Shown here piece after piece: positions 1-64,000 of a DNA stretch of 64,000 nt (position 1 is its first letter; each line of letters opens with the position of its first letter). Origin of the DNA: Candidatus Aminicenantes bacterium UBA6228 (lineage in GTDB: Bacteria > Acidobacteriota > Aminicenantia > Aminicenantales > Saccharicenantaceae); contig DJWO01000014.1 of the NCBI GenBank assembly GCA_002441005.1, positions 328,130 through 392,129 of the forward strand. Reading direction: 5' to 3'. The translations under genes and the position numbers were made by a program. The notes beneath the pieces were generated by a model. The model did no database searches. It was not told the origin of the DNA and was given only the letters and a program-made list of their open reading frames with translations.

Positions 1-1331
1 CGGAGCGATGAGGGATGATGCAAGGCTTCTGACAGAGACAAACCACCAACCGCCCAGACTCCTCCGCCCCTGACCACGACCACTCTATAATCATGGAGAA
101 GGCTTATCAACCGGTCTTCCTCAAATTTTGGCGGTAGAACCGGAATCACCAGGTACATGAAACTGCCTTCCGCATCAACCGGGATTATTTTTTCGATGGG
201 CGTCTCTTCGCCCGGATAGATGAAATGAGCATGAGCTTCGGCCTCAGGCACATAGGCATGAATCAGGGCCTGAAAATCGCTTTCGGCATAGATTTTTTTG
301 TGAAGCAAAAGCTCAGTGTCATCGCCGGGGGCCTGAACCAGAGGCAGTTTCAGGAGGGGCCCGCCCACCTCGTAGGGCATCGAAGCCTGGGGCGCATATA
401 GCAAATAATCAACACCTCGAACAGACATTGAGCCCGTATGAAATGGCGACAGCCGTGATTCAAACAGGCGATTCCCTGTCTTGCGAAACTCTTTGAGAAT
501 TTCATCTTCCTCAGGAAAATCGCAGCGGTTTTCAATGTCGGGTTCGTAGGGAGCCGGGCGGAAATGGAAATAGGTATCGGGGGCGGCTTTGATTTTGGAG
601 CGTAGTTCTTCTAACTCGGGGGGCTGGCCAACCGGCAGTGGAGCCTCCGGGGGCAGGCTATTTTCTTGCTTTTCTGGTATTTTGAGAGCCTGTCGTTTGG
701 CTCGCGTGCTTCTAATCTGCCTTTCGATGAGCCTGACGATATAGCCGGCATTGTTGGCCAGACAGAGATTAAAAAAAGTTTCTTTAAGTGTCCGGCCCCG
801 GGTCATTGCTCCATGACCGTAAATTATGGTCAGAGGATGGTCGGCCAGGCGAGCCGGGATAGTTTTAGCCATCTCGGGTGAACCGCTTGGCACAGCAAAC
901 CAGTCCACCGGAATTTCCGGGCCCAGGTGATAAAAAGCCAGCGGGTCAACCGGGACAAAGGGCGGTGGCGTTTTTGGAGCGGGCTGGTCGTCAAGGGTAG
1001 CCATAATGAGCTCTTTGACGTGGGCATGCATCGAAGCCTGCGCTCCGGGGAGTGACAGAATTTTCACATGGATATCAGTCTCTGAAGAAGCTTTGTAGTA
1101 GCCAAAATCAGTTTCGCCGGGCGAGAGATAGCAGAGATGGTTGGGCTCGAGGTCGCCCTTTTGAGAGCCGGTGGCGGTGATAACGATCATCTCTTCGCCC
1201 TGAGCATTTTTCCAGCGCCTGGCCATGTTGCCGCTGTGGCTGTCCTGAATGTCATAGAGAAGCGAGGCGCGACCGATAGAATGAAAAAGGCGAAAGATGT
1301 CTTCGCTTGTCTGCCATTTATATGGAGCCAT
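1..1331 (-). CDS. Class II aldolase/adducin family protein with two tandem aldolase-II domains (partial; the 3' end runs off the window)
   Basis: Reading the minus strand from the ATG at 1329-1331 (RBS GGAGGT = complement of 1337-1342) gives an open frame to position 1 with no stop (at least 443 aa). The ORF track only lists ORFs with a stop in the window, so it missed this gene. The N-terminal half has the SGN...SSE(T)D..H and TIIYGHGAMTRG signature of fuculose-phosphate/MtnB-type aldolases. The second half repeats the fold (HAYVPEAEAHAHF ... YRVVVVRGGGVWAVG). The small + and - ORFs at 350-1337 in the track lie inside this gene. Confidence 0.6.
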   Translation of the reverse strand, partial: MAPYKWQTSEDIFRLFHSIGRASLLYDIQDSHSGNMARRWKNAQGEEMIVITATGSQKGDLEPNHLCYLSPGETDFGYYKASSETDIHVKILSLPGAQASMHAHVKELIMATLDDQPAPKTPPPFVPVDPLAFYHLGPEIPVDWFAVPSGSPEMAKTIPARLADHPLTIIYGHGAMTRGRTLKETFFNLCLANNAGYIVRLIERQIRSTRAKRQALKIPEKQENSLPPEAPLPVGQPPELEELRSKIKAAPDTYFHFRPAPYEPDIENRCDFPEEDEILKEFRKTGNRLFESRLSPFHTGSMSVRGVDYLLYAPQASMPYEVGGPLLKLPLVQAPGDDTELLLHKKIYAESDFQALIHAYVPEAEAHAHFIYPGEETPIEKIIPVDAEGSFMYLVIPVLPPKFEEDRLISLLHDYRVVVVRGGGVWAVGGLSLSEALHHPSSL

Positions 1332-1409
1332 GATTAACCTCCGTTTCCTGATGCCTCACCTTTTACCGTCTGTTGCGGCTGCCAGCTATCAGCCATCGGC
1401 CTTCGACTG

Positions 1410-3287
1410 TCAGGCTTTTTTCCGCTCAATTTTCATCTGCTTGAGATATGAGTCGTCTGGCCGGCCATCATCATTCCAGCCTCGAGCCCGGTAATAATCG
1501 CGGCGCATCTGGATCATATTCTCACGGCTGATAGCCCGGGGCTTGCCTTCTGACATTATCGGGATCTCCGAAAAGCGCAAAGGCAGCACGTCCTCTTCTT
1601 CCGGGTTGAGGCCAGCCTTGAGATTAAATAAGCGCTCGAGGGAGGCGATGCGGTTGGCTATTTCTTCGAGGTGAGCCGTCGAAAAATCATAGCCGGTAAT
1701 GCCACTGACAATTCTTGCCCAGGGTTCAATGGCGAAGGAAAAACCGGTGAAGCGGCAAACGCCGAGGCTATCCTGAAGAATGCCGGTATTCTGCATATTG
1801 CGAATGGCAATGGGTGATTGCAAAAGGCTAAAGCGGGGAATCTCTTTGGTGCCGCCAAAAAAGGCCAGCGAGACGGCATAACCGCCGCGAAGGTGACAGG
1901 CACCGGTGGGAGAAGTCATGTAGCCAAGGGCCTGGGCATAAGAGGCCCGCGGGTCATAACCCGGGATTTCCAGCTTTTTGACCTGCATGGCCAGCTCGGG
2001 ATGACCACAAGCAGCCGCCAGGCGGTAGGAACCCTCAGCCAGAAGGGAGCCAATACCTTGCCTATAGGCCGTAAGTTCGACCAGCTTTTCAAGGAGATCG
2101 CCACGGCCAAATCTAATTTCGAGGCCGTCAGTTTGCCTGGGAGTCAGATAGCCTTTCTCATAAAGCTCCATGGCGCAGGCCACTGTTCCGCCAAAAGTGA
2201 CCGTGTCGAGGCCGAGTTCGTTGGCCAGATAGTTAGCTTGAATGATGTAATCGAGGTCATAGATGTCGCAGACCGGGCCCATCAAAACGGTTGTCTCATA
2301 TTCGGGTCCTTCGCCCTGGTGGATCTGGCCGTCAGGCGTCTTGACTGCAGTGTGACGCTGGCAGCCAATCGGACAGAGATAACAGGAGCCTGCTTTTTCC
2401 AGATAGCCGCGGGCAATGGCCTCGCCAGAGATGCGCTCGACTTTATCCTCGTCATGGTTGACATCGAGAAAATTCCGGTGGGGCAACATGTTAATGACAT
2501 TGATAAGAAGAATGAGACCGGCCGTGCCCAGTTCGCGCATCAGCCTTTTGGTAATTGGGGCCTGCTTTAATAGATAAATGGCTTGGTCGACACCGGAGCG
2601 GTAACGGGCTTCATCGGCGATAGTGATTTTTTCGCGGCCACGGACACGAATCCCTTTGAGGTTTTTACTGCCGAAAACAGCGCCAGGGCCGCCGCGGCCA
2701 TAGACCCGGTTTTTATCGTTGGCGACAACAGCATATTTGACGAGATTTTCACCGGCCGGTCCGATGACCAGGGCGCGGTAGAGATTGCCGGGAGTGCTGC
2801 CGGCAGTCAGGATATCGGTTGACTCGGGGACATTTTTCCCCCAGAGATGAGACGCATCCAGGATTTCAATTTTTTCCGGGCTAAGGTCAATAAAAACAGG
2901 GTAGCTGGCCCGGCCGCGGATAATGAGGGCATCGTAACCGGTGGCTTTAAAAGTATGGCCCCAGGTTCCGCCAGAGTTTGAGGTGCCGATGTAACCAGTG
3001 AGAGGCGATTTATAGACCATATGACCACGGCCGGCAGTGGGGGCTTGCGAACCGACGAGCGGCGAGCTGGCGATGACAATGACATTATCGGGGCCGAGGG
3101 GATCGGTGGCGGGATCGATCCGGTCATAAAAAAGTTTGGTGGCCAGACCGCGGCCGCCGAGATAAAGAAGAACATCCTCAGAGGCCAGCGCTTCGATTTT
3201 GATCTGGCCGGTGGTCAGATCTATTTCCAGCACCCGGCCGTGGTATCCAGGAATGGCCATCTTCGTCTTACCTGCCTTACCTTCCAA
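1410..3287 (-). CDS. aor: Aldehyde:ferredoxin oxidoreductase (tungsten/molybdopterin-containing AOR family)
   Basis: 625-aa ORF. Its N-terminal domain (MAIPGYHGRVLEIDLTTGQIK...PLTGYIGTSNSGG) is typical of AOR. A Cys-rich [4Fe-4S] motif (GSCYLCPIGCQRH) and the C-terminal AOR domains are present. The true start may be the second Met (MAIPGY..., about 3260). Confidence 0.88.
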   Translation of the reverse strand: MEGKAGKTKMAIPGYHGRVLEIDLTTGQIKIEALASEDVLLYLGGRGLATKLFYDRIDPATDPLGPDNVIVIASSPLVGSQAPTAGRGHMVYKSPLTGYIGTSNSGGTWGHTFKATGYDALIIRGRASYPVFIDLSPEKIEILDASHLWGKNVPESTDILTAGSTPGNLYRALVIGPAGENLVKYAVVANDKNRVYGRGGPGAVFGSKNLKGIRVRGREKITIADEARYRSGVDQAIYLLKQAPITKRLMRELGTAGLILLINVINMLPHRNFLDVNHDEDKVERISGEAIARGYLEKAGSCYLCPIGCQRHTAVKTPDGQIHQGEGPEYETTVLMGPVCDIYDLDYIIQANYLANELGLDTVTFGGTVACAMELYEKGYLTPRQTDGLEIRFGRGDLLEKLVELTAYRQGIGSLLAEGSYRLAAACGHPELAMQVKKLEIPGYDPRASYAQALGYMTSPTGACHLRGGYAVSLAFFGGTKEIPRFSLLQSPIAIRNMQNTGILQDSLGVCRFTGFSFAIEPWARIVSGITGYDFSTAHLEEIANRIASLERLFNLKAGLNPEEEDVLPLRFSEIPIMSEGKPRAISRENMIQMRRDYYRARGWNDDGRPDDSYLKQMKIERKKA

Positions 3288-3315
3288 ATCTTAGCCCTTT
3301 AAAATATCAGAAACA

Positions 3316-3433
3316 GGGGACACAATCTATATTTCCTATTTTTTTATACAATAAGGGAGCTCGCAGGTAAACAAATAATGAGCCAGTGACCGGTCAAACG
3401 ATCAAATAATTAGGAAATATAGATTGTGTCCCC
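3316..3433. repeat. Pair of perfect 23-bp inverted repeats (GGGGACACAATCTATATTTCCTA at 3316-3338; its reverse complement at 3411-3433) flanking a 72-bp AT-rich segment
   Basis: Direct sequence comparison shows identical arms, and the flanks (aaacag / attt) are also conserved. The same arms recur at 6141-6163 and 6308-6330. The element sits 29 bp upstream of the AOR start codon and 17 bp downstream of the MoaD-like stop. Confidence 0.9.
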
Positions 3434-3450
3434 ATTTATAGAGGCCGGGT

Positions 3451-3735
3451 TTATCCACCGCCCATTAAGGGAAAGATGGTTACTGTCGCTCCATCCTCAA
3501 GCTTGAGCCCGGTCAGGGCATCATGGCTTACTATCGAGCCATTAATCATAATCACCAGATCTTCTCTCACCTGCCCATCTTTAAAGATCTCAGGCCTGGC
3601 CGCAGGTGTTTCTGCTAAGCGGTCAAGAAGTTCTATGAGACCTGGATTCTCATCAAAGACCAGTTCTTTTTCCTTAGCGCCAAATAACTCACGAAAGGGA
3701 GCATAAAACTTAACTTTAATTTTTATCGGTGGCAT
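3451..3735 (-). CDS. MoaD/ThiS-family sulfur-carrier protein
   Basis: 94 aa. It starts with MPPIKIKVKFYAPFRELFG and ends ...TVTIFPLMGGG, a beta-grasp protein with a C-terminal Gly-Gly. It lies next to the pterin-dependent AOR. Confidence 0.75.
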   Translation of the reverse strand: MPPIKIKVKFYAPFRELFGAKEKELVFDENPGLIELLDRLAETPAARPEIFKDGQVREDLVIMINGSIVSHDALTGLKLEDGATVTIFPLMGGG

Positions 3736-3875
3736 ATCCTGACTCCCGTTAACTTTACTTTTTTTTAACCTTACCGATCCACCAGACCCTATCTAATTTA
3801 TTATGCTCTAACCCCGGCTGGCACTGCAAGCAAAGATTACTAAGCTCAAGGGCAAAACTATGACGCTACCCACAC

Positions 3876-4673
3876 TTAGATAACTTTGGGATACATGACA
3901 GCCCCGATCAGAACCAGGATAATGGTGATGGCCGCCAGCACTCCCAGATCAAACCCAATTTGATAGGTGCCTGTTCCACCGACCAGCATCAATTGTCTCA
4001 GGATGTCAACTTCATAGGTCAAGGGATTAAGATGAGAAACGACTTGAAGCCAGGAAGGCATAATGGAAATCGGATAGATGGCGTTACTGGCAAAAAATAG
4101 CGGCATGGTTAAGACCTGTCCCAGGCCCATAAAGCGCTCCCTCGTTTTAACGATGCAGGCAATGATCAGGGAAAAGGTTGAAAAAAGAGCAGAACCAAGA
4201 ACAACGGCCAGAGCTACGCCAAGCAAAGACAGCAGATTGAAGTTCAAATGGACGCCGAGCAAAAGTGCGATGACGACGACAATCAGGCCCTGAGCCAGCC
4301 CTCTTACCCCAGCCGATAAGGCTTTTCCCAGTACCAGAGCCGCCCGCGGCGTTGGACTGACTAAAAACTTATGGACGACCCCCAGATCCTTTTCCCAGAT
4401 GATAGATATTCCATAGAAAATAGCGATGAACAAAACACTCTGAGCCAGAATGCCAGGCGTCATAAAATCAAGGTAAGGCAAATTCCCGGTAGGTATAGCC
4501 CTGACCCGGGTAAAGACCTGGCCGAAGACGAGCAACCACAGGGCAGGTTGAACCGCCCGGGTAAGAAGCTCGGTTGGATCGTGTCGCAGCTTTCTCATTT
4601 CCAGTTCAGCTAAAACTAAGGTTTTATTGCTGAAAGAATAGATTTGTTGGAATAATGATCTGAAAAACTTCAT
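3876..4673 (-). CDS. ABC-2 type transporter permease
   Basis: 265 aa with six predicted TM helices. It is translationally coupled downstream of the ABC ATPase. The topology is ABC-2 family. Confidence 0.7.
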   Translation of the reverse strand: MKFFRSLFQQIYSFSNKTLVLAELEMRKLRHDPTELLTRAVQPALWLLVFGQVFTRVRAIPTGNLPYLDFMTPGILAQSVLFIAIFYGISIIWEKDLGVVHKFLVSPTPRAALVLGKALSAGVRGLAQGLIVVVIALLLGVHLNFNLLSLLGVALAVVLGSALFSTFSLIIACIVKTRERFMGLGQVLTMPLFFASNAIYPISIMPSWLQVVSHLNPLTYEVDILRQLMLVGGTGTYQIGFDLGVLAAITIILVLIGAVMYPKVI

Positions 4674-4742
4674 GTTTTACTCCTGGACTACCGGGCTGCT
4701 ACACTCCTCGGCTCCTGGCTTCTATGATCCTGGCGGGTTTCC

Positions 4743-5543
4743 TCAACCTAAGCGCCGGGCGACGCGCCTCGTTCTGGATATATCTCGAAAGTTTCCGCCA
4801 TTATCCAGCTCGTTCCCGGTATAATGGATAAAAACATCATCAAGCGTCACTTCCTCACCCCGTCCGACTGCTGTTTTTAATTCCTGGGGAGAGCCCAGGG
4901 CAGCCATCTGTCCCAGGTGCATGATAGCTACGCGGCTACAAAGCTCATCTGCTTCATCCATGAGATGAGTGGTCAGAAAAATCGTCGTTCCAAACTGCTG
5001 ACGAAGATTTATGATGTGTTCCCAGACCGTACGCCTTGCCGCCGGGTCGAGCCCGATGGTTGGTTCATCCAGGAAAAGAACGCGCGGGTGGTGGAGCATT
5101 GACTGGGCAATTTCCAGCCGCCGTATCATGCCACCAGAATAGTGCCGAACAAGCTTATCAGCCACTTCCTCCAGACCCATGTAACGCAAAGCCTGTCTGA
5201 CCCGTTCTTCACGTTCCTGACGCGGAACATCATAGAGCCTGGCAAAAATCATTAAATTTTCATAACCGGTCAAAGTGCCGTCAGCCGAAATTAATTGTGG
5301 AACATAACCAATCATTTTTCTCACCCGGGCCGCCTGATGGCGAACGTCAAAACCAGCAACCATCGCCTGGCCAGACGTTGGCGGAAGCAGTGTGGTCAGT
5401 ATTTTTATGGTCGTTGTCTTACCGGCACCATTTGGACCCAGCAATCCAAAAATTTCACCCTCATCAATGGTAAGAGACAGGCGGTTGACAGCCAGGAGCT
5501 CGCCGAAGCGCCTGGTTAAATCTCTTGTTTCAATAATCTTCAT
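4743..5543 (-). CDS. ABC transporter ATP-binding protein
   Basis: Walker A (GPNGAGKTT), the ABC signature (YSGGMIRRLEIAQS) and Walker B (LFLDEPT) are all present. Confidence 0.92.
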   Translation of the reverse strand: MKIIETRDLTRRFGELLAVNRLSLTIDEGEIFGLLGPNGAGKTTTIKILTTLLPPTSGQAMVAGFDVRHQAARVRKMIGYVPQLISADGTLTGYENLMIFARLYDVPRQEREERVRQALRYMGLEEVADKLVRHYSGGMIRRLEIAQSMLHHPRVLFLDEPTIGLDPAARRTVWEHIINLRQQFGTTIFLTTHLMDEADELCSRVAIMHLGQMAALGSPQELKTAVGRGEEVTLDDVFIHYTGNELDNGGNFRDISRTRRVARRLG

Positions 5544-6037
5544 AGCAGTCGTCCTTTTGGTCTCGAATCTCGTTTTTCTTTATGGGATCGATCAGAGGTC
5601 TTCGGAAAGACCAGAGCCTCGAGCAGTAACTCGAAACCCTCATCAATCTTCTGGATTTCTATCGGAGGCAAGTAGTCGAGATGCTCTTGAAGGTTTTTGA
5701 GCGTCGCTTTTTCAGCCAAGGTCAACAGTTTCATGCCCTGGTGGCTCAAATGAAGCTCAATCTGCCGCCTGTCTTCCAGGCCCGATTCCCTGACTATCAA
5801 ACCGCGTCTGACCAGATTATCAACCATTCGGGAAGCCGTGGCCAGGGATAATCCATGGTGAGCAGCCAGAGCTGAGAGCGAGGCCCGCGAGTGGCGACGG
5901 CAAAAAAGAAGTGTGCGAAACTGAGCCAGAGACAGATCTGGCTGGCGGTACTGCCTCATGTTCGACCGGATATAGCCCATCAGTCTGGGTATTCCTTCCA
6001 TAAGCCTGACTGCCAATTCTTCAATCTTATCATCCAT
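5540..6037 (-). CDS. MarR-family transcriptional regulator
   Basis: 165 aa with a winged-helix core (LSLAQFRTLLFCRRH...SLSALAAHHGLSLATASRMVDNLVRRGLIVR). It is the first gene of the marR-ABC-ABC operon and overlaps the ATPase start by 4 bp. Confidence 0.8.
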   Translation of the reverse strand: MDDKIEELAVRLMEGIPRLMGYIRSNMRQYRQPDLSLAQFRTLLFCRRHSRASLSALAAHHGLSLATASRMVDNLVRRGLIVRESGLEDRRQIELHLSHQGMKLLTLAEKATLKNLQEHLDYLPPIEIQKIDEGFELLLEALVFPKTSDRSHKEKRDSRPKGRLL

Positions 6038-6079
6038 TTTATTAGCCTATCTAATTATTAGCTTTTCTAACTATTTTTA

Positions 6080-6108
6080 AGCATAGTCCTGGTCTTGACC
6101 TTTGTCAA
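6080..6108 (-). promoter_or_regulatory. Putative sigma-70 promoter of the marR operon, with an overlapping palindrome TTGACctttGTCAA
   Basis: On the minus strand: TTGACA (complement of 6103-6108), a 17-bp spacer, then TATGCT (complement of 6080-6085). The palindrome TTGAC-N4-GTCAA at 6095-6108 overlaps the -35 box and could be the MarR operator. Confidence 0.45.
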
Positions 6109-6140
6109 CGGCAGAGCAAAAAACCGCCCTTATTTAAACA

Positions 6141-6330
6141 GGGGACACAATCTATATTTCCTAATTATTTTCCTCTTTGAGTAAGGAGGGGAGGACTGCT
6201 AATTGAGTCAGTAAGGGGACGTGGTAAGGGGCCGTTCCTAACCGGCACTTAATTCGACCATATGACCCGGCTCGCCAGGCACAAAATCATTTAGAGGACC
6301 AAGAAAATAGGAAATATAGATTGTGTCCCC
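6141..6330. repeat. Second copy of the 23-bp inverted-repeat pair (arms 6141-6163 and 6308-6330) flanking a 144-bp segment
   Basis: The arms are identical to those at 3316-3433, including the aaacag / attt flanks. The inner sequence is unrelated to that of locus 1. The right arm ends 3 bp before the pilQ stop codon (6334-6336). Confidence 0.9.
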
Positions 6331-6333
6331 ATT

Positions 6334-8502
6334 TTAACGGGCGATGACCAGCATTTCGCCACCCACCAGGTTGACAGCCCGGCCCTGCACTCCGAGGACC
6401 TGAATTGAGGAGATGCCTACTCTGGTCTCGCCTGCCCCCAGGACTTCAAAAACCAGCGTGGCCAGATTGCCGCTATTTACACCTTTAGCCGGATCCGGTG
6501 ACGAAAAGCCTATTACGGCCAGCCCCGAAGAAGCACTTATATCCTGGAGAAAAGAGCCTTTATCACCAAACTGGCTGACCAGGTCCCCTCTCTGAATTTC
6601 TTTAAGTCTCAACACTTTAGAGTCGTAATTAACATTCAGAGACAAAGACGTTATATCCACTGGCGAATTGACGGCTAATCTGACATTTAATGTATAGCCC
6701 ACCGGCACTTCCGACCGCTCGGGTAACAGCGACACTGTTCCCATCTGGGCACCAGCTTCGGCCGCCTCCTCTGCCGGGACTTCCACTCCGGCTTCAACTG
6801 GAGGTATGGTTTCTTCACCGCCGCCAGCAGCCGTCTGCGTTTGCGTCGTAAAGCTTGAGCCGGCATTATCGATCCACAGCGGCTCACTGTCTTCAGCCTT
6901 TAAAGGCATTGTCCTGATAATATGCGGAGTTATGGTCAGGATCACATCAGTCTGGTCAACTGTCCGGTCAGCACTCGAAAAAAGGCTGCCCAGAATAGGG
7001 ATATTTTTCAGGCCAGTCACTCCCTTCAGAGATTTCCGCTCCTCATCCTTGAGTAACCCGGCCAGTAAATTGGTTTCGCCATCCTTGAGTCTGATCACAT
7101 TCTTGACCGACCGGGTAGAAATAATGGGAATATCGGCGATTCCCGTACCACTGATGGCTGTGATTTTGACTTCCATTTCCAGACTGACTTCATTTTCCTG
7201 ATGCAACCTTGGTTTGATATTCACTCCAATGCCAACATCCTGATACTGATAGGAAACCATTGGCTGCTGGCTGATACCGCCGGCAGCAATTGGATTAAAG
7301 GTTGTACTTGGAATTGGTACTTGCTGACCAACCAGATAATTTATTTCCTCGCTGTCAACTCCCCTCAGCCTTGGCTGGGCGATAATTTTTGTATCCGAAT
7401 CAGTCTCTATAAACTGAAGAAGAACCGAAGGCAGGGTTATCTGAAAATTTTCTGATTTGGAAAGATCAAAACCCTCGAGAGGCAGCCAGCCGTCGGTTGG
7501 GATTTCGCTCACCCCACCCGTATATCTGATGGACCCATAGCTCTGGCTGAACTGCGTGCCGATAGTTTGCAGTCTTGTTCTGGAGACTTCCATGATCTCC
7601 AGATCGATAATTACCTCGCCCTTAGGCTTATCCCAGGACTGAAGCAGTTTCTCGGCCAGGGCCACGACCGTTGCCGTGTCTCTGATGGTCAGCGAATTTC
7701 TTGTTTTGTCAACAATAATGCTGGGGCCTTTATACTGAGTCCGCAGGATAGAAGCCAGCTGATTTTGCACGTCCTGGGCATTTATGTTAGAGAGGTAGAT
7801 AGTTTTAATGGCATTGACTTCATATTGATTTCGTTTTTGCGGGTTGTCAGGAATGATGATCGCCGTTCGCTCATCCATCACCCGGTAGAAAGTCCGCCCG
7901 GTCAGGCAGAGTGAGTTAATAGCCTGTTCGACAGTTAGATCAGTCAGATCAATCGAAACAGGCAGATCACGGAACTGCTCGTCAAACAAAAAGTTGATCC
8001 CGCTGAACTTTCCCAGAGCCTGGAAAATCGCCCGCAAAGAAGCATCGGTAAATTTCAGTTTCAGTAATTCGGGCGGGTATTTTAATTTTACTGGAGCTTC
8101 AATCACCACTTCTTTGGGCTTGACTTCAACGGCTGGCTTGATACCGGCCAATTCTTTATACTCAGCCAGAATCATCCTGTTGGTTGGATCATAAAACAGG
8201 GCCTTTTTATATTGATTAAGAGCCTCATCTTTCATTCCTCCCGCCGCCAGGCGCCTGGCCCTTTCAGCCGCATCCAGCGCTGCCACGGCCTTCGTCCGGA
8301 AGAGAGCCAGCCGGTAAACTGACTCTTTAGGATTTTCCAGCATCGCCTGCTCATAGTATTTAATGGCCTCATCATAATTCTTATTGATCTCGGCCTGATA
8401 ACCGAGCTTATAGGACTGGGTAAAAGTAGAACAACCAAGTATATTTATGATTAAGAAGCCAAGAAAAAGCCAGCTGATTTTTCCCGGTCTGATTTTAGTC
8501 AT
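6334..8502 (-). CDS. pilQ: Type IV pilus secretin PilQ (type II/III secretion secretin family) with an N-terminal lipobox-TPR module and a C-terminal cohesin-like domain
   Basis: 722 aa. A lipoprotein signal (LGCS) and TPR-like helices come first. Secretin N-domains and the secretin core follow (...GVTGLKNIPILGSLFS...ILTITPHII). A Gly/Ala/Glu-rich linker then leads to a roughly 135-aa C-terminal beta-sandwich (LSLNVNYDSKVLRL...GNLATLVFEVLGAGETRVGI) that resembles cohesin domains. Confidence 0.8.
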   Translation of the reverse strand: MTKIRPGKISWLFLGFLIINILGCSTFTQSYKLGYQAEINKNYDEAIKYYEQAMLENPKESVYRLALFRTKAVAALDAAERARRLAAGGMKDEALNQYKKALFYDPTNRMILAEYKELAGIKPAVEVKPKEVVIEAPVKLKYPPELLKLKFTDASLRAIFQALGKFSGINFLFDEQFRDLPVSIDLTDLTVEQAINSLCLTGRTFYRVMDERTAIIIPDNPQKRNQYEVNAIKTIYLSNINAQDVQNQLASILRTQYKGPSIIVDKTRNSLTIRDTATVVALAEKLLQSWDKPKGEVIIDLEIMEVSRTRLQTIGTQFSQSYGSIRYTGGVSEIPTDGWLPLEGFDLSKSENFQITLPSVLLQFIETDSDTKIIAQPRLRGVDSEEINYLVGQQVPIPSTTFNPIAAGGISQQPMVSYQYQDVGIGVNIKPRLHQENEVSLEMEVKITAISGTGIADIPIISTRSVKNVIRLKDGETNLLAGLLKDEERKSLKGVTGLKNIPILGSLFSSADRTVDQTDVILTITPHIIRTMPLKAEDSEPLWIDNAGSSFTTQTQTAAGGGEETIPPVEAGVEVPAEEAAEAGAQMGTVSLLPERSEVPVGYTLNVRLAVNSPVDITSLSLNVNYDSKVLRLKEIQRGDLVSQFGDKGSFLQDISASSGLAVIGFSSPDPAKGVNSGNLATLVFEVLGAGETRVGISSIQVLGVQGRAVNLVGGEMLVIAR

Positions 8503-9112
8503 CGGTATTCTCCTTTACCTTAATCTTCCTGGAGTTGCCCTGGCTGTCTTTAATCAATATCTCCCCGGGAGTGATTTTAACCAGTTTGAGACCAGGAATA
8601 ATCTCCTCCCCCTCAGTCAGAGCCAAGGCCTGGCCATCAATCAAAATCAGGGCCAGAGCCTTCTGCCCCGAAAAAATAAGGCCGCTATATATAAAATTTA
8701 GGCTTTCGAGAAGCGAAGTATTTTGTTGTCCGGCCAGAAGCTCATTATCTGATATTTGAAACTCTGGTCTTTCATCCATAATCTCTTCTCCGGCCATCTC
8801 TCCTCCCTCGATGGCCGCTCTGTCCTGGGCAGCATTAAGCGACGAGGGCCGGAAAAGATCTCTTCGGGCCACGGCCAGGTCCGGATTTAATTGAGGTAAT
8901 TGATTTTTTTTCAACAAAGAAGAGACCGGGGGAGAAGAAGCCTTTCCCGCCCGGCCAGGCTCCTGGCTTTCCTGCTCCTGATTTGACTGCCCGGCTAAGA
9001 GCGAACAGGACATTATGATCAGAATGCTCAGATTGATAGAAACCAGTGCTGAAGGCTTAAACGGCCAGCGTCTCACTACCTTGAGCCTGCCACCAACAGC
9101 TTTATTTTTCAT
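8495..9112 (-). CDS. pilP: PilP-like pilus assembly lipoprotein
   Basis: The position between pilO and pilQ fits PilP. The C-terminal region (ALALILIDGQALALTEGEEIIPGLKLVKITPGEILIKD) resembles the PilP fold. The N-terminus is hydrophobic. Confidence 0.45.
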   Translation of the reverse strand: MKNKAVGGRLKVVRRWPFKPSALVSINLSILIIMSCSLLAGQSNQEQESQEPGRAGKASSPPVSSLLKKNQLPQLNPDLAVARRDLFRPSSLNAAQDRAAIEGGEMAGEEIMDERPEFQISDNELLAGQQNTSLLESLNFIYSGLIFSGQKALALILIDGQALALTEGEEIIPGLKLVKITPGEILIKDSQGNSRKIKVKENTDD

Positions 9113-9683
9113 AATAATACCCCGCCACGGTTAGCCTTAAATCAACCAATCCTGACAGGTTATCTATTTTCTGAAAATTGATCTGGTCAAGGAGCCAGAT
9201 TCTCGGCCAGCTCTCCAGTTCATACATAAATTTCTTTAACATGGGGTAAGAAAGGGACAGCCCGAAAGAAGCCGACAGCCGGCGGAATTCCTTTTTTTGA
9301 TCTTCCTCATATTGATAGCTTATAGCCGGCACAGGTCTACCTGCTTTTTGAAAAAGCTGGGTCAAATCCTGACGAAAGGTATCCATTCCTCCCTGTCCGG
9401 CATAAAACCAGGTCTTCTTAATTTCAGCCAGGTCGGTTTGCGTCTCCTGCCAGGATTTCAATTCAGCCAGCGTTTCCTCTGTTCTGACTGCCAGCTTATC
9501 CACTTCCGACTGAAGAGCCAGGGCCTGTTCTCTCAGTCCATCCAGCCTTCTGGCCCAGAAGAAAAGCGTTATGATCAATAAGCCGAACATCACTAAACCG
9601 GTTAGACTAATCCTCTTGAGGAATTTTCTTTCCTTTTCAGTCAACTGTTCACTTAGTTTCGGCATATTGAAAATCCATTTCAA
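9102..9683 (-). CDS. pilO: PilO-like inner-membrane pilus assembly protein
   Basis: 193 aa with a single TM helix followed by a coiled-coil. Gene order is pilM-pilN-pilO-pilP-pilQ. Confidence 0.55.
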   Translation of the reverse strand: MKWIFNMPKLSEQLTEKERKFLKRISLTGLVMFGLLIITLFFWARRLDGLREQALALQSEVDKLAVRTEETLAELKSWQETQTDLAEIKKTWFYAGQGGMDTFRQDLTQLFQKAGRPVPAISYQYEEDQKKEFRRLSASFGLSLSYPMLKKFMYELESWPRIWLLDQINFQKIDNLSGLVDLRLTVAGYYYEK

Positions 9684-10224
9684 CCTGCAATTCCCCGGCT
9701 GCGAAGTCTTCGCTTAAAACCCGTATTTGACTGTATCCACGGCTGGCCAGATTTTTAATGAGCTGGCTCAGATCAGCTCTACTGGCCAGTCCGGCTTTTA
9801 TTCTAAATTCAAAACCAGCTTCATTCCGGCTCGGATTTAAATTGACCAGATAAGCGCCCGCCGGCAAAGCCTGTTCCAGATTATCAAAAAAGATTGTCCA
9901 CGAAAAAGATTTCCTGGCCAGCAAAGTATTGACTTCATCTACAGCTGTTTTCAACTGCTTTTTTAAATTATCCGTTTCCCGGGTTAGCTGATTGTGTTGA
10001 GAAGAGATAACTGACTTTTCATCAGCCAGACGCTGGTAGCTGGTCTCCATTACCCGGTCAAGGGAAAAATTCTTAATATTTAACACTATCAATAGAATCA
10101 ATAAGATCCCGGTCAGCACTCCCCCTCCAACACTCAGAAACCGGAAAGCCCTTAAATTCCGGCGGGGCTGGCTGGCCAGATTAATAATAAGATCCCAGCC
10201 GGCCTGATTTTCTTTAGCCAGCAT
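9649..10224 (-). CDS. pilN: PilN-like pilus assembly protein
   Basis: 191 aa with an N-terminal TM anchor and a coiled-coil. Its start overlaps the pilM stop (10224), which fits the PilM-binding partner. Confidence 0.6.
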   Translation of the reverse strand: MLAKENQAGWDLIINLASQPRRNLRAFRFLSVGGGVLTGILLILLIVLNIKNFSLDRVMETSYQRLADEKSVISSQHNQLTRETDNLKKQLKTAVDEVNTLLARKSFSWTIFFDNLEQALPAGAYLVNLNPSRNEAGFEFRIKAGLASRADLSQLIKNLASRGYSQIRVLSEDFAAGELQVEMDFQYAETK

Positions 10225-11111
10225 TATTGCCCTCCAAGGAGCGGCGCCAACCTGGGATACTCAGGATATAATTCGGCAATTTCAACGCCGGTAGTCTGTT
10301 CAATCGTCCCGATTAAGCTGGTTGTTTCAGGTAAGCCCGATCTGAGAAAAATTACCTGTGGTTTTTTCTTATTTTTACTCTCAATAAACTGAATAGTATT
10401 TTCAACTTCATTAAGAATCTGGCTATCCAGGCCGGCTGCTTCTGGCCAGAGGGGCTTCTGGCGGTAAATAGACAATACCTGGCCGGCTACTCCCACCAGA
10501 CTGAGATAATCATAGTCGGCATCGATCAAAAGATAATCCGCGACTTCTTTCCCATTCAGCAAACTCAGAAGTGAAATAGAAGGAATAGTAACCTTGCCAG
10601 GCTGCAGTTTCTTCTGGCGGAAAATTTCTTCATAATCTCTGACGACAGCCAGCCCGGAACAAACCGCTAAAACTTTCTTCCCGTCTTGTGAATCAAATGT
10701 TTGATAGGAATAGCGAAGACCGGCTAGCGGTTGAGCCAGAGCTTTTTCCAGACGCCACTCAATAAATTTTGTCAAATCATTTCCAGATAACGAGCCATTT
10801 TCCGCTGAAAAAATTAAAGCCCTGGCACTTATTTCCGGCAAAACTATTGAAATTGAATTTCCAGCCGGTTTCAGCTGATTTATAGACTGATCAATAAGCT
10901 CTTCAATTACTGCCGGTTGTTTAATATTCGGTTGTAACCAGTTGGCTTCAATCACCCCTTCTGGCAGGCGAGCCTCGAAATATGATTTTTCACTTCCCCT
11001 GGCAGTGGCTCCAGGCCGGAAGCAGGCAAAAAATGACGGAGAAAGCTGGAAAACAGCCGAGGGGACGGGCGGCTCGAAGAAGAATTTTTGCCAGCGGTTA
11101 AAAATGCTCAT
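10224..11111 (-). CDS. pilM: Type IV pilus assembly protein PilM (actin-like ATPase fold)
   Basis: 295 aa with a PilM/FtsA-like fold. It is the first of the MNOPQ genes. Confidence 0.7.
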   Translation of the reverse strand: MSIFNRWQKFFFEPPVPSAVFQLSPSFFACFRPGATARGSEKSYFEARLPEGVIEANWLQPNIKQPAVIEELIDQSINQLKPAGNSISIVLPEISARALIFSAENGSLSGNDLTKFIEWRLEKALAQPLAGLRYSYQTFDSQDGKKVLAVCSGLAVVRDYEEIFRQKKLQPGKVTIPSISLLSLLNGKEVADYLLIDADYDYLSLVGVAGQVLSIYRQKPLWPEAAGLDSQILNEVENTIQFIESKNKKKPQVIFLRSGLPETTSLIGTIEQTTGVEIAELYPEYPRLAPLLGGQ

Positions 11112-11114
11112 TGG

Positions 11115-12725
11115 CTACTCAACAAAGGTCACCTTATTCAAATCCTTCAGGCTGGTCACGCCGGAGAAAAGCTTCTCCAGCCCTGACTGCCGGATAGGAA
11201 CCATACCTTCTGACTCAGCCAGTTTCCTCACCTCAGACAGAGGTTTTCGAACCAGAATCATTTCCCGGATTTCATCCGAAAGTTCCAGCAATTCAGCAAT
11301 AGCCGTTCTTCCCCGGTATCCAGTCTGGTGGCATTCCGGGCAGCCCCGGGGCTCATAAAAGACCTGGTTTCTGTATTTTTCAGGTGACAGGCCGGAGAGC
11401 TCCAGCGTTAAATCATCATACTGGACAGGAGCCTTGCACTTGGGACATAAGACCCGCACCAGCCGTTGAGCCAGAATGCAATTAAGAGACGAAATAAAGC
11501 TATAGGGATCAACATGCATATGTAGGAACCGGCCAATGACATCAAAAACATTATTGGCGTGAACAGTGGTAAAGACCAGATGCCCGGTCAGGGCTGACTG
11601 GATGGCAATCTGAGCTGTTTCCGGGTCGCGAATTTCGCCCACCATGATTTTGTCCGGGTCATGGCGAAGAATTGATCTTAAGCCACGCTCGAAAGTCAGG
11701 CCTTTCTTCTCATTGACCTGAATCTGAGTGATACCCTCAATTTGATATTCAACCGGATCTTCAATGGTGACAATCTTATCTTCAGGCGATTTGATCTCGG
11801 TTAAAGCTGCATAGAGAGTGGTGGTTTTCCCGCTGCCGGTCGGGCCGGTGACCAGGATCATCCCATAAGGCTGGACGATATACCGCCTGAATTTTCTTAG
11901 AATTTCATCAGAAAAGCCAAGCAAATCAAGCCTCAACTCGGCAAAAGCTTCGGTGATCATTTCCTTATCGAGGATTCTGATGACGGCGTCTTCGCCATAA
12001 ATACAAGGCATAATCGAAACCCGGAAATCAATCGTTTTATCTTTAATTTTGAGCCGGAACCGGCCATCCTGGGGCACCCGCCGCTCGGAAATGTCCAGGT
12101 CAGACATAATTTTTATCCTGGAAATAATCAGCGATTGAAATTGCCGGTCAATAGGTTCCATGGCTTCAGTCAAAACACCATCGATCCTGAATTTTATCCG
12201 GACAACATTCTCTTTCGACTCGATATGAATATCACTAGCCCTTTTTTGAACGGCAGTAAAAATGATGGTATTGACCAGTTTGATGATCGAGCCATCCTGT
12301 TCGGTGAGTTTCTCAATGGTAATAACGTCCTCTTCTTCGCCACTCTCCTTTTCTACCACCTGGTGAATAAAACCCTCAGTTGCTTCTTTGAGGACCTGAG
12401 AAGCCGTCTCGCTGCGCCGCAGGGCTTCCTGTACAGCTCTCAGGCTGGCGGCATAGACCGCCACCTTCCGGCTGAAAAAAGTCTCAATGCTGTCAATGGC
12501 TGCCAGATCGGAGGGATCGGCCATGGCTATTTTTAAGACCCGGCCATCATCCTCCAGAGGCACAAAATTATAGTGATACAAAAAATCAACTGGAAAAGAT
12601 TGAACCAGCTCCCGGTTTAGTTCAAAACTCCCCAGGTCAAGATAATTAACATGATATTTTTCGGCCAGGCGCCTGGCTTCATTTTCTTCGGCCTGAAGCA
12701 ACCCGTCAATGTCGCCTTTGGTCAC
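11115..12725 (-). CDS. pilB: Type IV pilus assembly ATPase PilB (GspE family) with an N-terminal GspE-N domain
   Basis: 536 aa. Walker A (GPTGSGKTT), Asp and His boxes, and a tetracysteine motif (CPKC...CPEC) are present. Confidence 0.92.
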   Translation of the reverse strand: MTKGDIDGLLQAEENEARRLAEKYHVNYLDLGSFELNRELVQSFPVDFLYHYNFVPLEDDGRVLKIAMADPSDLAAIDSIETFFSRKVAVYAASLRAVQEALRRSETASQVLKEATEGFIHQVVEKESGEEEDVITIEKLTEQDGSIIKLVNTIIFTAVQKRASDIHIESKENVVRIKFRIDGVLTEAMEPIDRQFQSLIISRIKIMSDLDISERRVPQDGRFRLKIKDKTIDFRVSIMPCIYGEDAVIRILDKEMITEAFAELRLDLLGFSDEILRKFRRYIVQPYGMILVTGPTGSGKTTTLYAALTEIKSPEDKIVTIEDPVEYQIEGITQIQVNEKKGLTFERGLRSILRHDPDKIMVGEIRDPETAQIAIQSALTGHLVFTTVHANNVFDVIGRFLHMHVDPYSFISSLNCILAQRLVRVLCPKCKAPVQYDDLTLELSGLSPEKYRNQVFYEPRGCPECHQTGYRGRTAIAELLELSDEIREMILVRKPLSEVRKLAESEGMVPIRQSGLEKLFSGVTSLKDLNKVTFVE

Positions 12726-12741
12726 GGCTATCTCCTTTTTG

Positions 12742-13944
12742 TTACCTGGTTATTCTAACGATATTAAAAATTGGCAAATAAATCGAAAGAATCATCACCG
12801 CTGCCACTAGTCCGATAAAAATGATGATCACCGGCTCGATCAGAGAAACCAGCGTTTGTATTTTATCGCGCAAAGCCTGATCATAAAAATCAGCCACTTC
12901 ACTTAACATGCCGGGCAAATTAGCCGAGCTTTCACCAATCCGGATCATATCGGTGGCCAGAGGCGGAAAAATTCCAGCACTGGCCAGAGAATCATAAAGA
13001 CTCTGCCCGCTGGTCAGTTTTTCTGCCACCGTTTCGAGCCTGGAGGAAATATAGCGGTTAGTCACGGCCAGCCTGGCCACATTGACCGAGGGGACCAGAG
13101 TAATGCCGGCTTCCAGCAGCAACCCGAGAGTCCGGCTGTAAAGAGACACAGCTGAATCCTGAACTAAATAACGAGAGTAAGGCAGATGAAGTTTCAGCCG
13201 GTCATTCAAAATCATAAACTCCGGCCGGCGGCGCAAACTAATTATGGCCAGGACGATTACTATCACCAACAGCACCAGCCAGAGCAGGTTTTTCTGCAAA
13301 AAGGTAGCCAGAGAGATTAAGCCCCTGGTTATAGCCGGCAGTTGAGCCCCAAAATCAGCATAAAAAGAAGCAAATCTGGGCAAAACTAAAACGACCAGAA
13401 TGCCAATCAGGATTAGCGAAAATATGATCAGCAGAGTTGGATAGAGAAGTGCTGACCGGACCCTGGTGCGGGTTTGCGTTATGACTTGAGCATATTCGAG
13501 GTAACGCTTGATCGACCCGGGAAGGTTGCCGCTTCTTTCCCCGGCCAGGAGAGAAGCTGTATAAACCTTGGAAAACAGGTGTTCGTAGGGAGAAAAAGCT
13601 TCCGACAGCGTCCGGCCTTTTCTGATTTCCTCCTCCACCTGGCCGACAATTTCCCTCAGGTAGGGATTTTCAATTCTTTTTTCCATCAGTTCCAGGCTCT
13701 TTAGGACCGGATAGCCAGCTTTGAGCATAGCCACCAGTTCCTGATTAAAAAGAATAAACTCCTGCTGCTTGATTTTGCGGCGAGATAAACGAAGGCGGCC
13801 GAGACTTATTTCTTTCCGGATAGACAGGACATAGAGCCCCTCCGCTTCCAGATGTTTACGGCATTCAGCTGGCGAGGCGGCCCTGATTGTTTCCCTGACA
13901 ATTCGCCCCTCAGGAGTTATAAGACGGCAGAAATAACCAGGCAT
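12742..13944 (-). CDS. pilC: Type IV pilus inner-membrane platform protein PilC (GspF family)
   Basis: 400 aa with two GspF repeats and three TM segments. It is the first gene of the operon. Confidence 0.9.
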   Translation of the reverse strand: MPGYFCRLITPEGRIVRETIRAASPAECRKHLEAEGLYVLSIRKEISLGRLRLSRRKIKQQEFILFNQELVAMLKAGYPVLKSLELMEKRIENPYLREIVGQVEEEIRKGRTLSEAFSPYEHLFSKVYTASLLAGERSGNLPGSIKRYLEYAQVITQTRTRVRSALLYPTLLIIFSLILIGILVVLVLPRFASFYADFGAQLPAITRGLISLATFLQKNLLWLVLLVIVIVLAIISLRRRPEFMILNDRLKLHLPYSRYLVQDSAVSLYSRTLGLLLEAGITLVPSVNVARLAVTNRYISSRLETVAEKLTSGQSLYDSLASAGIFPPLATDMIRIGESSANLPGMLSEVADFYDQALRDKIQTLVSLIEPVIIIFIGLVAAVMILSIYLPIFNIVRITR

Positions 13945-13975
13945 TTACCTTCTCAATCTTTGCCTTTCAGTCGTT

Positions 13976-14011
13976 ATCTTAAGATAGCCTGAAGCTATTG
14001 TCAATTGACAA
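13976..14011 (-). promoter_or_regulatory. Putative sigma-70 promoter of the pilC-Q operon, embedded in the perfect palindrome TTGTCAATTGACAA (13998-14011)
   Basis: On the minus strand: TTGACA, a 17-bp spacer, TAAGAT, then about 30 nt to the pilC ATG. The 14-bp palindrome provides TTGACA on both strands. Confidence 0.5.
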
Positions 14012-14174
14012 CTGCCTGGCCAGGGTTTGACCCAAGTGTCCTTCACCGGCCTGAAAAACCTAAGTTAATAAAAAACCATCAGGCTGGTCAGACCCTGTCA
14101 TCAATAGATGTTCACTTAATGACTTAAGGTGGCCAGGAGGATAAGGGTTTCAAAAAATAAATTTTTTAAAAATA

Positions 14175-14210
14175 GTTGACAAATGTCATAAATTGTATTA
14201 TGTTGTCAAC
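14175..14210 (+). promoter_or_regulatory. Promoter/operator of the XRE-family gene: -35 TTGACA (14176-14181) and -10 TATGTT/TATTAT, bracketed by the inverted repeat GTTGACAA (14175-14182) ... TTGTCAAC (14203-14210)
   Basis: Read directly from the sequence. The RBS AGGAAG lies 6 nt before the ATG at 14239. Confidence 0.55.
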
Positions 14211-14238
14211 CAGAAGAGGGTCTTAAAAGGAAGCATGT

Positions 14239-15507
14239 ATGGGAACATCTAACGACAGATCAAAGGTGGATGCGACCTTCCCGTTAAGGTTGAGAGCAGC
14301 CCGTTTGAAGGCCGGCCTTAGTCTCGAGGACCTGGCCTGCAAGCTCGGGGGAATAGTCAGCCGCCAGGCCATTGCCAAGTATGAAAAGGGCCTGGCCGCC
14401 CCATCTCCCGAAGTCCTTGAACACCTCCTCCAGGTCCTCGAGATCCCGGCTCCACCTGAAGAGGTCACTTCTTTAAGTTGTTTCACAGATAATTTTAGAG
14501 CTCGAAATGTTTCTTATAAAAGAAAAAGTAATACTGCCAGGCAAGACCTCAACTTGAAAAAAACCGGGGCTGACAACCAGCTAGCTGAAGACAAAAAGCT
14601 GGAGTGGTTGGAACCGACTCGGGTTTATTTTTGCCTCAATAGACAGGACCTTCAGCCGGCCAACATTCAAAAGGATAAGGAAAAAGAATCATTTATCTTC
14701 CGCTGCGGTTTGAAGCTTAGCTCGAAACAACTTACTGCCCTGAGAGTCCAGATCGCAGAAAAGATGGAAAAATATCTCCGTCTTGAATCGCTGCTTAAGG
14801 CAGAACTTAAGTTCACGGTTGGATTGAGCAATTCTTCCCTTGCCAACCCTGACCAAACTGAACAGGCTGCCGGGGAATTACGCCAGCTCTGGGATCTGGG
14901 AACTGGCCCGGTAGTCAATATTCTAACTTTTCTTGAAGACCGGGGAATAAAAATTTTTAGGTTAGCCGGTCCGGAAGGTTTTGAAAGCTGTTCTGGATTC
15001 TATCTTGACTCACCTTTTATTGCCGTCAATGACAACCTGCCGGTTGACCGGCTAAGATTTAAAACCTCAACTGAGCTGGCTCAGATTTTATTTGGTTTCT
15101 CTGAAGATCCAGCGCAGTCGAAACTCTATAACCGCTGGGCGGCGGCTTTTTTAATGCCGGCCAGGAAGCTCGAAGAATATTTTTTGCCGGCTGGCCGGAA
15201 AATTGCCCTGAGTGAGCTGGCCGAAATAAAATTGCGCTATGGAATTTCTTTGCAGGCCATCATGTACCGGGCTTATGATCTTGGCCTGATAACCGAGCGG
15301 CGGTTAAGAGCCTTTAGAGAATTGCTCAATCAAAAAGGCTGGCTGACTAAAGAACCAGTGGCTTACCGGGGCGAAGAGTTCCCTCAGCGGTTTAAAAGAC
15401 TGATTCATTATGCTATCTCCTCAGAAATTCTTGACCTTAAAACAGCCGCTTCTTTGGCCGAAACTACGCCGGAAGATTTGTGCCAGGAGATTGGAGACAT
15501 TTTTTAA
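14239..15507 (+). CDS. XRE-family HTH protein fused to a degenerate ImmA/IrrE-type (M78-like) metallopeptidase domain that lacks the HExxH motif
   Basis: The N-terminus is a classic HTH_XRE (LRAARLKAGLSLEDLACKLGGIVSRQAIAKYEKG). The C-terminal region has ImmA/IrrE-family hallmarks (YNRWAAAFLMPARKLEEYF; LAEIKLRYGISLQAIMYRAYDLGLI). At the position of the family's Zn-binding HExxH the sequence is STELAQ (...RLRFKTSTELAQILFG...), so both catalytic His residues are absent. Confidence 0.65.
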   Translation: MGTSNDRSKVDATFPLRLRAARLKAGLSLEDLACKLGGIVSRQAIAKYEKGLAAPSPEVLEHLLQVLEIPAPPEEVTSLSCFTDNFRARNVSYKRKSNTARQDLNLKKTGADNQLAEDKKLEWLEPTRVYFCLNRQDLQPANIQKDKEKESFIFRCGLKLSSKQLTALRVQIAEKMEKYLRLESLLKAELKFTVGLSNSSLANPDQTEQAAGELRQLWDLGTGPVVNILTFLEDRGIKIFRLAGPEGFESCSGFYLDSPFIAVNDNLPVDRLRFKTSTELAQILFGFSEDPAQSKLYNRWAAAFLMPARKLEEYFLPAGRKIALSELAEIKLRYGISLQAIMYRAYDLGLITERRLRAFRELLNQKGWLTKEPVAYRGEEFPQRFKRLIHYAISSEILDLKTAASLAETTPEDLCQEIGDIF

Positions 15508-15657
15508 CCGGGCCGGGGCCCTGATTACCCTGGCTGTCAGGTTAGAGGGGAGTTGATGATGGGTTTTATTTTGAACATTCCGCCTTAGCGAAAGAGACAG
15601 GAACAGGGGAAATTGACTTAATTTATCAGGTCTTTTTTTGGAAAGAAGGAGTCTATT

Positions 15658-16734
15658 ATGCCAAAACTTATTGATTCTTATCTTTTAGAAATGGAAATTG
15701 GCCAGCCCCAGACAGCTGGAGAGATAGCCGTTTTTCCACTTAAATCCAGCCGGAATCCTGGTCCTGAGTATATAACTTTAGCCGAGGCCCTGGCCAGCGG
15801 CCAATTAACGGTCACCGAGGTCAGCCACGGTGGATCTGTCCCGGAGTTAAAAGCGGTAAATCAAGGGGGAAAAGCGGTGCTGATGCTGGATGGCGAGGAA
15901 CTGGTTGGGGCCAAACAAAACCGGGTCCTGAATACTACTATCTGGGTGGCGCCAGGAACCAGCCTGGTTATTCCGGTTAGCTGCGTGGAAAGAAACCGCT
16001 GGTCCGGTCTTCATCATCCCGTAGAGAAATCAGACAATGTGATGGTTCATTCCATGCGGCTTAAAAAAGTTCAAAGTGTCAATAAGAACTTAGAAAAAAA
16101 GGCCGGCTTTAAAAGCGATCAGTCTGAAGTCTGGCGGGAACTGGATAGGGCTTGTTACTTACTTAACGTGGATTCACCCACCGCTGCCATGAGAGATATT
16201 TATGAAAGGCGGAAGACTGAACTAGAAAACTACTTAAAGGCTTTCAGGCCCGTTCCCGGCCAGCAAGGCTTGCTGGTTTTTTGGGCTGGAAAACCTCTGG
16301 GCTGTGATTTCATTTCCAGAGAAGAAGCCCTGGCCAGTTTGTTTCAAAAGCTGCTTAAAAGCTACCTGCTCGAAGTCATAATGGTCAGTCAGGATAGAGG
16401 AACCGGAGACCAGGAAGGTAAAAGCCAGAAAGTTAAGGGTCCAGCCAGACAGAAACCAACTGTTCCTGGAATAAAAAAAGCCAGAAACTTCCTGTCCAAA
16501 GCGGCTCAAGCCGAAGAGAAAAGATATAAAGCTACCGGTTCAGGTCAAGCCTGCCGCTATTGCCATCAGGATTTAGCCGGGGCTTCGCTGGAAATAGACA
16601 ATTTTATTCCCCATTTTGTTTTTTTAGCCACCGAAAAAGGTTCGCGGTTCAGAAATTACCGGAATAGAGAAAATTTCTCCGGATTAAGGGACAGGAAAGC
16701 CTTCCTTTCCAGAAGTGGAGATGACCTTAAATAA
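15658..16734 (+). CDS. Uncharacterised protein with an N-terminal conserved domain that I recall as ARPP-1-like (domain of unknown function) and a C-terminal CxxC region
   Basis: 358 aa with a strong RBS (AAGGAG). The N-terminal roughly 115 aa (AVFPL...ITLAEALASGQLTVTEVSHGGSVPELKAVNQGGKAVLMLDGEELVGAKQNRVLNTTIW...VIPVSCVERNRW) carry the signature I associate with the ARPP-1-like family, written here from memory and not database-checked. The C-terminus contains GQACRYCHQD. No signal peptide is seen. Confidence 0.5.
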   Translation: MPKLIDSYLLEMEIGQPQTAGEIAVFPLKSSRNPGPEYITLAEALASGQLTVTEVSHGGSVPELKAVNQGGKAVLMLDGEELVGAKQNRVLNTTIWVAPGTSLVIPVSCVERNRWSGLHHPVEKSDNVMVHSMRLKKVQSVNKNLEKKAGFKSDQSEVWRELDRACYLLNVDSPTAAMRDIYERRKTELENYLKAFRPVPGQQGLLVFWAGKPLGCDFISREEALASLFQKLLKSYLLEVIMVSQDRGTGDQEGKSQKVKGPARQKPTVPGIKKARNFLSKAAQAEEKRYKATGSGQACRYCHQDLAGASLEIDNFIPHFVFLATEKGSRFRNYRNRENFSGLRDRKAFLSRSGDDLK

Positions 16735-17099
16735 GAACCTGAGAGACTGGCCGGATGTAAGCCGAAGCCTGGAAAGGCCGGGCCAATCGGCGAACTTTTC
16801 CTGCCTTGATGGGCCATCGCTTAGATCATTTCCGGCCAATGAACAGGCTCAAATTGCTTATTCTATTTTGTATCTGATCAGCCTCAATCAGTTTTTCTAT
16901 AGCAGCCGGTACCAGTCGAAAAGAAAAATTCACCTGATCAACTGACCTATCCGGGGAAAAAGGTCAGAGTGGAAAAGAGCCGGGTTCAGCCAAAAGTGAG
17001 TTAAAAAGGATAGGGAAACCTGGCAGAGACCTCTTAAAACACCTGGCTTCAGGGAAAGGAGTTGACAAGAGCTGATATTAGTCTTATTTAAATATTGTT

Positions 17100-17405
17100 A
17101 TGAAGGGAAGAAGGCTAAAGGTCACTTCAATTGTGGTTATAGGGTTGCTTTTTATGTTATCAGCCTGGTTAGTTTTTGGCCAGGAGGTGGAAAAACAAGA
17201 AAAGTCAAGCGTGCCGTCCCAAACCACACCCCCCCAAACCCCGCCCCAGGAGGTTCAAAAACCAAAACTTGACTATATGAGCACTTTTTTGTCACGTGAC
17301 ACTACACCTCTTGGCTTGAAGGAAGACCAGGAGATCCGCCAGCTTTTGAAGCAGTCGCGTTCAAAATGGATGGTAAGAGCCGGGGTAAGAAATATCCTGA
17401 ACTAA
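17100..17405 (+). CDS. Small secreted Pro/Thr/Gln-rich protein (hypothetical)
   Basis: 101 aa with a signal peptide/TM helix (IVVIGLLFMLSAWLVFG) and a low-complexity TTPPQTPPQE stretch. A promoter-like TTGACA-17-TATTTA lies at 17062-17090. Confidence 0.4.
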   Translation: MKGRRLKVTSIVVIGLLFMLSAWLVFGQEVEKQEKSSVPSQTTPPQTPPQEVQKPKLDYMSTFLSRDTTPLGLKEDQEIRQLLKQSRSKWMVRAGVRNILN

Positions 17406-17470
17406 ATTTTTTTGGATTCTTGATTCATTTTTTTGGATTTACTATATTATCCTTATAAGACAGCAGGTTC

Positions 17471-20320
17471 ATGAAGAGATCTTCTGGTTTTTATTTTTTC
17501 CTGTTAAGCGTGACTCTCCTGACTGTTCTTGGCTTCATCAATATCTCCCGCAAACTGGCCTGGAAAGAACCATACGACGGAGTTATCTGGGCAGAGGGAT
17601 CGAATGGCCTGATTGCTGAAAAAGTCTCCGAAAACAGCCCGGCCTATCTGTCGGGCATCAAGCCTGGCGATATTCTCTTCTCCATCAATAGCACTCCGAT
17701 CAGGAACCGGATTGAATACGTTAAAATGCTCTGGGTGCTGGATCGCCTGGAACAAAAGGCACTCTATCAGATAGGAAGAGAAGGGACCATCCTGGCTCCT
17801 TCGTTCTATTTAGAAAAAAAGGGAGTCAGCTCAAGCTATGTTTATCTGATGCTGCTCGGATTAACCACTCTGGCCATCAGCCTGATTGTTTTCATCAATT
17901 CCAGAAGGAAATTTTCCAGTCTCTATCTGTTTTTTTACCTGGTTTTGCTATCTCTATATTCATTCTATGTCTTTTCTCCAACTGGCCAGATGGATTCGCT
18001 TGACCAGATATTTTTCTGGCTGGATAAAATAGCCATTATTGCTTTCCCTCCTCTTCTTTTAAATTTCTTCTTTATCTTCCCCCAAAAAAAAGAGATCATT
18101 GCTCATCCCGGGGTTCTGGCCCTGTTCTATCTTCCCGGTTCTATCTTGCTTTTGGCTAATATCTGCCTGGTAGCCGTCTTTCAGTCAAAACTGGGTGACG
18201 CCCAGATACTGAATTACCAGAGAATTCTGGACAAGGGTGAGTTATTTCACCTGGCCACTTATAGCCTTATAGCCCTGTTCATGATCATTTACGATGCCAT
18301 CAGTACCAGGAACCTTTATATCAAAAACCAGCTTAAGTGGATAGCTGGAGGCCTGGGGCTGGGAGCCTTGCCTTTTTCTATCTTTTATATTCTACCTTTC
18401 CTGCGAAATGCCCTGCCGTCATCAGCCGGCCAGCTCAGTGTACTTTTTCAGATTTTTGTGCCGGTCACTCTGGCTTATTCAATTTCCCGTTACCGGTTAA
18501 TGGACTTTGAGGTTCTGGTTAAAAAGGGCTTGACTCTGATTATTTCCTTCACTCTGATCGCCCTGGTCTATTTTCTGGTCAGCTCTCAAACTGAGTTGTT
18601 CTCAGAAAACAGGCTAAATGCCATTTTACTTGGTTTGCTGGCTATCATCCTGGGAGCAACTCTTTTCACTCCTCTATCAGAAATGGTTCAGACTCTGGTT
18701 GACCGGGTAATTTACAGGCGAAGTTATGAATACCGCCGGACTTTGCTGCTTATTTCGAGCCAGCTAAACCGGGAAAGAGATCTTAACCGCCTGGTCAGCT
18801 ATCTGGTTGAAACTATATCGAAGGCGCTTTCCCTGAAAAGCCTGGGGCTTTTTCTGGCGCGAGAAGAGCGGCCAGACGAGTTTTACCTTCTTCGGGCGGC
18901 AGGGGAACCTTATCTGACTTTGCCTGTTGTGCAGTTAAGTCCGGCCGAAAGTCAGGAGCTACAAAAAACGGAGTTTATATCTTTCTTGCCTGGAACTGAA
19001 ACGCCGGCTCTGGCTGGTATTTTTACTTCTCTTAAGGATAAAGGGTTCAATAACTTCTTGCCTCTCAAGCTGGAGAACAGAATAATTGGTTTTCTGGCTC
19101 TCGGGGATAAAATTGACGGTTCTTTTCTTTCGGGTGAAGACCGGGAACTTCTCCGGACAATTTCGCCTTCCGTTACTTTAGCCTTGGAAAATGCCTATCT
19201 CTATAACCAGGAAATTATCCGCTCCCAGGAACTGCAACGTCTTAAAGATTATAGCGATAACATTATCGAGAGCCTGACCGTGGGTGTGGCCGTCATTGAT
19301 GAGAGTGGACTGGTCACCGGCTGGAACCGGGTCCTGGAACAGCAGTTTGGCCTGAGCCGTTCTCAGGCTTTAAACCGCCATCTATCTGAGGTTATTGGTT
19401 TAGAGAACTTCCAGGCTATTTTTCCTCCAGAAACCCAGGCAGAATACCAGCTGCTGAGCGAAATTACTCTGACCACCGCCCCCGGCCAGAAAAAAATCTT
19501 TGATGTGGCCAGAACACCTTTGCTTGATAACCATTTCCGGGCCTATGGGACCATTATCGTTTTTGAAGATATAACTGAGAAAATCGGGCTGCAGCAGCAA
19601 ATGGTGACCTCCGAAAAACTGGCTTCTATTGGCCTGCTCTCGGCCGGCGTCGCTCATGAGATTAACACCCCGCTGACCGGTATTTCCAGCTATGTCCAGA
19701 TACTTCAAAAAAAACTGACTGAAACTAACTATCTTCAGATCCTGAAAAAGATAGAAGATCAAACTGACCGGGTCAGCAAGATAGTCAAAAACCTGCTGAG
19801 CTTTTCCCGCAATCCCGCCGACCTGGCCTTCCACCGGATTGACCTCAAAGAGAGCCTCGAAGAAATTATTTCTCTCATTGACTACCGGCTAAAAAGCTTG
19901 AATATTAACCTTTCCCTGGACTTAAAGCCAGTCATCATTTACGCCCAGAGAGAAAGGCTCCAACAGGTTTTTATTAATATCATTCTTAATGCTCTGGATG
20001 CTATGCCGGGCGGCGGGCAGCTGACCATCCAGACCAGACAGCAGGAAGCCCGGGCCATAATCAAAATAACTGATACCGGCCTGGGCATCAAGCCTGAACA
20101 TTTGCCCAGAATTTTTGACCCATTTTTTACCACCAAAGGAATAGGCAAAGGGACAGGCCTGGGTCTGTCCATCAGCTTTGCCATTGTCAAAGAACACGAA
20201 GGGCAAATCCTGGTAGACAGCCAGGTTGGTCAGGGGACAACTTTTACCATCATTTTGCCGGCCAACCTGTCCGAAAAAAACTTAAGGCCAGCTAATCCAG
20301 GAGGAATTGGTCATGAATGA
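17471..20320 (+). CDS. Sensor histidine kinase: N-terminal TM helix, periplasmic PDZ-like domain, multi-pass membrane module, GAF, PAS, HisKA and HATPase_c
   Basis: 949 aa. PDZ-like segment: GIKPGDILFSINSTPI. At least 8 hydrophobic helices follow. H-box: SAGVAHEINTPL. N, G1 and G2 boxes: NIILNALDAM, DTGLGI, GKGTGLGLSIS. A promoter-like TTGATT-17-TATATT lies at 17420-17448. Confidence 0.85.
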   Translation: MKRSSGFYFFLLSVTLLTVLGFINISRKLAWKEPYDGVIWAEGSNGLIAEKVSENSPAYLSGIKPGDILFSINSTPIRNRIEYVKMLWVLDRLEQKALYQIGREGTILAPSFYLEKKGVSSSYVYLMLLGLTTLAISLIVFINSRRKFSSLYLFFYLVLLSLYSFYVFSPTGQMDSLDQIFFWLDKIAIIAFPPLLLNFFFIFPQKKEIIAHPGVLALFYLPGSILLLANICLVAVFQSKLGDAQILNYQRILDKGELFHLATYSLIALFMIIYDAISTRNLYIKNQLKWIAGGLGLGALPFSIFYILPFLRNALPSSAGQLSVLFQIFVPVTLAYSISRYRLMDFEVLVKKGLTLIISFTLIALVYFLVSSQTELFSENRLNAILLGLLAIILGATLFTPLSEMVQTLVDRVIYRRSYEYRRTLLLISSQLNRERDLNRLVSYLVETISKALSLKSLGLFLAREERPDEFYLLRAAGEPYLTLPVVQLSPAESQELQKTEFISFLPGTETPALAGIFTSLKDKGFNNFLPLKLENRIIGFLALGDKIDGSFLSGEDRELLRTISPSVTLALENAYLYNQEIIRSQELQRLKDYSDNIIESLTVGVAVIDESGLVTGWNRVLEQQFGLSRSQALNRHLSEVIGLENFQAIFPPETQAEYQLLSEITLTTAPGQKKIFDVARTPLLDNHFRAYGTIIVFEDITEKIGLQQQMVTSEKLASIGLLSAGVAHEINTPLTGISSYVQILQKKLTETNYLQILKKIEDQTDRVSKIVKNLLSFSRNPADLAFHRIDLKESLEEIISLIDYRLKSLNINLSLDLKPVIIYAQRERLQQVFINIILNALDAMPGGGQLTIQTRQQEARAIIKITDTGLGIKPEHLPRIFDPFFTTKGIGKGTGLGLSISFAIVKEHEGQILVDSQVGQGTTFTIILPANLSEKNLRPANPGGIGHE

Positions 20321-21698
20321 AAATACTAAAATCACAATTCATGTCATCGACGATGAGCCCATAATTCATGATGTTCTGGGTCAGCTTCTTCAGTCTGAGG
20401 GCTACCAGGTCGAAATTTCTGCTTCCGGAGAAGAAGCCCTGCCCAAGCTTCAGCACCGGAAATTTGATCTGACGCTTCTTGATCTGTTAATGCCAGGCCT
20501 CGATGGCCTGGAGGTCTTAAAGCAGATAAAAAGAATTGACCCGGAGGCCCTGGTGATAATCATCACCGCCTATGCCTCAGTTGAATCAGCTTTAACTGCT
20601 ATGAAAATGGGGGCCTATGATTATATCCAGAAGCCGTTCAAAAATGATGAACTCCTGATGACTATTTCCCGGGCTCTGGAACATCGCCGCTTGCAGCTCG
20701 AAAATATCAGGCTTCAGGATGAACTGAAAAAGAAATTTAGCTTTGAAAATATCATCGGTAAAAGCCGGCCGATGCTAAACGTTTTTGAACTCATTAAGGC
20801 GGCTGCTCCGACCCGCTCGACCCTGCTAATTCAAGGGGAAAGTGGGACAGGGAAAGAGCTGGTAGCCAGAGCTATCCATACCAATTCAGACCGGGCTGGC
20901 CATCCGTTTGTCGTAGTTAACAGCGGATCGCTCCCGCCCGATCTTCTGGAAAGCCATCTTTTTGGTCATGTTAAGGGAGCTTTCACTGGAGCCGTGGTTG
21001 ACAAGAAGGGGCTATTTGAAGCTGCCGACCGCGGAACAATATTCTTTGACGAAATCTCTTCTATCAGCCTTGAAACTCAGGTCAAGTTACTGCGGGTCAT
21101 GCAGGACAGGGAGTTTATGCGCCTGGGCGGGACCAAAACCATCAGAGTTGATGTCAGAATTATTGCCGCCACCAACACTGACCTGGAAGAACTGATCGAA
21201 CAAAAGGCCTTTCGTAAGGATCTTTATTACCGGCTGAATGTCATCAAAATTGAACTGCCTCCGCTCCGGGCCAGAAAAGAAGACATTCCCCTTCTGGTCA
21301 GGCATTTCATAGACATCTATAAACAGGAAAATAATAAGGACATTGAAGGGGTCAGCGAAGAAGTGATGGAAATCCTGATGGATTACGACTGGCCGGGAAA
21401 TGTCCGCGAGCTGGAAAATGTGCTGGAGCGGGCGGTGGTTTTAAGCCGGTCAAAGATAATAACCAGAGAAGCCTTGCCAGCTTTTTTGACTGATGTTAGC
21501 CGGTCGGCTTTCAAGGAACTGGGAGAGGATAGTCTGAATTTAAGACAACGAACCCTTGACTATCAGAAACAGCTTATTTTAACCGCTCTGAAAAAATCAA
21601 ATGGCATTCAGAAACAAGCAGCCAGCCTGCTCGGCTTAAAACCGACCACCCTGAATGAAATGATCAAGCGCCTGAAAATTGATATCGAATCAGCCTGA
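20307..21698 (+). CDS. Sigma-54-dependent response regulator (NtrC family: REC + AAA+ sigma-54 activator + Fis-type HTH)
   Basis: Receiver motifs DLTLLDLLMPGLDG; Walker A GESGTGKE; sigma-54 contact motif GAFTGA; C-terminal HTH. Its start overlaps the histidine kinase stop. Confidence 0.92.
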   Translation: MVMNENTKITIHVIDDEPIIHDVLGQLLQSEGYQVEISASGEEALPKLQHRKFDLTLLDLLMPGLDGLEVLKQIKRIDPEALVIIITAYASVESALTAMKMGAYDYIQKPFKNDELLMTISRALEHRRLQLENIRLQDELKKKFSFENIIGKSRPMLNVFELIKAAAPTRSTLLIQGESGTGKELVARAIHTNSDRAGHPFVVVNSGSLPPDLLESHLFGHVKGAFTGAVVDKKGLFEAADRGTIFFDEISSISLETQVKLLRVMQDREFMRLGGTKTIRVDVRIIAATNTDLEELIEQKAFRKDLYYRLNVIKIELPPLRARKEDIPLLVRHFIDIYKQENNKDIEGVSEEVMEILMDYDWPGNVRELENVLERAVVLSRSKIITREALPAFLTDVSRSAFKELGEDSLNLRQRTLDYQKQLILTALKKSNGIQKQAASLLGLKPTTLNEMIKRLKIDIESA

Positions 21699-21717
21699 AA
21701 AACGGGCGGGACAATAT

Positions 21718-24309
21718 CTATTTTAGTTTGAAATGTCCCGGGATACGGTGACCTGGATTAATTTCAATTACTTTTAGCTGCCCGGGAATCTGGAGCTCAA
21801 AGACCTGTTCCTGATTTTCAATTCTTAGTATTCTAACCAGGCTGTCTTGATCCGTCTTGAGAATAATGACCAGAGGGAAAAGAACCGGTCTTTTGATCTG
21901 CCTGACTGACAGCTCAAGCCTGGTTTGATCATTGTCTTTCGAGATTTTTTTCTTAATTTCAACCTCAGGCAAAGCTTCTGAATCAAACCAGTCATGAAAA
22001 AACTGCCTCAAATCCTGACCGGAAGTCCTCTCCAGAGCCAGGCGAAAATCCGACGTCCGGACAGGCTTAAAAAGATTTTTTTGATAAAAAGTTTTTAAGC
22101 TTTGATAGAAAAGTTCCTCGCCCAGCAGATCTTTGAGCATGAACAGAGCCAGGGCGGCCTTATCATAAACAATCGCCTGATAACCGGTGAAATCAAGGTG
22201 GCTTAATCTCAGGCCGAGAGTTACCGGGCCAAGACCTGATTTTTTGCTTACCCACTTTGATATTTTCTTCTGCATCTCCTCACCGGCTTTTTGACCATAT
22301 TTTTGCTGGAGATAAAGGATGGCTGAAAATTGCGACAGCCCTTCAGTCAGCCAGTTATCGCGATAAGTGCCATAGGTAAGGCCGTGACCCCACCACTGGT
22401 GAGCTATCTCATGGGCCAGATAATAGCCTGGCCAATTGGACAAATCGACCGGATTGTCCGCCCTAACCCTTAACTTACCCGGGCCCTGGCTGTCAGGTTC
22501 TTCGTTCAAAACAACATAGCCAGGAGGGGAGACTCCCCCGCCGGCTGGCCAGAATCTCTGAACGATTGATAGTTGTTCATAAGGGAAATCGCCAAACAAG
22601 TTTTGATAAAATTCAAGAATCTTTCCAGCCTCTTCCAGTAAAGCCCCATTTTTAGCTGGCCCGTCTTTGGCTGCCAAATATTCAAGTCCGACCCGGCCGG
22701 TTATTTTTCGCTCCGGTTTGAAATGTCCTGCTAAAAAACTTAGATATTTTACCGGCCTCCGGCCTTGATAAATATAAACATAACTGCCAGGCCAGGCCTG
22801 GCCTGACCAGTCAGGCTGACCGGTTAACAGCTGTTTGGCCACCAATTGACCAGAAGCCAGGGCATAATAATCATCAGGAACATAAAGTTTCAAATCAAAA
22901 GTAAAATACTTTTCGGTGGCCGGAGCCGGGTACCAGTCTGAGGATGAGGTAAACAAATAACTGTCCCTGATGACCCGGGGCTCAGAATAATACTGACCAA
23001 GTCCTTGAGAAGTTAAAACATCAGTCTGAGGCGGAGGAGGCATAATCTGACCTTCATAAAATATATTGAGATTAACTCTCTGGCCTTTTGATGATTTTTC
23101 GGCCAGATAGACATAAAGGAATTTTCTCAACCGGTCGCGCGTATAATAAAGCTGCCTATTCTGATCATCAATAATCTGTCTGATTTGGAGTTCAGGATTG
23201 AGTCTCAACTGCAGGCCATCCAGTTCATCAATAACTGAAAGTAGCGTCAATCCAGCCCGGGCCGACATCAAATGATTAGCTGGCACATAACTGGCTTCAA
23301 GCTGATAACTTTCAATTTGATATTTTTCTTCAAACCTGACAAACATTCTTTTCAACCCTGGCTCTTCCCTGGCCGGAGAATAGCTGTTCAACAGCCGGTT
23401 CTGCCTTCGATCCAGAAAAATAATTTCTTCCTCAGCAAAAGGAGTATAAACATAGGTAAATTCGCCTTTCCGGCCAGCCTGTATTTCTATGACTGTTTCA
23501 TCCGATTGAGGTAAAAAGGTCAGCAGCTCTCCGGTGATTGAATTCTCAACGGTAAAAGACCTGGGATAATTCCGGGCAAAGATGGAAGCGGCCAGATCAG
23601 TCTCAGCCTGACGCTCTGCAGGCTTTTGAGACCGGGCGACAATCTCATATTTCAAATTAGCCTGAAAGAAACCGGTTGAACCCCGGACATAAAGCGAAGA
23701 TATTTCAGCTTCGAAATAAGGTTTCTTAAATCTTTGCCGGAGTTGATTTTTTTCAATTTCATCTGAAGGTTCAAATTTTACCTGGCCGCGACCGATGATA
23801 ATCAGGGCGGTATTAATTTCTGGCAGGTTATCAAGAAAAACCTGAGCCTGACTGAAGTTAATCGTTAGGTCTTTTTGAGTCAAGCTGAGGTCCTTAACCA
23901 GAAAATTACCTTTCCCCGGAAAGCGCAAGCGATAAAGCCTCGAACTGCTCCGGCTGACTCTTCTGTCAGTAATTATCAGGCCGGAAGCCTCCAGCCGGTA
24001 ACTTATCTGCCAGACCTCAATCAGAGCTGAATAGTCATTCTGAAAAACCACCTGGAAAAAAGCTCTGCTTTGATTACCGGCTTCCGAACTCTGGCCAGCA
24101 AAGAAAATTGAAACCGAATCGAGACCATCTGTTTCGAAATGTTCTATCAAATTTTCTCTTTCCTGCTGGCGAAGTTCAGGACTGAATAGATTTAAATAAT
24201 CTTCAAACTGGCGGTTCTCAAGATAGAGCTTGATTGGTTTAAGATAGGCTGGGAAATCAGGTTGGACTGAAGGGGAACCTGTCTGGAATAAAAAAATCAG
24301 GCTGACCAT
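21718..24309 (-). CDS. M1-family metallopeptidase (aminopeptidase N-like), secreted
   Basis: 863 aa with an N-terminal signal peptide. The gluzincin motif is HEIAHQWWGH, with a downstream WLTEGLSQF (HExxH-X18-E). Confidence 0.8.
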   Translation of the reverse strand: MVSLIFLFQTGSPSVQPDFPAYLKPIKLYLENRQFEDYLNLFSPELRQQERENLIEHFETDGLDSVSIFFAGQSSEAGNQSRAFFQVVFQNDYSALIEVWQISYRLEASGLIITDRRVSRSSSRLYRLRFPGKGNFLVKDLSLTQKDLTINFSQAQVFLDNLPEINTALIIIGRGQVKFEPSDEIEKNQLRQRFKKPYFEAEISSLYVRGSTGFFQANLKYEIVARSQKPAERQAETDLAASIFARNYPRSFTVENSITGELLTFLPQSDETVIEIQAGRKGEFTYVYTPFAEEEIIFLDRRQNRLLNSYSPAREEPGLKRMFVRFEEKYQIESYQLEASYVPANHLMSARAGLTLLSVIDELDGLQLRLNPELQIRQIIDDQNRQLYYTRDRLRKFLYVYLAEKSSKGQRVNLNIFYEGQIMPPPPQTDVLTSQGLGQYYSEPRVIRDSYLFTSSSDWYPAPATEKYFTFDLKLYVPDDYYALASGQLVAKQLLTGQPDWSGQAWPGSYVYIYQGRRPVKYLSFLAGHFKPERKITGRVGLEYLAAKDGPAKNGALLEEAGKILEFYQNLFGDFPYEQLSIVQRFWPAGGGVSPPGYVVLNEEPDSQGPGKLRVRADNPVDLSNWPGYYLAHEIAHQWWGHGLTYGTYRDNWLTEGLSQFSAILYLQQKYGQKAGEEMQKKISKWVSKKSGLGPVTLGLRLSHLDFTGYQAIVYDKAALALFMLKDLLGEELFYQSLKTFYQKNLFKPVRTSDFRLALERTSGQDLRQFFHDWFDSEALPEVEIKKKISKDNDQTRLELSVRQIKRPVLFPLVIILKTDQDSLVRILRIENQEQVFELQIPGQLKVIEINPGHRIPGHFKLK

Positions 24310-24571
24310 TAAACTCAGGGAACCGATAGCTTTTTTTACCCCAATAGGACCTCCTCTATTAATAGTCTAGCTGAGGAAGACCGGTTAACACACTATCCTA
24401 AAAGCAATTTTTATGCCAGTCAGCAGGTAGAAGCGGGATTAATAGAAAATAAAGTTAGAGACCAGCGGGAGTGAACCTGATTTCGAATATTCCCTCTCAG
24501 TCCGGTCAACTGGCCCCGATTAAGATTAGCCAGCCTGAATGATCAAAAACTTTACAAGTGGCAAAAAATGT

Positions 24572-25033
24572 TTACAGGCCAGATTTAGATTTCGATCCTT
24601 CTTTCTCTCTTTTCTCTTTTTTCAGGTATTCTTCCCAGGTGACAAAGCTGTGATAGAAAATAGCATCGCCTTCATCAATGCCCCGGGTAATTTCAGTAAT
24701 ATGAGAAGTCGTGGCCCCGAAGGCTTCGACTGCATAAATGACCGCTTTCTCGGGGTCACTATTGTTGCCACAGGTATAAATATCAAGTGCTCCGTATCTC
24801 ATTTCCGGCCAGGTATGGGTAGAAATATGAGATTCGGAAATCACCACCACGCCGCTTACCCCATTGGGTGGAAATTTGCTGAAAGAAATCGCCCAGACCT
24901 GCGAACCGGCAATTTCAGCTGCCTTGACCAGAATCTGCTGAACCTTTTCGACACTGCCGATTATTTTCGGATCGCAGCCTGAGGCTTCAACAATATAATG
25001 ATGGCCAATGGTGGAATGTAACTCTTTGGTCAT
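24572..25033 (-). CDS. speH: S-adenosylmethionine decarboxylase proenzyme (class 1, pyruvoyl-dependent)
   Basis: It has the self-cleavage motif ISESHISTHTWPE, with good similarity to the short AdoMetDC of Bacillus/Thermotoga. There is a Lys/Ser/Glu-rich C-terminal tail. Promoter: TTGACA-17-ATAATC on the minus strand (25063-25091). Confidence 0.85.
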   Translation of the reverse strand: MTKELHSTIGHHYIVEASGCDPKIIGSVEKVQQILVKAAEIAGSQVWAISFSKFPPNGVSGVVVISESHISTHTWPEMRYGALDIYTCGNNSDPEKAVIYAVEAFGATTSHITEITRGIDEGDAIFYHSFVTWEEYLKKEKREKEGSKSKSGL

Positions 25034-25109
25034 TCAATTCCTCCATCCTGAATTGATACCCTGATTATGGCACATCTGTTTTTCCTGTCAACAATTATCA
25101 CCGGCCGGG

Positions 25110-25550
25110 TTAAAGCGGCAATCTTGGCTCATTTTTGACCACATTCAGAACCAGATGGGTATCAGTCCGGTCGATGTATTTAAGAGAAAGAATCTTTTTG
25201 ATAAATTGATTCAAATCCTCCCGGTCAGCAAAGCAACCGATCAAAACCGAATCCCAGTCACCGGTGACATCAAAAACAGCCATGACCCGCCGGTCCAGGG
25301 CAATTTTTTTTTGCGTTTCCAGTAATTTGCCCTGCGAGATGCGGAGATTGATAACGGCCATCAGGCTAAAACCAAAATGTTCGGGGTTAAGAAGAGGGAT
25401 ATAACCTTTGATCGCCCCGGTTTTTTCCAGCCTTTTAATGGTTTTAATGACGGCTGTAACTGATAAGCCAGTTTCCCTGGCTATTTCCCGGTAGCTCTGC
25501 CTGGCATTCTGGTTAAGACTGCTGACAATTTGAAGCTCGGTCTTATTCAT
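25110..25550 (-). CDS. Lrp/AsnC-family transcriptional regulator
   Basis: 146 aa with an N-terminal HTH (SYREIARETGLSVTAVIKTIKRLEKTGAIKGY) and a C-terminal RAM domain. It is divergent from glnA. Confidence 0.85.
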   Translation of the reverse strand: MNKTELQIVSSLNQNARQSYREIARETGLSVTAVIKTIKRLEKTGAIKGYIPLLNPEHFGFSLMAVINLRISQGKLLETQKKIALDRRVMAVFDVTGDWDSVLIGCFADREDLNQFIKKILSLKYIDRTDTHLVLNVVKNEPRLPL

Positions 25551-25585
25551 TATTTTTCCTCCAGCCTGGGTTCAAACTTCTATAG

Positions 25586-25613
25586 TTGACAAACGTCATT
25601 TTTTATCTAAAAT
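25586..25613 (+). promoter_or_regulatory. Putative sigma-70 promoter of glnA (TTGACA-16-TAAAAT)
   Basis: Read directly from the sequence. The extended -35 (TAGTTGACAAAYGTCAT) is nearly identical to the one at 14173-14189. Confidence 0.5.
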
Positions 25614-25688
25614 AAGTTTAAATGTCTATCATATCATCGCCATTTTTATTACTATTATACTAAAAATCGGACAGAAAGGAAAAGGGGA

Positions 25689-27086
25689 ATGACAGAAAAA
25701 CAAGTTGAGCTCTACGGGCTAACATCTGAACAGGAAGTGCTGGAGGTGATAAATAATCCGGCTCTGAAGATAGAATTTGTCAGAATCATGTTTCCCGACA
25801 TTCTTGGCCGGCCAATGGATTTTTCCATACCCAGCTCTGAATTAGAGCGGGCTTTTTCAGAGGGAAAAGGCTTTGATGGCTCTTCCGTCGAAGGTTTTGT
25901 CCGGATTGAAGAAAGTGACCTGGTCATCGTGCCAGAAGCCAGAACCTTCCGTCTTTTCCCCTGGACATATAGTGGTTTTGACGGTCAGACCAGCTGGAGA
26001 GAAGCCATTATGTTCGGAGATATTTACACACCGGACCATAACCATTATGCCGGGGACAGCCGGTTCAGTCTCAAGAAGATGCTGGCTAAAGCCAGAGAGG
26101 AATTTGGCTTTGAAGATTTTAAATGCGGGCCCGAAATGGAATTTTTTATTTTCCCTGATGATCAGCAGCCTGTCCCAACTGATGCCGGTGAGTATTTCTT
26201 TGCAGGCCGCCACGGCGAGATCAGAAAGGAGATCCAGCTTCTCCTCAAAAAAATGGGCATTGAATCAGAATATGACCACCATGAAGTTGCCCATGGGCAA
26301 CACGAAATTGACCTTCGTTATGATAGCGCCCTGGATATAGCCGATAAAGTCATGATTTTCCGCTATATGGCCAAAAAAGTGGCCAGAATGCACAATCTTT
26401 ACGCCACTTTCATGCCTAAACCAGTCAATGGCCAGAATGGAAGCGGGATGCATATCCATCAATCCCTGTGGCGAAATGGACATAATGCTTTCTTTGATCA
26501 GGACTCAAAATATCATCTCTCAGCTGAAGCCCAGCATTATATTGCAGGTATTATGTTTCATGCCCGGGAAATCTGCCCGGTTTTCAGCCAGTGGGTCAAC
26601 TCCTATAAAAGACTGATTGAGGGCTACGAAGCGCCGGTTTATATAGCCTGGGGGCAGAAGAACCGGTCAGCCTATATTCGGGTGCCTGAATATCAACCGG
26701 GAAAAGAAAAAGCGACCAGAATTGAACTCCGCTCCCCTGACCCCGGTTGTAATGTCTATCTGGCCATGGCGATGATGCTGGCCGCCGGCCTGGATGGCCT
26801 CAAAAATCAAATCCAGCTGCCTTTACCGGTAGAAGAAAACATTTACCAGTTGAGTGCCAGCAAACAGAAGAAAGCAGGTATCCAGGTCCTGCCCAGAAAT
26901 TTACAGGAAGGCCTGAAGCTGGTTGAAAAAAGCCAGCTGGTCAAGGAAACCCTGGGTGAGCATATTTTTGAGAAATTCCTGGCTAATAAGCAGAAGGAAA
27001 TTGATGACTATCAAAAGAACGTTCCAGAAGGATATGACCGGCAAGTCAGCCCTTACGAAATAAAAAGATATCTGCCAATGCTCTGA
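25689..27086 (+). CDS. glnA: Glutamine synthetase, type I
   Basis: 465 aa with GS beta-grasp and catalytic domains. A motif of the form ...MHIHQSLW... is present. Confidence 0.88.
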   Translation: MTEKQVELYGLTSEQEVLEVINNPALKIEFVRIMFPDILGRPMDFSIPSSELERAFSEGKGFDGSSVEGFVRIEESDLVIVPEARTFRLFPWTYSGFDGQTSWREAIMFGDIYTPDHNHYAGDSRFSLKKMLAKAREEFGFEDFKCGPEMEFFIFPDDQQPVPTDAGEYFFAGRHGEIRKEIQLLLKKMGIESEYDHHEVAHGQHEIDLRYDSALDIADKVMIFRYMAKKVARMHNLYATFMPKPVNGQNGSGMHIHQSLWRNGHNAFFDQDSKYHLSAEAQHYIAGIMFHAREICPVFSQWVNSYKRLIEGYEAPVYIAWGQKNRSAYIRVPEYQPGKEKATRIELRSPDPGCNVYLAMAMMLAAGLDGLKNQIQLPLPVEENIYQLSASKQKKAGIQVLPRNLQEGLKLVEKSQLVKETLGEHIFEKFLANKQKEIDDYQKNVPEGYDRQVSPYEIKRYLPML

Positions 27087-27220
27087 GCTATCCACTTACT
27101 GGCTGTAAAATTTCTGGCTTTCGGGCAAAATTTACCGTCCCGGCTGATTCATTCCATAGACTTTGGACCGGCGGTTATGGTATAAGAATAGAAATATAGA
27201 AAGTTAATTAAGAATAAAAA

Positions 27221-27895
27221 ATGATCATCAGTATCGTCAGTTTTGTTATTTTGCTTTTTTGTATCACCATTCACGAGGCTTCCCACGGCTGGGCGGCTAA
27301 TAAACTTGGTGATCCAACCGCCATGGCTGCTGGCCGGGTAACCTTGAACCCGATAGCTCACATCGATCTCTTCGGGACAATTATCCTCCCTTTGCTGCTG
27401 GCTCTATTCCGGGCTCCAGTCTTTGGCTGGGCCAAACCAGTGCCGGTCAACCCCCGCTTTCTCAAAAATCCCAGGCGAGACGGCTTCTGGATTTCGCTGG
27501 CCGGGCCGGCAGCTAATCTCCTGGCCTCAATTGTTTCGTTGCTTTTAATCCTCCTCCTTAAAGTTATTAGCCCGGTTACCACGGCCGCTCTGTATGATTT
27601 TCTAACTTCAAGCGGGAGCCTGCCTCATGGCCTGCAACCGTTGCAGGGCTTGTTAATCATCCTGTTCTATCTGGTTCTGATTAACACTTATCTGGCTGTT
27701 TTTAATCTTATTCCGATCTATCCACTGGATGGTAGCGGCGTTCTGGAAGGCTTACTGCCGGACCGACTGGCTGATCAGTATTCCCGCCTTCAGCCTTTTG
27801 GCTTTTTTATTGTTATCATTCTAATTTCAGTTGGTTTCCTCGACCTGATTATCAGACCTATACAAATCTTTATTCTCGGTTTAATCTTTTTTTAA
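27221..27895 (+). CDS. Site-2 protease (M50) family membrane metalloprotease
   Basis: HExxH lies within a TM helix (ITIHEASHGWAA). The LDG motif is present (IYPLDGSGV). Polytopic membrane protein. Confidence 0.8.
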   Translation: MIISIVSFVILLFCITIHEASHGWAANKLGDPTAMAAGRVTLNPIAHIDLFGTIILPLLLALFRAPVFGWAKPVPVNPRFLKNPRRDGFWISLAGPAANLLASIVSLLLILLLKVISPVTTAALYDFLTSSGSLPHGLQPLQGLLIILFYLVLINTYLAVFNLIPIYPLDGSGVLEGLLPDRLADQYSRLQPFGFFIVIILISVGFLDLIIRPIQIFILGLIFF

Positions 27896-27908
27896 ACGGG
27901 ATGACAGG

Positions 27909-28922
27909 GTGGGGCAGATGAAGAAAAAAATAGTCTTCAGCGGGATGAGGCCGACCGGAGCACTCCATCTCGGCAACTATGTTGGAGCTCTCAGAAACTG
28001 GGTCAGGCTGCAAGACACCCATCATTGCTTTTTTGGTATTGTTCCCTGGCATGCCTTGAGTTCTGAATATCTGAACCCAAAAGTAATAAAGGACTATACT
28101 TTTGAGGTCGCTCTTGACTGGCTGGCAGCTGGCCTGGATCCTCAAAAATCAGTTCTCCTGATCCAATCGGAAGTTAAAGAGCACGCCGAACTTCATCTTC
28201 TGCTGTCAATGATCACACCCCTGCCCTGGCTGGAAAGAGTCCCAACCTTTAAAGAGCAACAACAGGAGCTTCAGGATAGGGATTTGAATACTTATGGTTT
28301 TCTGGGTTATCCCATGTTGCAGACGGCTGATATCATCCTCTACAAAGCCGAGGTCGTCCCGGTCGGAGAAGATCAGGCTTTCCATATTGAGCTGGCCAGA
28401 GAGGTCGTCCGGCGTTTTAACCGTTTTTATGGCGAAGTTTTCCCTGAGCCCCAGATCCTGTTGACCGAAGTGCCAAAATTAGCCGGAACTGACGGGCGGA
28501 AGATGAGTAAATCCTATGGCAATGCTATTTATCTTAAAGATTCTCCCGAAACCATCAAAAAAAAGATTTCGCCGATGGTAACTGATACCAGGAGAAAACG
28601 GCGGACAGATCCAGGTGAACCTGATGATTGCCCGGTTTTTACTCTCCACAAGGCTTTTGTCCCAGAAGCTAAACGCCAGGAATTAGCTGCTGGCTGCCGG
28701 ACAGCTTCTATCGGCTGTCTGGAATGCAAAAAAGTCGTGATCGAAGCTCTGATCAACGACTTTGAAACTTTCAGGCAAAAAAGACATTATTTTAATAAAC
28801 ACCCGGACGAGGTCTGGACTATCTTTGATGAAGGTAGCGCCAGGGCCAGAGAAGTCGCCCGGCAGACGATGGAAGAAGTCAGGCGGGTTCTGGGCCTGGA
28901 TTTTCCAACCGGCCGCCGATAG
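27909..28922 (+). CDS. trpS: Tryptophan--tRNA ligase
   Basis: HIGH-like motif (TGALHLGNYVGAL) and KMSKS (GRKMSKSYGN). A C-terminal Cys cluster is present. Confidence 0.9.
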   Translation: MGQMKKKIVFSGMRPTGALHLGNYVGALRNWVRLQDTHHCFFGIVPWHALSSEYLNPKVIKDYTFEVALDWLAAGLDPQKSVLLIQSEVKEHAELHLLLSMITPLPWLERVPTFKEQQQELQDRDLNTYGFLGYPMLQTADIILYKAEVVPVGEDQAFHIELAREVVRRFNRFYGEVFPEPQILLTEVPKLAGTDGRKMSKSYGNAIYLKDSPETIKKKISPMVTDTRRKRRTDPGEPDDCPVFTLHKAFVPEAKRQELAAGCRTASIGCLECKKVVIEALINDFETFRQKRHYFNKHPDEVWTIFDEGSARAREVARQTMEEVRRVLGLDFPTGRR

Positions 28923-28935
28923 TAAGGAAAAGAGG

Positions 28936-29745
28936 ATGGAGCAAGAAAACAGCGATTGGCCGCTTAGGGCCGAAGAAGTTGAAGACAGCCAGCCAGCAGC
29001 GGGCGATGGTTACCAGGTCAAACTCGAATTTTTTGAAGGTCCGCTGGATCTCTTATTATTTTTAATCCGCAAAAAGAAAATTGATATAAACGATATCCCG
29101 ATGGCAGTCATTACCAGGGATTATCTGGATTACCTGGAAAAGAAGGATCAGATTAACCTTGACCGTGAAGCGGAATTTTTGCTTATTGCCTCCCTGCTGA
29201 TTTATATTAAATCTCAGATGCTTTTGCCCCGCGAACAGGAGGCTTTAGCTGAGGATGATCCCAGGCAGCAGCTGGTTGACCGGTTGCTTGAATTTCAAAA
29301 AATCAAGGTAGCGTCTTCCCTGCTGAGAGAAAAGGAAGAGGTTGAACTCCAGCGCTGGAGAAGGACTTTCCGCCCGCCGCTGGAAAAACCCGATGAGCTG
29401 GAACTGCTGGAGGTTAGCCTGTTCGATCTGGCCGAGACTTTCTTTCTGATCATGAAAAGAAGAGAAAGAGAAAATCTCAGGATAATTAAAGGGAAAGATG
29501 TTTCAGCTGAAGAAAAACTAAAGGAAATAACAGATTACCTGGAAAAAAACGGCTCCATGGATTTTCTTGATTATTTTTCTTCTCAGGACAGCCTGGAAGA
29601 AGCGCTGGTTTCTTTTTTCTGTCTGCTGGAACTGGTCAAGAATCATCTGGTAGTGGCTGTTCAGGAAGAGCTTTTCCAGACGATCAGAGTCTGGTTAAGA
29701 AAAGATAAAACTCATCACCAGCTTCATGGGCCAAGTCATGAATAA
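28936..29745 (+). CDS. scpA: Segregation and condensation protein A
   Basis: ScpA signature FEGPLDLLLFLIRKKKIDINDIP. I prefer the ATG at 28936 (RBS AAGGAAAAGAGG) over the track start at 28762, which overlaps trpS. Confidence 0.85.
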   Translation: MEQENSDWPLRAEEVEDSQPAAGDGYQVKLEFFEGPLDLLLFLIRKKKIDINDIPMAVITRDYLDYLEKKDQINLDREAEFLLIASLLIYIKSQMLLPREQEALAEDDPRQQLVDRLLEFQKIKVASSLLREKEEVELQRWRRTFRPPLEKPDELELLEVSLFDLAETFFLIMKRRERENLRIIKGKDVSAEEKLKEITDYLEKNGSMDFLDYFSSQDSLEEALVSFFCLLELVKNHLVVAVQEELFQTIRVWLRKDKTHHQLHGPSHE

Positions 29746-30286
29746 TCAATTGAAAGCCATTCTGGAAGTCCTCATTTTCCTGTCTCAGGAACCATTAACT
29801 CTGGACAAAATCAAGGAAGTCCTGGGAGAAGTGCCGGAAGAGGAATTACAGGCTGCTCTCCAGGAACTGGAGAGTGCTTTCAGGCAGGAAGGGCATGGAA
29901 TTCAGATTGTTCAGACTGGCGGCGGCTATCTGTTCACCACTAAACCGGAGCATGATCAGTGGGTCAGAAGGTTGTTACAGATAGAAAAGAAAACCAGGCT
30001 ATCAATTGCTGGACTCGAGACCCTGAGTGTTATTGCCTATCATCAGCCGGTGACCCAGGCTGAAGTCTCGGCTATCCGCGGAGTAGATTCGACTTATTCG
30101 ATTAAAAGCCTGCTGCAAAAAAAGTTAATTAAAATCGTTGGCCGGAAAAAAGCTCCAGGCAATCCGCTGGTCTACAGGACCAGTGAAAAGTTCCTGGAAT
30201 ATTTTGGCTTGAACAGCTTGGATGACTTGCCTAAGGAAGAAGAAATCGCTAAAATTTTAGAAGAGGAAAAGAAAACCATTTCTTAG
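29726..30286 (+). CDS. scpB: Segregation and condensation protein B
   Basis: 186 aa with tandem winged-helix domains (ILEVLIFLSQEPLTLDKIKEVL). It overlaps the scpA stop. Confidence 0.85.
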   Translation: MGQVMNNQLKAILEVLIFLSQEPLTLDKIKEVLGEVPEEELQAALQELESAFRQEGHGIQIVQTGGGYLFTTKPEHDQWVRRLLQIEKKTRLSIAGLETLSVIAYHQPVTQAEVSAIRGVDSTYSIKSLLQKKLIKIVGRKKAPGNPLVYRTSEKFLEYFGLNSLDDLPKEEEIAKILEEEKKTIS

Positions 30287-30317
30287 CTCTAAATAAAGAT
30301 ATTACCGGTATTTAGAG

Positions 30318-30346
30318 TTGACAAAGGGTTCTTACTTTTATAGTAT
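30318..30346 (+). promoter_or_regulatory. Putative sigma-70 promoter of ispH (TTGACA-17-TAGTAT)
   Basis: Read directly from the sequence. It is preceded by the inverted repeat CTCTAAATA-N13-TATTTAGAG (30287-30317) at the end of scpB. Confidence 0.4.
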
Positions 30347-30375
30347 TAGAGGCTATTCTTCAGTTATAGTATTCA

Positions 30376-31224
30376 ATGGAAATCATTATCGCCAGAAACA
30401 GCGGTTTTTGTTATGGAGTGAAAAGAGCTTTGCGCCTGACCAGGGAAACTGTCAAGAAAAATCAATCGAGAATTTTTACCTGGGGTGAGCTTATTCATAA
30501 TCCTGAGGTTATTTCTGACCTGGAAAAAAGAGGCATTAAGATTACTACTTCCCTGTCCAGGCTCAAGCCAGGTGATACAGTCATTATCCGCAGCCATGGC
30601 ATTTCACCCGCAGTTTACCGGGCTCTCCAGAAAAAGAAAATAAACGTAGTGGATGCCACCTGCCCCAAAGTCAAAGACATCCAGCAAAAAGTTGAACAGC
30701 TCAGCCGGACCAAAAGTGAAATCATAATAGTCGGCAACCGTCATCATCCTGAGATCCAGGGATTGCTTGGTTACGGTCAACATCAGGCTGTGGTCGTAGA
30801 AAATGAAGAGCAGGCCAGGGCCCTTCCTTTCAAGAAAAAAAGAGCTGTTCTGGCCCAATCTACCCAGGATATGCAGCTTTTCGGGAAAATTGTAGCCATA
30901 TTGACTGAAAAAACCGAAGAACTTTCAGTTTATAACACTATCTGTCAATCAACCAGGGTCCGGCAGGAAGCTACCGCTGAACTGGCCAGCCAGGTTGAAG
31001 CCCTGATTATTGTTGGCGGGAAAAATAGTTCTAATACCAACCGGCTATATGAGATTTCCCGCCGGAAACAGAAAAGGACTTATTTTATTGAATCACCGGA
31101 AGAATTGACTCCCGACATGATTCGGGAAGCAAGAATAATAGGGATCTCAGGAGGGGCTTCCACTCCGCCTGAGGTCATCAGAAAAACTGTTCTGGCTATC
31201 AATAATAGCTGCCAGCAGAATTAA
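30376..31224 (+). CDS. ispH: 4-hydroxy-3-methylbut-2-enyl diphosphate reductase
   Basis: N-terminus MEIIIARNSGFCYGVKRAL with three conserved Cys. Length 282 aa. Confidence 0.9.
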   Translation: MEIIIARNSGFCYGVKRALRLTRETVKKNQSRIFTWGELIHNPEVISDLEKRGIKITTSLSRLKPGDTVIIRSHGISPAVYRALQKKKINVVDATCPKVKDIQQKVEQLSRTKSEIIIVGNRHHPEIQGLLGYGQHQAVVVENEEQARALPFKKKRAVLAQSTQDMQLFGKIVAILTEKTEELSVYNTICQSTRVRQEATAELASQVEALIIVGGKNSSNTNRLYEISRRKQKRTYFIESPEELTPDMIREARIIGISGGASTPPEVIRKTVLAINNSCQQN

Positions 31225-31243
31225 CATCAGGAGAAAGTGACCC

Positions 31244-32986
31244 ATGACTGAGACCAAAAAGAACACCAAAGCCGATGATCAAATGACTGATGAAGATTAT
31301 GAAAGGCTGCTTGATCAGTACCATCTTTCAGATCAGGAGCTAAGTGCCGGAACGGTTGTCAAGGGCCGGGTAGTCAAAAAGACTCCTGGCTATTTACTGC
31401 TGGACATCGGGCATAAAACAGAAGGGGCGATTCCTGTTGAGGACTTCCGCGACCCAAAAGAATTTGAAGACATTAAGGTTGGCAGCGAAATTGAAGCCCT
31501 GCTGGAAAAATCAAGGCCCCAGGATGGTTATTTTCTCCTGTCTAAAAAGAAAGCTGATATTCAACGGGCTCTGGAACACCTCGAAACAGCTTACCGGACT
31601 GGCAACTGGGTGACCGGCAAGGTCATAGCTAAAACCAGGAATGGCTATACGGTTGATGTTGGGCTGCCAGCTTTCTTGCCCCAGGCCCATGCCGATCTAA
31701 GACCGCTCAAAGACCCTGATTCACTTCTTGGCCAGACCCTGAAATTTAAAATCATGAAATATAACCAGAATGATGAAGATGTAGTTTTATCCCGGAAACT
31801 CTTGTTGCAGGACGAAAGGGAAAGAAAAAAACGCCGGGTCTTTAGCCATCTGGTCAAAGGTGAAAAAGTAAAAGGCGTGGTCAGATCATTGACCAGTTTC
31901 GGGGCTTTTATTGATCTGGGTGGAATAGAAGGCTTGCTGCACATCTCAGATATGAGCTGGGGAAAAATCAATCGGCCCTCCGAACTCTTCGAGGTCGGCC
32001 AGGAAGTAGAAGTGGTTGTCCTCGATTTTAATGAGAACGAAGAAAAAATATCCTTAGGCTATAAGCAGCTGACTCCTGATCCCTGGTTGAGTGTTGAACA
32101 AAAATACGGGCCAGGGACCAAAGTGACAGGCAGGGTGGTCAGCCTGACTGATTTTGGGGCTTTTGTTGAGCTGGAAAAGGGAGTGGAAGGACTGGTTCAT
32201 ATTTCTGATCTTACCTGGTCCAAAAAGATGGTCCATCCCAAAAAAGTCTTGGCCGTTGGCCAGCAGGTAACTGTTCAAGTGCTGGAGGTCAATCCTCAAA
32301 CCCATCGGATTTCTCTCGGGCTGAAACAGGCCAGCCCTCACCCGCTTGAGCTTTTTGCTCAAAAGCATAACCCGGGAGCCAGGCTCAAAGGAAAAATTAC
32401 CAGTCTGACCGACTTTGGCGCCTTTGTCCAGGTTGACAAGGATATCGAAGGGCTCGTTCATATCTCTGATATTAGCTGGGAAAAAATAAAACACCCTTCA
32501 GAAAAACTAAAAGCAGGTGAAGAAATTGAAGTTGTGTTACTTAACGTTGATCTCGAAAAACAAAAAGTTTCCCTGGGCCTAAAACAGCTGGAAGGCGATA
32601 TCTGGGAGGACTTTTTCTCCAGGCAAAAGGTTGGAGATCTGGTCAAAGTTAAAATTGTCAGAATTACTGATTTCGGTCTGTTTGCTGAAATAGTTCCTGG
32701 AATTGAAGGTGTGGTCTTTAATTCTGAACTGGATGATAACCGGATTGAAAACGCGGCTGAGACGTTCCAGATCGGTGAGGAAAGAATGGCTAAAATCATT
32801 AAGCTCAATCCTCAGGGTAGAAAGATCAGTTTGAGTTTCCGCCAGGCCCAGCAGGAACAACAAAAGAAAGAATTTCAAAAATATATGGAAGGACAGAGTG
32901 ACCGGTTGACTCTCGGCGATCTGTTAAAAGAGCAGTTCAAGAATCTTTCTACCAAGGATAAACGTAAAAAGGAGGGCGAATCATGA
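31244..32986 (+). CDS. rpsA: 30S ribosomal protein S1
   Basis: 580 aa with repeated S1 domains (GxV.G.V..IT.FGAFV....EGL.HISD ×4-5). Confidence 0.9.
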   Translation: MTETKKNTKADDQMTDEDYERLLDQYHLSDQELSAGTVVKGRVVKKTPGYLLLDIGHKTEGAIPVEDFRDPKEFEDIKVGSEIEALLEKSRPQDGYFLLSKKKADIQRALEHLETAYRTGNWVTGKVIAKTRNGYTVDVGLPAFLPQAHADLRPLKDPDSLLGQTLKFKIMKYNQNDEDVVLSRKLLLQDERERKKRRVFSHLVKGEKVKGVVRSLTSFGAFIDLGGIEGLLHISDMSWGKINRPSELFEVGQEVEVVVLDFNENEEKISLGYKQLTPDPWLSVEQKYGPGTKVTGRVVSLTDFGAFVELEKGVEGLVHISDLTWSKKMVHPKKVLAVGQQVTVQVLEVNPQTHRISLGLKQASPHPLELFAQKHNPGARLKGKITSLTDFGAFVQVDKDIEGLVHISDISWEKIKHPSEKLKAGEEIEVVLLNVDLEKQKVSLGLKQLEGDIWEDFFSRQKVGDLVKVKIVRITDFGLFAEIVPGIEGVVFNSELDDNRIENAAETFQIGEERMAKIIKLNPQGRKISLSFRQAQQEQQKKEFQKYMEGQSDRLTLGDLLKEQFKNLSTKDKRKKEGES

Positions 32987-33267
32987 TTAAAGCCGACCTC
33001 GTTGATTCCGTTGCCCGTGAACTTAATATTTCCAAGCAGGAAGCTGAGTCCGGCGTCAATCTTTTTTTTGACGTTATCAAGGAGGCCATCCTGCAGGGCG
33101 AAGAGATTGAAATCCGCGGTTTTGGCAGTTTCCGTTTCAGGCAGCGGGCTCCCAGAGCCGGTAGAAATCCGAGAACAGGTGAACTGGTTAAAGTCCCACC
33201 GAAAAAAGTCCTGTATTTTAAACCTTCGAAACTTCTAAGGGAAGCTCTGAACCGCCTGAAAAAATAA
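32983..33267 (+). CDS. HU/IHF-family DNA-binding protein
   Basis: 94 aa: ...IRGFGSFRFRQRAPRAGRNPRTGELVKVPPKKVLYFKPSKLL. Confidence 0.85.
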   Translation: MIKADLVDSVARELNISKQEAESGVNLFFDVIKEAILQGEEIEIRGFGSFRFRQRAPRAGRNPRTGELVKVPPKKVLYFKPSKLLREALNRLKK

Positions 33268-33776
33268 TGGTTATGAAATATTGTACAGCCCCCTGGAGAC
33301 AGGCTTATGTCCAAAAGACAATCAAGATGAAGGGTTGCGTCTTCTGTAACGCTCTAAAGCAAAAAGATGACGAGCAAGCCCTGATTCTTTACCGTGGTAA
33401 ATACAATTTTGTTCTGGTTAACCGTTTTCCTTACACCACCGGGCACCTGATGATTGCCCCTTACCGTCATCTGGCCAGTCTGGACAGGGCCCCAGTCGAA
33501 ATTCTGGAAGAAGCCGCCCGGCTGGTGCCGGTGGCACTCCAGATCTTAAAAAAGGCTTACCGGCCCCAGGGCTTTAACCTCGGAATGAATCTCGGCCAGA
33601 GCGCCGGAGCAGGTGTGACCGGGCATTTTCATCTCCATCTCGTTCCTCGCTGGCCGGGGGATTCCAATTTCATGCCGATTATTGGAGAAACCCGGGTCTT
33701 TTGTGAAGATCTGAAGACTGTTTACCATCGTCTGAAACCCTATTTTGCCCGTGAAGAAAAGAAACAGGAGAAATAA
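33267..33776 (+). CDS. HIT-family (histidine triad) nucleotide hydrolase/transferase
   Basis: The HxHxHxx motif is GHFHLHLVPR. Cys is present near the N-terminus. 169 aa. Confidence 0.7.
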   Translation: MVMKYCTAPWRQAYVQKTIKMKGCVFCNALKQKDDEQALILYRGKYNFVLVNRFPYTTGHLMIAPYRHLASLDRAPVEILEEAARLVPVALQILKKAYRPQGFNLGMNLGQSAGAGVTGHFHLHLVPRWPGDSNFMPIIGETRVFCEDLKTVYHRLKPYFAREEKKQEK

Positions 33777-33779
33777 ACC

Positions 33780-35702
33780 ATGCTCAAGACTATGCGCAAT
33801 AATCTAAAATCCCTGAGCCCCATCCTCTGGATTATTATCGCCACTTTTATCATAGCTATTTTTGCTGTCTGGGGAGGTGCCGGACGTCTGGGAGAATCCA
33901 GGCAGGCTAATTTTATAATTCAGGTTGGGAGCCGTGAATTGACTGCTCCGGAATTTGCCCAGATTCTTCAGCAGCGGATTACTGACATGAAAAGCCAGTA
34001 TCCTGACCTCAAAGCTGATCTGATCCGTCAATTAAACCTGCCCCAGCAAATGTTGCAGCAATTAGTTCAACAATATCTTCTGCTTGATATTGCCAGGCAA
34101 ATGGGGCTTAAAGCCAGCGACGAAGAAATCCGGCAGAAGATTGTCTCCTATCCAGTCTTCCAGCGAGAGGGACAATTCGTCGGCTTTAAAGAATACCAGC
34201 AAATTCTTGACTGGAATCATATTGCTGTTGACCGGTTTGAGCAGAGCCTGGCTGAAGAAATTCTCCTGGAAAAAGTCATCAGGCTGCTGACGGCGGGGTG
34301 CGCAGTCAGTGAAAATGAAGTCTGGGAAAATTATAAAAATCAAAACGACAGCGCCAAAATCGAATATCTGGTAGCAACAGTTGACAAAATCCAGTTAGAC
34401 TCCTCTCCGGCTGAAGCTGAGCTCCAGAATTACTTTGATAAGAATAAAGAAAAATACCGGGTAGCCGAAAGGCGCCAGGGCAAATATGTCTTTCTGAAGA
34501 CTGATGACCTGAAAAAAGAGATGACGATTTCAGACGCCGAGATTGAAAAATATTATCAAGATAATATCAATCAGTTCAAAGAACCGGCTAAAATTAAAGT
34601 CAGCCGAATCTATCTACCCTACACCGAGGCTGATAAACAACAAATTCTCAACCAGGGTGAGCAGTTGAAAACCAGGCTCGAGGCCGGTGAAGATTTTGGC
34701 CAGTTAGCCCGGACCTATTCCAAGGATGACAAAGCGAGTAATGGCGGAGATTGGGGCTTTTATGACTGGCAGAATCTGTCGCCCGCCGAGATTCAGGCCG
34801 CTAATCAGCTTGAACCAGGACAACTATCCACGGTAATTGACCTGGGGCAGGCTGTGGCTATCCTTAAAGTGACTGAAAAAATGCCTGAAATTACCAGGTC
34901 GCTGGCCGAAGTCAAAGCCATGATCCAGAATCAGCTTATGGAAGACAAAGCCCGGGACAAGGCTTCACAGCGGATGGACAACCTGGCCAAGGTGGCCAAA
35001 AAAGCCAAAAAGCTTGAGGAAGCAGCCAGAAGAGAGGGGCTGAGCCTGCAGGATACTGGCTGGCTTAAAAATGGTGACCCCCTGCCGGCTGTTGATTCAT
35101 CCGGAGCCGTCAGCCAGGTCCTCTTTGAACTCAAGGAAGGCGAAATCTCATCGCCTGTTTTTACCTATGAAGGCGTGGCTGTAGTTCAATTTACCCAGAA
35201 AGATCCCGAACATCAAGCCAGTCTGGATGAGGTAAAAGATCAGGTTCGTGAGGATTTAATTAAGGAGAAAAAGGTTGAGCTGGCCAAAGCCAAACTCAAT
35301 TCTATCCGCTTTTCTCAAGAAGCTAACTGGGAAGAGCTGACCAACAAAGAAAGTCTGGAATATAAAAGAGTAGAAACCTATAAGCACGGACAGTATCTCA
35401 GCCTGATAGATGAGCCGGCTGAAGTTGAGCGCCTGGTTTTCTCTTTACCGGTCAATCAGGCCAGCGAGCCTACAGCTGTCGGCAATGGTTATGCCGTGGT
35501 CAGAACCCTCGAAAGAAAAGAAGTCTCCAGAGAGGATTTTGAAAAAGTTAAGGGCGAAGAAATGGCCAAAGCTTTGAGCGATGCCCAGGAAATGTTTATT
35601 TACAGCTACCTCCAAAAGGCTATCCAGGAAAGGAAGATCAAGGTAAATTACGATCTCTTCAGTCAAACAGCTGATGAAGTCTTGAACCGCTTTGGCGAGT
35701 AA
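33780..35702 (+). CDS. PpiD/SurA-like periplasmic chaperone with a parvulin-type PPIase domain
   Basis: 640 aa with an N-terminal TM anchor, SurA-N-like helices and a parvulin core (ASNGGDWGFYDWQNLSPAEI). Confidence 0.75.
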   Translation: MLKTMRNNLKSLSPILWIIIATFIIAIFAVWGGAGRLGESRQANFIIQVGSRELTAPEFAQILQQRITDMKSQYPDLKADLIRQLNLPQQMLQQLVQQYLLLDIARQMGLKASDEEIRQKIVSYPVFQREGQFVGFKEYQQILDWNHIAVDRFEQSLAEEILLEKVIRLLTAGCAVSENEVWENYKNQNDSAKIEYLVATVDKIQLDSSPAEAELQNYFDKNKEKYRVAERRQGKYVFLKTDDLKKEMTISDAEIEKYYQDNINQFKEPAKIKVSRIYLPYTEADKQQILNQGEQLKTRLEAGEDFGQLARTYSKDDKASNGGDWGFYDWQNLSPAEIQAANQLEPGQLSTVIDLGQAVAILKVTEKMPEITRSLAEVKAMIQNQLMEDKARDKASQRMDNLAKVAKKAKKLEEAARREGLSLQDTGWLKNGDPLPAVDSSGAVSQVLFELKEGEISSPVFTYEGVAVVQFTQKDPEHQASLDEVKDQVREDLIKEKKVELAKAKLNSIRFSQEANWEELTNKESLEYKRVETYKHGQYLSLIDEPAEVERLVFSLPVNQASEPTAVGNGYAVVRTLERKEVSREDFEKVKGEEMAKALSDAQEMFIYSYLQKAIQERKIKVNYDLFSQTADEVLNRFGE

Positions 35703-35764
35703 AAACTGAAAAGAATCAATTCCATCGGGCAATAGACTGAAAATTTAGCAAAAAAGGAGGGCCA

Positions 35765-37771
35765 ATGGAGCAGAGAAGAGAAACCCTGCCGCCTGAGGCT
35801 TATCGTCAGCTGGCTCCAGGAGAAAAATACCGGCCGCTGGTTCCCCCCGAAAAGATAATTTCTGAAGTTACGACCCGGTCCGTTCTCTGGGGCCTGGTGA
35901 TGGCTCTGCTCTTTACTTTTTCCATGGCCTATCTTGGCCTGAAAGTTGGTACGGTGCCGGAAGCGGCTATTCCTATTGCCATCTTAGCCGTCGGCATTGG
36001 CTACACTTATTCCAGAAAAAATACCATCCTGGAAAATGTCATTATTCAGTCGATTGGAGCAGCTTCCGGGGCCCTGGTGGCCGGAGCTATTTTTACCATT
36101 CCGGCCCTGTTCATCATCGGCTTACCTATTAATATTTTTAAGATTTTCCTGTCGACTTTCCTGGGCGGCTGCCTGGGAATTTTATTCTTGATTCCCCTCC
36201 GGCGTTATTTCTGTGTTGAACAACACGGGAAACTGCCCTTCCCTGAAGCGACCGCTACGACTGAGATTCTGGTCTCGAGCGAGGGCGGTAAAGACCAGGC
36301 TAAGCCTTTGATCCTGGGAGTGGTAGTGGCCAGCCTGTATGAATTTCTGGCCATCGGTGTCAGGCTGTGGAATGAAGTTATAACTTTCCGGTTTATTCCC
36401 TTTATGGACAGGCTGGCTGACAAAACCAGAATGGTTCTGAAGGTAGATGCCCTGTCCGCTTTTCTGGGCTTAGGCTATGTTATTGGCTTCCGTTACAATG
36501 CCATCATCGTCGCCGGGGGCCTGTTGTCTCATTTTGCCTTCATTCCAGTTATCTGGTTTCTTGGCCAGCATTTCCCCCAGGCGATCTATCCTGGCACCAT
36601 TCCTATCGGTCAGATGTCAGAAGTCCAGATCTTTAATACTTATGTCCGGAATATTGGCATCGGAGCCATTTTTATGGCCGGGGTGATCAGCATTATCAAA
36701 TCAATGCCAATTATGGTTAAGTCCTTTTCCTTGGGCTTTAAAGAAATTCTCAAAGGCAGAAAATCAGGAGAAGCCAGTGAACGCCTCAGGACTGACCGTG
36801 ATCTGAAAATGTCAACAATTATCATTGGTCTTGGGCTGACGGCAGTTGCCCTCTTTTTCTACTTTCTCTGGATATCCAATCTAAAATTTGCCCTGATCGG
36901 GGTGATTATTTGCTTTCTACTGTCTTTTCTTTTTACCACCGTGGCAGCTAACGCCATTGCCATTGTCGGGACTAACCCGGTTTCAGGCATGACCCTGATC
37001 ACCATCATCCTGTCCAGCGTGATTTTAATCGGAGCTGGACTATCAGGACCGGAAGGAATGGCCGTAGCCTTGCTCATCGGGGCAGTGGTTTGCACGGCCT
37101 TATCAGTGTCAGGCAGTTTTATTACTGACCTGAAGATTGGCTACTGGATTGGAGCTACTCCCCGCAATCAGGAAAGGTTCAAATTCGCCGGTATTTTGGT
37201 CTCAGCCCTGACCGTCGGGATCGCTATTTTTATTCTGGACCGGGCATTCTCTTTCCAGAGTGGAACCCTGGCCGCCCCCCAGGCTAATCTGATGGCCGCA
37301 GTTATTAAATCCATGATGTCCAGAGAACCGGTCACCTGGCTGCTTTATGGAGTGGGGGTGGCGGTGGCCCTCGTGGCTGAATTATCTGCAATTCCACCAT
37401 TGCCTCTGGCTCTGGGTATGTATTTACCTCTTCATCTGACCACTCCCTTGCTGGTTGGCGGTTTCCTGTCACACCTGGTTAAACATTCGACCAGGGACAA
37501 AGAACTGGCCGAAAGAAGACATAACCGTGGCACTTTAATTTCCTCTGGTTTTATTGCCGGCGGAGCCCTGATGGGCATCGTTCTGGCTGTCCTCAAGCTG
37601 GCAAAACTTGACCACTATGTCAGCCTGGGCATCCCGATGGTGCTGGAAAATGGTAAATGGGTTGATGGCCAGCCAGCCGGCTGGTTTGCCCAGTATGGCG
37701 AGATTATCAGCCTGGTAGTCTTTATTTTGCTGATAGCTTTCGTCTACCGGGAAGCAAAGAAAGAAAAATAA
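35765..37771 (+). CDS. OPT-family oligopeptide transporter
   Basis: 668 aa with about 16 hydrophobic helices. Size and topology fit bacterial OPT transporters. Confidence 0.5.
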   Translation: MEQRRETLPPEAYRQLAPGEKYRPLVPPEKIISEVTTRSVLWGLVMALLFTFSMAYLGLKVGTVPEAAIPIAILAVGIGYTYSRKNTILENVIIQSIGAASGALVAGAIFTIPALFIIGLPINIFKIFLSTFLGGCLGILFLIPLRRYFCVEQHGKLPFPEATATTEILVSSEGGKDQAKPLILGVVVASLYEFLAIGVRLWNEVITFRFIPFMDRLADKTRMVLKVDALSAFLGLGYVIGFRYNAIIVAGGLLSHFAFIPVIWFLGQHFPQAIYPGTIPIGQMSEVQIFNTYVRNIGIGAIFMAGVISIIKSMPIMVKSFSLGFKEILKGRKSGEASERLRTDRDLKMSTIIIGLGLTAVALFFYFLWISNLKFALIGVIICFLLSFLFTTVAANAIAIVGTNPVSGMTLITIILSSVILIGAGLSGPEGMAVALLIGAVVCTALSVSGSFITDLKIGYWIGATPRNQERFKFAGILVSALTVGIAIFILDRAFSFQSGTLAAPQANLMAAVIKSMMSREPVTWLLYGVGVAVALVAELSAIPPLPLALGMYLPLHLTTPLLVGGFLSHLVKHSTRDKELAERRHNRGTLISSGFIAGGALMGIVLAVLKLAKLDHYVSLGIPMVLENGKWVDGQPAGWFAQYGEIISLVVFILLIAFVYREAKKEK

Positions 37772-37792
37772 TTAAGAGAAAGGAAAGTTAAG

Positions 37793-38740
37793 ATGAAAGC
37801 CAATAAACTTTACCAGGCGGCCGAAAGGGCCATTGTCCAATCACTTAAAATAAAGGCTGGAGAAAATTTTTTGCTGGTCACTGACCGGCAAAAAATGGAA
37901 ATAGCTGAAGCTCTGGCTTTTTACGCCAAAAAAACCGGAGCCGAAACAACCACCTACCTGATGACCGAGACCCTGCGGCCAATCACCGGTCCGACTAAAC
38001 TCTTCAAGCTTTTAACCGAAAAAGCTCAGGTCATCGTTTATCTCCTTGACACCAGAATTGAGGAGAAGCCCTTCCGGAGTTTTATGGTCAGCCAGGGGAG
38101 AAAATACGGCCGGATATGTATGATGCCCGGTATTACCAGGGACATGATGGAAAGGCTGGTCAATATTGACTTTACCAAAATGAATGCCTTTACCAATAAA
38201 GTTATCCGGGCCATGAAAGATGCTGACCGGGTAATAATTGAAAATGAAGACGGGACTAACATCAGTTTCAGCGTCAAGGGACGAAGATGGGATAACGATA
38301 ACGGCGATATCAGTCAAAAGGGGCAGCACGGAAATCTGCCTGCCGGCGAAGCTTTTACCTGCCCGGTTGAGAAAACCTTCAGTGGAAAACTGGTTATCAG
38401 CCTGATTGATGATAAAGTTGGCCGCGGTGAAATGGAATTTAAAGAAGGCCGGCTCGTCCGCTATAAAGGCAAAGGAATTGAAGCCATAGTCAAAAATATC
38501 GGCTCGGATCAAACTGGCCTGATGATCGGCGAGTTTGGGATTGGCACCAATCCTGGAGCCCGGATCTGTCCCAATATGCTGGAGGCGGAAAAAGCTTTTG
38601 GAACAGTTCATTTTGCCATTGGCGACTCTTATGGAATCGGCCAGAATAAGAGCCAGCACCACTATGATGCTTTAATAGATAAAGCCACGATTATTGCCAA
38701 AGGCAAATACCTGGCCAAAAATGGGAAATATTTGATCTAA
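37793..38740 (+). CDS. Aminopeptidase, M29 (aminopeptidase T/AmpS-like) family, short form
   Basis: The N-terminus MKANKLYQAAERAIVQSLKIKAGENFLLVTD resembles M29 aminopeptidases. Length 315 aa. Confidence 0.45.
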   Translation: MKANKLYQAAERAIVQSLKIKAGENFLLVTDRQKMEIAEALAFYAKKTGAETTTYLMTETLRPITGPTKLFKLLTEKAQVIVYLLDTRIEEKPFRSFMVSQGRKYGRICMMPGITRDMMERLVNIDFTKMNAFTNKVIRAMKDADRVIIENEDGTNISFSVKGRRWDNDNGDISQKGQHGNLPAGEAFTCPVEKTFSGKLVISLIDDKVGRGEMEFKEGRLVRYKGKGIEAIVKNIGSDQTGLMIGEFGIGTNPGARICPNMLEAEKAFGTVHFAIGDSYGIGQNKSQHHYDALIDKATIIAKGKYLAKNGKYLI

Positions 38741-39048
38741 AAAGTAAATATTTGTTTCCGCCTGTTCTGACCGGTGTCAACGGGTGTTAACCAGGCGGTT
38801 ACTACCGGCTAAGCGCACCCCAACCCAGAGCGATATGTTTTTCTATCATCTTGTTTTTGACTGCCGGAAAGAATGGCCTGCAGTCTGGTGAGAAATTTAT
38901 CGACCTTCTCCGTCCTTTTATATTGATGATCACCATTTATAAACCTCGGTTATTATTTTTTTGCCTGTCTATGATTTCTCTTAATTAGCCGATTGTCTCG
39001 GGCCCGGCCTTTTGGCCCGATTCTTGCTGATTTAGAAGTTGAGAGGAG

Positions 39049-39279
39049 ATGGCCATGAAAAAACTCACTTCGCTAACACTGTCACTTATTTTTATCCTGT
39101 CTATTTTCCTCGTTCTTCCTCCAGCTTCTCAGGCCAGCATTTCTATTGGTAATTGTGACGAGAACTGGCAGAAATGCCGGTCGAGAGCCTTGCAGTCTGA
39201 CGATGGGTTTATCAAGACAACTCTATCTCTGGCTGCCTGCGATCTCGACCATGTCAGGTGCCTGGTGATTTTTAGCTGA
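39049..39279 (+). CDS. Small secreted cysteine-containing protein (family member A)
   Basis: 76 aa with a signal peptide (cleavage about ASQA|S). The mature roughly 47 aa carry 4 Cys. It is a paralogue of the ORF at 44423-44674. Confidence 0.5.
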   Translation: MAMKKLTSLTLSLIFILSIFLVLPPASQASISIGNCDENWQKCRSRALQSDDGFIKTTLSLAACDLDHVRCLVIFS

Positions 39280-39285
39280 AGACAT

Positions 39286-39320
39286 CCAGAGCCCCGGTTG
39301 CCTGACGGCCGGGGCTCTGG
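39286..39320 (+). terminator. Stem-loop (12-bp perfect GC-rich stem CCAGAGCCCCGG / CCGGGGCTCTGG, 11-nt loop) immediately after the small ORF
   Basis: Seen directly in the sequence. There is no clear U-tract, so it is a terminator or RNA-stability hairpin. Confidence 0.45.
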
Positions 39321-39354
39321 CTTATCAAATCAAATAAGATGGGAGGTAAATTCA

Positions 39355-40338
39355 ATGAAAAAATTATCCGGGTTGTTTTTAATGGTGATGTGCCTGTTGA
39401 TGAGCGCAGGCAGGAGCTGGCTGGGGGCTCAAGCCATAACTCACTATACGGCCACGGAATTAGAATTAAAGGAAGCAATTGAACATCCCTTCTTTTACCG
39501 GCCGGTGTCAATGGTTCTCGATGGGCAAGAACTATATTTGCTGGAAAGCGGAGACAACAGAATCCAGGTCTTTAACCTGGATGGCAGGTGGTTGAGGAAT
39601 ATTGGAAGGAAAGGTAATGGTCCGGGAGAATTTGATTCCCCTTCCGGCCTGGATGCCTCCGGCCAGCAAATTTATGTGGCCGATACCTTTAATAGCCGGA
39701 TTCAAATCTTCAATAAAGGCGGTCAGAACACCTCGGCTTTTAAAGTTCTCTTTTTCCCCGATAACCTTGTCTGGCTTAATGACGAAGTCCTGGCTATCTC
39801 TTCTTTAGTCAGAAATTTAGATGGCCCGGAAAAAATGATCTATGGCTATAAGACTGATGGCACCAGGCTGTGGGCCATCGTTGACTCTCAGGCTTCTGGT
39901 GACCGGATTTATGATACTTTCTGTAATCAGATATTCTTAAGGAGAGGGCAGCCTGGTATTTTTTATGTTATCTGGAAGACTAATAAAAAATACATTCTAA
40001 AAATTGACCGGCAAGGGCAGATTTTAAAGAAGATTAATTTGAGTTCAGATTATCCGGTTAAAACTATTAATCTGCCCGGAAAAGAAAAACGAGTCCTGGA
40101 AGGAATCTGCTGGAATGCAGGCTATTTTAATCAGAACTTTTATCTGATCGCCCTGGAAGAGATGGAAAATAAGGATGTGGGACCTGGGAAAAAAGTCCTG
40201 ATCATAAATGAAGAGGGAAAATTAACCGGGATAATTGACTTCCCCCTGGTTATCAAAAAACTGGTGATCAGTGACGATCGAATTTATGCTCTTGATACTG
40301 AAGATGAACTTCATCTTTTCAAGCTTAATCCAAAATGA
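39355..40338 (+). CDS. NHL-repeat six-bladed beta-propeller protein, secreted
   Basis: Signal peptide MKKLSGLFLMVMCLLMSA. NHL repeats: GNGPGEFDSPSGLDASGQQIYVADTFNSRIQIFN. I prefer the ATG at 39355 (RBS GGGAGG) over the track start at 39298. Confidence 0.75.
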   Translation: MKKLSGLFLMVMCLLMSAGRSWLGAQAITHYTATELELKEAIEHPFFYRPVSMVLDGQELYLLESGDNRIQVFNLDGRWLRNIGRKGNGPGEFDSPSGLDASGQQIYVADTFNSRIQIFNKGGQNTSAFKVLFFPDNLVWLNDEVLAISSLVRNLDGPEKMIYGYKTDGTRLWAIVDSQASGDRIYDTFCNQIFLRRGQPGIFYVIWKTNKKYILKIDRQGQILKKINLSSDYPVKTINLPGKEKRVLEGICWNAGYFNQNFYLIALEEMENKDVGPGKKVLIINEEGKLTGIIDFPLVIKKLVISDDRIYALDTEDELHLFKLNPK

Positions 40339-40850
40339 ACTATAAAATAACAGGCTGCTTAATTTTGGGTTTGATCCTGTGCTGGTCAGTAGGTTTACTG
40401 CTATCTCCAGACTTTATTTATGGACAGCAGCTGGTAGCTCAACATCTTTCCCAGCCGACGGCCAGGATCTATTCTTCCCTGGAAGAAGCGATTGGGAATT
40501 CATCTCAACCGGTAGTGCTGGTTTTCTTCTCCTTAGCCTGTTATGTTTGCTGGGATGAGCTATTTGAGATGAAGGAATTTATAGAGAAGTTTTCCCTGCC
40601 GGTGCTGCTGGTAGGAGTTTCCACCGATGAAAGCGAAGAACTAAAAGCCTTTGCTGCCCGCTATTCCTTCCAGTACCCGATTGTCCGGGATGAAGAGAAA
40701 AAACTCTACCGGCAATACCAGGTCAGGCTTGAGCCTGACCGTCTAATCCTGGTCAGAAACCAGGCAGTCTACCGGGATGATAGCCTGCTTGATTATTCGT
40801 TAAGAAGAGAAAAGGTCAAGAATTTTCTTTTTGGACTAATCTCGCCCTGA
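40335..40850 (+). CDS. Thioredoxin-fold thiol-disulfide oxidoreductase (TlpA/redoxin-like), secreted
   Basis: Signal peptide, a CxxC motif (CYVCWDE) and an AhpC/TSA-like fold. It is translationally coupled to the NHL gene. Confidence 0.6.
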   Translation: MNYKITGCLILGLILCWSVGLLLSPDFIYGQQLVAQHLSQPTARIYSSLEEAIGNSSQPVVLVFFSLACYVCWDELFEMKEFIEKFSLPVLLVGVSTDESEELKAFAARYSFQYPIVRDEEKKLYRQYQVRLEPDRLILVRNQAVYRDDSLLDYSLRREKVKNFLFGLISP

Positions 40851-40874
40851 ATTAGACGCTTATTCACTTTTCCA

Positions 40875-41000
40875 TTTGGAAGGTTGGAAACCACTGGACT
40901 GACGGCCCGGGCTGATCAGCTGAATGAGCCTGTTTGAATTTTCCTGGCCGCTGGCCAGAAGATAGCCTGTTTAAGTCCGGTTCAAATTGCCTTATTTAAA
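40875..41000 (+). promoter_or_regulatory. Candidate cobalamin (B12) riboswitch in the 290-nt leader of the TonB-dependent receptor gene
   Basis: GGAAGGTTGGAAACCACTGGACTGACGGCCCGGGCTGA partially matches the cobalamin-riboswitch core (GGGAA...GGTG.AA.TCC...GC.G.CCCGC..CTG). GCCAGAAGATAGCCTG (40953-40968) partially matches the B12 box (GYCMGGAAGACCTGCC). The match is imperfect. Confidence 0.3.
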
Positions 41001-41146
41001 GCCTAATAGCGGTTGATTTTTTCCCCGGGATGTATTATAAAGATTCTTACTCCGAGTCGGCTAAGCTAAAGCCAGCGGCCAGGCTGACCGACCGTCAGGG
41101 TAAAGCCGGAAACGGTTTTGCCTCCCAGTTGGAAAGGAGAATTAAG

Positions 41147-43087
41147 ATGCGCGTCTCAAAAAATTTTCCAGGATTTTTATTGTTCTGCCTCACCTTCTTA
41201 TTATCATTTTCATTGATTACAGTCATTGCCTTGGCTCAGGAAAATACTGATCAGGAAAAGAAGAAGGAAAAAGAAGAGAAACCGGTCAGGATTAAAACCG
41301 AAGAAATTATGGTCACGGCCAGTGCTCCCCAGGAAAAACCTTTAGCCACGGTTTCGACTATTGAACCTCAGACTATCAAGTTGCTTAAAACAAAAAATAT
41401 TTCTGAAGTACTATCATTTGTTCCCGGAACTCATGTTACCGTTGGGGCTAAAGCCGAGTCTCACATTAAGATAAGAGGACTGGATAATGATAAATCGACC
41501 CTCCTGCTTGATGGTATCCCGGTTTACGAGCCTTATTATAACCTTTACGATTTAAAGACCGTGCCCAGCGAGGACATTGAGTCTATTCAGATTACCAAGG
41601 GTTCTTCTTCTATTCTCTATGGAGCCAATACCATGGGTGGAATAGTGGAAGTCCTGACCCGCCGGCCAGAAAAGACTTCTCTCGAGCTAAACTCCAGATT
41701 CAGTCAAAACTCTTCCTTTGATTTTTCGGGAACGGGTTCATACTATAGTCCGAAATTTGCCTTTAAACTGTCAGCTCTTCACAATGAAACTCAGGGTTAT
41801 GATTACCGCCAATCAGGTGCTGATTTATCTCTCCCCAATTCAGATTACAAAAATAATTTTTTCAACGGAAAATTTTATTTTTATCCCAGCCAGAAAAGCG
41901 AAATTCTATTTCAGGCTTCTTATTATGACTCATCTTATGGTATTCCACCGGCCACTGAATATTACTCTCCCCGTTACTGGCGCTTTAAAGATTGGGAGAG
42001 GTCGGTCATTGGCCTGGGTGGGACTTTTCCCCTGTTCAAAACAGGCACCATCAAAATCAGAACTTATTATGTAAAATTTTATAATGTCCTGGATGCTTAT
42101 ACTGATTCAACCATGAGTGCCCTCAACTGGGAATCCATTTATGATAATTACGAAACCGGGGCTTTTATCCTGGGCGCTTTCAGCCTGAGTAAAAATAATG
42201 ATTTACGTTTCAGCCTTAATGGCCGGTATGAACACGTCGAACAACAAGGTTCAGCTACCTCACCCTGGGAATTATATAAGCACCATGTCTATTCGGCCGG
42301 AATAGAGGATGAATGGCGGCTGACTTCCAGATGGACCTTGATTGGCGGCCTGAGCTTTGACTATCTCAAAAAACAGGAAGGCCAGGAAAAAACCTCTGTT
42401 AATCCTATCGCCGGGATAAAATTTAAGCTGACGGAAGAAGCTAACCTTCATTTTTCCTTTTCCCGAAAATCACGTTTCCCCTCGATGCGTTCCCTTTACA
42501 GTACCACCAGCGGTAACCCCGATCTTAAAGACGAAACAGGCACTTCCTTCGAGCTTGGAGCTGACTATTCGGGCTGGTTAACTGGCGGTTTAACCGGTTT
42601 CACCTCTGACTATAAGGATCTGATTTACGTTATTCGCCAGCCTGATGGAACTAAGAAATATATCAACGTCGGGGAAGCCCGGATTAGAGGCTTTGAGACT
42701 TATCTATCCAAGAGCATCAAACATTTTAATTTTCAGGTCAATTACACCTACCTTGATGCTAAAAACCTGACTGATAACCGGCTGCTTGACCTGGTCCCAG
42801 AGTCTGAAGCCAGTTTGCTGGCCAGTTATCTGATGCCGGAAAACTTCAGCCTGACCCTCTGGGTTCTGATGGCTTCCAGGTCAGAAATATTAATCAGTTC
42901 CAGTACGGTTCCCGTGCCGGGCTATACAGTCGCTAACCTTTCCCTGGAAAAATATTTAAGGGGAGGTTCATTGTTCATTAAAGTAGAGAATCTGTTTAAC
43001 AAAGCTTATTACACCGAGCCCGGTTATCCTTCTACCAGCCGGCGGTTTGAAGCCGGATTTACTTTCCGGGTTGGTCCGGCTGATTGA
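41147..43087 (+). CDS. TonB-dependent outer-membrane receptor
   Basis: Signal peptide, plug domain (LDGIPVYEPYY..., IQITKGSSSILYGANTMGGIVEV) and a C-terminal beta-barrel ending in an aromatic residue. The true start is the ATG at 41147 (RBS GGAAAGGAG), not 41030. Confidence 0.85.
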   Translation: MRVSKNFPGFLLFCLTFLLSFSLITVIALAQENTDQEKKKEKEEKPVRIKTEEIMVTASAPQEKPLATVSTIEPQTIKLLKTKNISEVLSFVPGTHVTVGAKAESHIKIRGLDNDKSTLLLDGIPVYEPYYNLYDLKTVPSEDIESIQITKGSSSILYGANTMGGIVEVLTRRPEKTSLELNSRFSQNSSFDFSGTGSYYSPKFAFKLSALHNETQGYDYRQSGADLSLPNSDYKNNFFNGKFYFYPSQKSEILFQASYYDSSYGIPPATEYYSPRYWRFKDWERSVIGLGGTFPLFKTGTIKIRTYYVKFYNVLDAYTDSTMSALNWESIYDNYETGAFILGAFSLSKNNDLRFSLNGRYEHVEQQGSATSPWELYKHHVYSAGIEDEWRLTSRWTLIGGLSFDYLKKQEGQEKTSVNPIAGIKFKLTEEANLHFSFSRKSRFPSMRSLYSTTSGNPDLKDETGTSFELGADYSGWLTGGLTGFTSDYKDLIYVIRQPDGTKKYINVGEARIRGFETYLSKSIKHFNFQVNYTYLDAKNLTDNRLLDLVPESEASLLASYLMPENFSLTLWVLMASRSEILISSSTVPVPGYTVANLSLEKYLRGGSLFIKVENLFNKAYYTEPGYPSTSRRFEAGFTFRVGPAD

Positions 43088-43125
43088 ATCAGTCATCAAG
43101 TCTAAAAAGGCCAAGGAGGAGTTAA

Positions 43126-44172
43126 ATGAAAAAGACTCGAGCTAAGACTAAGATATGGGGCCTGATCGGGCTATTGCTCTTCGGGTTTTATTTCTATAGC
43201 CCGGCAGCCGGTCAGAATAAAAAGCCGGTAGAAAACAATGATTTTTATGATAATGTTCCCCTGACCGGGCTGCCTCTGAACAGTATCGAGATAGCTGGCG
43301 AAGTAGCCTCACCAGGAATGTTTAAGCTCAAAGGGCTGCCTCTGCACCAGGTTATGGTCAGGGAAGCAGTCTTAGAGGGCGGTCAGACCAGGTTTATCGG
43401 GGCTTATGTTTACCAGGGCTATTCGCTGTTTGATATCCTTAAAGACCAGATCCTGGCTAAGAAAAATCAAGAACAATTTAGTTCTCCGATTGACCTGATG
43501 GTCATAGTTGAAAATAAAAAAGGCGAAAAGGTGCTTTTTAGCTGGGGAGAAATATTTTATCCGGCCGTTCTTCACCGTTTAATACTGGCTGTTAAGGTGG
43601 CTCCGATTATTCCCTCTTCGACCGGTGAGACCTGGCCGCTACCCGCCAATCCCAAGCTGGTGGCGGCTAATGATCTTTTCGCCGAACGGAATCTGGACAG
43701 CCCGGTTAGAATCACGGTTAAGTCTTTTGCTGCGCCCATAGCCACAGAAAAAGGTAAAACTCCTTTATATTCACCGGGCATAAATATTTATGTTAAAGGG
43801 GAAGAAAAAGGCAGTCTGGACAAACTGCCTCAGGATCTCACTCCTTTAAATCTGCCAGCTGTCTTTTTCGGGCGCGGCCAGGGCTTCCATGGTGTTAATT
43901 ATTTTCAAGGGGTTCCACTCCGGCTGATACTGGAAAAGTTCACTGGCTCCCAACCCCTGAACTTTAAAACAGCTTATCTGGCCATTATTGGTGATGACGG
44001 TTACCGGGCTATTTATTCAACTTCAGAAATATTTAATAGAAATGATAACCAGGAGACGATTATCTGCGACCGCGGTCAGAAAAATGGCGGCCGTTTTTCT
44101 CTCTTCTCCATAGGTGATTTTTTCTCGGACCGGGCGGTCAAGGCCATAAAAGAAATCTGGCTGGCGGAGTAA
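43126..44172 (+). CDS. Secreted/lipoprotein partner of the TonB-dependent receptor (hypothetical)
   Basis: 348 aa with a signal peptide and RBS AAGGAGG. I recognise no domain. It is co-oriented 38 bp downstream of the receptor. Confidence 0.4.
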   Translation: MKKTRAKTKIWGLIGLLLFGFYFYSPAAGQNKKPVENNDFYDNVPLTGLPLNSIEIAGEVASPGMFKLKGLPLHQVMVREAVLEGGQTRFIGAYVYQGYSLFDILKDQILAKKNQEQFSSPIDLMVIVENKKGEKVLFSWGEIFYPAVLHRLILAVKVAPIIPSSTGETWPLPANPKLVAANDLFAERNLDSPVRITVKSFAAPIATEKGKTPLYSPGINIYVKGEEKGSLDKLPQDLTPLNLPAVFFGRGQGFHGVNYFQGVPLRLILEKFTGSQPLNFKTAYLAIIGDDGYRAIYSTSEIFNRNDNQETIICDRGQKNGGRFSLFSIGDFFSDRAVKAIKEIWLAE

Positions 44173-44422
44173 ATCCCAAGCTCAAGCCACCTTCTACCTG
44201 GTCTTTTCTGGCAGCTAAGGTCAGCTTTTGTTGACGGTTTTTTGGCGCTTGCCAAGATTACTTGACTTACAACTGGCCAGCTGCCAAGGTTATCTGATCT
44301 AAAATCTTCAAGCCTGAAATAAGTTTTCAGGGAAAAAACAGTTTATATTTCTTAAGGCACTCGATTATCGTTCTTCGTCTATCTCCTGGCCCGAAACTTG
44401 CTCCAGATCAGGTTGAAAGGAG

Positions 44423-44674
44423 ATGGAGATGAAAAATAAGAAGAGTTTAGTCGCCATTCTGTTATTAACCCTGGTTATTTCTTTTTTCTGGCTCGAACCA
44501 GCCAGAGGCGAAGCCAGTCTGGCCACTGATCCCTATCGCCAGTTTCTCGAGTCCTGTCTTGCCCGGGCCCTGGCTGCTGACCAGAGCATAATTGCTACGG
44601 CCGTGGCTCTGGCGGCCTGCCAGGCCAGCTATGAGGCCCTTTACCTGGTAAATTATACCTACTGGTGGTTTTAG
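44423..44674 (+). CDS. Small secreted cysteine-containing protein (family member B)
   Basis: 83 aa with a signal peptide. The region CLARALAADQSIIATAVALAACQASYEALYL aligns with CRSRALQSDDGFIKTTLSLAACDLDHVRCL of the ORF at 39049-39279. Confidence 0.5.
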   Translation: MEMKNKKSLVAILLLTLVISFFWLEPARGEASLATDPYRQFLESCLARALAADQSIIATAVALAACQASYEALYLVNYTYWWF

Positions 44675-44686
44675 ATAAGAAGTATT

Positions 44687-47143
44687 TTAAAGTTTTTTCA
44701 GCAGGTAAAGACAATACGGTTCGGCTTGAAAAGTGGCTACCTGATTTTTCAGCTCAAATTGGACTGGATTGGCAGTGGCCGTTTTCTCACCGGTAAAATA
44801 ACTGTTAATCTTACCAAGTTTGACCACTTCCAGACTTTGCCAGTCAGCTGGCAAATGAACCACGGCCGGCCAGGAAGCTCCAGTCGGGTTGACCAGTCTG
44901 ATCCGGCCTTCTCCATCCAGGATCTCCTGCAGGTCGAAATGCTCCACCCGCACTCCCTGTTCAAAAGCCTTTAGATAAGGAATTTCAAACAGATTAGAAA
45001 CAATGACCAGGCCGTCATCATCTTCATAAAACTGTTTCAGGTAAGTATTATAATGACCGCAGAATTCAAATTTGCCGCCAGTTGCCTCTTTCATTTTCTG
45101 ATTAGCTTGAAGCGTATGCCACAGGAGCTGATGGCTGTAATCCAGATAAATTTGTTGGCCGGTGTGTTTGTAACCGGCGACTAAAGCTTCCATAAGCCAG
45201 GGAATGTAAGTTGGAGCCGTGCTGACTGAAGAATCAGTGCCGGTGGTTGGCTCACCAAACTGGCCTGTCCAGTCACCATCCTTTCGGGCCACTCCGCCCT
45301 TGAGCCAGGAGTTTTCTCCTTCAAACTTATCCAGATGAATAAAGGACATCAACATGGCTTCAAGGATCTTAGTGCCGTTTTCCCGCCATTTCTCCTCACC
45401 GGTATAATCGAAAAGCCGGTACAGCTCTTTAGCCGCAAAGGCATAGACATTAACTGACGGCTCTCCGGCATGATCTTCCAGCAGCAAGCCATAATTGTCC
45501 AGGACCTGCAGTTGATTGTTCATGGCCTCGACCGCTCTATCTAAATATTTTTTATCGCCGGTAAAAGCATAGGCATTAAGCATGACATCCAGGCCAAATT
45601 CACAGGCATCAAAAGTATTCAGATCGTCCTTCCAGATGAGTTTGGGCGGCTTAGCCTTCGGATCAACTACGCCCCGCCAGTACCAGCGCCCGCCTTGCTC
45701 ATTCCACATCAAGCCTGAATAGACCTTCTCAAAGTTAAGAAGCAAAGCCGCTTTTAAAGCCGGATCTTCAGTCAAGGGATACTCAGCCAGTAGTGACTCG
45801 ACGTTATAAGGCTGAGACCAGAGAAAACACTGCCGCTGTTTTCCCTCCACGGTTTGATCCATGAAATAACCATAAAAAGGATGGTCAGGCGAGTTCCAGC
45901 GCATTTTCTCCAGATAATAGCGGTTAGCCTTGATGGTGTAGTTCAGCCAGGTCTTATCGCCGGTGGCATAAAACATGGTCATAAAGGCTTTGCCGGTCAT
46001 TTCGTTGTGCCAGTCATTAGTCGGCCATTCATAAGCATGATAAACCCAGCCCTCTTTGGTAATTGTCCTGGAAACATTTTTTACCAGATAGTTTTCCAGT
46101 TCATCCAGATTGACGCGGTCAAAAGTCAGGCCATTCTGTTTTAAATAGCCATCGTAGCGGGAGTAAATGTCCTGATCAGAAAAAGTGGCTACCAGCTTAA
46201 ACCCGGCTTCAGCCTGTGGTTTTATCCTGGCCGCTTTCCAGACAAATAAGCCCTGCTGATGAAGCAGCCACCAGCCGCCGGTAAAATAATTACTTTTTGT
46301 ATCGCGTTTAATTTTCCAGGGAAGCTGACCGGAGGCAGCCAGGCCTTCGCCACTGACGGTAAAAGTAAAATGATCCGTAAATCCCAGAGGCTCTATCTGC
46401 CGGCAGGAGAGAAGCTCTTTTGGCCCGAAGCTGGTATCAATGATCCTGTTGGCCGGCAAGGTCAGTAAATTTATGTAGCTAATTTCCTCCTGGCTGTTAT
46501 TTATCACCTGGTGATCAAAAAATAGCTGGCTTCCCTCTAAACTGATTTCAAGCCGGTGACTCAACCTGCCACCCTTGTCAGCCGACAGGACCAGCACCTG
46601 ACCTTTCCCCTTCTTCTTGGCTACTTCATGCCGTTCAAAATAAACATACCACTTATAAGAGGGGTTAATCTCTGACTCCCTGGCATTCCACATGGACAGA
46701 AAAGCATTATCGGGATAGCTTTCTGGCTGGCCAACCAGACCGATGACATCGTTCGAACTGAGGGTCGGATAGATTTCTTTAGCCTTTTCCCAGCCCAGGT
46801 AGCGATAACAGATTTCGTTCCGGTAGCGGAGCTCTTGCAGATAATAACCGTTCCAGCGCGGATCAAGATCGCGCTTTTCTGGCGGAGTTTCAAAAGGATT
46901 TAAAGCTTCCTGCCCCTGCCAGACATCAACATAATCAAGCCGGAGATAGATCAGGCTGTTAGAAATCTCTAAAACATCTCCAGGTGAATCCTGGCCGTTG
47001 TGATCGTGGTCGTTCCAGACGATATTAACCTGGTCAGTCTTGCTTAGGGGAGACAAAAGCAAGTAAAGCAACAGAGAAATAAAAATCAGGGCCAGAATAA
47101 AAATCAGACTGAACCACAGCCCTCTTTCCTGCTTGATATTCAT
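44687..47143 (-). CDS. Large N-terminally membrane-anchored extracytoplasmic protein, possibly an (alpha/alpha)-toroid polysaccharide lyase/hydrolase-like enzyme (hypothetical)
   Basis: 818 aa with a single N-terminal TM helix. The Trp/Tyr-rich composition is typical of glycan-active toroid folds. The functional call is weak. Confidence 0.3.
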   Translation of the reverse strand: MNIKQERGLWFSLIFILALIFISLLLYLLLSPLSKTDQVNIVWNDHDHNGQDSPGDVLEISNSLIYLRLDYVDVWQGQEALNPFETPPEKRDLDPRWNGYYLQELRYRNEICYRYLGWEKAKEIYPTLSSNDVIGLVGQPESYPDNAFLSMWNARESEINPSYKWYVYFERHEVAKKKGKGQVLVLSADKGGRLSHRLEISLEGSQLFFDHQVINNSQEEISYINLLTLPANRIIDTSFGPKELLSCRQIEPLGFTDHFTFTVSGEGLAASGQLPWKIKRDTKSNYFTGGWWLLHQQGLFVWKAARIKPQAEAGFKLVATFSDQDIYSRYDGYLKQNGLTFDRVNLDELENYLVKNVSRTITKEGWVYHAYEWPTNDWHNEMTGKAFMTMFYATGDKTWLNYTIKANRYYLEKMRWNSPDHPFYGYFMDQTVEGKQRQCFLWSQPYNVESLLAEYPLTEDPALKAALLLNFEKVYSGLMWNEQGGRWYWRGVVDPKAKPPKLIWKDDLNTFDACEFGLDVMLNAYAFTGDKKYLDRAVEAMNNQLQVLDNYGLLLEDHAGEPSVNVYAFAAKELYRLFDYTGEEKWRENGTKILEAMLMSFIHLDKFEGENSWLKGGVARKDGDWTGQFGEPTTGTDSSVSTAPTYIPWLMEALVAGYKHTGQQIYLDYSHQLLWHTLQANQKMKEATGGKFEFCGHYNTYLKQFYEDDDGLVIVSNLFEIPYLKAFEQGVRVEHFDLQEILDGEGRIRLVNPTGASWPAVVHLPADWQSLEVVKLGKINSYFTGEKTATANPVQFELKNQVATFQAEPYCLYLLKKL

Positions 47144-47444
47144 TTAAGCCTCCTCCCGAAAGAGTAAAGATTTATCAGCCCTTTTGATCTTGAAAGACCC
47201 CTCTCAATCCGCTTCAGGCCGCTTTCTCCTTTAGCTGGGGGGGCCGACAGTCGTGGCCTTAGTTCTTTAAGGGAAATATTTAACTCGGGACAGATTCAGT
47301 CTAATTAACTGCCACGGTCAAAGTCAAGGGATATCACTGGCCTCTGGCCCCCAGCTCACAACCGGCTGACTGCCCTCTGGCCAGGATAAAACCAACAGAG
47401 AAGGCTGTTTTTTCTGTATATTTATTTGTCTCTCAATCTTTTTT

Positions 47445-48647
47445 TTAAGCTTTATTCAAGCGCCGCTTGAGAGCTCTGGTCAGAGCCGGGACGACGGTAA
47501 ACAGATCGCCCACAATCCCATAATCGGCAATCTGGAAAATCGGCGCTTCCGGGTCCTTATTGATGGCCACAATGACTTTGCTGGTTCTCATCCCTGCTTG
47601 ATGCTGAATGGCACCGCTGATTCCGCAGGCAAGGTAAAGGTCTGGCCTGACTGTTCTGCCCGTTTGCCCGACCTGATGGGCATAAGAAATCCAGCCGGCA
47701 TCCACGGCGGCGCGGGAAGCCCCAACTGCTCCTCCCAGAACTCCAGCCAGTTCGTGCAAGATGGCAAAACCTTCCGGCCCTTTTAAGCCCCGGCCGCCAG
47801 AAACGATAATCTTGGCATCAGCCAGATTAACCTCGTTCTTTTCAACTATCAGGTCGAGCACTTTGGAGGCTATCCGGCCCTCGGTCAGAACAGCTGGTTC
47901 ACGGATAATTTGCCCGGAGCGTGATTCATCTGGCTGCGGTGTTTCGAAGACATGATGTCTGACCGTCGCCATTTGCGGCCGGTAATCAGGGCATTTAATG
48001 GTGGCCATAATATTTCCACCAAAAGCCGGGCGAATCTGGAGCAACAGATTTGTTTCTTCTTCAATCTCCAGGCCGGTGCAATCAGCGGTCAGTCCGGTTC
48101 TTATATAAGTGGCTACGGCCCCGGCCAGATCCCGTCCGCGGGTACTGGCCCCCAGCAGGAAAATTTCCGGCCGGTATTTCTTAACCAGTTCAACCAGGAT
48201 TCGGGCATAGGGATCGGTGCGGTAGACCTCAAGAGTTGGATCATCCACCAGGAAAACTCTATCTGCTCCATAGGCAATAGCTTGCCTGGCTATTTCCTCT
48301 GCCTGGTAACCGAGGACACAGGCTGTCAGAGATGATCCCCTCTTATCAGCCAGTTTCCGGCCTTCACCCATCATCTCCCAGGAAATCGAGCCAGCCTGGT
48401 GGTTATATTGCTCGACCCAGACCCAGACTCCGCTGTATTCACCGGTTGGAACCTGTTCTTTCTTCTCAGCCTGAGGCAAACTTAAAGCCTCAACCGGACA
48501 CTCCGGTAGACAGGCCCCACAACCTGTGCAGGCTTCACTCACCACTGCTATATTTTCATTATCCAGGCTCAAAGCCCCGAAGGGACAGACCTGAAGACAG
48601 GAACCGCAGCCAGTACAGGTCTCTCTATTTATCTCCAGTAGAGCCAT
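47445..48647 (-). CDS. etfA: Electron transfer flavoprotein alpha subunit with an N-terminal 2x[4Fe-4S] ferredoxin domain (FixB-like)
   Basis: The N-terminus has CTGCGSCLQVCP and CTGCGACLPECP, followed by the ETF-alpha FAD-binding domain. Confidence 0.85.
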   Translation of the reverse strand: MALLEINRETCTGCGSCLQVCPFGALSLDNENIAVVSEACTGCGACLPECPVEALSLPQAEKKEQVPTGEYSGVWVWVEQYNHQAGSISWEMMGEGRKLADKRGSSLTACVLGYQAEEIARQAIAYGADRVFLVDDPTLEVYRTDPYARILVELVKKYRPEIFLLGASTRGRDLAGAVATYIRTGLTADCTGLEIEEETNLLLQIRPAFGGNIMATIKCPDYRPQMATVRHHVFETPQPDESRSGQIIREPAVLTEGRIASKVLDLIVEKNEVNLADAKIIVSGGRGLKGPEGFAILHELAGVLGGAVGASRAAVDAGWISYAHQVGQTGRTVRPDLYLACGISGAIQHQAGMRTSKVIVAINKDPEAPIFQIADYGIVGDLFTVVPALTRALKRRLNKA

Positions 48648-48658
48648 TAGTTTTCTCC

Positions 48659-49459
48659 TCAGATAATAATTTTTTCAGCCAGAAGTTTTTCAGCCAGAAG
48701 CTCAGCCTGTTGTTCAGCCGATTCCCCGGCAATTAGCTCACACTTTCCGGCTCGCGGCGGCGGGGTAGAAATTTTCATCACCCTGGTTGGTGAGCCGTTT
48801 AAACCAATGAGCTCAGGTTCAACTTCTAAATCTTTTGAAGTCCAGACGGGGATCTGGGCCTTCTGAGACCGTCTGATGCCGAGAATCGTCGGGTATCTCG
48901 GCTGGTTAATATCCTTGACGACTGTGATCAGACAGGGCAGAGTAGATTTGACCAGTTCCCGGCCCTCTTCCACCAGTCTTTCTACTTCAACTGTCTTCTG
49001 ATCGAAATCAAGGCTGGCTATCCGGCAGACGTAGGTTAGCTGATTGATTTGAAGCTGAGTGGCAATCCCCGGCCCGGTTTGCCCCGTATCACCATCAATC
49101 GCCTGCCGCCCGCAGAACATCAAATCAAATTCACCAATTTTCTTTATGGCCTTTGATAAAGTATAAGCTGTCGCCCAGGTATCAGCCCCGGCAAACTCCC
49201 GGTCATTTAAAAGGATAGCTTCATCGGCTCCCATAGCAATGGCTTCTTTCAAAGCACTGCTGGCCTGGGCAGGGCCCATGGTGATGACCGTTACCTTACC
49301 GCCAAATTTTTCTCTAATTCGCAAAGCTTCTTCAATGGCATAAGTGTCAAAAGGATTAATAATGCTTGGGACTCCTTCTCTAATAAGAGTCCCTCTTTCA
49401 GGATCAATTTTAACCTCTGTAGTATCCGGAACCTGCTTGATACAGACGATAGCATGCAC
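48659..49459 (-). CDS. etfB: Electron transfer flavoprotein beta subunit (FixA-like)
   Basis: 266 aa starting MHAIVCIKQVPDTTEVKIDPERGTLIREGV, typical of ETF-beta. Confidence 0.88.
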   Translation of the reverse strand: MHAIVCIKQVPDTTEVKIDPERGTLIREGVPSIINPFDTYAIEEALRIREKFGGKVTVITMGPAQASSALKEAIAMGADEAILLNDREFAGADTWATAYTLSKAIKKIGEFDLMFCGRQAIDGDTGQTGPGIATQLQINQLTYVCRIASLDFDQKTVEVERLVEEGRELVKSTLPCLITVVKDINQPRYPTILGIRRSQKAQIPVWTSKDLEVEPELIGLNGSPTRVMKISTPPPRAGKCELIAGESAEQQAELLAEKLLAEKIII

Positions 49460-49940
49460 TTTATTCCTCCGTTTTAAAGTCTTAAAAGTTGCCTGACCGG
49501 CAAAATCATACTCTAGCTTATGTCACTATCGATTAATTTCCCATTTCCAAAAACATAAACTTCCAGCTAGTGGCCAGCTTAAAATTTAAGCCAAAACAAG
49601 TTTAACTGATCAGTGTTAATTAAAAACCAGGCCTCGGCCTGCCCGAGTTCAAAAAATATAATGCAGATTGGAAAATAAGTCAAGATGAGTCTCTTTCAGG
49701 TTAAGATATCGTATCCAGCGATGACCGAAAGGCCTCTGAAGCCAACAGAGCAGTCTTCAAGGGAACTAAGTATCTTCTGCTGAAAATCAGGGGCGCAAGC
49801 CAAGCACGGTCAATTTTATGAATAACATGGGTTGCCTGATACTCTCCAAATATTTGGACATATTCAAATATATGGATTCAATAATTTGAAGATCTTGTTA
49901 AAAGACCTAACCCTTAGCCTGATAAAGGGGAAAATTAAGC

Positions 49941-49956
49941 TGGCACAATTCTTGCT
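49941..49956 (+). promoter_or_regulatory. Sigma-54 (RpoN) promoter TGGCAC-N5-TTGCT
   Basis: The -24/-12 consensus is perfect. It lies 37 bp upstream of the ATG at 49993. An NtrC-type sigma-54 activator is encoded at 20307-21698. Confidence 0.65.
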
Positions 49957-49992
49957 ACTACCATTATAGGGCAAATTTTTAAGGAGGGTTAT

Positions 49993-52851
49993 ATGAGAAA
50001 AGCTTTACTTTGTTTTCTCGCCATGATTTTTTTAGTTTCGTTTGGATTTTCCCAAACTGGACAGGTTGGGACCATCCAGGGCACAGTAGTCGATGAAGCT
50101 AATATGCCTCTTCCTGGTGTGACCGTTACTATCTCGTCTCCGGCTTTGATTATTCCTCAAATGAGCAGAGTTACCAGCACCAACGGTGCCTTCCGTTTCC
50201 CTTCGCTTTCCCCAGGTGAATATGAAGTTAAATTCGAATTGCAGGGTTTCAAGACTGTTATAAGAAAAGGCATTATAGTCACTGCTGGAGCTACTACAAC
50301 GCTGGATATTACTATGCCCATGGCTACTCTCGAAGAAGAAGTCATTGTTGAAGGAGTTTCGCCAGTCATTGACCGGGTAAAGACGACCAAGACAGTGGTA
50401 ATTGATCATATCTTTATAGCTTCTATCCCAGCTGTCAGGACACTTGGTAACTATTTCAATATGACTCCGGGTGTTACCAGTGACACTTCTCATGGAAGTA
50501 GCGTAAGAGACAATACTTATAACATTGATGGTGTTAACACTGCTGACCCTGTTGTTGGCACAGAAGCTCTTTTCTTTAGTGTGGATACTGTCGAGGAAAT
50601 TGGTGTTGAGACTGGCGGTCTGTCAGCAGAATACGGCCAGGTGCAAGGAGCAGTTATAAATGTTGTTAGCAAGTCGGGTGGAAATGAATTTCATGGGGCC
50701 GCGACTATGTATTACAGAGGTGAAGGCTTCCAATCAAATAATACTCGTGGAACTCCATTGGCTGGCCAAAAAAGCGGCTTTAAATACGAGATGGAGCCAG
50801 GAATTAATTTTGGTGGTCCAATTATCAAAGACAAACTCTGGTTTTTCCTGAACGCCAGTTTCTGGAAACAGGAAGCGATTGTTTCTGGGTATCCTTATGA
50901 TAAGCCTGGAAATGAAGTTGGGGTTGACCAGATGAGACCATATCCCTATCTGAAGTTAACCTTTCAGCCCAATCAGGATAACAAGTTGGTGCTGACATAC
51001 AGGTATTCTGACATAATAAGGCACCATCGTGGAGCCAGCAGATATATGACAGAAGACACTACCTGGGAACAGAAGACAGCCACCCATGTTGTGAGCCTTG
51101 ACTACACCAGATTCTTTGGGTCCAATTTCTTTATGGACGTTAAGGGTTTTGCCTATGTATCTCAATTTGACCTCCTGGCGAAAAACGAGAATCCTATGTT
51201 TTATGATGCGCTCACAGGCCGTTACAGCGGAAGTTATGGCTATGATGACCTTAATCCACGGGACAGATATTCAGCCCAGGTTAAAGGGACGCTGTTTTTA
51301 GACAATTTAATGGGAAATCACGAAATCAAGGGTGGAGTCGAATACATGGAAGGTGTTGGAGGCCGGGAGATGGTTTGGAGAAATGATCCTAGAAACCCGT
51401 ATGAAGATTACTATCTATATTTTATTGGGGATTATTTTGGTGGTACTGGGCCTTTATATGGCGAATGGTATGCTCCTTATAATGTTAAAGAAAAGAGCCG
51501 GAATCTTGGAGTATTTTTCCAGGATACCTGGGCTCCCAGCAGGAGACTTACCCTCAACTTGGGACTCAGATATGAAATGATGAAAGGAGTCATTCCTCCG
51601 CAGATGCAAGATGAAGGTGAACAAACGCTTCCTCTCCCCGAGCCCTACAATATTACCTTTAACAGAGCGGTAACTGAGACTATTACCACTTATACCTGGC
51701 ATACTTTTTCTCCTCGGCTTGGCCTCGTTTTTGATCTAACAGGTGACGGGAAAACTACTTTTAAAACAAGCTTTTCCAGATATTATCTTGCCAATCTGAC
51801 TCAGTGGATCAGCCGCGGAAATCCCAACGGTTTTGTTTACTTTGCTGGTTGGCTTTTCGAAAACGAAGAAACAGGGAAATTTGATTATCTAACCGAAGAC
51901 ACCCTTATTGGCTATGGTGCAGCTGGTCCAGAATATGTCCCAAAATATGGCTACAAAGACCACAAATTCAAAACTCCGTATACTGATGAGTTTGTTATAG
52001 GTATTGAAAGGGAAATCGTCAGAGACACCTCTTTTGGAGTCCGCTATATCAGGAAATGGTCCAGAAATAACATCGAAGATGCCAATGCCACCTACCTTGA
52101 TTTGGACACGCTCTTTGCTCAGGGGAAATTAGATGAGACTTGTTGGCTTTATTATGTTCCTGTCGAAGCTTATGACACATATGATGGCTCTACTCAAACA
52201 TTCTATAACCGAACTGAACTTATCCCTGTTGAAGAATGGTACATGATAAATCCTCCTGATGCCAACCGCGATTATGATGGCGTCGAGGTTACTGTGAATA
52301 AAAGATACTCTCACGGCTGGCAGATGCAAGCTTCTTATGTCTACCAGAAGTCAAGAGGTATGATTGCTACTGATTTTAATTCGACCTGGAGTGGTTCAAC
52401 ACTTTACGACAACCCCAATGCTCATATTAATATTTTCGGCAGGTTTCCCGATGAAAGAACTCACCAGATAAAACTTCAGGGGATGGTTCAGTTACCCTGG
52501 GGTGTAACCTTAGGTGGATATGCCAGGTTCCTGTCAGGCAGCAGATATACCAGAGGGATAAGAAGTCAAGATTTGGGGGTTTCGCTGGGGCAGGGTCCAA
52601 CGACAATTTATGCAGAACAGAGAGGTTCAAGACGACTCCCAGAGGTTGCCATACTCGATTTGCGACTTGAAAAGAAATTCCGGATATCTCGGACTTCTCT
52701 CGGTGTGTTTGTCGAGCTATTCAATGTCTTTAATGACAATAAAGCCACCAGCCTTTACACCATTTCCAGTAATCCTGGCATTAAATTTGAAACTGTTCAG
52801 TCCATTATGGATCCCAGAATACTCCGAATTGGTGCCCGCTTTGAATGGTAA
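49993..52851 (+). CDS. TonB-dependent receptor with an N-terminal carboxypeptidase-regulatory-like (CarbopepD_reg) domain
   Basis: 952 aa with a signal peptide. CarbopepD_reg: GTVVDEANMPLPGVTVTI...TNGAFRFPSLSPGEYEVKFELQGF. Plug motifs and a 22-strand-size barrel are present. The terminal residue is aromatic (W). Confidence 0.85.
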   Translation: MRKALLCFLAMIFLVSFGFSQTGQVGTIQGTVVDEANMPLPGVTVTISSPALIIPQMSRVTSTNGAFRFPSLSPGEYEVKFELQGFKTVIRKGIIVTAGATTTLDITMPMATLEEEVIVEGVSPVIDRVKTTKTVVIDHIFIASIPAVRTLGNYFNMTPGVTSDTSHGSSVRDNTYNIDGVNTADPVVGTEALFFSVDTVEEIGVETGGLSAEYGQVQGAVINVVSKSGGNEFHGAATMYYRGEGFQSNNTRGTPLAGQKSGFKYEMEPGINFGGPIIKDKLWFFLNASFWKQEAIVSGYPYDKPGNEVGVDQMRPYPYLKLTFQPNQDNKLVLTYRYSDIIRHHRGASRYMTEDTTWEQKTATHVVSLDYTRFFGSNFFMDVKGFAYVSQFDLLAKNENPMFYDALTGRYSGSYGYDDLNPRDRYSAQVKGTLFLDNLMGNHEIKGGVEYMEGVGGREMVWRNDPRNPYEDYYLYFIGDYFGGTGPLYGEWYAPYNVKEKSRNLGVFFQDTWAPSRRLTLNLGLRYEMMKGVIPPQMQDEGEQTLPLPEPYNITFNRAVTETITTYTWHTFSPRLGLVFDLTGDGKTTFKTSFSRYYLANLTQWISRGNPNGFVYFAGWLFENEETGKFDYLTEDTLIGYGAAGPEYVPKYGYKDHKFKTPYTDEFVIGIEREIVRDTSFGVRYIRKWSRNNIEDANATYLDLDTLFAQGKLDETCWLYYVPVEAYDTYDGSTQTFYNRTELIPVEEWYMINPPDANRDYDGVEVTVNKRYSHGWQMQASYVYQKSRGMIATDFNSTWSGSTLYDNPNAHINIFGRFPDERTHQIKLQGMVQLPWGVTLGGYARFLSGSRYTRGIRSQDLGVSLGQGPTTIYAEQRGSRRLPEVAILDLRLEKKFRISRTSLGVFVELFNVFNDNKATSLYTISSNPGIKFETVQSIMDPRILRIGARFEW

Positions 52852-52871
52852 GCCTTAAAGGCTGAAATGAA

Positions 52872-52918
52872 AAAGAGGGGAGGCGCTTCTTGAAAGTGCC
52901 TCCCCTCTTTTCTCTTTA
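52872..52918 (+). terminator. Rho-independent terminator (stem AAGAGGGGAGGC / GCCTCCCCTCTT, then a T-rich run)
   Basis: Seen directly in the sequence, 20 bp after the receptor stop. Confidence 0.7.
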
Positions 52919-52940
52919 TTATCAAGCCAGGAAGACAGCA

Positions 52941-53792
52941 ATGAAAAAATTAATCCAGCCTGTATTAATAGCTTTTCTTTTATGTCTGTTAATTCTGCCG
53001 GTTGTCTCAAAGGGCAAGCCGAAAAACATCATGCTTCTTTTTGACCTCAAAGATTACAATAAGGAAATAGATAATACTGTTGATCATTTTTTCAATAAGG
53101 TAATCAGCTCAGATGACCAGCTAATAGTTATGACCCCGGCCGGCAAGATGTTCAGCTATTCAAGCAAAACTATTTCTGCCTCACGACAGAAGGTTTCCAG
53201 CGAAATCAAAGATGCCTTGAAGAAGCATACTTCAGTCACCAGCTCCGATTACCAGAATATCTATAACCAGATGATGAGCATTGTAAATGATATCAGAGAC
53301 GGATCTGGTCTGGAGGATACTAAAAATCTAATTGCCGCCTATGAAAATAATCGTAAAGAGCTCAAGATGACCAGAAGAATTAATGAGGCTATGCTTCTGC
53401 AATTTTCTGAAGTTTTCAAAAGGTCTAGGCAGGTTACCGGTGATACCGATAATCAGATTTACCTTTTCTTCCAGGAGGAAATTAGACCCATCCCCGACAA
53501 GAACACCATGAACAACATCAGAGAAAATCCCCAATTATCCTTTGATGCCGCCAGAGTATTCTTTGAAGAAAGAACTGAAGAAGACTTTGATGTGGATAAA
53601 ATTGCCGAAGAATTTAAGAGTGCCGGGGTGACTTTTAATTTTGTCTATATTATTCCCAAGGATTTGCCGACTCAGAGATATCAGTTGGTTGATAACTCTG
53701 GAGATTTTTACAGTGCCATGTCTATTATTGCTGGCAAAACCGGTGGAAAAGTCGTCACTACCACCCAACCGCAGGAAATCTTTAAAGATTGA
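52941..53792 (+). CDS. Secreted hypothetical protein
   Basis: Signal peptide MKKLIQPVLIAFLLCLLILPVVS. I recognise no domain. I prefer the ATG at 52941 over the track start at 52890, which overlaps the terminator. Confidence 0.4.
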   Translation: MKKLIQPVLIAFLLCLLILPVVSKGKPKNIMLLFDLKDYNKEIDNTVDHFFNKVISSDDQLIVMTPAGKMFSYSSKTISASRQKVSSEIKDALKKHTSVTSSDYQNIYNQMMSIVNDIRDGSGLEDTKNLIAAYENNRKELKMTRRINEAMLLQFSEVFKRSRQVTGDTDNQIYLFFQEEIRPIPDKNTMNNIRENPQLSFDAARVFFEERTEEDFDVDKIAEEFKSAGVTFNFVYIIPKDLPTQRYQLVDNSGDFYSAMSIIAGKTGGKVVTTTQPQEIFKD

Positions 53793-53822
53793 TACCTGGT
53801 AAAAAAATATAAAGCTAAACTA

Positions 53823-54791
53823 CTATTTTTCAAACTGCTTTATAATGCTTTTTGCTATCTCTACCTGAGGGTCATCCTCCGGACTTAAGTCAACAAATTT
53901 CTTAAAATAGTTGATAGCTGTCTCCATTTCAGCTTTGTTCAGATAACAGTATCCCAGTTTGAGATATGATTTTGGCCACTTAGGATTAATCTCAATAGCT
54001 ATTTTGTAATAGGTAATCGCTTCATCAATCTTGCCAGAATTAAACAGAATTTCACCTATATTGTAAGGAAGGGCAGGATCAGAGCGGTCTAGACTGATGG
54101 ACATGTCAAAATACTTTCGTGCTTCTTCCAATTTCCCTTGATCCATATATAACTCACCGAGGCTGGCGTAAATTGAAGCCGCCATCTTATTTCCGGTTAA
54201 ATCAGGATATTTTTGGTTCAGCTTTTCCAGGACAAGTTCGAATTCCTTAATAGCTTTATCATATTCCTTCAACCTAACATAGCAATTTCCAATATTAACC
54301 CTGGCCTCATAGAGATCCGGCTGTAGTTCAAGAAATCTCTCGAACATAGCTATTGCTTCTTCATATTCTCCTTGTTCATAGAGGCTGATTCCTTTCTCAT
54401 ACACAGTTCTGGGATCATTTTCATCAAATCCTGTTGTCGCAGTTTTTTTAATCAGTTTGATTTCCTGTTCAGGGTTTTTTATGGCGCTTATCTGAAGCTG
54501 AGGGATTATGGTTGGATCATAGCCTTCTTTGGTGACAGTTATTCTGGCCACGGTTTTCCCGAGGCCAAGAAATGACCAAGCTCCATTTTTGTCGGTTGTA
54601 GTGGTCATGGTCAGATTGTGGACTAAAGATTCGAGAGTAACCGTAGCACCTGCAACCGGGTTGCCGTCCTGGTCCAACACCACCCCGTTTAATCTGGCCT
54701 GACCTCTACCTTCCTGAGCAGACAGCAAAACAGCTGAAAAGGACAGGAGTGGCAATAAGATCAATATTAACAAAACTTCTTTATTTCTCAT
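53823..54791 (-). CDS. Secreted TPR-repeat protein with an N-terminal CarbopepD_reg-like domain
   Basis: Signal peptide. GVVLDQDGNPVAGATVTL...TDKNGAWSF. Then about 5 TPR repeats. Confidence 0.6.
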   Translation of the reverse strand: MRNKEVLLILILLPLLSFSAVLLSAQEGRGQARLNGVVLDQDGNPVAGATVTLESLVHNLTMTTTTDKNGAWSFLGLGKTVARITVTKEGYDPTIIPQLQISAIKNPEQEIKLIKKTATTGFDENDPRTVYEKGISLYEQGEYEEAIAMFERFLELQPDLYEARVNIGNCYVRLKEYDKAIKEFELVLEKLNQKYPDLTGNKMAASIYASLGELYMDQGKLEEARKYFDMSISLDRSDPALPYNIGEILFNSGKIDEAITYYKIAIEINPKWPKSYLKLGYCYLNKAEMETAINYFKKFVDLSPEDDPQVEIAKSIIKQFEK

Positions 54792-55052
54792 TTTTTACTC
54801 CATCCTATTAATATTTTTACACTTTTGCCCATCCTGATACAAGCCTCGGTTTCGGTGAGCCCGAGCTGCTGGCGGCTTGCTATTTATTTATGACTTGTCT
54901 AAAATTTAGATTCATTTAGCCAGAAGCCAGTTGGTTTCCGACCTATGAATCCAGCCTTTCCTCCCGGCCAGCCAACCAGCCAGCAGCCGGAAGAGAAAAG
55001 CATTATAAGACTGAGAAAAAAATCTGGAATAAAAATCACAGGAGGAAAGCAA

Positions 55053-56243
55053 GTGAACGGAAAGAGATACGATTTTGATCAACCGCTTGACAGACGGAAT
55101 ACCTGTTCTCTTAAATGGGATTTTTGTCAGAAGGTGCTCGGAGTACCCGGAGTCATCCCGATGTGGGTAGCCGATATGGATTTTCCGGCCCCGCCGGAAG
55201 TGATAGAAGCCATCCAAAAAAGAGCGGAGCACGGAGTTTATGGTTATCCTTTTGTGCCCGATTCCTTCTGGACTTCAATCATTAACTGGATGAAAAGCCG
55301 CCACCAGTGGGAGATAAAACGTGACTGGTTAACCAGAGCACCTGGTGTTGTGCCTTCTCTCAATATTTGTGTCCAGACTTATACTGCGCCTGGAGATAAA
55401 ATTATTGTTCAGAGCCCGGTTTATTACCCATTTTTTTCAGCCGTCGAAAATAATGGCCGGCGGATTGTGAAAAACCCTCTCATTTATAGAGACAACCGCT
55501 GGCAGATGGATCTTACTGATCTAAAAAGCAAGATAGACGAGCGCACCAGGCTGCTTATCCTGTGCAGTCCGCATAATCCAGTTGGGCGGGTCTGGGACAG
55601 GGACGAACTGGAAGTCCTGGCTGAAATTATATTAGAGAATGACCTGCTTCTTATTTCGGATGAAATCCATGAAGAGCAGGTCTACCGGGGTCATCGGCAT
55701 CTGCCGGTCGCGTCTCTCTCGCCAGAAATCGCTGACCGGACAATTACCCTGACTGCGGCCAGTAAAGCCTTTAACATTGCCGGCCTGACCACCTCCATAG
55801 CTGTTATTCCCAACCGGAAGCTGCTTAACCTTTTTAATATCCAGCTGGAAAACCTGGGGCTGACTACCGGTAACATCTTCGGCCTCACAGCCTTAGAGGT
55901 AGCCTATACTCAGGGTGGTGCCTGGTTAGACCAGCTGGTAGAGTATCTTGAAGGCAATATGGATTTTGCTTCTGGCTTTTTTGCCGAACGCCTGCCGCTA
56001 ATAAAATTTCTAAAGCCTGAAGGCACCTATCTGGCTTTGCTTGATTGCCGGTCACTTGGGCTATCTCAACCAGAACTCAATGGCTTTTTCCTCAAAAAGG
56101 CCCGGGTTTATTTTGATGAAGGCCCGATTTTTGGCGAGGAACTGGTTGGTTTTGAGCGGATGAACTTAGCCTGTCCCCGCCAGCTATTATCTGAAGCCCT
56201 GCAGCGGATAGAAAAAGCTGTAGCTGAGCTTAAAACCAGATAA
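55053..56243 (+). CDS. PLP-dependent C-S lyase/aminotransferase of the MalY/PatB family
   Basis: DFDQPLDRRNTCSLKWDF and MWVADMDFPAPPEV motifs are present. Lys is in the expected TAASKAFN context. I prefer GTG 55053 (RBS GGAGGAAAG) over the track's upstream start. Confidence 0.75.
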   Translation: MNGKRYDFDQPLDRRNTCSLKWDFCQKVLGVPGVIPMWVADMDFPAPPEVIEAIQKRAEHGVYGYPFVPDSFWTSIINWMKSRHQWEIKRDWLTRAPGVVPSLNICVQTYTAPGDKIIVQSPVYYPFFSAVENNGRRIVKNPLIYRDNRWQMDLTDLKSKIDERTRLLILCSPHNPVGRVWDRDELEVLAEIILENDLLLISDEIHEEQVYRGHRHLPVASLSPEIADRTITLTAASKAFNIAGLTTSIAVIPNRKLLNLFNIQLENLGLTTGNIFGLTALEVAYTQGGAWLDQLVEYLEGNMDFASGFFAERLPLIKFLKPEGTYLALLDCRSLGLSQPELNGFFLKKARVYFDEGPIFGEELVGFERMNLACPRQLLSEALQRIEKAVAELKTR

Positions 56244-56260
56244 TCAGCTATAATTGACTT

Positions 56261-57001
56261 ATGAAATTAGCCTATAAAACCACTTCTGATCTCCTCGGCC
56301 GTTCACGCTTTTCAGTTATTCTGGTCAATCCCCAGAATCAGGAAAACATCGGGCTGGTAGCCAGAGCCATGAGCAACACCGGTTTTTCTCAACTGAGAAT
56401 TGCTGGCCTCGAAAAATTTGACCCGGAAGCCTTCCGCCCGGCAGTTCATTCGACTGACATCCTCAGAAAAGCTGCCTTCTATCCCGATCTGGCTGAAGCC
56501 GTAGCTGATCTTAATCTTGTTCTGGCTTCAACTGTCCGCCAGAGAAAAGCTTTCCGGCTGATGACCATTGATGAGGCCGTAGAAAAAATCAAGCTTTTCC
56601 CGCTGAGCATTAAAATCGGGCTGGTTTTCGGAAATGAACGGACAGGCTTAAGTGATGTTGAGCTCAGGCAGGCTAATTTCGTTTATTTTATTCCTCAGGT
56701 TGGCCGGCAGCCTTCATATAACCTGGCCGCAGCCGTTTTGATCACTCTTTACACTCTTTTCCGTCAATCAGCTCCAGAGATGGTGGCCGGGCTGCCGCCG
56801 CCCGTCCGCCATAAAGAACAGGAGGACTGCCTTAAAATCATCCTGTCCAAACTGGAGAAGAATGGCTTCATTCACGAAACCAACCGCCAGCATGCGACTA
56901 ATTTGCTCTATGACCTGTTTGGCCGCCTGACTCTTTCCGAACGGGACAGACGGTTTCTGACAGCTATCTTTAATAAAGGCCTTAAAAACAAGCCAAACTG
57001 A
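56261..57001 (+). CDS. TrmH/SpoU-family RNA 2'-O-methyltransferase
   Basis: SPOUT motifs: VILVNPQNQENIGLVARAM and LVFGNERTGLS. Confidence 0.7.
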   Translation: MKLAYKTTSDLLGRSRFSVILVNPQNQENIGLVARAMSNTGFSQLRIAGLEKFDPEAFRPAVHSTDILRKAAFYPDLAEAVADLNLVLASTVRQRKAFRLMTIDEAVEKIKLFPLSIKIGLVFGNERTGLSDVELRQANFVYFIPQVGRQPSYNLAAAVLITLYTLFRQSAPEMVAGLPPPVRHKEQEDCLKIILSKLEKNGFIHETNRQHATNLLYDLFGRLTLSERDRRFLTAIFNKGLKNKPN

Positions 57002-57075
57002 TTCTGCCCTCAGACTGGATTGAATAAATTTTTACTCTCTTTATAATCTGATGTATTTTATAAGCAGAGGTTGTT

Positions 57076-57474
57076 ATGGATAAAGAAAAAAGATTTGTCC
57101 TGGGCCTGGTCATCATTGCTGTTATCAATCTGTTTGCCGCAGTGATGACCATTTCCTTCTGGTTGGGGCATCTGCTGTCCAACCGCTTTCCCAAGACTCT
57201 GCCTGTCCCCGACAATCTATATAATGCCTTTGCTTTGCCTGACCTTATTCTCGCTGTCTTTTTGATTACAGCTTCATTTGGACTTCTCCGTTTCAAAAAA
57301 ACCGGTTATGTTTTTGCCCTGATTGGCAGTGGAATGTGGCTGTTTGATTCTTTGCTGGTAACTGTCCTGACCGGCTTTTATAAATTCGCGGTCGTTCTGC
57401 CCAGCCTGATATACTGCCTCTGGTCAATTTTTTACTTATGGAAAAAGCGGGAAATTTTTGAGCTCTTTGCCTGA
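57076..57474 (+). CDS. Small integral membrane protein (hypothetical)
   Basis: 132 aa with 4 predicted TM helices. Confidence 0.35.
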   Translation: MDKEKRFVLGLVIIAVINLFAAVMTISFWLGHLLSNRFPKTLPVPDNLYNAFALPDLILAVFLITASFGLLRFKKTGYVFALIGSGMWLFDSLLVTVLTGFYKFAVVLPSLIYCLWSIFYLWKKREIFELFA

Positions 57475-57639
57475 TGCTCAGAGCTAAACTGTTTGTTGAG
57501 CTTGATCAGGCCCTAAAAAAATATTTGCCTTTCCCCGCCAGGATAAAGATAATTTAGGCTATTGCCTGAGGATTTAAGTCAGGTGTCAGTAGTTTCTGGG
57601 CCACCCTGACCAAACCACCTGATGACTGGAAAATGAATA

Positions 57640-59007
57640 ATGGCCGATAGACAGGAAAATCAGACAATCAAAGCCAGCCTTAACACTTTTGATGTCACCA
57701 TGATCGTGGTCAGCCTGGTCATCGGAATTGGTATTTTCCGGACGCCAGCTATGGTGGCAGCTGCCACCAGAACACCTGTTCTTTTTTTCACCGCCTGGCT
57801 GGCTGGAGGCCTCATCACTCTGCTGGGGGCCTTGACTTTCGCTGAAATTGGCTCCCGTTTCCCCCAACCCGGTTCTTATTATCAGGTGGTAGCCAGGAGT
57901 TATGGCTCGCTGCTGGCCTTTCTGCTTAACTGGGCTAATGTTTTTATCATCAATACGGCCAGCGGGGCTGGTGTCGCCTTGATCGGAGCTGAATACATTG
58001 CACCCATCTTTCTTCCAGCTGGAGCCAGAACATCTCAGAATATTATGCTGATTGCCGCCGCCATGATAATTTTGCTGGTGCTATTAAACTATATTGGCCT
58101 AAAGTCAGGAGCCTGGACTCAAAATGTTTTGAGCCTCTCCAAGATTGCCCTGATCGTCATTCTGGCTGCTGCCGGCCTTCTCAGCCGGGCCAGCACGCCG
58201 GCCATCAGGGCAGCCGCTCTGCCCCTTCCAGCCCACTGGTGGTCAGCCCTGGGTCTGGGCTTTATTTCTGTCTTTTTTAGCTATGGCGGCTATCAACAGA
58301 CCATTAACCTGGGGGCTGACCTGAAAAATCCGGCTAAAAATCTCCCCCGGTCGGTGCTGACAGGAATGATCCTGGTTATCAGTTGTTATCTGCTTCTAAA
58401 TGCGGCTTACTGGAGAACCCTCGGGATTCCCGGTATGTCTTCAGCCAAACTGGTGGCGGCCGAGACGGCTGGGGTCGTCTTTGGCCGGCTGGGAGCCAAT
58501 CTGGTCTCGGTAGCTATTTTTCTTTCAGCTCTGGGCTTTTTGAATGCTATTCTGATCCAGCTTCCCCGCACCTATTTAGCTATGGCTGAAGACCGGACCC
58601 TGCCAGCTATCTTCAAAAAGTTCAACCCCAGGACTCAGGTTCAGGAATTCGGGTTAATTTTTCTTGGCGTCTTTATTCTGTTAAGTCTCATTTTTCTTCG
58701 CACCTTTGAAAATATCGTCAATTATGTCATGTTCCTGGACAGCCTGGGCATTGCCGTCGTAGCTTCGACTATCTTTGTCCTGAGAATCAAGGCCAGAAAA
58801 AGCAGCCAGGACTACCAGGGTTTTAAACTGCCTTTTTATCCGGCCCTGCCCGCTGTCTTTATCTTTTTTCTTTTGACCATCACCATCAGTGTACTGATCA
58901 GCCAGCCGCAGTCGGCTCTTCTCGGTACGGCCTTCGTCTGTCTTGGATTTCCACTTTATTTTGTTATGCGCCGGCTGGCTAAAAAGAACAAACCTGAAGA
59001 AAAATAA
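57640..59007 (+). CDS. APC-family amino acid permease
   Basis: 455 aa with 12 TM helices and an APC-like N-terminus (VTMIVVSLVIGIGIFRTP). Confidence 0.75.
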   Translation: MADRQENQTIKASLNTFDVTMIVVSLVIGIGIFRTPAMVAAATRTPVLFFTAWLAGGLITLLGALTFAEIGSRFPQPGSYYQVVARSYGSLLAFLLNWANVFIINTASGAGVALIGAEYIAPIFLPAGARTSQNIMLIAAAMIILLVLLNYIGLKSGAWTQNVLSLSKIALIVILAAAGLLSRASTPAIRAAALPLPAHWWSALGLGFISVFFSYGGYQQTINLGADLKNPAKNLPRSVLTGMILVISCYLLLNAAYWRTLGIPGMSSAKLVAAETAGVVFGRLGANLVSVAIFLSALGFLNAILIQLPRTYLAMAEDRTLPAIFKKFNPRTQVQEFGLIFLGVFILLSLIFLRTFENIVNYVMFLDSLGIAVVASTIFVLRIKARKSSQDYQGFKLPFYPALPAVFIFFLLTITISVLISQPQSALLGTAFVCLGFPLYFVMRRLAKKNKPEEK

Positions 59008-59057
59008 GCAACAGAAGAAAATAAATCTGGTAATTCCTGTTTAAATATTATCGGTGA

Positions 59058-60134
59058 CTATAAAGCAATGCTCAGGCTCAGTCCGAAATATGGATCAAAA
59101 TATTTCTGGCCTTTAAACTCTTTCGTTCTAACCACGGCATAAAAAGTCAGGGCCGCCTGCTCGCTTTGATAGACCAGGCCTGAAGTCAACTGACCATAAA
59201 GATGATGAAGTGACTGGCCAGGACCGGCAGCAAAAGTATTCCCTTCAATTAAGAGATTTCTGGCCAGAGCCTGGCCTGATAGCCGGCAAAAGCCATAGAC
59301 CGAGGTTCTTTTAACTCCAGTCAGAGGCGACTGGCCAAAAAGCGGGGCAGAATGAACTGCCTCGTTTTCCAGCTGAAGATTCAGGCCAAATCTAAAATCA
59401 ATAATAGTTTCAACCGAAGTTCGCAGGTTCCCCAGCTGGCCGCCAACTCCAGCTTTAACTGCCGGACGCCAGCCCCGCCCTGCTTTCTCCGGACCGATCA
59501 GTGTCCAGAAACGATTAAACCAGATATCCACCACCGGCTCATTTTTTAGCTGGTTTCTCCAGCCCTGGGGCTCAGTCCAGCCGTAAGTCTCATGAAGCCA
59601 TTTCTGGGTGGCTCCGGCTAAAGACAGCGGTCCGACCACACCCAGGCCTGCTCCCCAGACCGTCTGCTTTCGCCCCGCATTTCTAACCAGGGTCAGGCCA
59701 GCATAGAGAAGACCGGCATAAGGGCGGTCGTCGCTGATTAACTCTTCCTCAGTCAGATCAGCCGGGGTAAACATGCCTTGAGCTAAGGAGACTATTGCCC
59801 ATCTCTGGCTTAAGTCTTCAGACTTAGAATAATCAAGATTTCCAGTTTTTTTCTGATTTCCCAGAAGCCTGGTGTTGAGCTGATATAAAAACCTGAGCCA
59901 GGCCGATTTAGACTCTCTATTCAGCTGGGGAGAAACCCAGCTAAAAGACAGCCCGTTGCTGTAGCCATCATCCTGATTAAACCAGACATCATTTTCAAGA
60001 TTAAAAACAAAATTGCCCCTGCCTGCTGGCCCGGCCGGGAATTCAGGCGGTTGTCCGGCTAAAAGCAGCCAGGCTGGATAGAAGCTGAAGATGGCAACCA
60101 GAGAAACCAGTTTAAACCGGGGGACACTACGCAT
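59058..60134 (-). CDS. Outer-membrane protein, possibly an LpxR-family lipid A 3'-O-deacylase (DUF2219-like)
   Basis: Signal peptide. NLENDVWFNQDDGYSNGLSFSW resembles the conserved LpxR N-terminal motif. The C-terminal residue is aromatic (L...SIAL). Weak. Confidence 0.35.
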   Translation of the reverse strand: MRSVPRFKLVSLVAIFSFYPAWLLLAGQPPEFPAGPAGRGNFVFNLENDVWFNQDDGYSNGLSFSWVSPQLNRESKSAWLRFLYQLNTRLLGNQKKTGNLDYSKSEDLSQRWAIVSLAQGMFTPADLTEEELISDDRPYAGLLYAGLTLVRNAGRKQTVWGAGLGVVGPLSLAGATQKWLHETYGWTEPQGWRNQLKNEPVVDIWFNRFWTLIGPEKAGRGWRPAVKAGVGGQLGNLRTSVETIIDFRFGLNLQLENEAVHSAPLFGQSPLTGVKRTSVYGFCRLSGQALARNLLIEGNTFAAGPGQSLHHLYGQLTSGLVYQSEQAALTFYAVVRTKEFKGQKYFDPYFGLSLSIAL

Positions 60135-60177
60135 GATCTAAAAGCCAGAGGCTATTTTAAGTTTTTGTAACCGGAAG

Positions 60178-61857
60178 TTAAGTGGCCACTTTCTCCAGTT
60201 TTTTCATAATACTGAACATAAAAGTTGCTGACAGCAAACAGGCCACCACCAGAATTGACCACAGAGCCCATAGAGGTATTTTCATCCACAGCCAGCCAAT
60301 AACTCCCACCAAATAATTACCTATGGCCGTAGCCGCAAACCAGCCGCCCTGCATCAATCCCTTATATTTCGGTGGAGCTACCCGGGAAACAAAAGAAATA
60401 CCCATCGGGCTGAGGAAAAGCTCAGCCACCGTCAGCAAGAAATAAGTGCTGATGAGCCAGTAAACTGAGACCTGATGCTGAGGCGGGGCCACCTGGCCGC
60501 CAAGCTGGGCCGGGCTGGGTAAGTGGAGTGAACCAATGACCAGGATAGAGAAAGCAGCCGCGGTCAGCAGCATTCCATAGCCGATTTTTCTCGGGGCCGA
60601 TGGCTCTTTTCCTTTTTTATTTAAATAGGAAAATAGAGAAATGACCAGCGGAGTCAGGGCCACGATAAAGAACGGGTTAAAATGCTGGAAACGCTGGGGC
60701 TGGAAGGGATTGCTTTCAGGATAGGTCCGGTAGCGAAGATAAGTCAAAATGCCAAAGATCACCAAAGCCAGACCGCCGCCCAGCCGGGCACTTTTGGAGG
60801 CTTTGGGGCGCAGAAGAAAAACCAGCCCGACGATACTTAAAAACAGGGGGACTAAACTCATCAGGTCGAACCAGATATTGGTCACCTTGTCCACATGAGG
60901 AACAGTATAATCACGGGCAAAAAAGGTCATGCTGACCGCTGATTGCTGAAAAGCCATCCAGAAGAAAATGACCACAAAGAAGACCAGGCCCAGAGCCACC
61001 AGTCTTTCTTTGGTTTGAGCCGGAGTCAATTCGGCCACCTGAGATTTCAGTTCGGTTGAAGCTGCTTTTTGCTTCTCCGTTACGTCGGCCTGACGGTAGT
61101 ATTTCCGGAAACCCCAGAAAATCAGCATGGAAACAATCAAGCTGAGGCAGGCCACGCCGAAGCCAAAATGATAGGATTTACTTAGCGTTCCTAAATAATT
61201 TTCAGCAAACTGTTTTAGAGTTTCAAGGGTCACCGCTGGATTTTGAGCTTTAGCCACGTCCAGAAACTGGTTGACCTCAGCCAGTTTGCCTTTTAAAAAA
61301 TCATTGGCTAACTGAGGAATTCTGGCGTCATAAACAAAATTGCCCTGGGCCAAGATCCAGCTGCAACCTTTTTCTGAGGCCGAAGGAGCAAACATCGCCC
61401 CGATATTGATTCCCATATAAAAAATACTAAAGGCCCGGTCGCGGAGCGGACTGTACTTTGGATCATCATAGAGATTGCCGACCAGCGCCTGGAGATTCCC
61501 TTTAAATAGCCCGGTGCCCAGAGCGATAACTGCCAGAGCGGTCAAAACCAGTCCGAAACCAGTTTCAAAGCGGGTCGGAATAGCCAGCAGGAGGTAACCC
61601 AGAAACATGACGATGAGGCCCAGGCTGATGGTCTTCCCGTAGCCAAAGACCCGGTCGGCCAGATAGCCACCGAGTAGCGGGAAAAAATAGACACAGAACA
61701 TAAAAATCCCGTAAATATAACCCGAGGTGGCCGAGCTCAGACCGTACTTGGCCTGCATGAAGAGAACAAAAATACTGACCATAGTATAAAAGCCAAATCG
61801 CTCGCCCATGTTAGCGAAGAAGGCAACAATCAGTCCTTTGGGATGGCCTTTGAACAT
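60178..61857 (-). CDS. POT/PTR2-family di/tripeptide:proton symporter (MFS)
   Basis: 559 aa. The N-terminus GFYTMVSIFVLFM...LGGYLADRVFG is typical of bacterial POT transporters. A central insertion is present. Confidence 0.8.
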   Translation of the reverse strand: MFKGHPKGLIVAFFANMGERFGFYTMVSIFVLFMQAKYGLSSATSGYIYGIFMFCVYFFPLLGGYLADRVFGYGKTISLGLIVMFLGYLLLAIPTRFETGFGLVLTALAVIALGTGLFKGNLQALVGNLYDDPKYSPLRDRAFSIFYMGINIGAMFAPSASEKGCSWILAQGNFVYDARIPQLANDFLKGKLAEVNQFLDVAKAQNPAVTLETLKQFAENYLGTLSKSYHFGFGVACLSLIVSMLIFWGFRKYYRQADVTEKQKAASTELKSQVAELTPAQTKERLVALGLVFFVVIFFWMAFQQSAVSMTFFARDYTVPHVDKVTNIWFDLMSLVPLFLSIVGLVFLLRPKASKSARLGGGLALVIFGILTYLRYRTYPESNPFQPQRFQHFNPFFIVALTPLVISLFSYLNKKGKEPSAPRKIGYGMLLTAAAFSILVIGSLHLPSPAQLGGQVAPPQHQVSVYWLISTYFLLTVAELFLSPMGISFVSRVAPPKYKGLMQGGWFAATAIGNYLVGVIGWLWMKIPLWALWSILVVACLLSATFMFSIMKKLEKVAT

Positions 61858-61906
61858 CTTATTTTTCTCCTTTAGTCAAAGTAAGCCTTGATTATTTATC
61901 ATCGGT

Positions 61907-62671
61907 TTATCTTGATCTTATGATTTCCTGAAATAGTTCATTAACTCTTTTCTCCATAGCCCGGCGGAAATTATCAACAGTCTCGCTGCCCTTGTCAGAG
62001 GAGTAGCTGCTAATAAACATTGGCTGGCCAACCTCCACCCATATTTTCCCGGGCACGCCCAGGGGCAGATGGCTTCCAAAGATAGCCATAGGAGTAACTG
62101 GTACATCCAGTCCTGAGTCCCGATAAAGGTTGTAAGCCATCACCGCTGCCCCATGCCGGAATCTGGGCACATAGGGATTGCGGTCGTTGTCATTGAAATG
62201 GCCATGACCCTGAAGGGCGATGATCACCCGGCCGTGTCTCAAGTAATCCTGGCACTTTTTGACTGCTTCGGCCCGCCCGGTATAGAGATCAACGGGAATC
62301 GTCCCGATTTTGGCAATATTGGTTGAAATGTAACGAACTACAGCCGAAAAAAACGGGGCCAGCAAAAAATGCAAAAACAAACCTGCATCTTTCATGGTGC
62401 GGTGAAGATGTTTCTTAACTAAAAAACTAAACTCTTCCCGGTTGAAAATCATTTTGTTAGCCGTAAAAAATATTGGGCGGGGAACGGTCTTGAACAGCAC
62501 TGCCACATCTTTATAACTGCCCACGTGATTACTGACAATAATATTGGGGCCCCTCAAGACAAAGTTTTCTGCGCCTTTGATTATTAGTTTTTTCGGAGTC
62601 AGAGCCAGGCTGCTCAGGGTTTGAATGATATGGTTGAAAACAACCAGTTCTTCTTCAAAGCTCTTGGGCAT
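61907..62671 (-). CDS. Acyltransferase-like protein (hypothetical; possible lysophospholipid acyltransferase fold)
   Basis: IIVSNHVGSYKD resembles the NHxxxxD acyltransferase motif, but with altered spacing. Weak. Confidence 0.25.
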   Translation of the reverse strand: MPKSFEEELVVFNHIIQTLSSLALTPKKLIIKGAENFVLRGPNIIVSNHVGSYKDVAVLFKTVPRPIFFTANKMIFNREEFSFLVKKHLHRTMKDAGLFLHFLLAPFFSAVVRYISTNIAKIGTIPVDLYTGRAEAVKKCQDYLRHGRVIIALQGHGHFNDNDRNPYVPRFRHGAAVMAYNLYRDSGLDVPVTPMAIFGSHLPLGVPGKIWVEVGQPMFISSYSSDKGSETVDNFRRAMEKRVNELFQEIIRSR

Positions 62672-63094
62672 AGGAATTTAATTTTAACTTAGAACAGGCT
62701 CAAATTCAAAAAAATATTTAAATCTTTTAGGGTGCTAACTGATTCGAGGCTAAATGATTTTAGCCGCATCATCCGCTAAAGAGGACAAGGAAAAAGTGAC
62801 CAATACTCTGCCTCCCGGACTCAAAATTGAATAAATCGCCGGCCTTTTTTATTTCTTCTTGAGCTTTCCCGCTCATTTTTAGTTCCAGATAGGTCTGCCC
62901 TAAGTAATAATGGGCGTCAGCCAGAGTTTTATCCGCTCGTAGGACCGGAAAATTTCTCCATATTCATAGTCGGTGATGAAAGTTCTGGAATTAACGAGGA
63001 GAGATGAAGCCTTAAAATAATCGTGATGAAAACCAAGTTCTTCAGCCCTGGAGGCATAAAAACTGCCCTTGATCCACTGATCGAGATTGCCCAG

Positions 63095-63451
63095 TCACAG
63101 ATCTTTCCTTTCTTTAGCCCACAGCCCGTAAGCCACCGCCAGCCGGCCGTAAGCCTGATAAAAATCTGGTTTCCGGGCAAGGACCTGTTCAAAATATTTT
63201 ATAGCTTCCTTATAGCCAGGAACGGTGAATTTCTCCAGCTCTTCCTGGCCTTGCTGATAGAGATCTTCAGCCATGATTCTGGCTATTTCCCGGGGCAAGG
63301 CTGGTTCAGTCGCCGTGCTTATTTTCTCCTGATGGCAGCTGGCCAGCATTAAGATCGCCGCTATTAGAAAAAGGCTCAAAGTGATAAATTTCCAGGCAGA
63401 AACTAACCGGTTTTTGCCGATTAATTGTGGAAATCGGGACGATGAACTCAT
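63095..63451 (-). CDS. Small secreted TPR-like protein (hypothetical)
   Basis: 118 aa with a signal/TM helix (FITLSLFLIAAILMLASC) and helical repeats. Confidence 0.35.
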   Translation of the reverse strand: MSSSSRFPQLIGKNRLVSAWKFITLSLFLIAAILMLASCHQEKISTATEPALPREIARIMAEDLYQQGQEELEKFTVPGYKEAIKYFEQVLARKPDFYQAYGRLAVAYGLWAKERKDL

Positions 63452-63641
63452 GCTTTCAACCCCGGATAGGCATTATATATTTTTTCAGTTTAGCTTAAAA
63501 CAATGTTTTTTTCTGGCCTTATTACCGACCAGCCCAGTCTGAGCAGCCAGCCCCAGCCGCAGGTATAAATAAACTGTCTTTATTTTCTCACCCGCCGGTA
63601 GCTGGGTTTCATAACTTTATCGGTCCCGGAAACAATCCGGA

Positions 63642-64000
63642 TCAGCTGGTTTTTGTTTCTTCTGTCTTCTCCTTTTGCTCGTCCTCCAGCTTGAAATTGA
63701 CCGTCACTGTAAAAATGCCTTGTTTAGGTTGACCATCAACGATGACCGGTTCAAAGACCCATTGTTTGACCGCCTCAATAGCTGCCCCATCAAGCAAAGG
63801 AATTGACCTCAGAACTCTGACGTCGGCCACCCGGCCATAGATGTCGGTTTGAACCTGAAGGACCACCACCCCCTCAACTCCAGCCTTTTTGGCTTCCTCC
63901 GGGTAAACAGGCTGGACCCTTTTTATCGGCTTGGGTGGTTTGATTTCTCCAACGGCTTTAACGGTACCAGGTGGTATAACCTCAACACCACCTTCCACCC
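63642..64000 (-). CDS. tonB: TonB C-terminal domain protein (partial; the N-terminus lies beyond the window)
   Basis: The C-terminal domain is VQPVYPEEAKKAGVEGVVVLQVQTDIYGRVADVRVLRSIPLLDGAAIEAVKQWVFEP. The ORF-track Met at 63998 is probably internal. Confidence 0.7.
   Translation of the reverse strand, partial: VEGGVEVIPPGTVKAVGEIKPPKPIKRVQPVYPEEAKKAGVEGVVVLQVQTDIYGRVADVRVLRSIPLLDGAAIEAVKQWVFEPVIVDGQPKQGIFTVTVNFKLEDEQKEKTEETKTS

Follow-up and report, generated by a model that had tools for sequence, protein, structure and literature searches.

A helix-turn-helix regulator with an ImmA/IrrE-type domain lacking its zinc site, encoded beside ARPP-1 in Aminicenantes

Fusions of a helix-turn-helix (HTH) to an M78 domain are among the commonest regulators, or "antitoxins," adjoining defense and toxin genes. 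In the standard model for modules composed of such a fusion and a PIN protein, a stress signal causes the M78 domain to cleave the HTH or repressor part, and the effector is thereby released. To our knowledge, the need for protease activity in these fusions is mostly an assumption. A gene at 14239..15507 on the plus strand of the 64-kb stretch of Aminicenantes DNA analyzed here (the window) raises the question of what a regulator of this type does once its zinc site is gone.

Domain layout and zinc site of the regulator

The open reading frame encoded a 422-residue fusion of an XRE-type HTH and a Peptidase_M78 domain. In Pfam searches, HTH_3 matched residues 18 to 70 (E = 1.1e-12) and HTH_31 matched residues 17 to 70, placing the HTH at about residues 17 to 70 (14287..14448, plus strand) of the same reading frame, as the preliminary description had proposed. 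Peptidase_M78 (PF06114) matched residues 233 to 345 (14935..15273, plus strand) at 39.4 bits (gathering score, 22; E = 6.2e-10), and the match spanned positions 2 to 122 of the 123-position profile. In addition, 14 RmrA HMMs of PADLOC matched the regulator (best value, 6.8e-40), as did PHROG 2439, a transcriptional regulator family (1.7e-46), and 109 homologues were collected. The top Foldseek hits of the AF2 model (pLDDT, 82.5) were CapP (7t5t, E = 2.5e-4) and PprI/IrrE (8sln, E = 3.5e-3). A single-sequence phmmer search of the PDB returned HTH hits only, and a family profile was required to reach CapP and IrrE; the profile matches among PDB sequences were CapP, IrrE, and 9vzy, and a paper for the last of these was not found in the literature. 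The ImmA/IrrE (M78) assignment, likewise put forward in the preliminary description, thus stood in the Pfam, Foldseek, and profile alignment results.

The remaining parts of the protein differed in order and conservation. The HTH domain was modeled with a pLDDT of 84 to 96, and its recognition-helix residues Q43, A44, K47, Y48, and E49 were invariant or nearly invariant in both of the clades described below. The linker, residues 76 to 147 (14464..14679, plus strand), was disordered (pLDDT below 50) and fast evolving, and it contained neither ATWGASPL nor FRRxGLL, two motifs that the sister clade with an intact catalytic site conserves in its linker and that the degenerate clade lacks there. 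Past residue 345, no Pfam family matched; the C terminus consisted of about 70 residues of helices (residues 351 to 422; 15289..15504, plus strand; pLDDT, 88 to 96), in which W368, E372, P373, and E380 were invariant.

The nucleotides 15067-15120 translate to STELAQILFGFSEDPAQS. When family profiles were aligned with PDB sequences, the query segment RLRFKTSTELAQ was paired with RMRFTQAHELGH of CapP and RQRFTLAHEISH of IrrE, and the query segment ..QSKLYNRWAAAFLMP was paired with ..IEAQADLFASYLLMP and ..IETLCNVGAAALLMP, respectively. The active site of IrrE comprises His82, Glu83, His86, and Glu113 (PMC12828697). By profile alignment and secondary structure, His82 corresponded to T278, Glu83 to E279, which was kept, His86 to Q282, and Glu113 to S294. 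Therefore, all three zinc ligands are lost, and the general-base Glu alone is left. The sequence S277-T-E-L-A-Q282 (15067..15084, plus strand) occupies the place where the family has A-H-E-L-[GA]-H, and the CapP and IrrE columns bore out the earlier reading of STELAQ as the former HExxH motif without either zinc-binding His. The loss of the third ligand, which belongs to the helix that follows (S294; 15118..15120, plus strand), came in addition to that reading and was apparent from the pairing of ..I-E113-T-L-C-N.. in IrrE with ..Q-S294-K-L-Y-N.. in the query. Further changes near the former zinc site included the substitution of F285 for a Cys and the replacement by Y297-N298 of a family-wide "C-H" pair ahead of xFAxAFLLP. 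The flanking motifs (NRWAAAFLMP and ...YGISLQAIMYRA...), which had been described as retained, were nearly invariant across the family.

Neither an intact HExxH nor another conserved metal-binding triad was present elsewhere in the domain. As for a replacement metal site, the degenerate clade had no conserved Cys, and its only conserved His, H390, was common to the intact clade. The regulator is thus presumably not a zinc metallopeptidase, and its sequence suggests that it lacks any proteolytic activity. The general-base residue E279 was invariant in all 83 aligned sequences, a finding for which a complete loss of catalysis would offer no explanation.

Lineage distribution and selection

The loss of the zinc ligands proved to be a lineage trait of Saccharicenans-type Aminicenantes, in which it was found at 19 of 19 species loci; a comparison of orthologues thus showed the His loss to be conserved. 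The degenerate state was common to these 19 species-level loci and to about 36 protein clusters, and a related state was seen in Ca. Tepidiaquacella. In a sister clade with the same gene arrangement, H-E-H-E was present at all 29 loci. The column of S294 followed the same division, with E at 29/29 intact loci and S, L, I, G, or V at 19/19 degenerate loci. In a neighbor-joining (NJ) tree, the degenerate clade was monophyletic and its early branches kept the second His, indicating a stepwise decay of the zinc site. Four acidic residues, E189, E313, D347, and E379, were specific to the degenerate clade, and two of them were charge reversals from K/R to E. A protein identical to the regulator was already on record (P0001); together with the degenerate state at the 19 species-level loci and in the protein clusters, this record ruled out a sequencing artifact as the cause of the substitution.

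Within the degenerate clade, dN/dS was 0.03 to 0.13 for the M78 core (residues 151 to 350) and 0.00 to 0.07 for the C-terminal helices, which were under tighter constraint than any other part; the linker was almost neutral (0.37 to 0.61). The values for the M78 domain therefore point to a maintained pseudo-peptidase and not to a decaying gene.

The ARPP-1 cassette, its putative operator, and its micro-ORF

The conserved partner of the regulator was a 358-residue ARPP-1 family gene at 15658..16734 (plus strand; PF20208, E = 1.5e-85). ARPP-1 occurs in conflict systems and is predicted to be a Cys/Gln enzyme; the family is defined by an absolutely conserved Cys and Gln (PMC9503650), and this signature was intact here, with C109 and Q87 invariant. 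Neither PADLOC nor PHROG gave a hit for ARPP-1. The gene lay immediately 3' of the regulator at 48 loci with unrelated flanks, and at least 48 Aminicenantes species encoded the pair, as counted in a collection that represents each species by a single genome. The cassette was chromosomal and had the order palindromic operator, regulator, micro-ORF, ARPP-1. The NJ tree of the pair had a phylum-level structure, consistent with vertical inheritance. A phage origin was rejected, as viral contigs contained relatives at ≤34% identity only and none from the ARPP-linked clade. At one locus of the degenerate clade (L021), the regulator was present and ARPP-1 was absent; the regulator may therefore have other targets. 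In the window, the pair was surrounded by housekeeping-like genes and not set in a defense island.

The best promoter-like site of the region, a 10/12 match, was found upstream of the regulator, with a -35 hexamer TTGACA at 14176-14181 and a -10-like TATGTT at 14199-14204. It coincided with an operator-like inverted repeat, GTTGACAA-N20-TTGTCAAC (14175..14210, plus strand), whose 8-nt arms were 100% complementary. The pattern TTGACAA-N18-22-TTGTCAA occurred once in 64 kb, against an expectation of 0 from 100 shuffles, and a degenerate form of the operator (second arm, TTGTMWAC) was found about 50 nt 5' of the regulator gene at 51 of the 107 fetched loci, including loci from other phyla. Another palindrome lay farther 5', at 13999-14012. 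The position of the palindrome over the regulator's own promoter suggests that it is a putative operator at which the regulator represses its own gene. Since the left half-site is a consensus -35 hexamer, its conservation may be due in part to promoter strength.

The regulator and ARPP-1 did not overlap and were separated by about 150 nt, within which lay a micro-ORF (15556-15588; MMGFILNIPP*) preceded by a ribosome-binding site, GAGGGGAG (15545-15552); together these elements occupied 15545..15588 on the plus strand. The micro-ORF was kept at most ARPP-1-linked loci, as MMG...IPP* in the degenerate clade and mostly as MMGRFExGYT* in the intact clade. Its entropy was 0.50, 0.73, and 1.27 at codon positions 1, 2, and 3, respectively, with the variation falling at wobble positions, and in the I-P-P codons position 3 was the only one that varied. 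From this codon pattern, the micro-ORFs of the cassette, 10 to 13 codons long, are probably translated. A search of the spacer for a structured RNA, attenuator, or riboswitch gave a minimum free energy no better than that of shuffles (z = 0.56), and no Rfam family was found for the spacer. The sole Rfam hit, DUF3085 RNA at 14280-14366 (minus strand), was attributed to chance because it fell below the gathering score (22 bits versus 40.6; E = 0.85). Given the spacer and its micro-ORF, control of ARPP-1 could be exerted mainly after transcription start and not through the HTH.

Roles open to a scaffold without zinc

The loss of the zinc ligands combined with strong selection makes a noncutting sensor or repressor of the neighboring enzyme gene the most likely role of the protein, and we regard it as probable that the regulator is a nonproteolytic autorepressor and sensor that controls ARPP-1. 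The autorepressor would consist of the XRE HTH, the disordered linker, and an M78 domain with a dismantled zinc site. The cassette would have descended from modules of HTH-M78 and PIN genes of the RosmerTA or "Xre-COG2856" type, in which the operator is shared and HExxH is retained, and the Saccharicenans lineage would then have lost the proteolytic switch and kept the scaffold under strong purifying selection. The scaffold would most likely serve as a module for dimerization and for binding of a signal or partner, although what it binds is our inference. If the switch was lost and the scaffold was kept as a binding module, control of ARPP-1 would now be reversible, through binding or allostery, instead of irreversible, through cleavage. 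The suggestion made in the preliminary description, of a pseudo-protease kept for binding or sensing, is favored by the purifying selection, the HTH with its operator, the intact partner, and the precedent of PrpR/RamB. That description did not include the ARPP-1 partner, the intact sister clade, the micro-ORF, or the relationship to RosmerTA and PIN modules, and it is this context that gives the loss of the zinc site its meaning.

PrpR/RamB of Mycobacterium tuberculosis (ScfR family) carries an XRE HTH fused to a DUF955/IrrE-like scaffold that has not kept the HEXXH residues and that serves to sense CoA instead of performing proteolysis (PMC6765138). The query resembles it in joining an XRE HTH to a DUF955-like scaffold without HEXXH, and the use of a dead scaffold may be analogous to this CoA sensing. 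However, PrpR has an additional GAF-like/DUF2083 domain and a Cys motif that holds a [4Fe-4S] cluster, whereas the query has neither. PrpR chains were not retrieved from the PDB sequences by the query family profiles. The zinc loss described here is thus a separate and far younger event, and a sister clade that retains the site still exists. ImmA/ImmR of ICEBs1, IrrE(PprI)/DdrO of Deinococcus, and CapP/CapH of CBASS share with the query the M78 fold, the flanking motifs, and a partnership between an M78 domain and an XRE repressor that controls a stress- or conflict-related locus; ImmA, IrrE, and CapP are active zinc proteases encoded apart from the repressor that they cleave, whereas the query combines the two in a single chain and has lost the active site. 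ARPP elsewhere adjoins a WYL transcription factor, in the same two-gene logic of regulator and ARPP (Iyer, Burroughs, Anantharaman, and Aravind 2022; PMC9503650). Both arrangements place a transcription factor with a ligand-sensing role, putative in the query, next to ARPP, but the regulator of the query is an HTH-M78 protein and not a WYL protein, and HTH-M78 is not among the ARPP contexts given in that paper.

RmrA of RosmerTA ("Xre-COG2856 fused to HTH + PIN/RelE"; Makarova 2009, Matelska 2017, Millman 2022, and Ernits 2023; PMC10440598, PMC2701414, and PMC5499597) is a further related system. Like the query, it joins an XRE HTH at the N terminus to an M78 domain at the C terminus in a single polypeptide, encoded 5' of a variable partner gene. 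The nearest non-Aminicenantes relatives of the query had the same operator and overlapped a PIN gene. Distant relatives kept HExxH, and their partner was a PIN/DUF3368 gene with a 4-nt overlap or a PemK gene. The query differs from RosmerTA in having no zinc site, a partner that is ARPP-1 and not a recognized RmrT, an intergenic distance with a micro-ORF in place of a tight bicistronic operon, and an apparently vertical distribution on the chromosomes of a single phylum. A second reading is that of a RosmerTA-like toxin-antitoxin or defense module whose toxin would be ARPP-1, neutralized through direct binding by the pseudo-M78 scaffold. The protease would then never have been needed for neutralization, so its loss would have removed the trigger only. 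This reading overlaps with the autorepressor explanation and differs in making protein-protein neutralization, and not transcriptional control, the main task. It would account for the matches to RmrA models, the PIN and PemK toxins paired with relatives of the regulator, the occurrence of ARPP in conflict systems (PMC9503650), the orphan regulator at L021, which fits antitoxins that survive alone, and the failure to obtain an RmrA deletion in the screen of Millman et al. Nevertheless, it appears to be a minority prospect, given that the two genes are well separated by a distinct micro-ORF, that the pair is widespread in Aminicenantes with an apparently vertical history, that the ARPP-linked clade is absent from viral contigs and the window has an apparent housekeeping setting, and that the toxin role of ARPP-1, which had no PADLOC or PHROG hit, is putative.

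Alternatively, the regulator could be a substrate and not an enzyme, like ImmR, DdrO, and CapH: its linker would be cut in trans by a separate intact M78 protein or a housekeeping protease, and the dead domain would serve for dimerization or recognition only. ImmA, IrrE, and CapP do act in trans on XRE repressors, and a long disordered linker offers an accessible cut site. Trans-cleavage is nonetheless unlikely in view of three findings: a second M78 homologue was not found within the 64-kb window, the candidate recognition motifs ATWGASPL and FRRxGLL were absent from the degenerate clade, and the linker evolved almost neutrally (dN/dS up to 0.6).

A three-component system can also be envisaged, in which the micro-peptide (MMG...IPP or MMGRFExGYT) serves the M78 domain as its cognate substrate or ligand. 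The Saccharicenans domain would then have turned from a peptidase acting on this peptide, or on its own linker, into a receptor that binds the peptide and thereby gates ARPP-1. This proposal is speculative and would need considerable luck to be right; if true, it would constitute a natural, datable transition from enzyme to receptor with both states extant in sister clades.

It is very improbable that the protein is still a hydrolase in which Glu279 and the newly fixed E189, E313, D347, and E379 form a noncanonical catalytic or metal site: the invariance of E279 and the clade-specific fixation of acidic residues, with two reversals of charge, would fit such a site, but the three canonical ligands and the neighboring Cys and His are lost without a conserved His or Cys substitute, and we know of no zincin that works without HExxH. 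A decaying gene or an annotation or sequence artifact, for which the missing motif is the only argument, was refuted by the clade conservation and dN/dS of about 0.1 of a full-length reading frame at 19 species-level loci, together with the independently seen identical sequence and the confident AF2 model.

Apart from PrpR/RamB, no description of a zinc-less ImmA/IrrE-type domain was found in the literature, and M78 is missing from a 2024 review of pseudopeptidases. The regulator thus adds a clear-cut case to a kind of protein previously known from mycobacterial PrpR/RamB, and with it M78 joins the metallopeptidase families that yield pseudo-enzymes. ARPP-1, a predicted enzyme with no solved structural relative, gains a defined regulator and a conserved putative operator, so that the conditions of its induction become testable. 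The two sister clades constitute a matched pair that shares the operator, the architecture, the micro-ORF, and ARPP-1, with the zinc site as the most conspicuous difference, and their comparison would reveal what protease activity contributes to such regulators and what the scaffold does without its zinc site.

Zinc site of the regulator

The regulator is encoded on the plus strand at 14239-15507 (ATG start, 422 aa). Pfam assigned residues 18-70 to HTH_3 (XRE-type; E 1.1e-12) and residues 233-345 to Peptidase_M78 ("IrrE N-terminal-like"), the latter match covering profile positions 2-122 of 123 and scoring 39.4 bits against a gathering score of 22. A single-sequence search of the PDB reached HTH proteins only, and therefore two family alignments were built, one of the full-length family (A1, 83 sequences) and one of the M78 domain only (A2, 71 sequences). 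Both profiles matched CapP (7t5t), IrrE (3dte), PprI (8slm), and the HTH-M78 fusion 9vzy in the PDB. An AlphaFold2 model on A1 (mean pLDDT, 82.5) was confident outside the linker, with residues 76-147 below 50; searched with Foldseek, it returned CapP first (E 2.5e-4) and PprI next (E 3.5e-3). The Pfam, profile, and Foldseek matches all uphold the ImmA/IrrE-family assignment made in the preliminary description. The closest solved full-length HTH-M78 fusion in the profile search, 9vzy_A (393 aa, "HTH cro/C1-type domain-containing protein"; E 6e-7), retains an intact LHEFVH motif, and no paper on this entry was found in the literature searched.

Nucleotides 15067-15120 translate to STELAQILFGFSEDPAQS. 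In the family-profile alignments, ..RLRFKTSTELAQ.. of the query was aligned to ..RMRFTQAHELGH.. of CapP and ..RQRFTLAHEISH.. of IrrE, and ..QSKLYNRWAAAFLMP to ..IEAQADLFASYLLMP and ..IETLCNVGAAALLMP, respectively. The active site of IrrE comprises His82, Glu83, His86, and Glu113 (PMC12828697), which, counted along IrrE in the profile alignment, correspond to T278, E279, Q282, and S294 of the query, leaving the general-base Glu (E279) as the sole survivor. Both zinc-ligating His residues are thus missing, as had been read from the translation alone, and so is the third ligand (S294), a loss beyond the two first noticed. In addition, Y297-N298 stands where the family as a whole has a Cys-His pair immediately ahead of xFAxAFLLP, and F285 takes the place of a conserved Cys that follows the motif helix. 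The window protein is therefore predicted to be incapable of binding the catalytic zinc.

Spread, selection, and history of the loss

Among 5.8 billion proteins, 109 relatives were found, all from Candidatus Aminicenantes/Saccharicenans where the source was named. The first His was missing in all 36 of the closest clusters (51-100% identity), in which the motif was x-E-L-A-Q, with a few cases of x-E-L-A-H and one of x-E-L-A-E; the next tier (about 37-49% identity) read A-H-E-L-[GA]-H. One genome per GTDB species was scanned, from which 80 loci were recovered. The same downstream partner, the ARPP-1 gene (15658-16734, plus strand, 358 aa in the window), was present in 48 fetched loci (47 and the window), with H-E-H-E at the four catalytic columns in 29 partner-linked loci and neither the first His nor the third-ligand Glu in 18. 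A nineteenth degenerate locus, L021, lacked the partner. The His loss is accordingly shared by orthologues (19 degenerate loci and the 36 closest clusters) and is not an accident of the window sequence. In L021 (JACIYK010000139, 2940-4196), the zinc-less regulator is followed by a convergent 664-aa gene; the related intact regulators of L006-L008 and L053, also without ARPP-1, are followed by a short ORF of ~76-105 aa.

No replacement ligand set was conserved among the degenerate-clade sequences, nor was an alternative metal triad, a possibility raised in the preliminary description. H390, common to the intact clade, was the only conserved His in the degenerate clade, and no Cys was conserved there. 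Pairwise Nei-Gojobori dN/dS within this clade was 0.03-0.13 for the M78 core (residues 151-350), 0.00-0.07 for the C-terminal helices, 0-0.24 for the HTH, and 0.37-0.61 for the linker. By these values, purifying selection constrains the M78-like domain no less strongly than the DNA-binding domain, which marks it as a maintained pseudo-enzyme rather than a decaying one.

In a neighbour-joining tree of the M78 and C-terminal region, built without support values, the partner-linked proteins formed one clade, within which the degenerate regulators were monophyletic and L040 was their long-branched sister, a topology compatible with either one or two losses. L040 (Ca. Tepidiaquacella proteinivora, CP054675) reads K-E-F-E, with the motif AAKELAF and the third-ligand Glu kept. 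The second His was still present in the earliest-branching degenerate members, L001 and L022, which suggests that the zinc site decayed stepwise. Occasional single-His losses occurred in distant relatives (LHEFAQ in L058 and LHELTN in L064), and with these motifs and that of L040, zinc-ligand loss recurs within the HTH-M78 subfamily, including members without ARPP-1 downstream.

Putative operator, micro-ORF, and probable origin of the cassette

A perfect inverted repeat with 8-nt arms, GTTGACAA-N20-TTGTCAAC (14175-14210), encloses the best sigma-70-like promoter of the region (TTGACA, 14176-14181; TATGTT, 14199-14204); the pattern of this repeat occurred once in the 64-kb window versus never in 100 shuffles. 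Orthologues of both clades have the same element ~50 nt ahead of the start codon, where the flanking DNA is otherwise unrelated, and an operator-like element was found upstream in 51 of 107 fetched loci, distant Desulfobacterota, Spirochaetota, Bacteroidota, and Pseudomonadota included. This conserved element and the near-invariant recognition helix of the HTH in the family alignment constitute good comparative evidence for autoregulation, with the caveat that one half-site doubles as the -35 hexamer. A perfect palindrome made of the operator's half-site, TTGTCAATTGACAA (13999-14012), lies in the divergent promoter region of the minus-strand gene 12742-13944, where it overlaps a minus-strand promoter-like site (14004-13976). 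L009 and L010, both close relatives, have the palindrome at an equal distance; the regulator may bind it as a second site, or it may be just two back-to-back -35 hexamers.

The regulator/ARPP-1 spacer of the window carries a micro-ORF, MMGFILNIPP-stop (15556-15588, plus strand), preceded by a strong RBS (15545-15588 with the RBS). Across the spacers of L001-L057, this ORF has 10-13 codons and encodes MMG...(K)IPP-stop in the degenerate clade and mostly MMGRFExGYT-stop in the intact clade, with M(P/L)GTSKNNPP-stop in three loci; L025 (43-nt spacer) and L040 lack the micro-ORF. In the degenerate clade, entropy was 0.50, 0.73, and 1.27 at codon positions 1, 2, and 3, and the I-P-P codons varied at position 3 only; in the intact clade, the codon of the invariant Gly likewise varied at the wobble base only. 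This concentration of variation at wobble positions indicates that the micro-ORF is probably translated and its peptide under selection. The spacer gave no RNA structure signal (z 0.56), and no Rfam family accounted for its conservation. A C-terminal Pro-Pro-stop is a slow-termination motif, and the product may be a regulatory leader peptide or a third component.

PADLOC models of RmrA, the HTH and Zn-peptidase antitoxin of RosmerTA, matched the regulator (up to 6.8e-40). PemK and DUF3368 genes follow the regulators of relatives found at 25-30% identity in the protein search; in the genome-scan relatives (30-39% identity, operator in common), the next gene, of ~165 aa, has a 4-nt overlap with the regulator's stop codon and gives weak PIN/DUF3368 matches, one above the Pfam threshold. 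These HTH-M78 and PIN relatives are the "Xre-COG2856 fusion + PIN/RelE" module that Makarova et al. 2009 (PMC2701414) and Matelska et al. 2017 (PMC5499597) had predicted; subsequent work (Millman 2022; Ernits 2023, PMC10440598) established such modules as toxin-antitoxin/defence systems. Among loci L055-L088, from other phyla, TTGACAA-N18-22-TTGTCAA is conserved upstream of HTH-M78 genes partnered by a 4-nt-overlapping PIN/DUF3368 gene, and L080, on a contig labelled Promethearchaeota, also has the operator-like element. The conservation of the operator across phyla suggests that the PIN-linked module has recently spread horizontally.

No member of the ARPP-linked clade was found on viral contigs, and nothing in the window translations pointed to a prophage or defence island around the cassette. 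The translations read as type IV pilus/type II secretion-like genes at 10224-13944 on the minus strand (PilM-like, a GspE/PilB ATPase with a GPTGSGKT Walker motif, and PilC/GspF-like at 12742-13944) and a 949-aa membrane sensor histidine kinase at 17471-20320 on the plus strand. Given these neighbours and its absence from viral contigs, the cassette looks chromosomal and largely vertically inherited. The most economical history is an HTH-M78 and PIN module with its operator, in which the PIN gene was swapped for the micro-ORF and ARPP-1 in Aminicenantes, followed by loss of the zinc site in the Saccharicenans lineage.

Proposed working and precedent

In the accepted model for ImmA/ImmR, IrrE/DdrO, and CapP/CapH, and by extension for fused proteins, the M78 domain, once activated by a signal, cleaves the XRE repressor, which irreversibly releases the controlled genes. 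The window protein has kept the repressor half, the predicted operator, and the scaffold but probably cannot hold the catalytic zinc, and on these grounds we propose that it would be a non-proteolytic autorepressor. Its M78-derived scaffold would serve as a dimerisation and signal- or partner-binding module, and control of ARPP-1 through this non-cutting scaffold would be reversible. The intact clade conserves two motifs in its linker, ATWGASPL, which directly adjoins the HTH, and xFRR(Q/R)GLL (e.g., in L002, L023, and L026); the degenerate-clade linker lacks ATWGASPL and FRRxGLL and is ~40 residues shorter (aligned to window residues ~70-150). These motifs are candidates for a self-cleavage or recognition site that the degenerate clade could do without. 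Several positions are fixed as acidic in the degenerate clade, with two K/R-to-E reversals (313 and 379); motif loss and acidic fixation fit a mechanism switch, as leads rather than as evidence of mechanism.

That the regulator is instead an antitoxin sequestering ARPP-1 seems unlikely, and that it is the substrate of a trans-acting protease seems less likely still. That some non-canonical hydrolysis persists around the invariant Glu279 is highly improbable, and the retention of this Glu is the one feature that the pseudo-enzyme model leaves unexplained.

A structural precedent for a non-proteolytic XRE-HTH protein with an IrrE-like scaffold is PrpR/RamB of M. tuberculosis, XRE-HTH and DUF955 proteins structurally like IrrE, whose HEXXH residues "are not conserved" and whose cavity holds CoA beside a [4Fe-4S] cluster (PMC6765138). 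Unlike PrpR, the query lacks both a GAF/DUF2083 domain and any conserved Cys; it therefore falls outside the PrpR family, and its zinc-site loss is thus independent. M78 is absent from a 2024 review of metallo-pseudopeptidases, and the literature covered, which was incomplete, held no paper on zinc-less ImmA/IrrE-type domains besides PrpR/RamB. The principle of a dead-M78 regulator is already established; the value of the present case lies mainly in a matched pair of sister clades, one intact and one degenerate, in the new HTH-M78/micro-ORF/ARPP-1 cassette, and in the deeply conserved putative operator, all three of which are directly testable.

Follow-up and report, generated by a model that had tools for sequence, protein, structure and literature searches.

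A gene of the window (the whole stretch of 64,000 nucleotides analysed here, from Candidatus Aminicenantes bacterium UBA6228) encodes an ARPP-1 family protein which we interpret, with moderate confidence, as the sole cargo of a compact, inducible cassette, controlled by an upstream regulator and by a leader ORF with a hairpin, and carrying a predicted adduct-directed cysteine site. The family is known and its regulatory arrangement is new: neither the pairing with an M78-type regulator nor the leader ORF appears in the comparative-genomics paper that defined the domain (PMC9503650). The features of the locus are listed in Table 1.

Table 1. Features of the regulator, leader and ARPP-1 locus (positions in the window).
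Feature	Position	Strand	Description
Regulator promoter	14174..14210	+	TTGACA-17-TATGTT, sigma-70-type, bracketed by inverted repeat GTTGACAA / TTGTCAAC (promoter and repeat scans)
Regulator gene	14239..15507	+	422 aa; XRE HTH aa 18-70, variable linker, M78-like aa 233-345, conserved C-terminal region
Leader Shine-Dalgarno-like sequence	15545..15552	+	GAGGGGAG; G-rich SD common to 24/24 loci
Leader ORF	15556..15588	+	MMGFILNIPP-TAG, 10 codons; 24/24 M78-linked Aminicenantes loci
Post-leader hairpin and T-run	15589..15641	+	5' arm CGAAAGAGAC 15589-15598; 3' arm GTCTTTTT from 15630; T-run to 15641
ARPP-1 Shine-Dalgarno	15646..15651	+	AAGGAG, read off the sequence
ARPP-1 gene	15658..16734	+	358 aa, ATG-to-TAA ORF; domain aa 12-321, then low-confidence basic tail aa 325-358
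Predicted active-site segment	15889..16002	+	DGEE aa 78-81, GAKQNRVLNTT aa 84-94, PVSCVERNRW aa 106-115
GQACRYCHQD stretch	16543..16572	+	aa 296-305; second beta-meander strand; only G296 and R300 conserved (80 homologs; AF2)

Family membership of the ARPP-1 protein

The 358-aa product matched Pfam PF20208 (ARPP-1) with E=1.5e-85 and 287.6 bits (cut-off 27), positions 2-295 of the 297 in the model being aligned with aa 12-321 and, judged from its sequence, it is a complete member of the family. The preliminary description had named the family correctly, but it had confined the ARPP-1 domain to the N-terminus and assigned the C-terminal part to a separate unit, whereas the profile spans nearly the whole protein. 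The sequence is consistent with the absence of a signal peptide, as previously proposed, since the conserved domain includes the N-terminal end, which is polar, and is in accordance with a cytoplasmic protein. At least 3,951 homologs were retrieved by word-indexed search (6,747 cluster representatives at 50% clustering), distributed over many bacterial and archaeal phyla, and a dN/dS of 0.17-0.20 was obtained for the gene. Searches of NCBIfam, PADLOC (down to E<=1) and PHROGs with the ARPP-1 protein gave 0 matches, and no paralog of either the ARPP-1 or the regulator gene was found in the window.

In the literature searched, no experimental function of ARPP-1 was found, in agreement with what had been supposed, and only PMC9503650 mentions the domain; other literature matches to "ARPP" concern the eukaryotic ARPP-16/19 phosphoproteins, unrelated to ARPP-1. 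ARPP-2, for which a role as partner gene had been suggested, is not a partner but a Pfam family of its own (PF22549), only weakly related to ARPP-1, with a weak match inside the ARPP-1 region of protein P0261, and nothing similar to it is present at this locus.

The regulator gene and its promoter

The regulator matched HTH_3 (1.1e-12) and Peptidase_M78 (6.2e-10) in Pfam, PHROG 2439 (transcriptional regulator, 1.7e-46) and, weakly, the PADLOC models capH (4.5e-5) and capP (6.2e-5); no GAF domain was detected by Pfam. TELAQ (aa 278-282) stands in place of the HExxH motif, and the Cys and E..CH further downstream have been lost as well; in deeper regulator orthologs the M78 metalloprotease site is intact. 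Going by these substitutions, the regulator of the genus to which the window belongs is a pseudoprotease, whose M78 part is nevertheless under strong purifying selection (dN/dS 0.055-0.10) despite the loss of the zinc-binding residues. With neither the zinc ligands nor the conserved Cys residues left, derepression by cleavage cannot operate in the genus, where the regulator probably acts as a ligand- or partner-controlled repressor and not via proteolysis.

Only one block, GTTGACAAAYG-N14-TATWWTGTCWACC, could be aligned 5' of the gene for the regulator; it occurs in 7/7 loci of Saccharicenans and in 12/12 deeper loci, and gives the highest-scoring promoter match (11/12) in L021 and L022. The inverted repeat that brackets the promoter is a candidate autoregulatory operator. 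Its copy GTTGACAA occurs in the window more often than expected (10 vs 1.6) and probably represents an extended -35 box, thus only the inverted copy speaks for an operator.

Pairing of the regulator with ARPP-1

The recurrence of an XRE/ImmA-like neighbour, raised earlier as a question, was borne out for this clade: such a gene lies directly 5' of ARPP-1 in 27 of the 84 loci examined, as well as in two further loci (L089 and L090) found via the regulator protein. All members of one monophyletic clade of ARPP-1 (~43-87% identity) have an M78-HTH gene directly upstream and in the same orientation, and so has L050, just outside this clade (37% identity). ARPP-1 is the sole cargo of an XRE-HTH plus ImmA/IrrE (M78, RmrA-like) regulator at this locus and throughout the 24 related loci of Aminicenantes. 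Within the genus inheritance of the pair is vertical and synteny is kept, with a type IV pilus/T2SS-like operon on one side and a two-component system on the other; outside the genus the flanking genes vary, so that the pair travels as a unit.

The two genes are separated by 92-349 nt, containing the leader ORF and the hairpin. Neither a plus-strand promoter nor a terminator-like site was retrieved by scans between the regulator stop codon and the leader (terminators were also scanned in L021 and L022), from which we infer that regulator, leader and ARPP-1 form a single transcription unit. Rfam search of positions 13900-17500 returned only a chance-level minus-strand match to DUF3085 RNA (E=0.99).

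ARPP-1 contexts in other clades

Neighbourhoods were surveyed in 79 loci, the best of >592 matches ranked by similarity to the Aminicenantes clade, so that the frequencies are biased, and gene content was assigned by HMM searches of all ORFs. In these best 79, genes adjacent to ARPP-1 encode ARG (13 loci), PTP (9) and WYL regulators (14), M78 and WYL regulators being mutually exclusive. Both regulator types are documented sensors of ssDNA or DNA damage (PMC11662680, PMC10904395, PMC13228613). Single-polypeptide fusions of ARPP-1 with ADP_ribosyl_GH, Macro or DSP-PTPase were also detected. These fusions and adjacencies with ADP-ribosylglycohydrolase, Macro, DSP-phosphatase and WYL are in line with PMC9503650, which reports the genomic association of ARPP-1 with ARG and rhodanese-phosphatase genes, ARG-centred systems with WYL or Nudix regulators, and two-gene contexts, some of them ARG-free, with WYL, HIRAN and PF01522 as partners. 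At the M78-linked loci of the census, no ARG, Macro or phosphatase gene was found within 6 kb of ARPP-1. The link to ADP-ribose is therefore an extrapolation from other clades; the absence of ARG and phosphatase does not bar membership of ARPP-1, because two-gene contexts without ARG are also listed in the defining paper.

An unlikely alternative is that the pair constitutes a toxin-antitoxin or abortive infection system of the RosmerTA type, in which the HTH-M78 protein would be an RmrA antitoxin and ARPP-1 a new RmrT-class toxin, released on phage infection to kill or arrest the cell. Indeed, the regulator matches 14 PADLOC RmrA models (best 6.8e-40) and, below the model cut-off, the NCBIfam "spr1629 family repressor/antitoxin"; more distant regulator homologs have a typical small toxin gene in the downstream position that ARPP-1 occupies here, either DUF3368 (PIN-like) 14 nt away or an overlapping PemK/MazF, and ImmA proteins of the RmrA type serve as hub antitoxins, whose toxins are exchanged and whose gene order varies (PMC10440598). 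The cargo, on the contrary, matches neither RmrT nor any other PADLOC model, nor any PHROG, and is set apart from the regulator by the long leader-containing spacer rather than overlapping it. Inheritance is vertical and syntenic in the genus, outside mobile or defence islands, the protease site expected of RmrA is lost here, and elsewhere ARPP-1 accompanies ADP-ribose-removing enzymes, with a predicted protective rather than toxic role.

A conserved leader ORF precedes ARPP-1

The leader ORF was found in all of the 24 M78-linked Aminicenantes loci vs 0/56 other ARPP-1 loci, and it is the only ORF of its kind with an SD in the window. The SD variants AGGGAGG, GGAGGG or GGGGG occur with correct spacing in the 24/24 loci, and the start, ATG(ATG)GG, is invariant. 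Length ranges from 9 to 14 codons, with in-frame sizes of 30, 33, 42 and 45 nt and a frame that is never closed. The invariant Gly8 is encoded by all four Gly codons, the Ile-Pro-Pro changes are restricted to wobble positions, and entropy over the three codon positions is 0.23/0.59/1.02. Nucleotide identity in the deep clade averages 81% within the leader and, past its stop codon, drops from 81% to 47% to 31%. On these coding-type substitutions, the leader is conserved at the peptide level. Loss of the zinc site of the regulator co-varies with the switch of the leader ending to Ile-Pro-Pro-stop (11/11 vs 13/13).

The hairpin that follows the leader is a candidate attenuator or terminator, weak in the window, where its MFE of -8.9 kcal/mol (z = -0.8 vs shuffles) is not significant alone. 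Deep-clade hairpins are strong and GC-rich (-14 to -49 kcal/mol), beginning 0-16 nt past the leader stop; a strong hairpin with a T-run occurs in 10/13 deep-clade loci, the T-run lying 30-38 nt ahead of the ARPP-1 ATG, and the terminator scanner matched the post-leader spot in L021 and L022. The subclade L007-L013 is without a terminator-like element and has instead a hairpin over the ARPP-1 SD. Covariation of the terminator arms in the deep clade, compared as cognate vs non-cognate duplexes, was not significant (p about 0.65), and the p=0.017 obtained for arm pairing across all loci reflects only differences in GC between clades. RNAalifold gave no consensus pairs for the post-leader region, because the hairpin lengths are too different to align. 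An alternative long-range fold pairs the leader SD with the segment preceding the T-run.

That the leader ORF is non-regulatory, serving as a translational-coupling element, a spacer or an open DNA/RNA motif while ARPP-1 is merely co-expressed with an unrelated autoregulated XRE repressor, is in our judgement distinctly improbable. The weak hairpin of the window, the covariation not demonstrable by arm-pairing test or RNAalifold, the absence of an Rfam family and the high nucleotide conservation of deep-clade leaders, which could reflect a nucleic-acid element, would all fit such an explanation. Nevertheless, it is hard to reconcile with the well-spaced strong SD, the invariant start and always open frame, the in-frame indels, the synonymous variation at Gly8 and Ile-Pro-Pro, the sharp fall of conservation past the stop, and a peptide C-terminus that changes class exactly with the loss of the regulator active site.

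Predicted fold and active site of ARPP-1

Homologs of ARPP-1 were aligned in sets of 35 and 80 sequences, the latter spanning 35-87% identity. The motifs PVSCxExxRW, QNRxLNTT and DGEE are invariant or nearly so in the 80 homologs, with C109, E111, R114, W115, Q87, N88, R89 and N92 each at least 99% identical; the Cys/Glu/Arg/Trp and QNR..N (QNRVLN, aa 87-92) clusters that had been picked out from the single sequence therefore turned out to be the invariant core of the family. Most likely, as deduced from this conservation, Cys109/Glu111/Arg114/Trp115, Gln87/Asn88/Arg89/Asn92 and Asp78-Glu81 make up a single site for catalysis or covalent capture.

AF2 models the protein with confidence (pLDDT 85.8). 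In terms of secondary-structure order only, the model has strands at aa 18-54 and 123-128, short strands at aa 64-109 that hold the motifs, and strands at aa 286-324; comparison with solved and viral structures gave 0 matches. This order agrees with the published description of the family, in which a four-stranded beta-meander sheet is duplicated and a beta-barrel insert bears the conserved residues, a Cys and a Gln among them being absolutely conserved (PMC9503650). Both are present here, as C109 and Q87. By analogy with the contexts of the family, ARPP-1 probably uses its cysteine to act as an enzyme on sugars of the ADP-ribose type, and its likely substrate would be ADP-ribose, or another ribose-containing adduct, on a macromolecule or metabolite.

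That the C-terminal GQACRYCHQD, which on the first reading could bind metal, forms a CxxC-H site taking part in the ARPP-1 mechanism is hardly credible: the motif does occur in this sequence and 13/80 homologs share its first Cys, but C299, C302 and H303 fall inside the ARPP-1 domain on a predicted beta-strand of the fold (AF2 model), most of the 80 homologs have Tyr, His or Phe at position 299 (Y36/H15/C13/F7) and mostly Glu, Ala or Thr at 302 (E29/A11/T9), and the second Cys is absent even from a 73%-identical ortholog. Conservation around this stretch concerns G294, G296, R300 and, further on, H319. The CxxC-H is thus lineage-specific and, being unconserved within the domain, leaves a family metal site unsupported.

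Proposed mechanism

In the cassette model that we moderately favour, the one-component XRE-HTH-M78 regulator, made from the promoter embedded in the inverted repeat, would probably repress the cassette. Transcription would run on into the 10-codon leader with its own ribosome-binding site, and the hairpin and U-run directly past the leader stop might act by attenuation. A ribosome lingering at the leader end would block the hairpin, so that transcription or translation may continue into ARPP-1; the Ile-Pro-Pro-UAG end found here would provide a slow-termination context. The leader peptide appears to have changed at the same evolutionary step as the zinc-site loss of the genus regulator. That terminators can be controlled through the ribosome, by leader peptides and by stalls at polyproline, is established (PMC10314930, PMC5021804).

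As a more speculative extension, to which we give little credence, the cassette could be a translation-stress-gated ADP-ribose countermeasure, in which the leader senses elongation or termination, the regulator a second signal, and ARPP-1 removes or captures ribose or ADP-ribose adducts. The Pro-Pro-UAG leader might report an impairment of translation, for instance once a phage or a toxin has ADP-ribosylated RNA or the translation apparatus, and the (pseudo)protease-HTH regulator might report a signal such as ssDNA; jointly, they would release ARPP-1 as a cysteine enzyme of new fold. If so, zinc-site loss and leader rewriting would document the move of a sensor from protease to ribosome.

ARPP-1 is a large family with an invariant Cys-centred site and no related solved structure, and it mostly occurs in conflict systems of several genes, which are difficult to take apart. 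In Aminicenantes the cassette has its minimal form, and with one regulator, one leader and one ARPP-1, induction and a stand-alone role are directly testable. The co-variation of metalloprotease-site loss with leader change offers a natural experiment on the rewiring of the control logic of such cassettes.

Comparison with known systems

TnaC is a leader-peptide, ribosome-dependent attenuator. As in MsrDL/msrD (PMC10314930) and in the EF-P/polyproline effects on terminators (PMC5021804), a short ORF preceded by an SD lies here directly 5' of a hairpin and a U-run, which the controlled gene follows. Selection acts on the sequence of the peptide as in leader attenuators, here with a Pro-Pro-stop ending; unlike in these, no leader is known to have this sequence, no antiterminator alternative was identified, and the element lies inside a bicistronic unit, after the regulator gene.

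SRAP uses an N-terminal Cys2 with a free amine, unlike the internal Cys109 of ARPP-1, and neither fold nor sequence similarity between the two was found. The analogy with the SRAP domain (HMCES/YedK), in which an invariant Cys would react with a sugar aldehyde, was proposed in PMC9503650. The ARPP-1 proteins of that paper resemble the present one in full-length profile match, invariant Cys and Gln, strand order and cytoplasmic location, and in a two-gene layout with a one-component negative regulator, here a probable repressor. The regulator here is XRE-HTH plus M78, unlike the WYL, HIRAN, PF01522 and Nudix contexts described there; ARG and phosphatase genes are missing nearby, and the leader ORF with its hairpin comes between the regulator gene and ARPP-1.

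With RosmerTA and the NetFlax ImmA hub (PMC10440598) the locus shares the RmrA architecture and profile matches, as well as distant relatives that swap small toxins. It differs in having a 358-aa ARPP-1 as cargo, with no RmrT model matched, a long intergenic region with a leader, a lost HExxH and a stable chromosomal position.

CapH/CapP, DdrO/IrrE(PprI) and ImmR/ImmA combine an HTH repressor with an ssDNA-activated M78 peptidase (10.1101/2022.04.27.489752, PMC13228613, PMC10904395) and, as is proposed here, HTH and M78 domains control a downstream stress or immune gene; ssDNA is bound by such regulators in a peptidase/GAF groove. HTH and M78 are here fused on one chain, in the reverse of the CapP order (peptidase-HTH-GAF) and with no GAF by Pfam, and the genus regulator is without zinc ligands or conserved Cys; in the deep clade the HTH repressor may be cleaved by a zinc M78 peptidase. 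CapW (WYL) is an alternative ssDNA sensor (PMC11662680). As in CBASS, M78-type and WYL-type regulators alternate upstream of one cargo family, an interchange that the ARPP-1 loci extend to a different cargo.

ARPP-1 protein and its family

The product of the ARPP-1 gene matched Pfam family PF20208 over aa 12 to 321 (E=1.5e-85; model positions 2-295 of 297). The preliminary description was thus right about the family, and the protein is no orphan, but the domain is not N-terminal only: it makes up the whole protein, leaving outside only a basic tail of roughly 35 residues. No match was obtained with the protein in NCBIfam, PADLOC and PHROGs. A word-indexed search gave at least 3,951 family matches and an exhaustive one 6,747 representatives at E<=0.001; the protein is an ordinary member of this family, which has been described but not characterised.

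Alignments were made with 35 homologs (39-75% identity) and with 80 homologs from reference genomes of many phyla. Residues A44, E54, G59, V61, L64, G79, E80, E81, A85, Q87, N88, R89, N92, V107, C109, E111, R114 and W115 are conserved in at least 99%, and those conserved in 93-99% include D78, K86, T93, P106, S108, S125, R134, Q155, W159, R300 and H319. Hence the Cys/Glu/Arg/Trp and QNR..N clusters, invariant-looking on first reading, constitute the invariant core of the family. The C-terminal CxxC-H, previously suggested to bind metal, did not hold up: among the 80 homologs position 299 is mostly Tyr (36), His (15), Cys (13) or Phe (7) and position 302 is Glu (29), Ala (11), Thr (9) or others, the second Cys is absent already in a 73%-identical ortholog, and this poor conservation leaves a family-wide metal site unsupported and essentially excluded.

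The AlphaFold2 model (35-sequence alignment) has a mean pLDDT of 85.8 and a pTM of 0.84, with low confidence at residues 254-264 and 328-343 only, and the order of its predicted elements agrees with the published duplicated beta-meander with an inserted beta-barrel. Nothing significant was found by Foldseek with the model against PDB (best E 0.1) and viral BFVD (best E 0.09), nor with the sequence profile against all PDB chains (best E 0.17); by the PDB and BFVD searches, the predicted fold is without a characterised relative.

Features of the regulator/ARPP-1 locus (window positions, or residues where marked aa)
Feature	Position	Strand	Remarks
Palindrome TTGTCAATTGACAA	13998-14011		perfect; divergent intergenic region
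-35/-10 pair	14174-14210		near-consensus, inside inverted repeat GTTGACAA/TTGTCAAC, ahead of regulator
Regulator gene	14239..15507	+	422 aa, immediately upstream of ARPP-1
Regulator XRE HTH	aa 18-70		Pfam
Regulator Peptidase_M78/IrrE-like domain	aa 233-345		Pfam
Rfam DUF3085 RNA candidate	14280-14366	-	within regulator coding region
Degenerate M78-site segments	15070-15084 (TELAQ); 15121-15159		within regulator gene
Leader Shine-Dalgarno GAGGGGAG	15545-15552	+	
Leader ORF	15556-15588	+	ATG ATG GGT TTT ATT TTG AAC ATT CCG CCT TAG = MMGFILNIPP*, 10 codons
Hairpin after leader	15589-15598 with about 15630-15638		AU-rich, -8.9 kcal/mol; T-run to 15641
ARPP-1 Shine-Dalgarno AAGGAG	seven bases ahead of ATG	+	read from sequence
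ARPP-1 ORF	15658..16734	+	358 aa, ORF listing
QNRVLN	aa 87-92		ARPP-1
PVSCVERNRW	aa 106-115		ARPP-1
GQACRYCHQD	aa 296-305		ARPP-1
ARPP-1 model, element 1	aa 18-54		strands
ARPP-1 model, element 2	aa 64-109		short strands bearing conserved motifs
ARPP-1 model, element 3	aa 123-128		strand
ARPP-1 model, element 4	aa 131-249		helical segment
ARPP-1 model, element 5	aa 286-324		four strands
GTG ORF	16715-16945	+	76 aa
101-aa protein gene	17100-17405	+	
PDZ-PAS histidine kinase gene	17471-20320		
GTTGACAA examples	17061-17068; 20997-21004; 25585-25592		

Genomic context of the family

In the literature searched, the ARPP-1 domain is mentioned only by Iyer et al. 2022, who defined ARPP by an absolutely conserved Cys and Gln, placed it in ADP-ribosylglycohydrolase-centred conflict systems with rhodanese-phosphatase-superfamily enzymes and WYL or Nudix regulators, described two-gene pairs in which the partner is HIRAN, a WYL regulator or a PF01522 deacetylase, and proposed that it acts on ribose moieties, possibly with covalent capture via Cys (PMC9503650). 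That paper reports no experiment, in line with the earlier statement that the family has no experimentally assigned function.

Neighbour clusters were identified by Pfam and turned into local HMMs, with which all ORFs of 80 loci fetched from reference genomes were searched. In the 79 non-redundant loci, the highest-ranking of more than 592 matches ordered by their similarity to the window's clade, so that proportions are skewed to its relatives, ARPP-1 neighbours were an HTH-M78 gene (23/79), a WYL regulator (14/79), ADP_ribosyl_GH (ARG; 13/79), DSP-PTPase (9/79, three being fusions to ARPP-1), a metallo-beta-lactamase nuclease-type gene (5/79), DUF2779 (3/79) and a Csa3-like gene (3/79). Longer family members carry fusions to ADP_ribosyl_GH, a Macro domain, DSP-PTPase and REC plus MORN. 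Census and fusions reproduce the published context, and the three independent fusions to ADP-ribose/phosphate-processing domains strengthen the functional inference.

Two archaeal settings were also observed. The gene of a REC-clustering protein of 117-129 aa ends 15-26 nt upstream of ARPP-1 in three Methanobacterium-type loci (L066, L074, L083), and in the long family protein P0247 a single chain joins ARPP-1 to REC and MORN repeats; at the archaeal loci the REC-type protein would add another regulatory input, the third in kind. In three Methanoregulaceae/Methanolinea-type loci (L059, L076, L078) ARPP-1 is flanked by a Csa3/HFX_2341-like regulator and a metallo-beta-lactamase/RMMBL nuclease-type gene, a context absent from those in PMC9503650.

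A regulator paired with ARPP-1

The regulator matches 14 PADLOC RmrA models (best 6.8e-40) and a PHROGs phage transcriptional-regulator family (1.7e-46). An XRE/ImmA-like regulator is indeed a recurrent neighbour in this clade, as the preliminary description had wondered: an HTH-M78 gene lies directly upstream of ARPP-1 and co-directional in 27/84 fetched loci, and likewise in two loci reached via the partner protein (L089/L090). In a neighbour-joining tree the M78-linked ARPP-1 proteins form one clade, with locus L050 just outside. Within the 79-locus census, M78 and WYL regulators never co-occur, and no ARG or PTP was found within 6 kb of an M78-linked ARPP-1. Throughout the genus the pair has a T2SSE/T2SSF-type operon on one side and, on the other, a PDZ-PAS histidine kinase accompanied by a sigma-54 regulator; the flanks differ in deeper Aminicenantes, so that the pair stays joined while its surroundings change.

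The main alternative, which we consider unlikely, is a RosmerTA-like toxin-antitoxin pair: the partner matches RmrA profiles and its relatives bear toxins, but the genes are separated by a long structured spacer, their chromosomal position is stable, ARPP-1 has no RmrT match and its company in other genomes is of another kind.

The regulators of the 13 deeper orthologous loci have HEL[GA]H-xx-C, then E-x-x-C-H ahead of an FxAAFLLP motif. At the HExxH position the 11 Saccharicenans-clade loci have TELAQ, AELAQ or SELAQ (TELAH and NELAH in two loci), with Phe in place of the M78-site Cys and (K/R)LYNR in place of E..CH (LYAH in L013). Comparison with the zinc ligands of CapP, H97, H101 and E128, with C114 as the switch (PMC13228613), indicates that the metal site is gone. 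Against 88%- and 80%-identical orthologs, dN/dS was lowest in the M78 part (0.055-0.10), followed by the C-terminal region (0.07-0.09), the HTH (0.21-0.23) and the linker (0.43-0.50), ARPP-1 itself giving 0.17-0.20. By these sequence comparisons, the regulator is a conserved pseudoprotease and its gene is not decaying.

Promoter and neighbouring elements

Upstream of the partner gene, the M78-linked loci all share a single alignable block, GTTGACAAAYG-N14-TATWWTGTCWACC, which is the near-consensus -35/-10 pair inside the inverted repeat. GTTGACAA occurs 10 times in the window versus 1.6 expected, mostly on the + strand ahead of genes, and by itself is probably the extended -35 box of this organism; the inverted second copy (TTGTCAAC) just downstream of the -10 box suggests a candidate operator. 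No plus-strand promoter-like site was found in the gap ahead of ARPP-1 in the window and in loci L021 and L022.

The palindrome TTGTCAATTGACAA, conserved only in the window, L005 and L001, overlaps the -35 of the promoter-like site of the minus-strand T2SSF/T2SSE (pilus-type) operon; since its half-site is that of the repeat around the regulator's promoter, the regulator might also touch the pilus operon. The GTG ORF overlapping the ARPP-1 3' end has no Pfam match, a 72-aa counterpart being called in one ortholog record (L001, 11049-11267) and not in others, and is probably spurious. The 101-aa protein, which has a hydrophobic segment at its N-terminus as well as a Pro/Gln/Thr-rich region, is encoded in conserved synteny between ARPP-1 and the histidine kinase and may belong to the kinase operon. 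The DUF3085 RNA candidate scored at chance level (22 bits versus a gathering score of 40.6, E=0.99).

A leader peptide ahead of ARPP-1

In the 150-nt gap between the two genes, two conserved blocks mark the beginning and the end of a short ORF that has a Shine-Dalgarno of its own. All 24 M78-linked Aminicenantes loci have an equivalent ORF, 9-14 codons long, and 0/56 other ARPP-1 loci do. Gly8 is invariant with all four Gly codons in use (Gly3 with three), the terminal Ile-Pro-Pro codons change at wobble positions only, ORF lengths are 30, 33, 42 or 45 nt, entropy by codon position is 0.23/0.59/1.02 in the 13-codon group, and nucleotide identity, 81% within the ORF, drops just past the stop to 47% and further to 31%, all of which argues that the leader is read as protein. 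The stop is TAG in 22/24 loci. The MMGRFETGYT* type accompanies an intact HExxH regulator (13/13) and the MMG...(K/N/R/I)IPP* type a degenerate site (11/11); these two predicted peptide classes track the regulator's active-site state exactly.

A GC-rich hairpin (-14 to -49 kcal/mol) starts 0-16 nt past the leader stop in 10/13 deep-clade loci and ends in a T-run 30-38 nt ahead of the ARPP-1 ATG; an independent scanner marks the same spot in L021 and L022. In several of these loci the final leader codons and the stop are base-paired with the 3' arm, and a ribosome at the stop would thus keep the stem open. The window's hairpin is no better than shuffles, and in subclade L007-L013 a hairpin lies over the ARPP-1 Shine-Dalgarno instead. 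Arm covariation was not demonstrated in the deep clade (cognate versus non-cognate arms, p about 0.65), and RNAalifold gave no consensus for the post-leader region; in an alternative fold the leader Shine-Dalgarno pairs with a segment ahead of the T-run. A translated leader beside a structured, U-run-terminated element appears well supported; attenuation, like its direction, is inferred. That the leader is a mere coupling element seems decidedly improbable.

Proposed mechanism

Judged by its family context, fusions and invariant site, ARPP-1 most likely acts on ADP-ribose/ribose-type adducts, either as a Cys-dependent enzyme or by trapping them covalently. In the window's lineage its gene would form a bicistronic unit with that of the HTH protein, probably under autorepression by the latter, and the leader would be a further gate, with a ribosome pause at its end promoting read-through. 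Termination is known to be slow where a stop comes after Pro-Pro. Polyproline/EF-P effects on terminators have been demonstrated (PMC5021804). Both alternating regulator classes have documented ssDNA-sensing members, CapW for WYL (PMC11662680) and CapP and IrrE/PprI for M78 (PMC13228613, PMC10904395), which suggests that one inducing condition is DNA damage or phage infection. Proteolytic derepression is impossible in the window's genus. Binding is presumably how the conserved pseudoprotease works there, and part of the sensing may have passed to the rewritten leader.

The defining paper (PMC9503650) has none of three features seen here: the HTH-M78 pairing with ARPP-1, the regulator's pseudoprotease state, and a conserved leader peptide that co-varies with the active site of the regulator. 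The close subfamily of the regulator is narrow. Its distant relatives have in the downstream slot a DUF3368 PIN-like gene or an overlapping PemK/MazF gene (L085/L086, 5095-5607; L087, 5169-5393), and another, L088, adjoins a phage integrase; these four loci are typical RosmerTA/NetFlax-style modules. Such swapping of downstream genes matches the reported behaviour of ImmA/RmrA proteins as hub antitoxins whose cargo is exchanged (PMC10440598).
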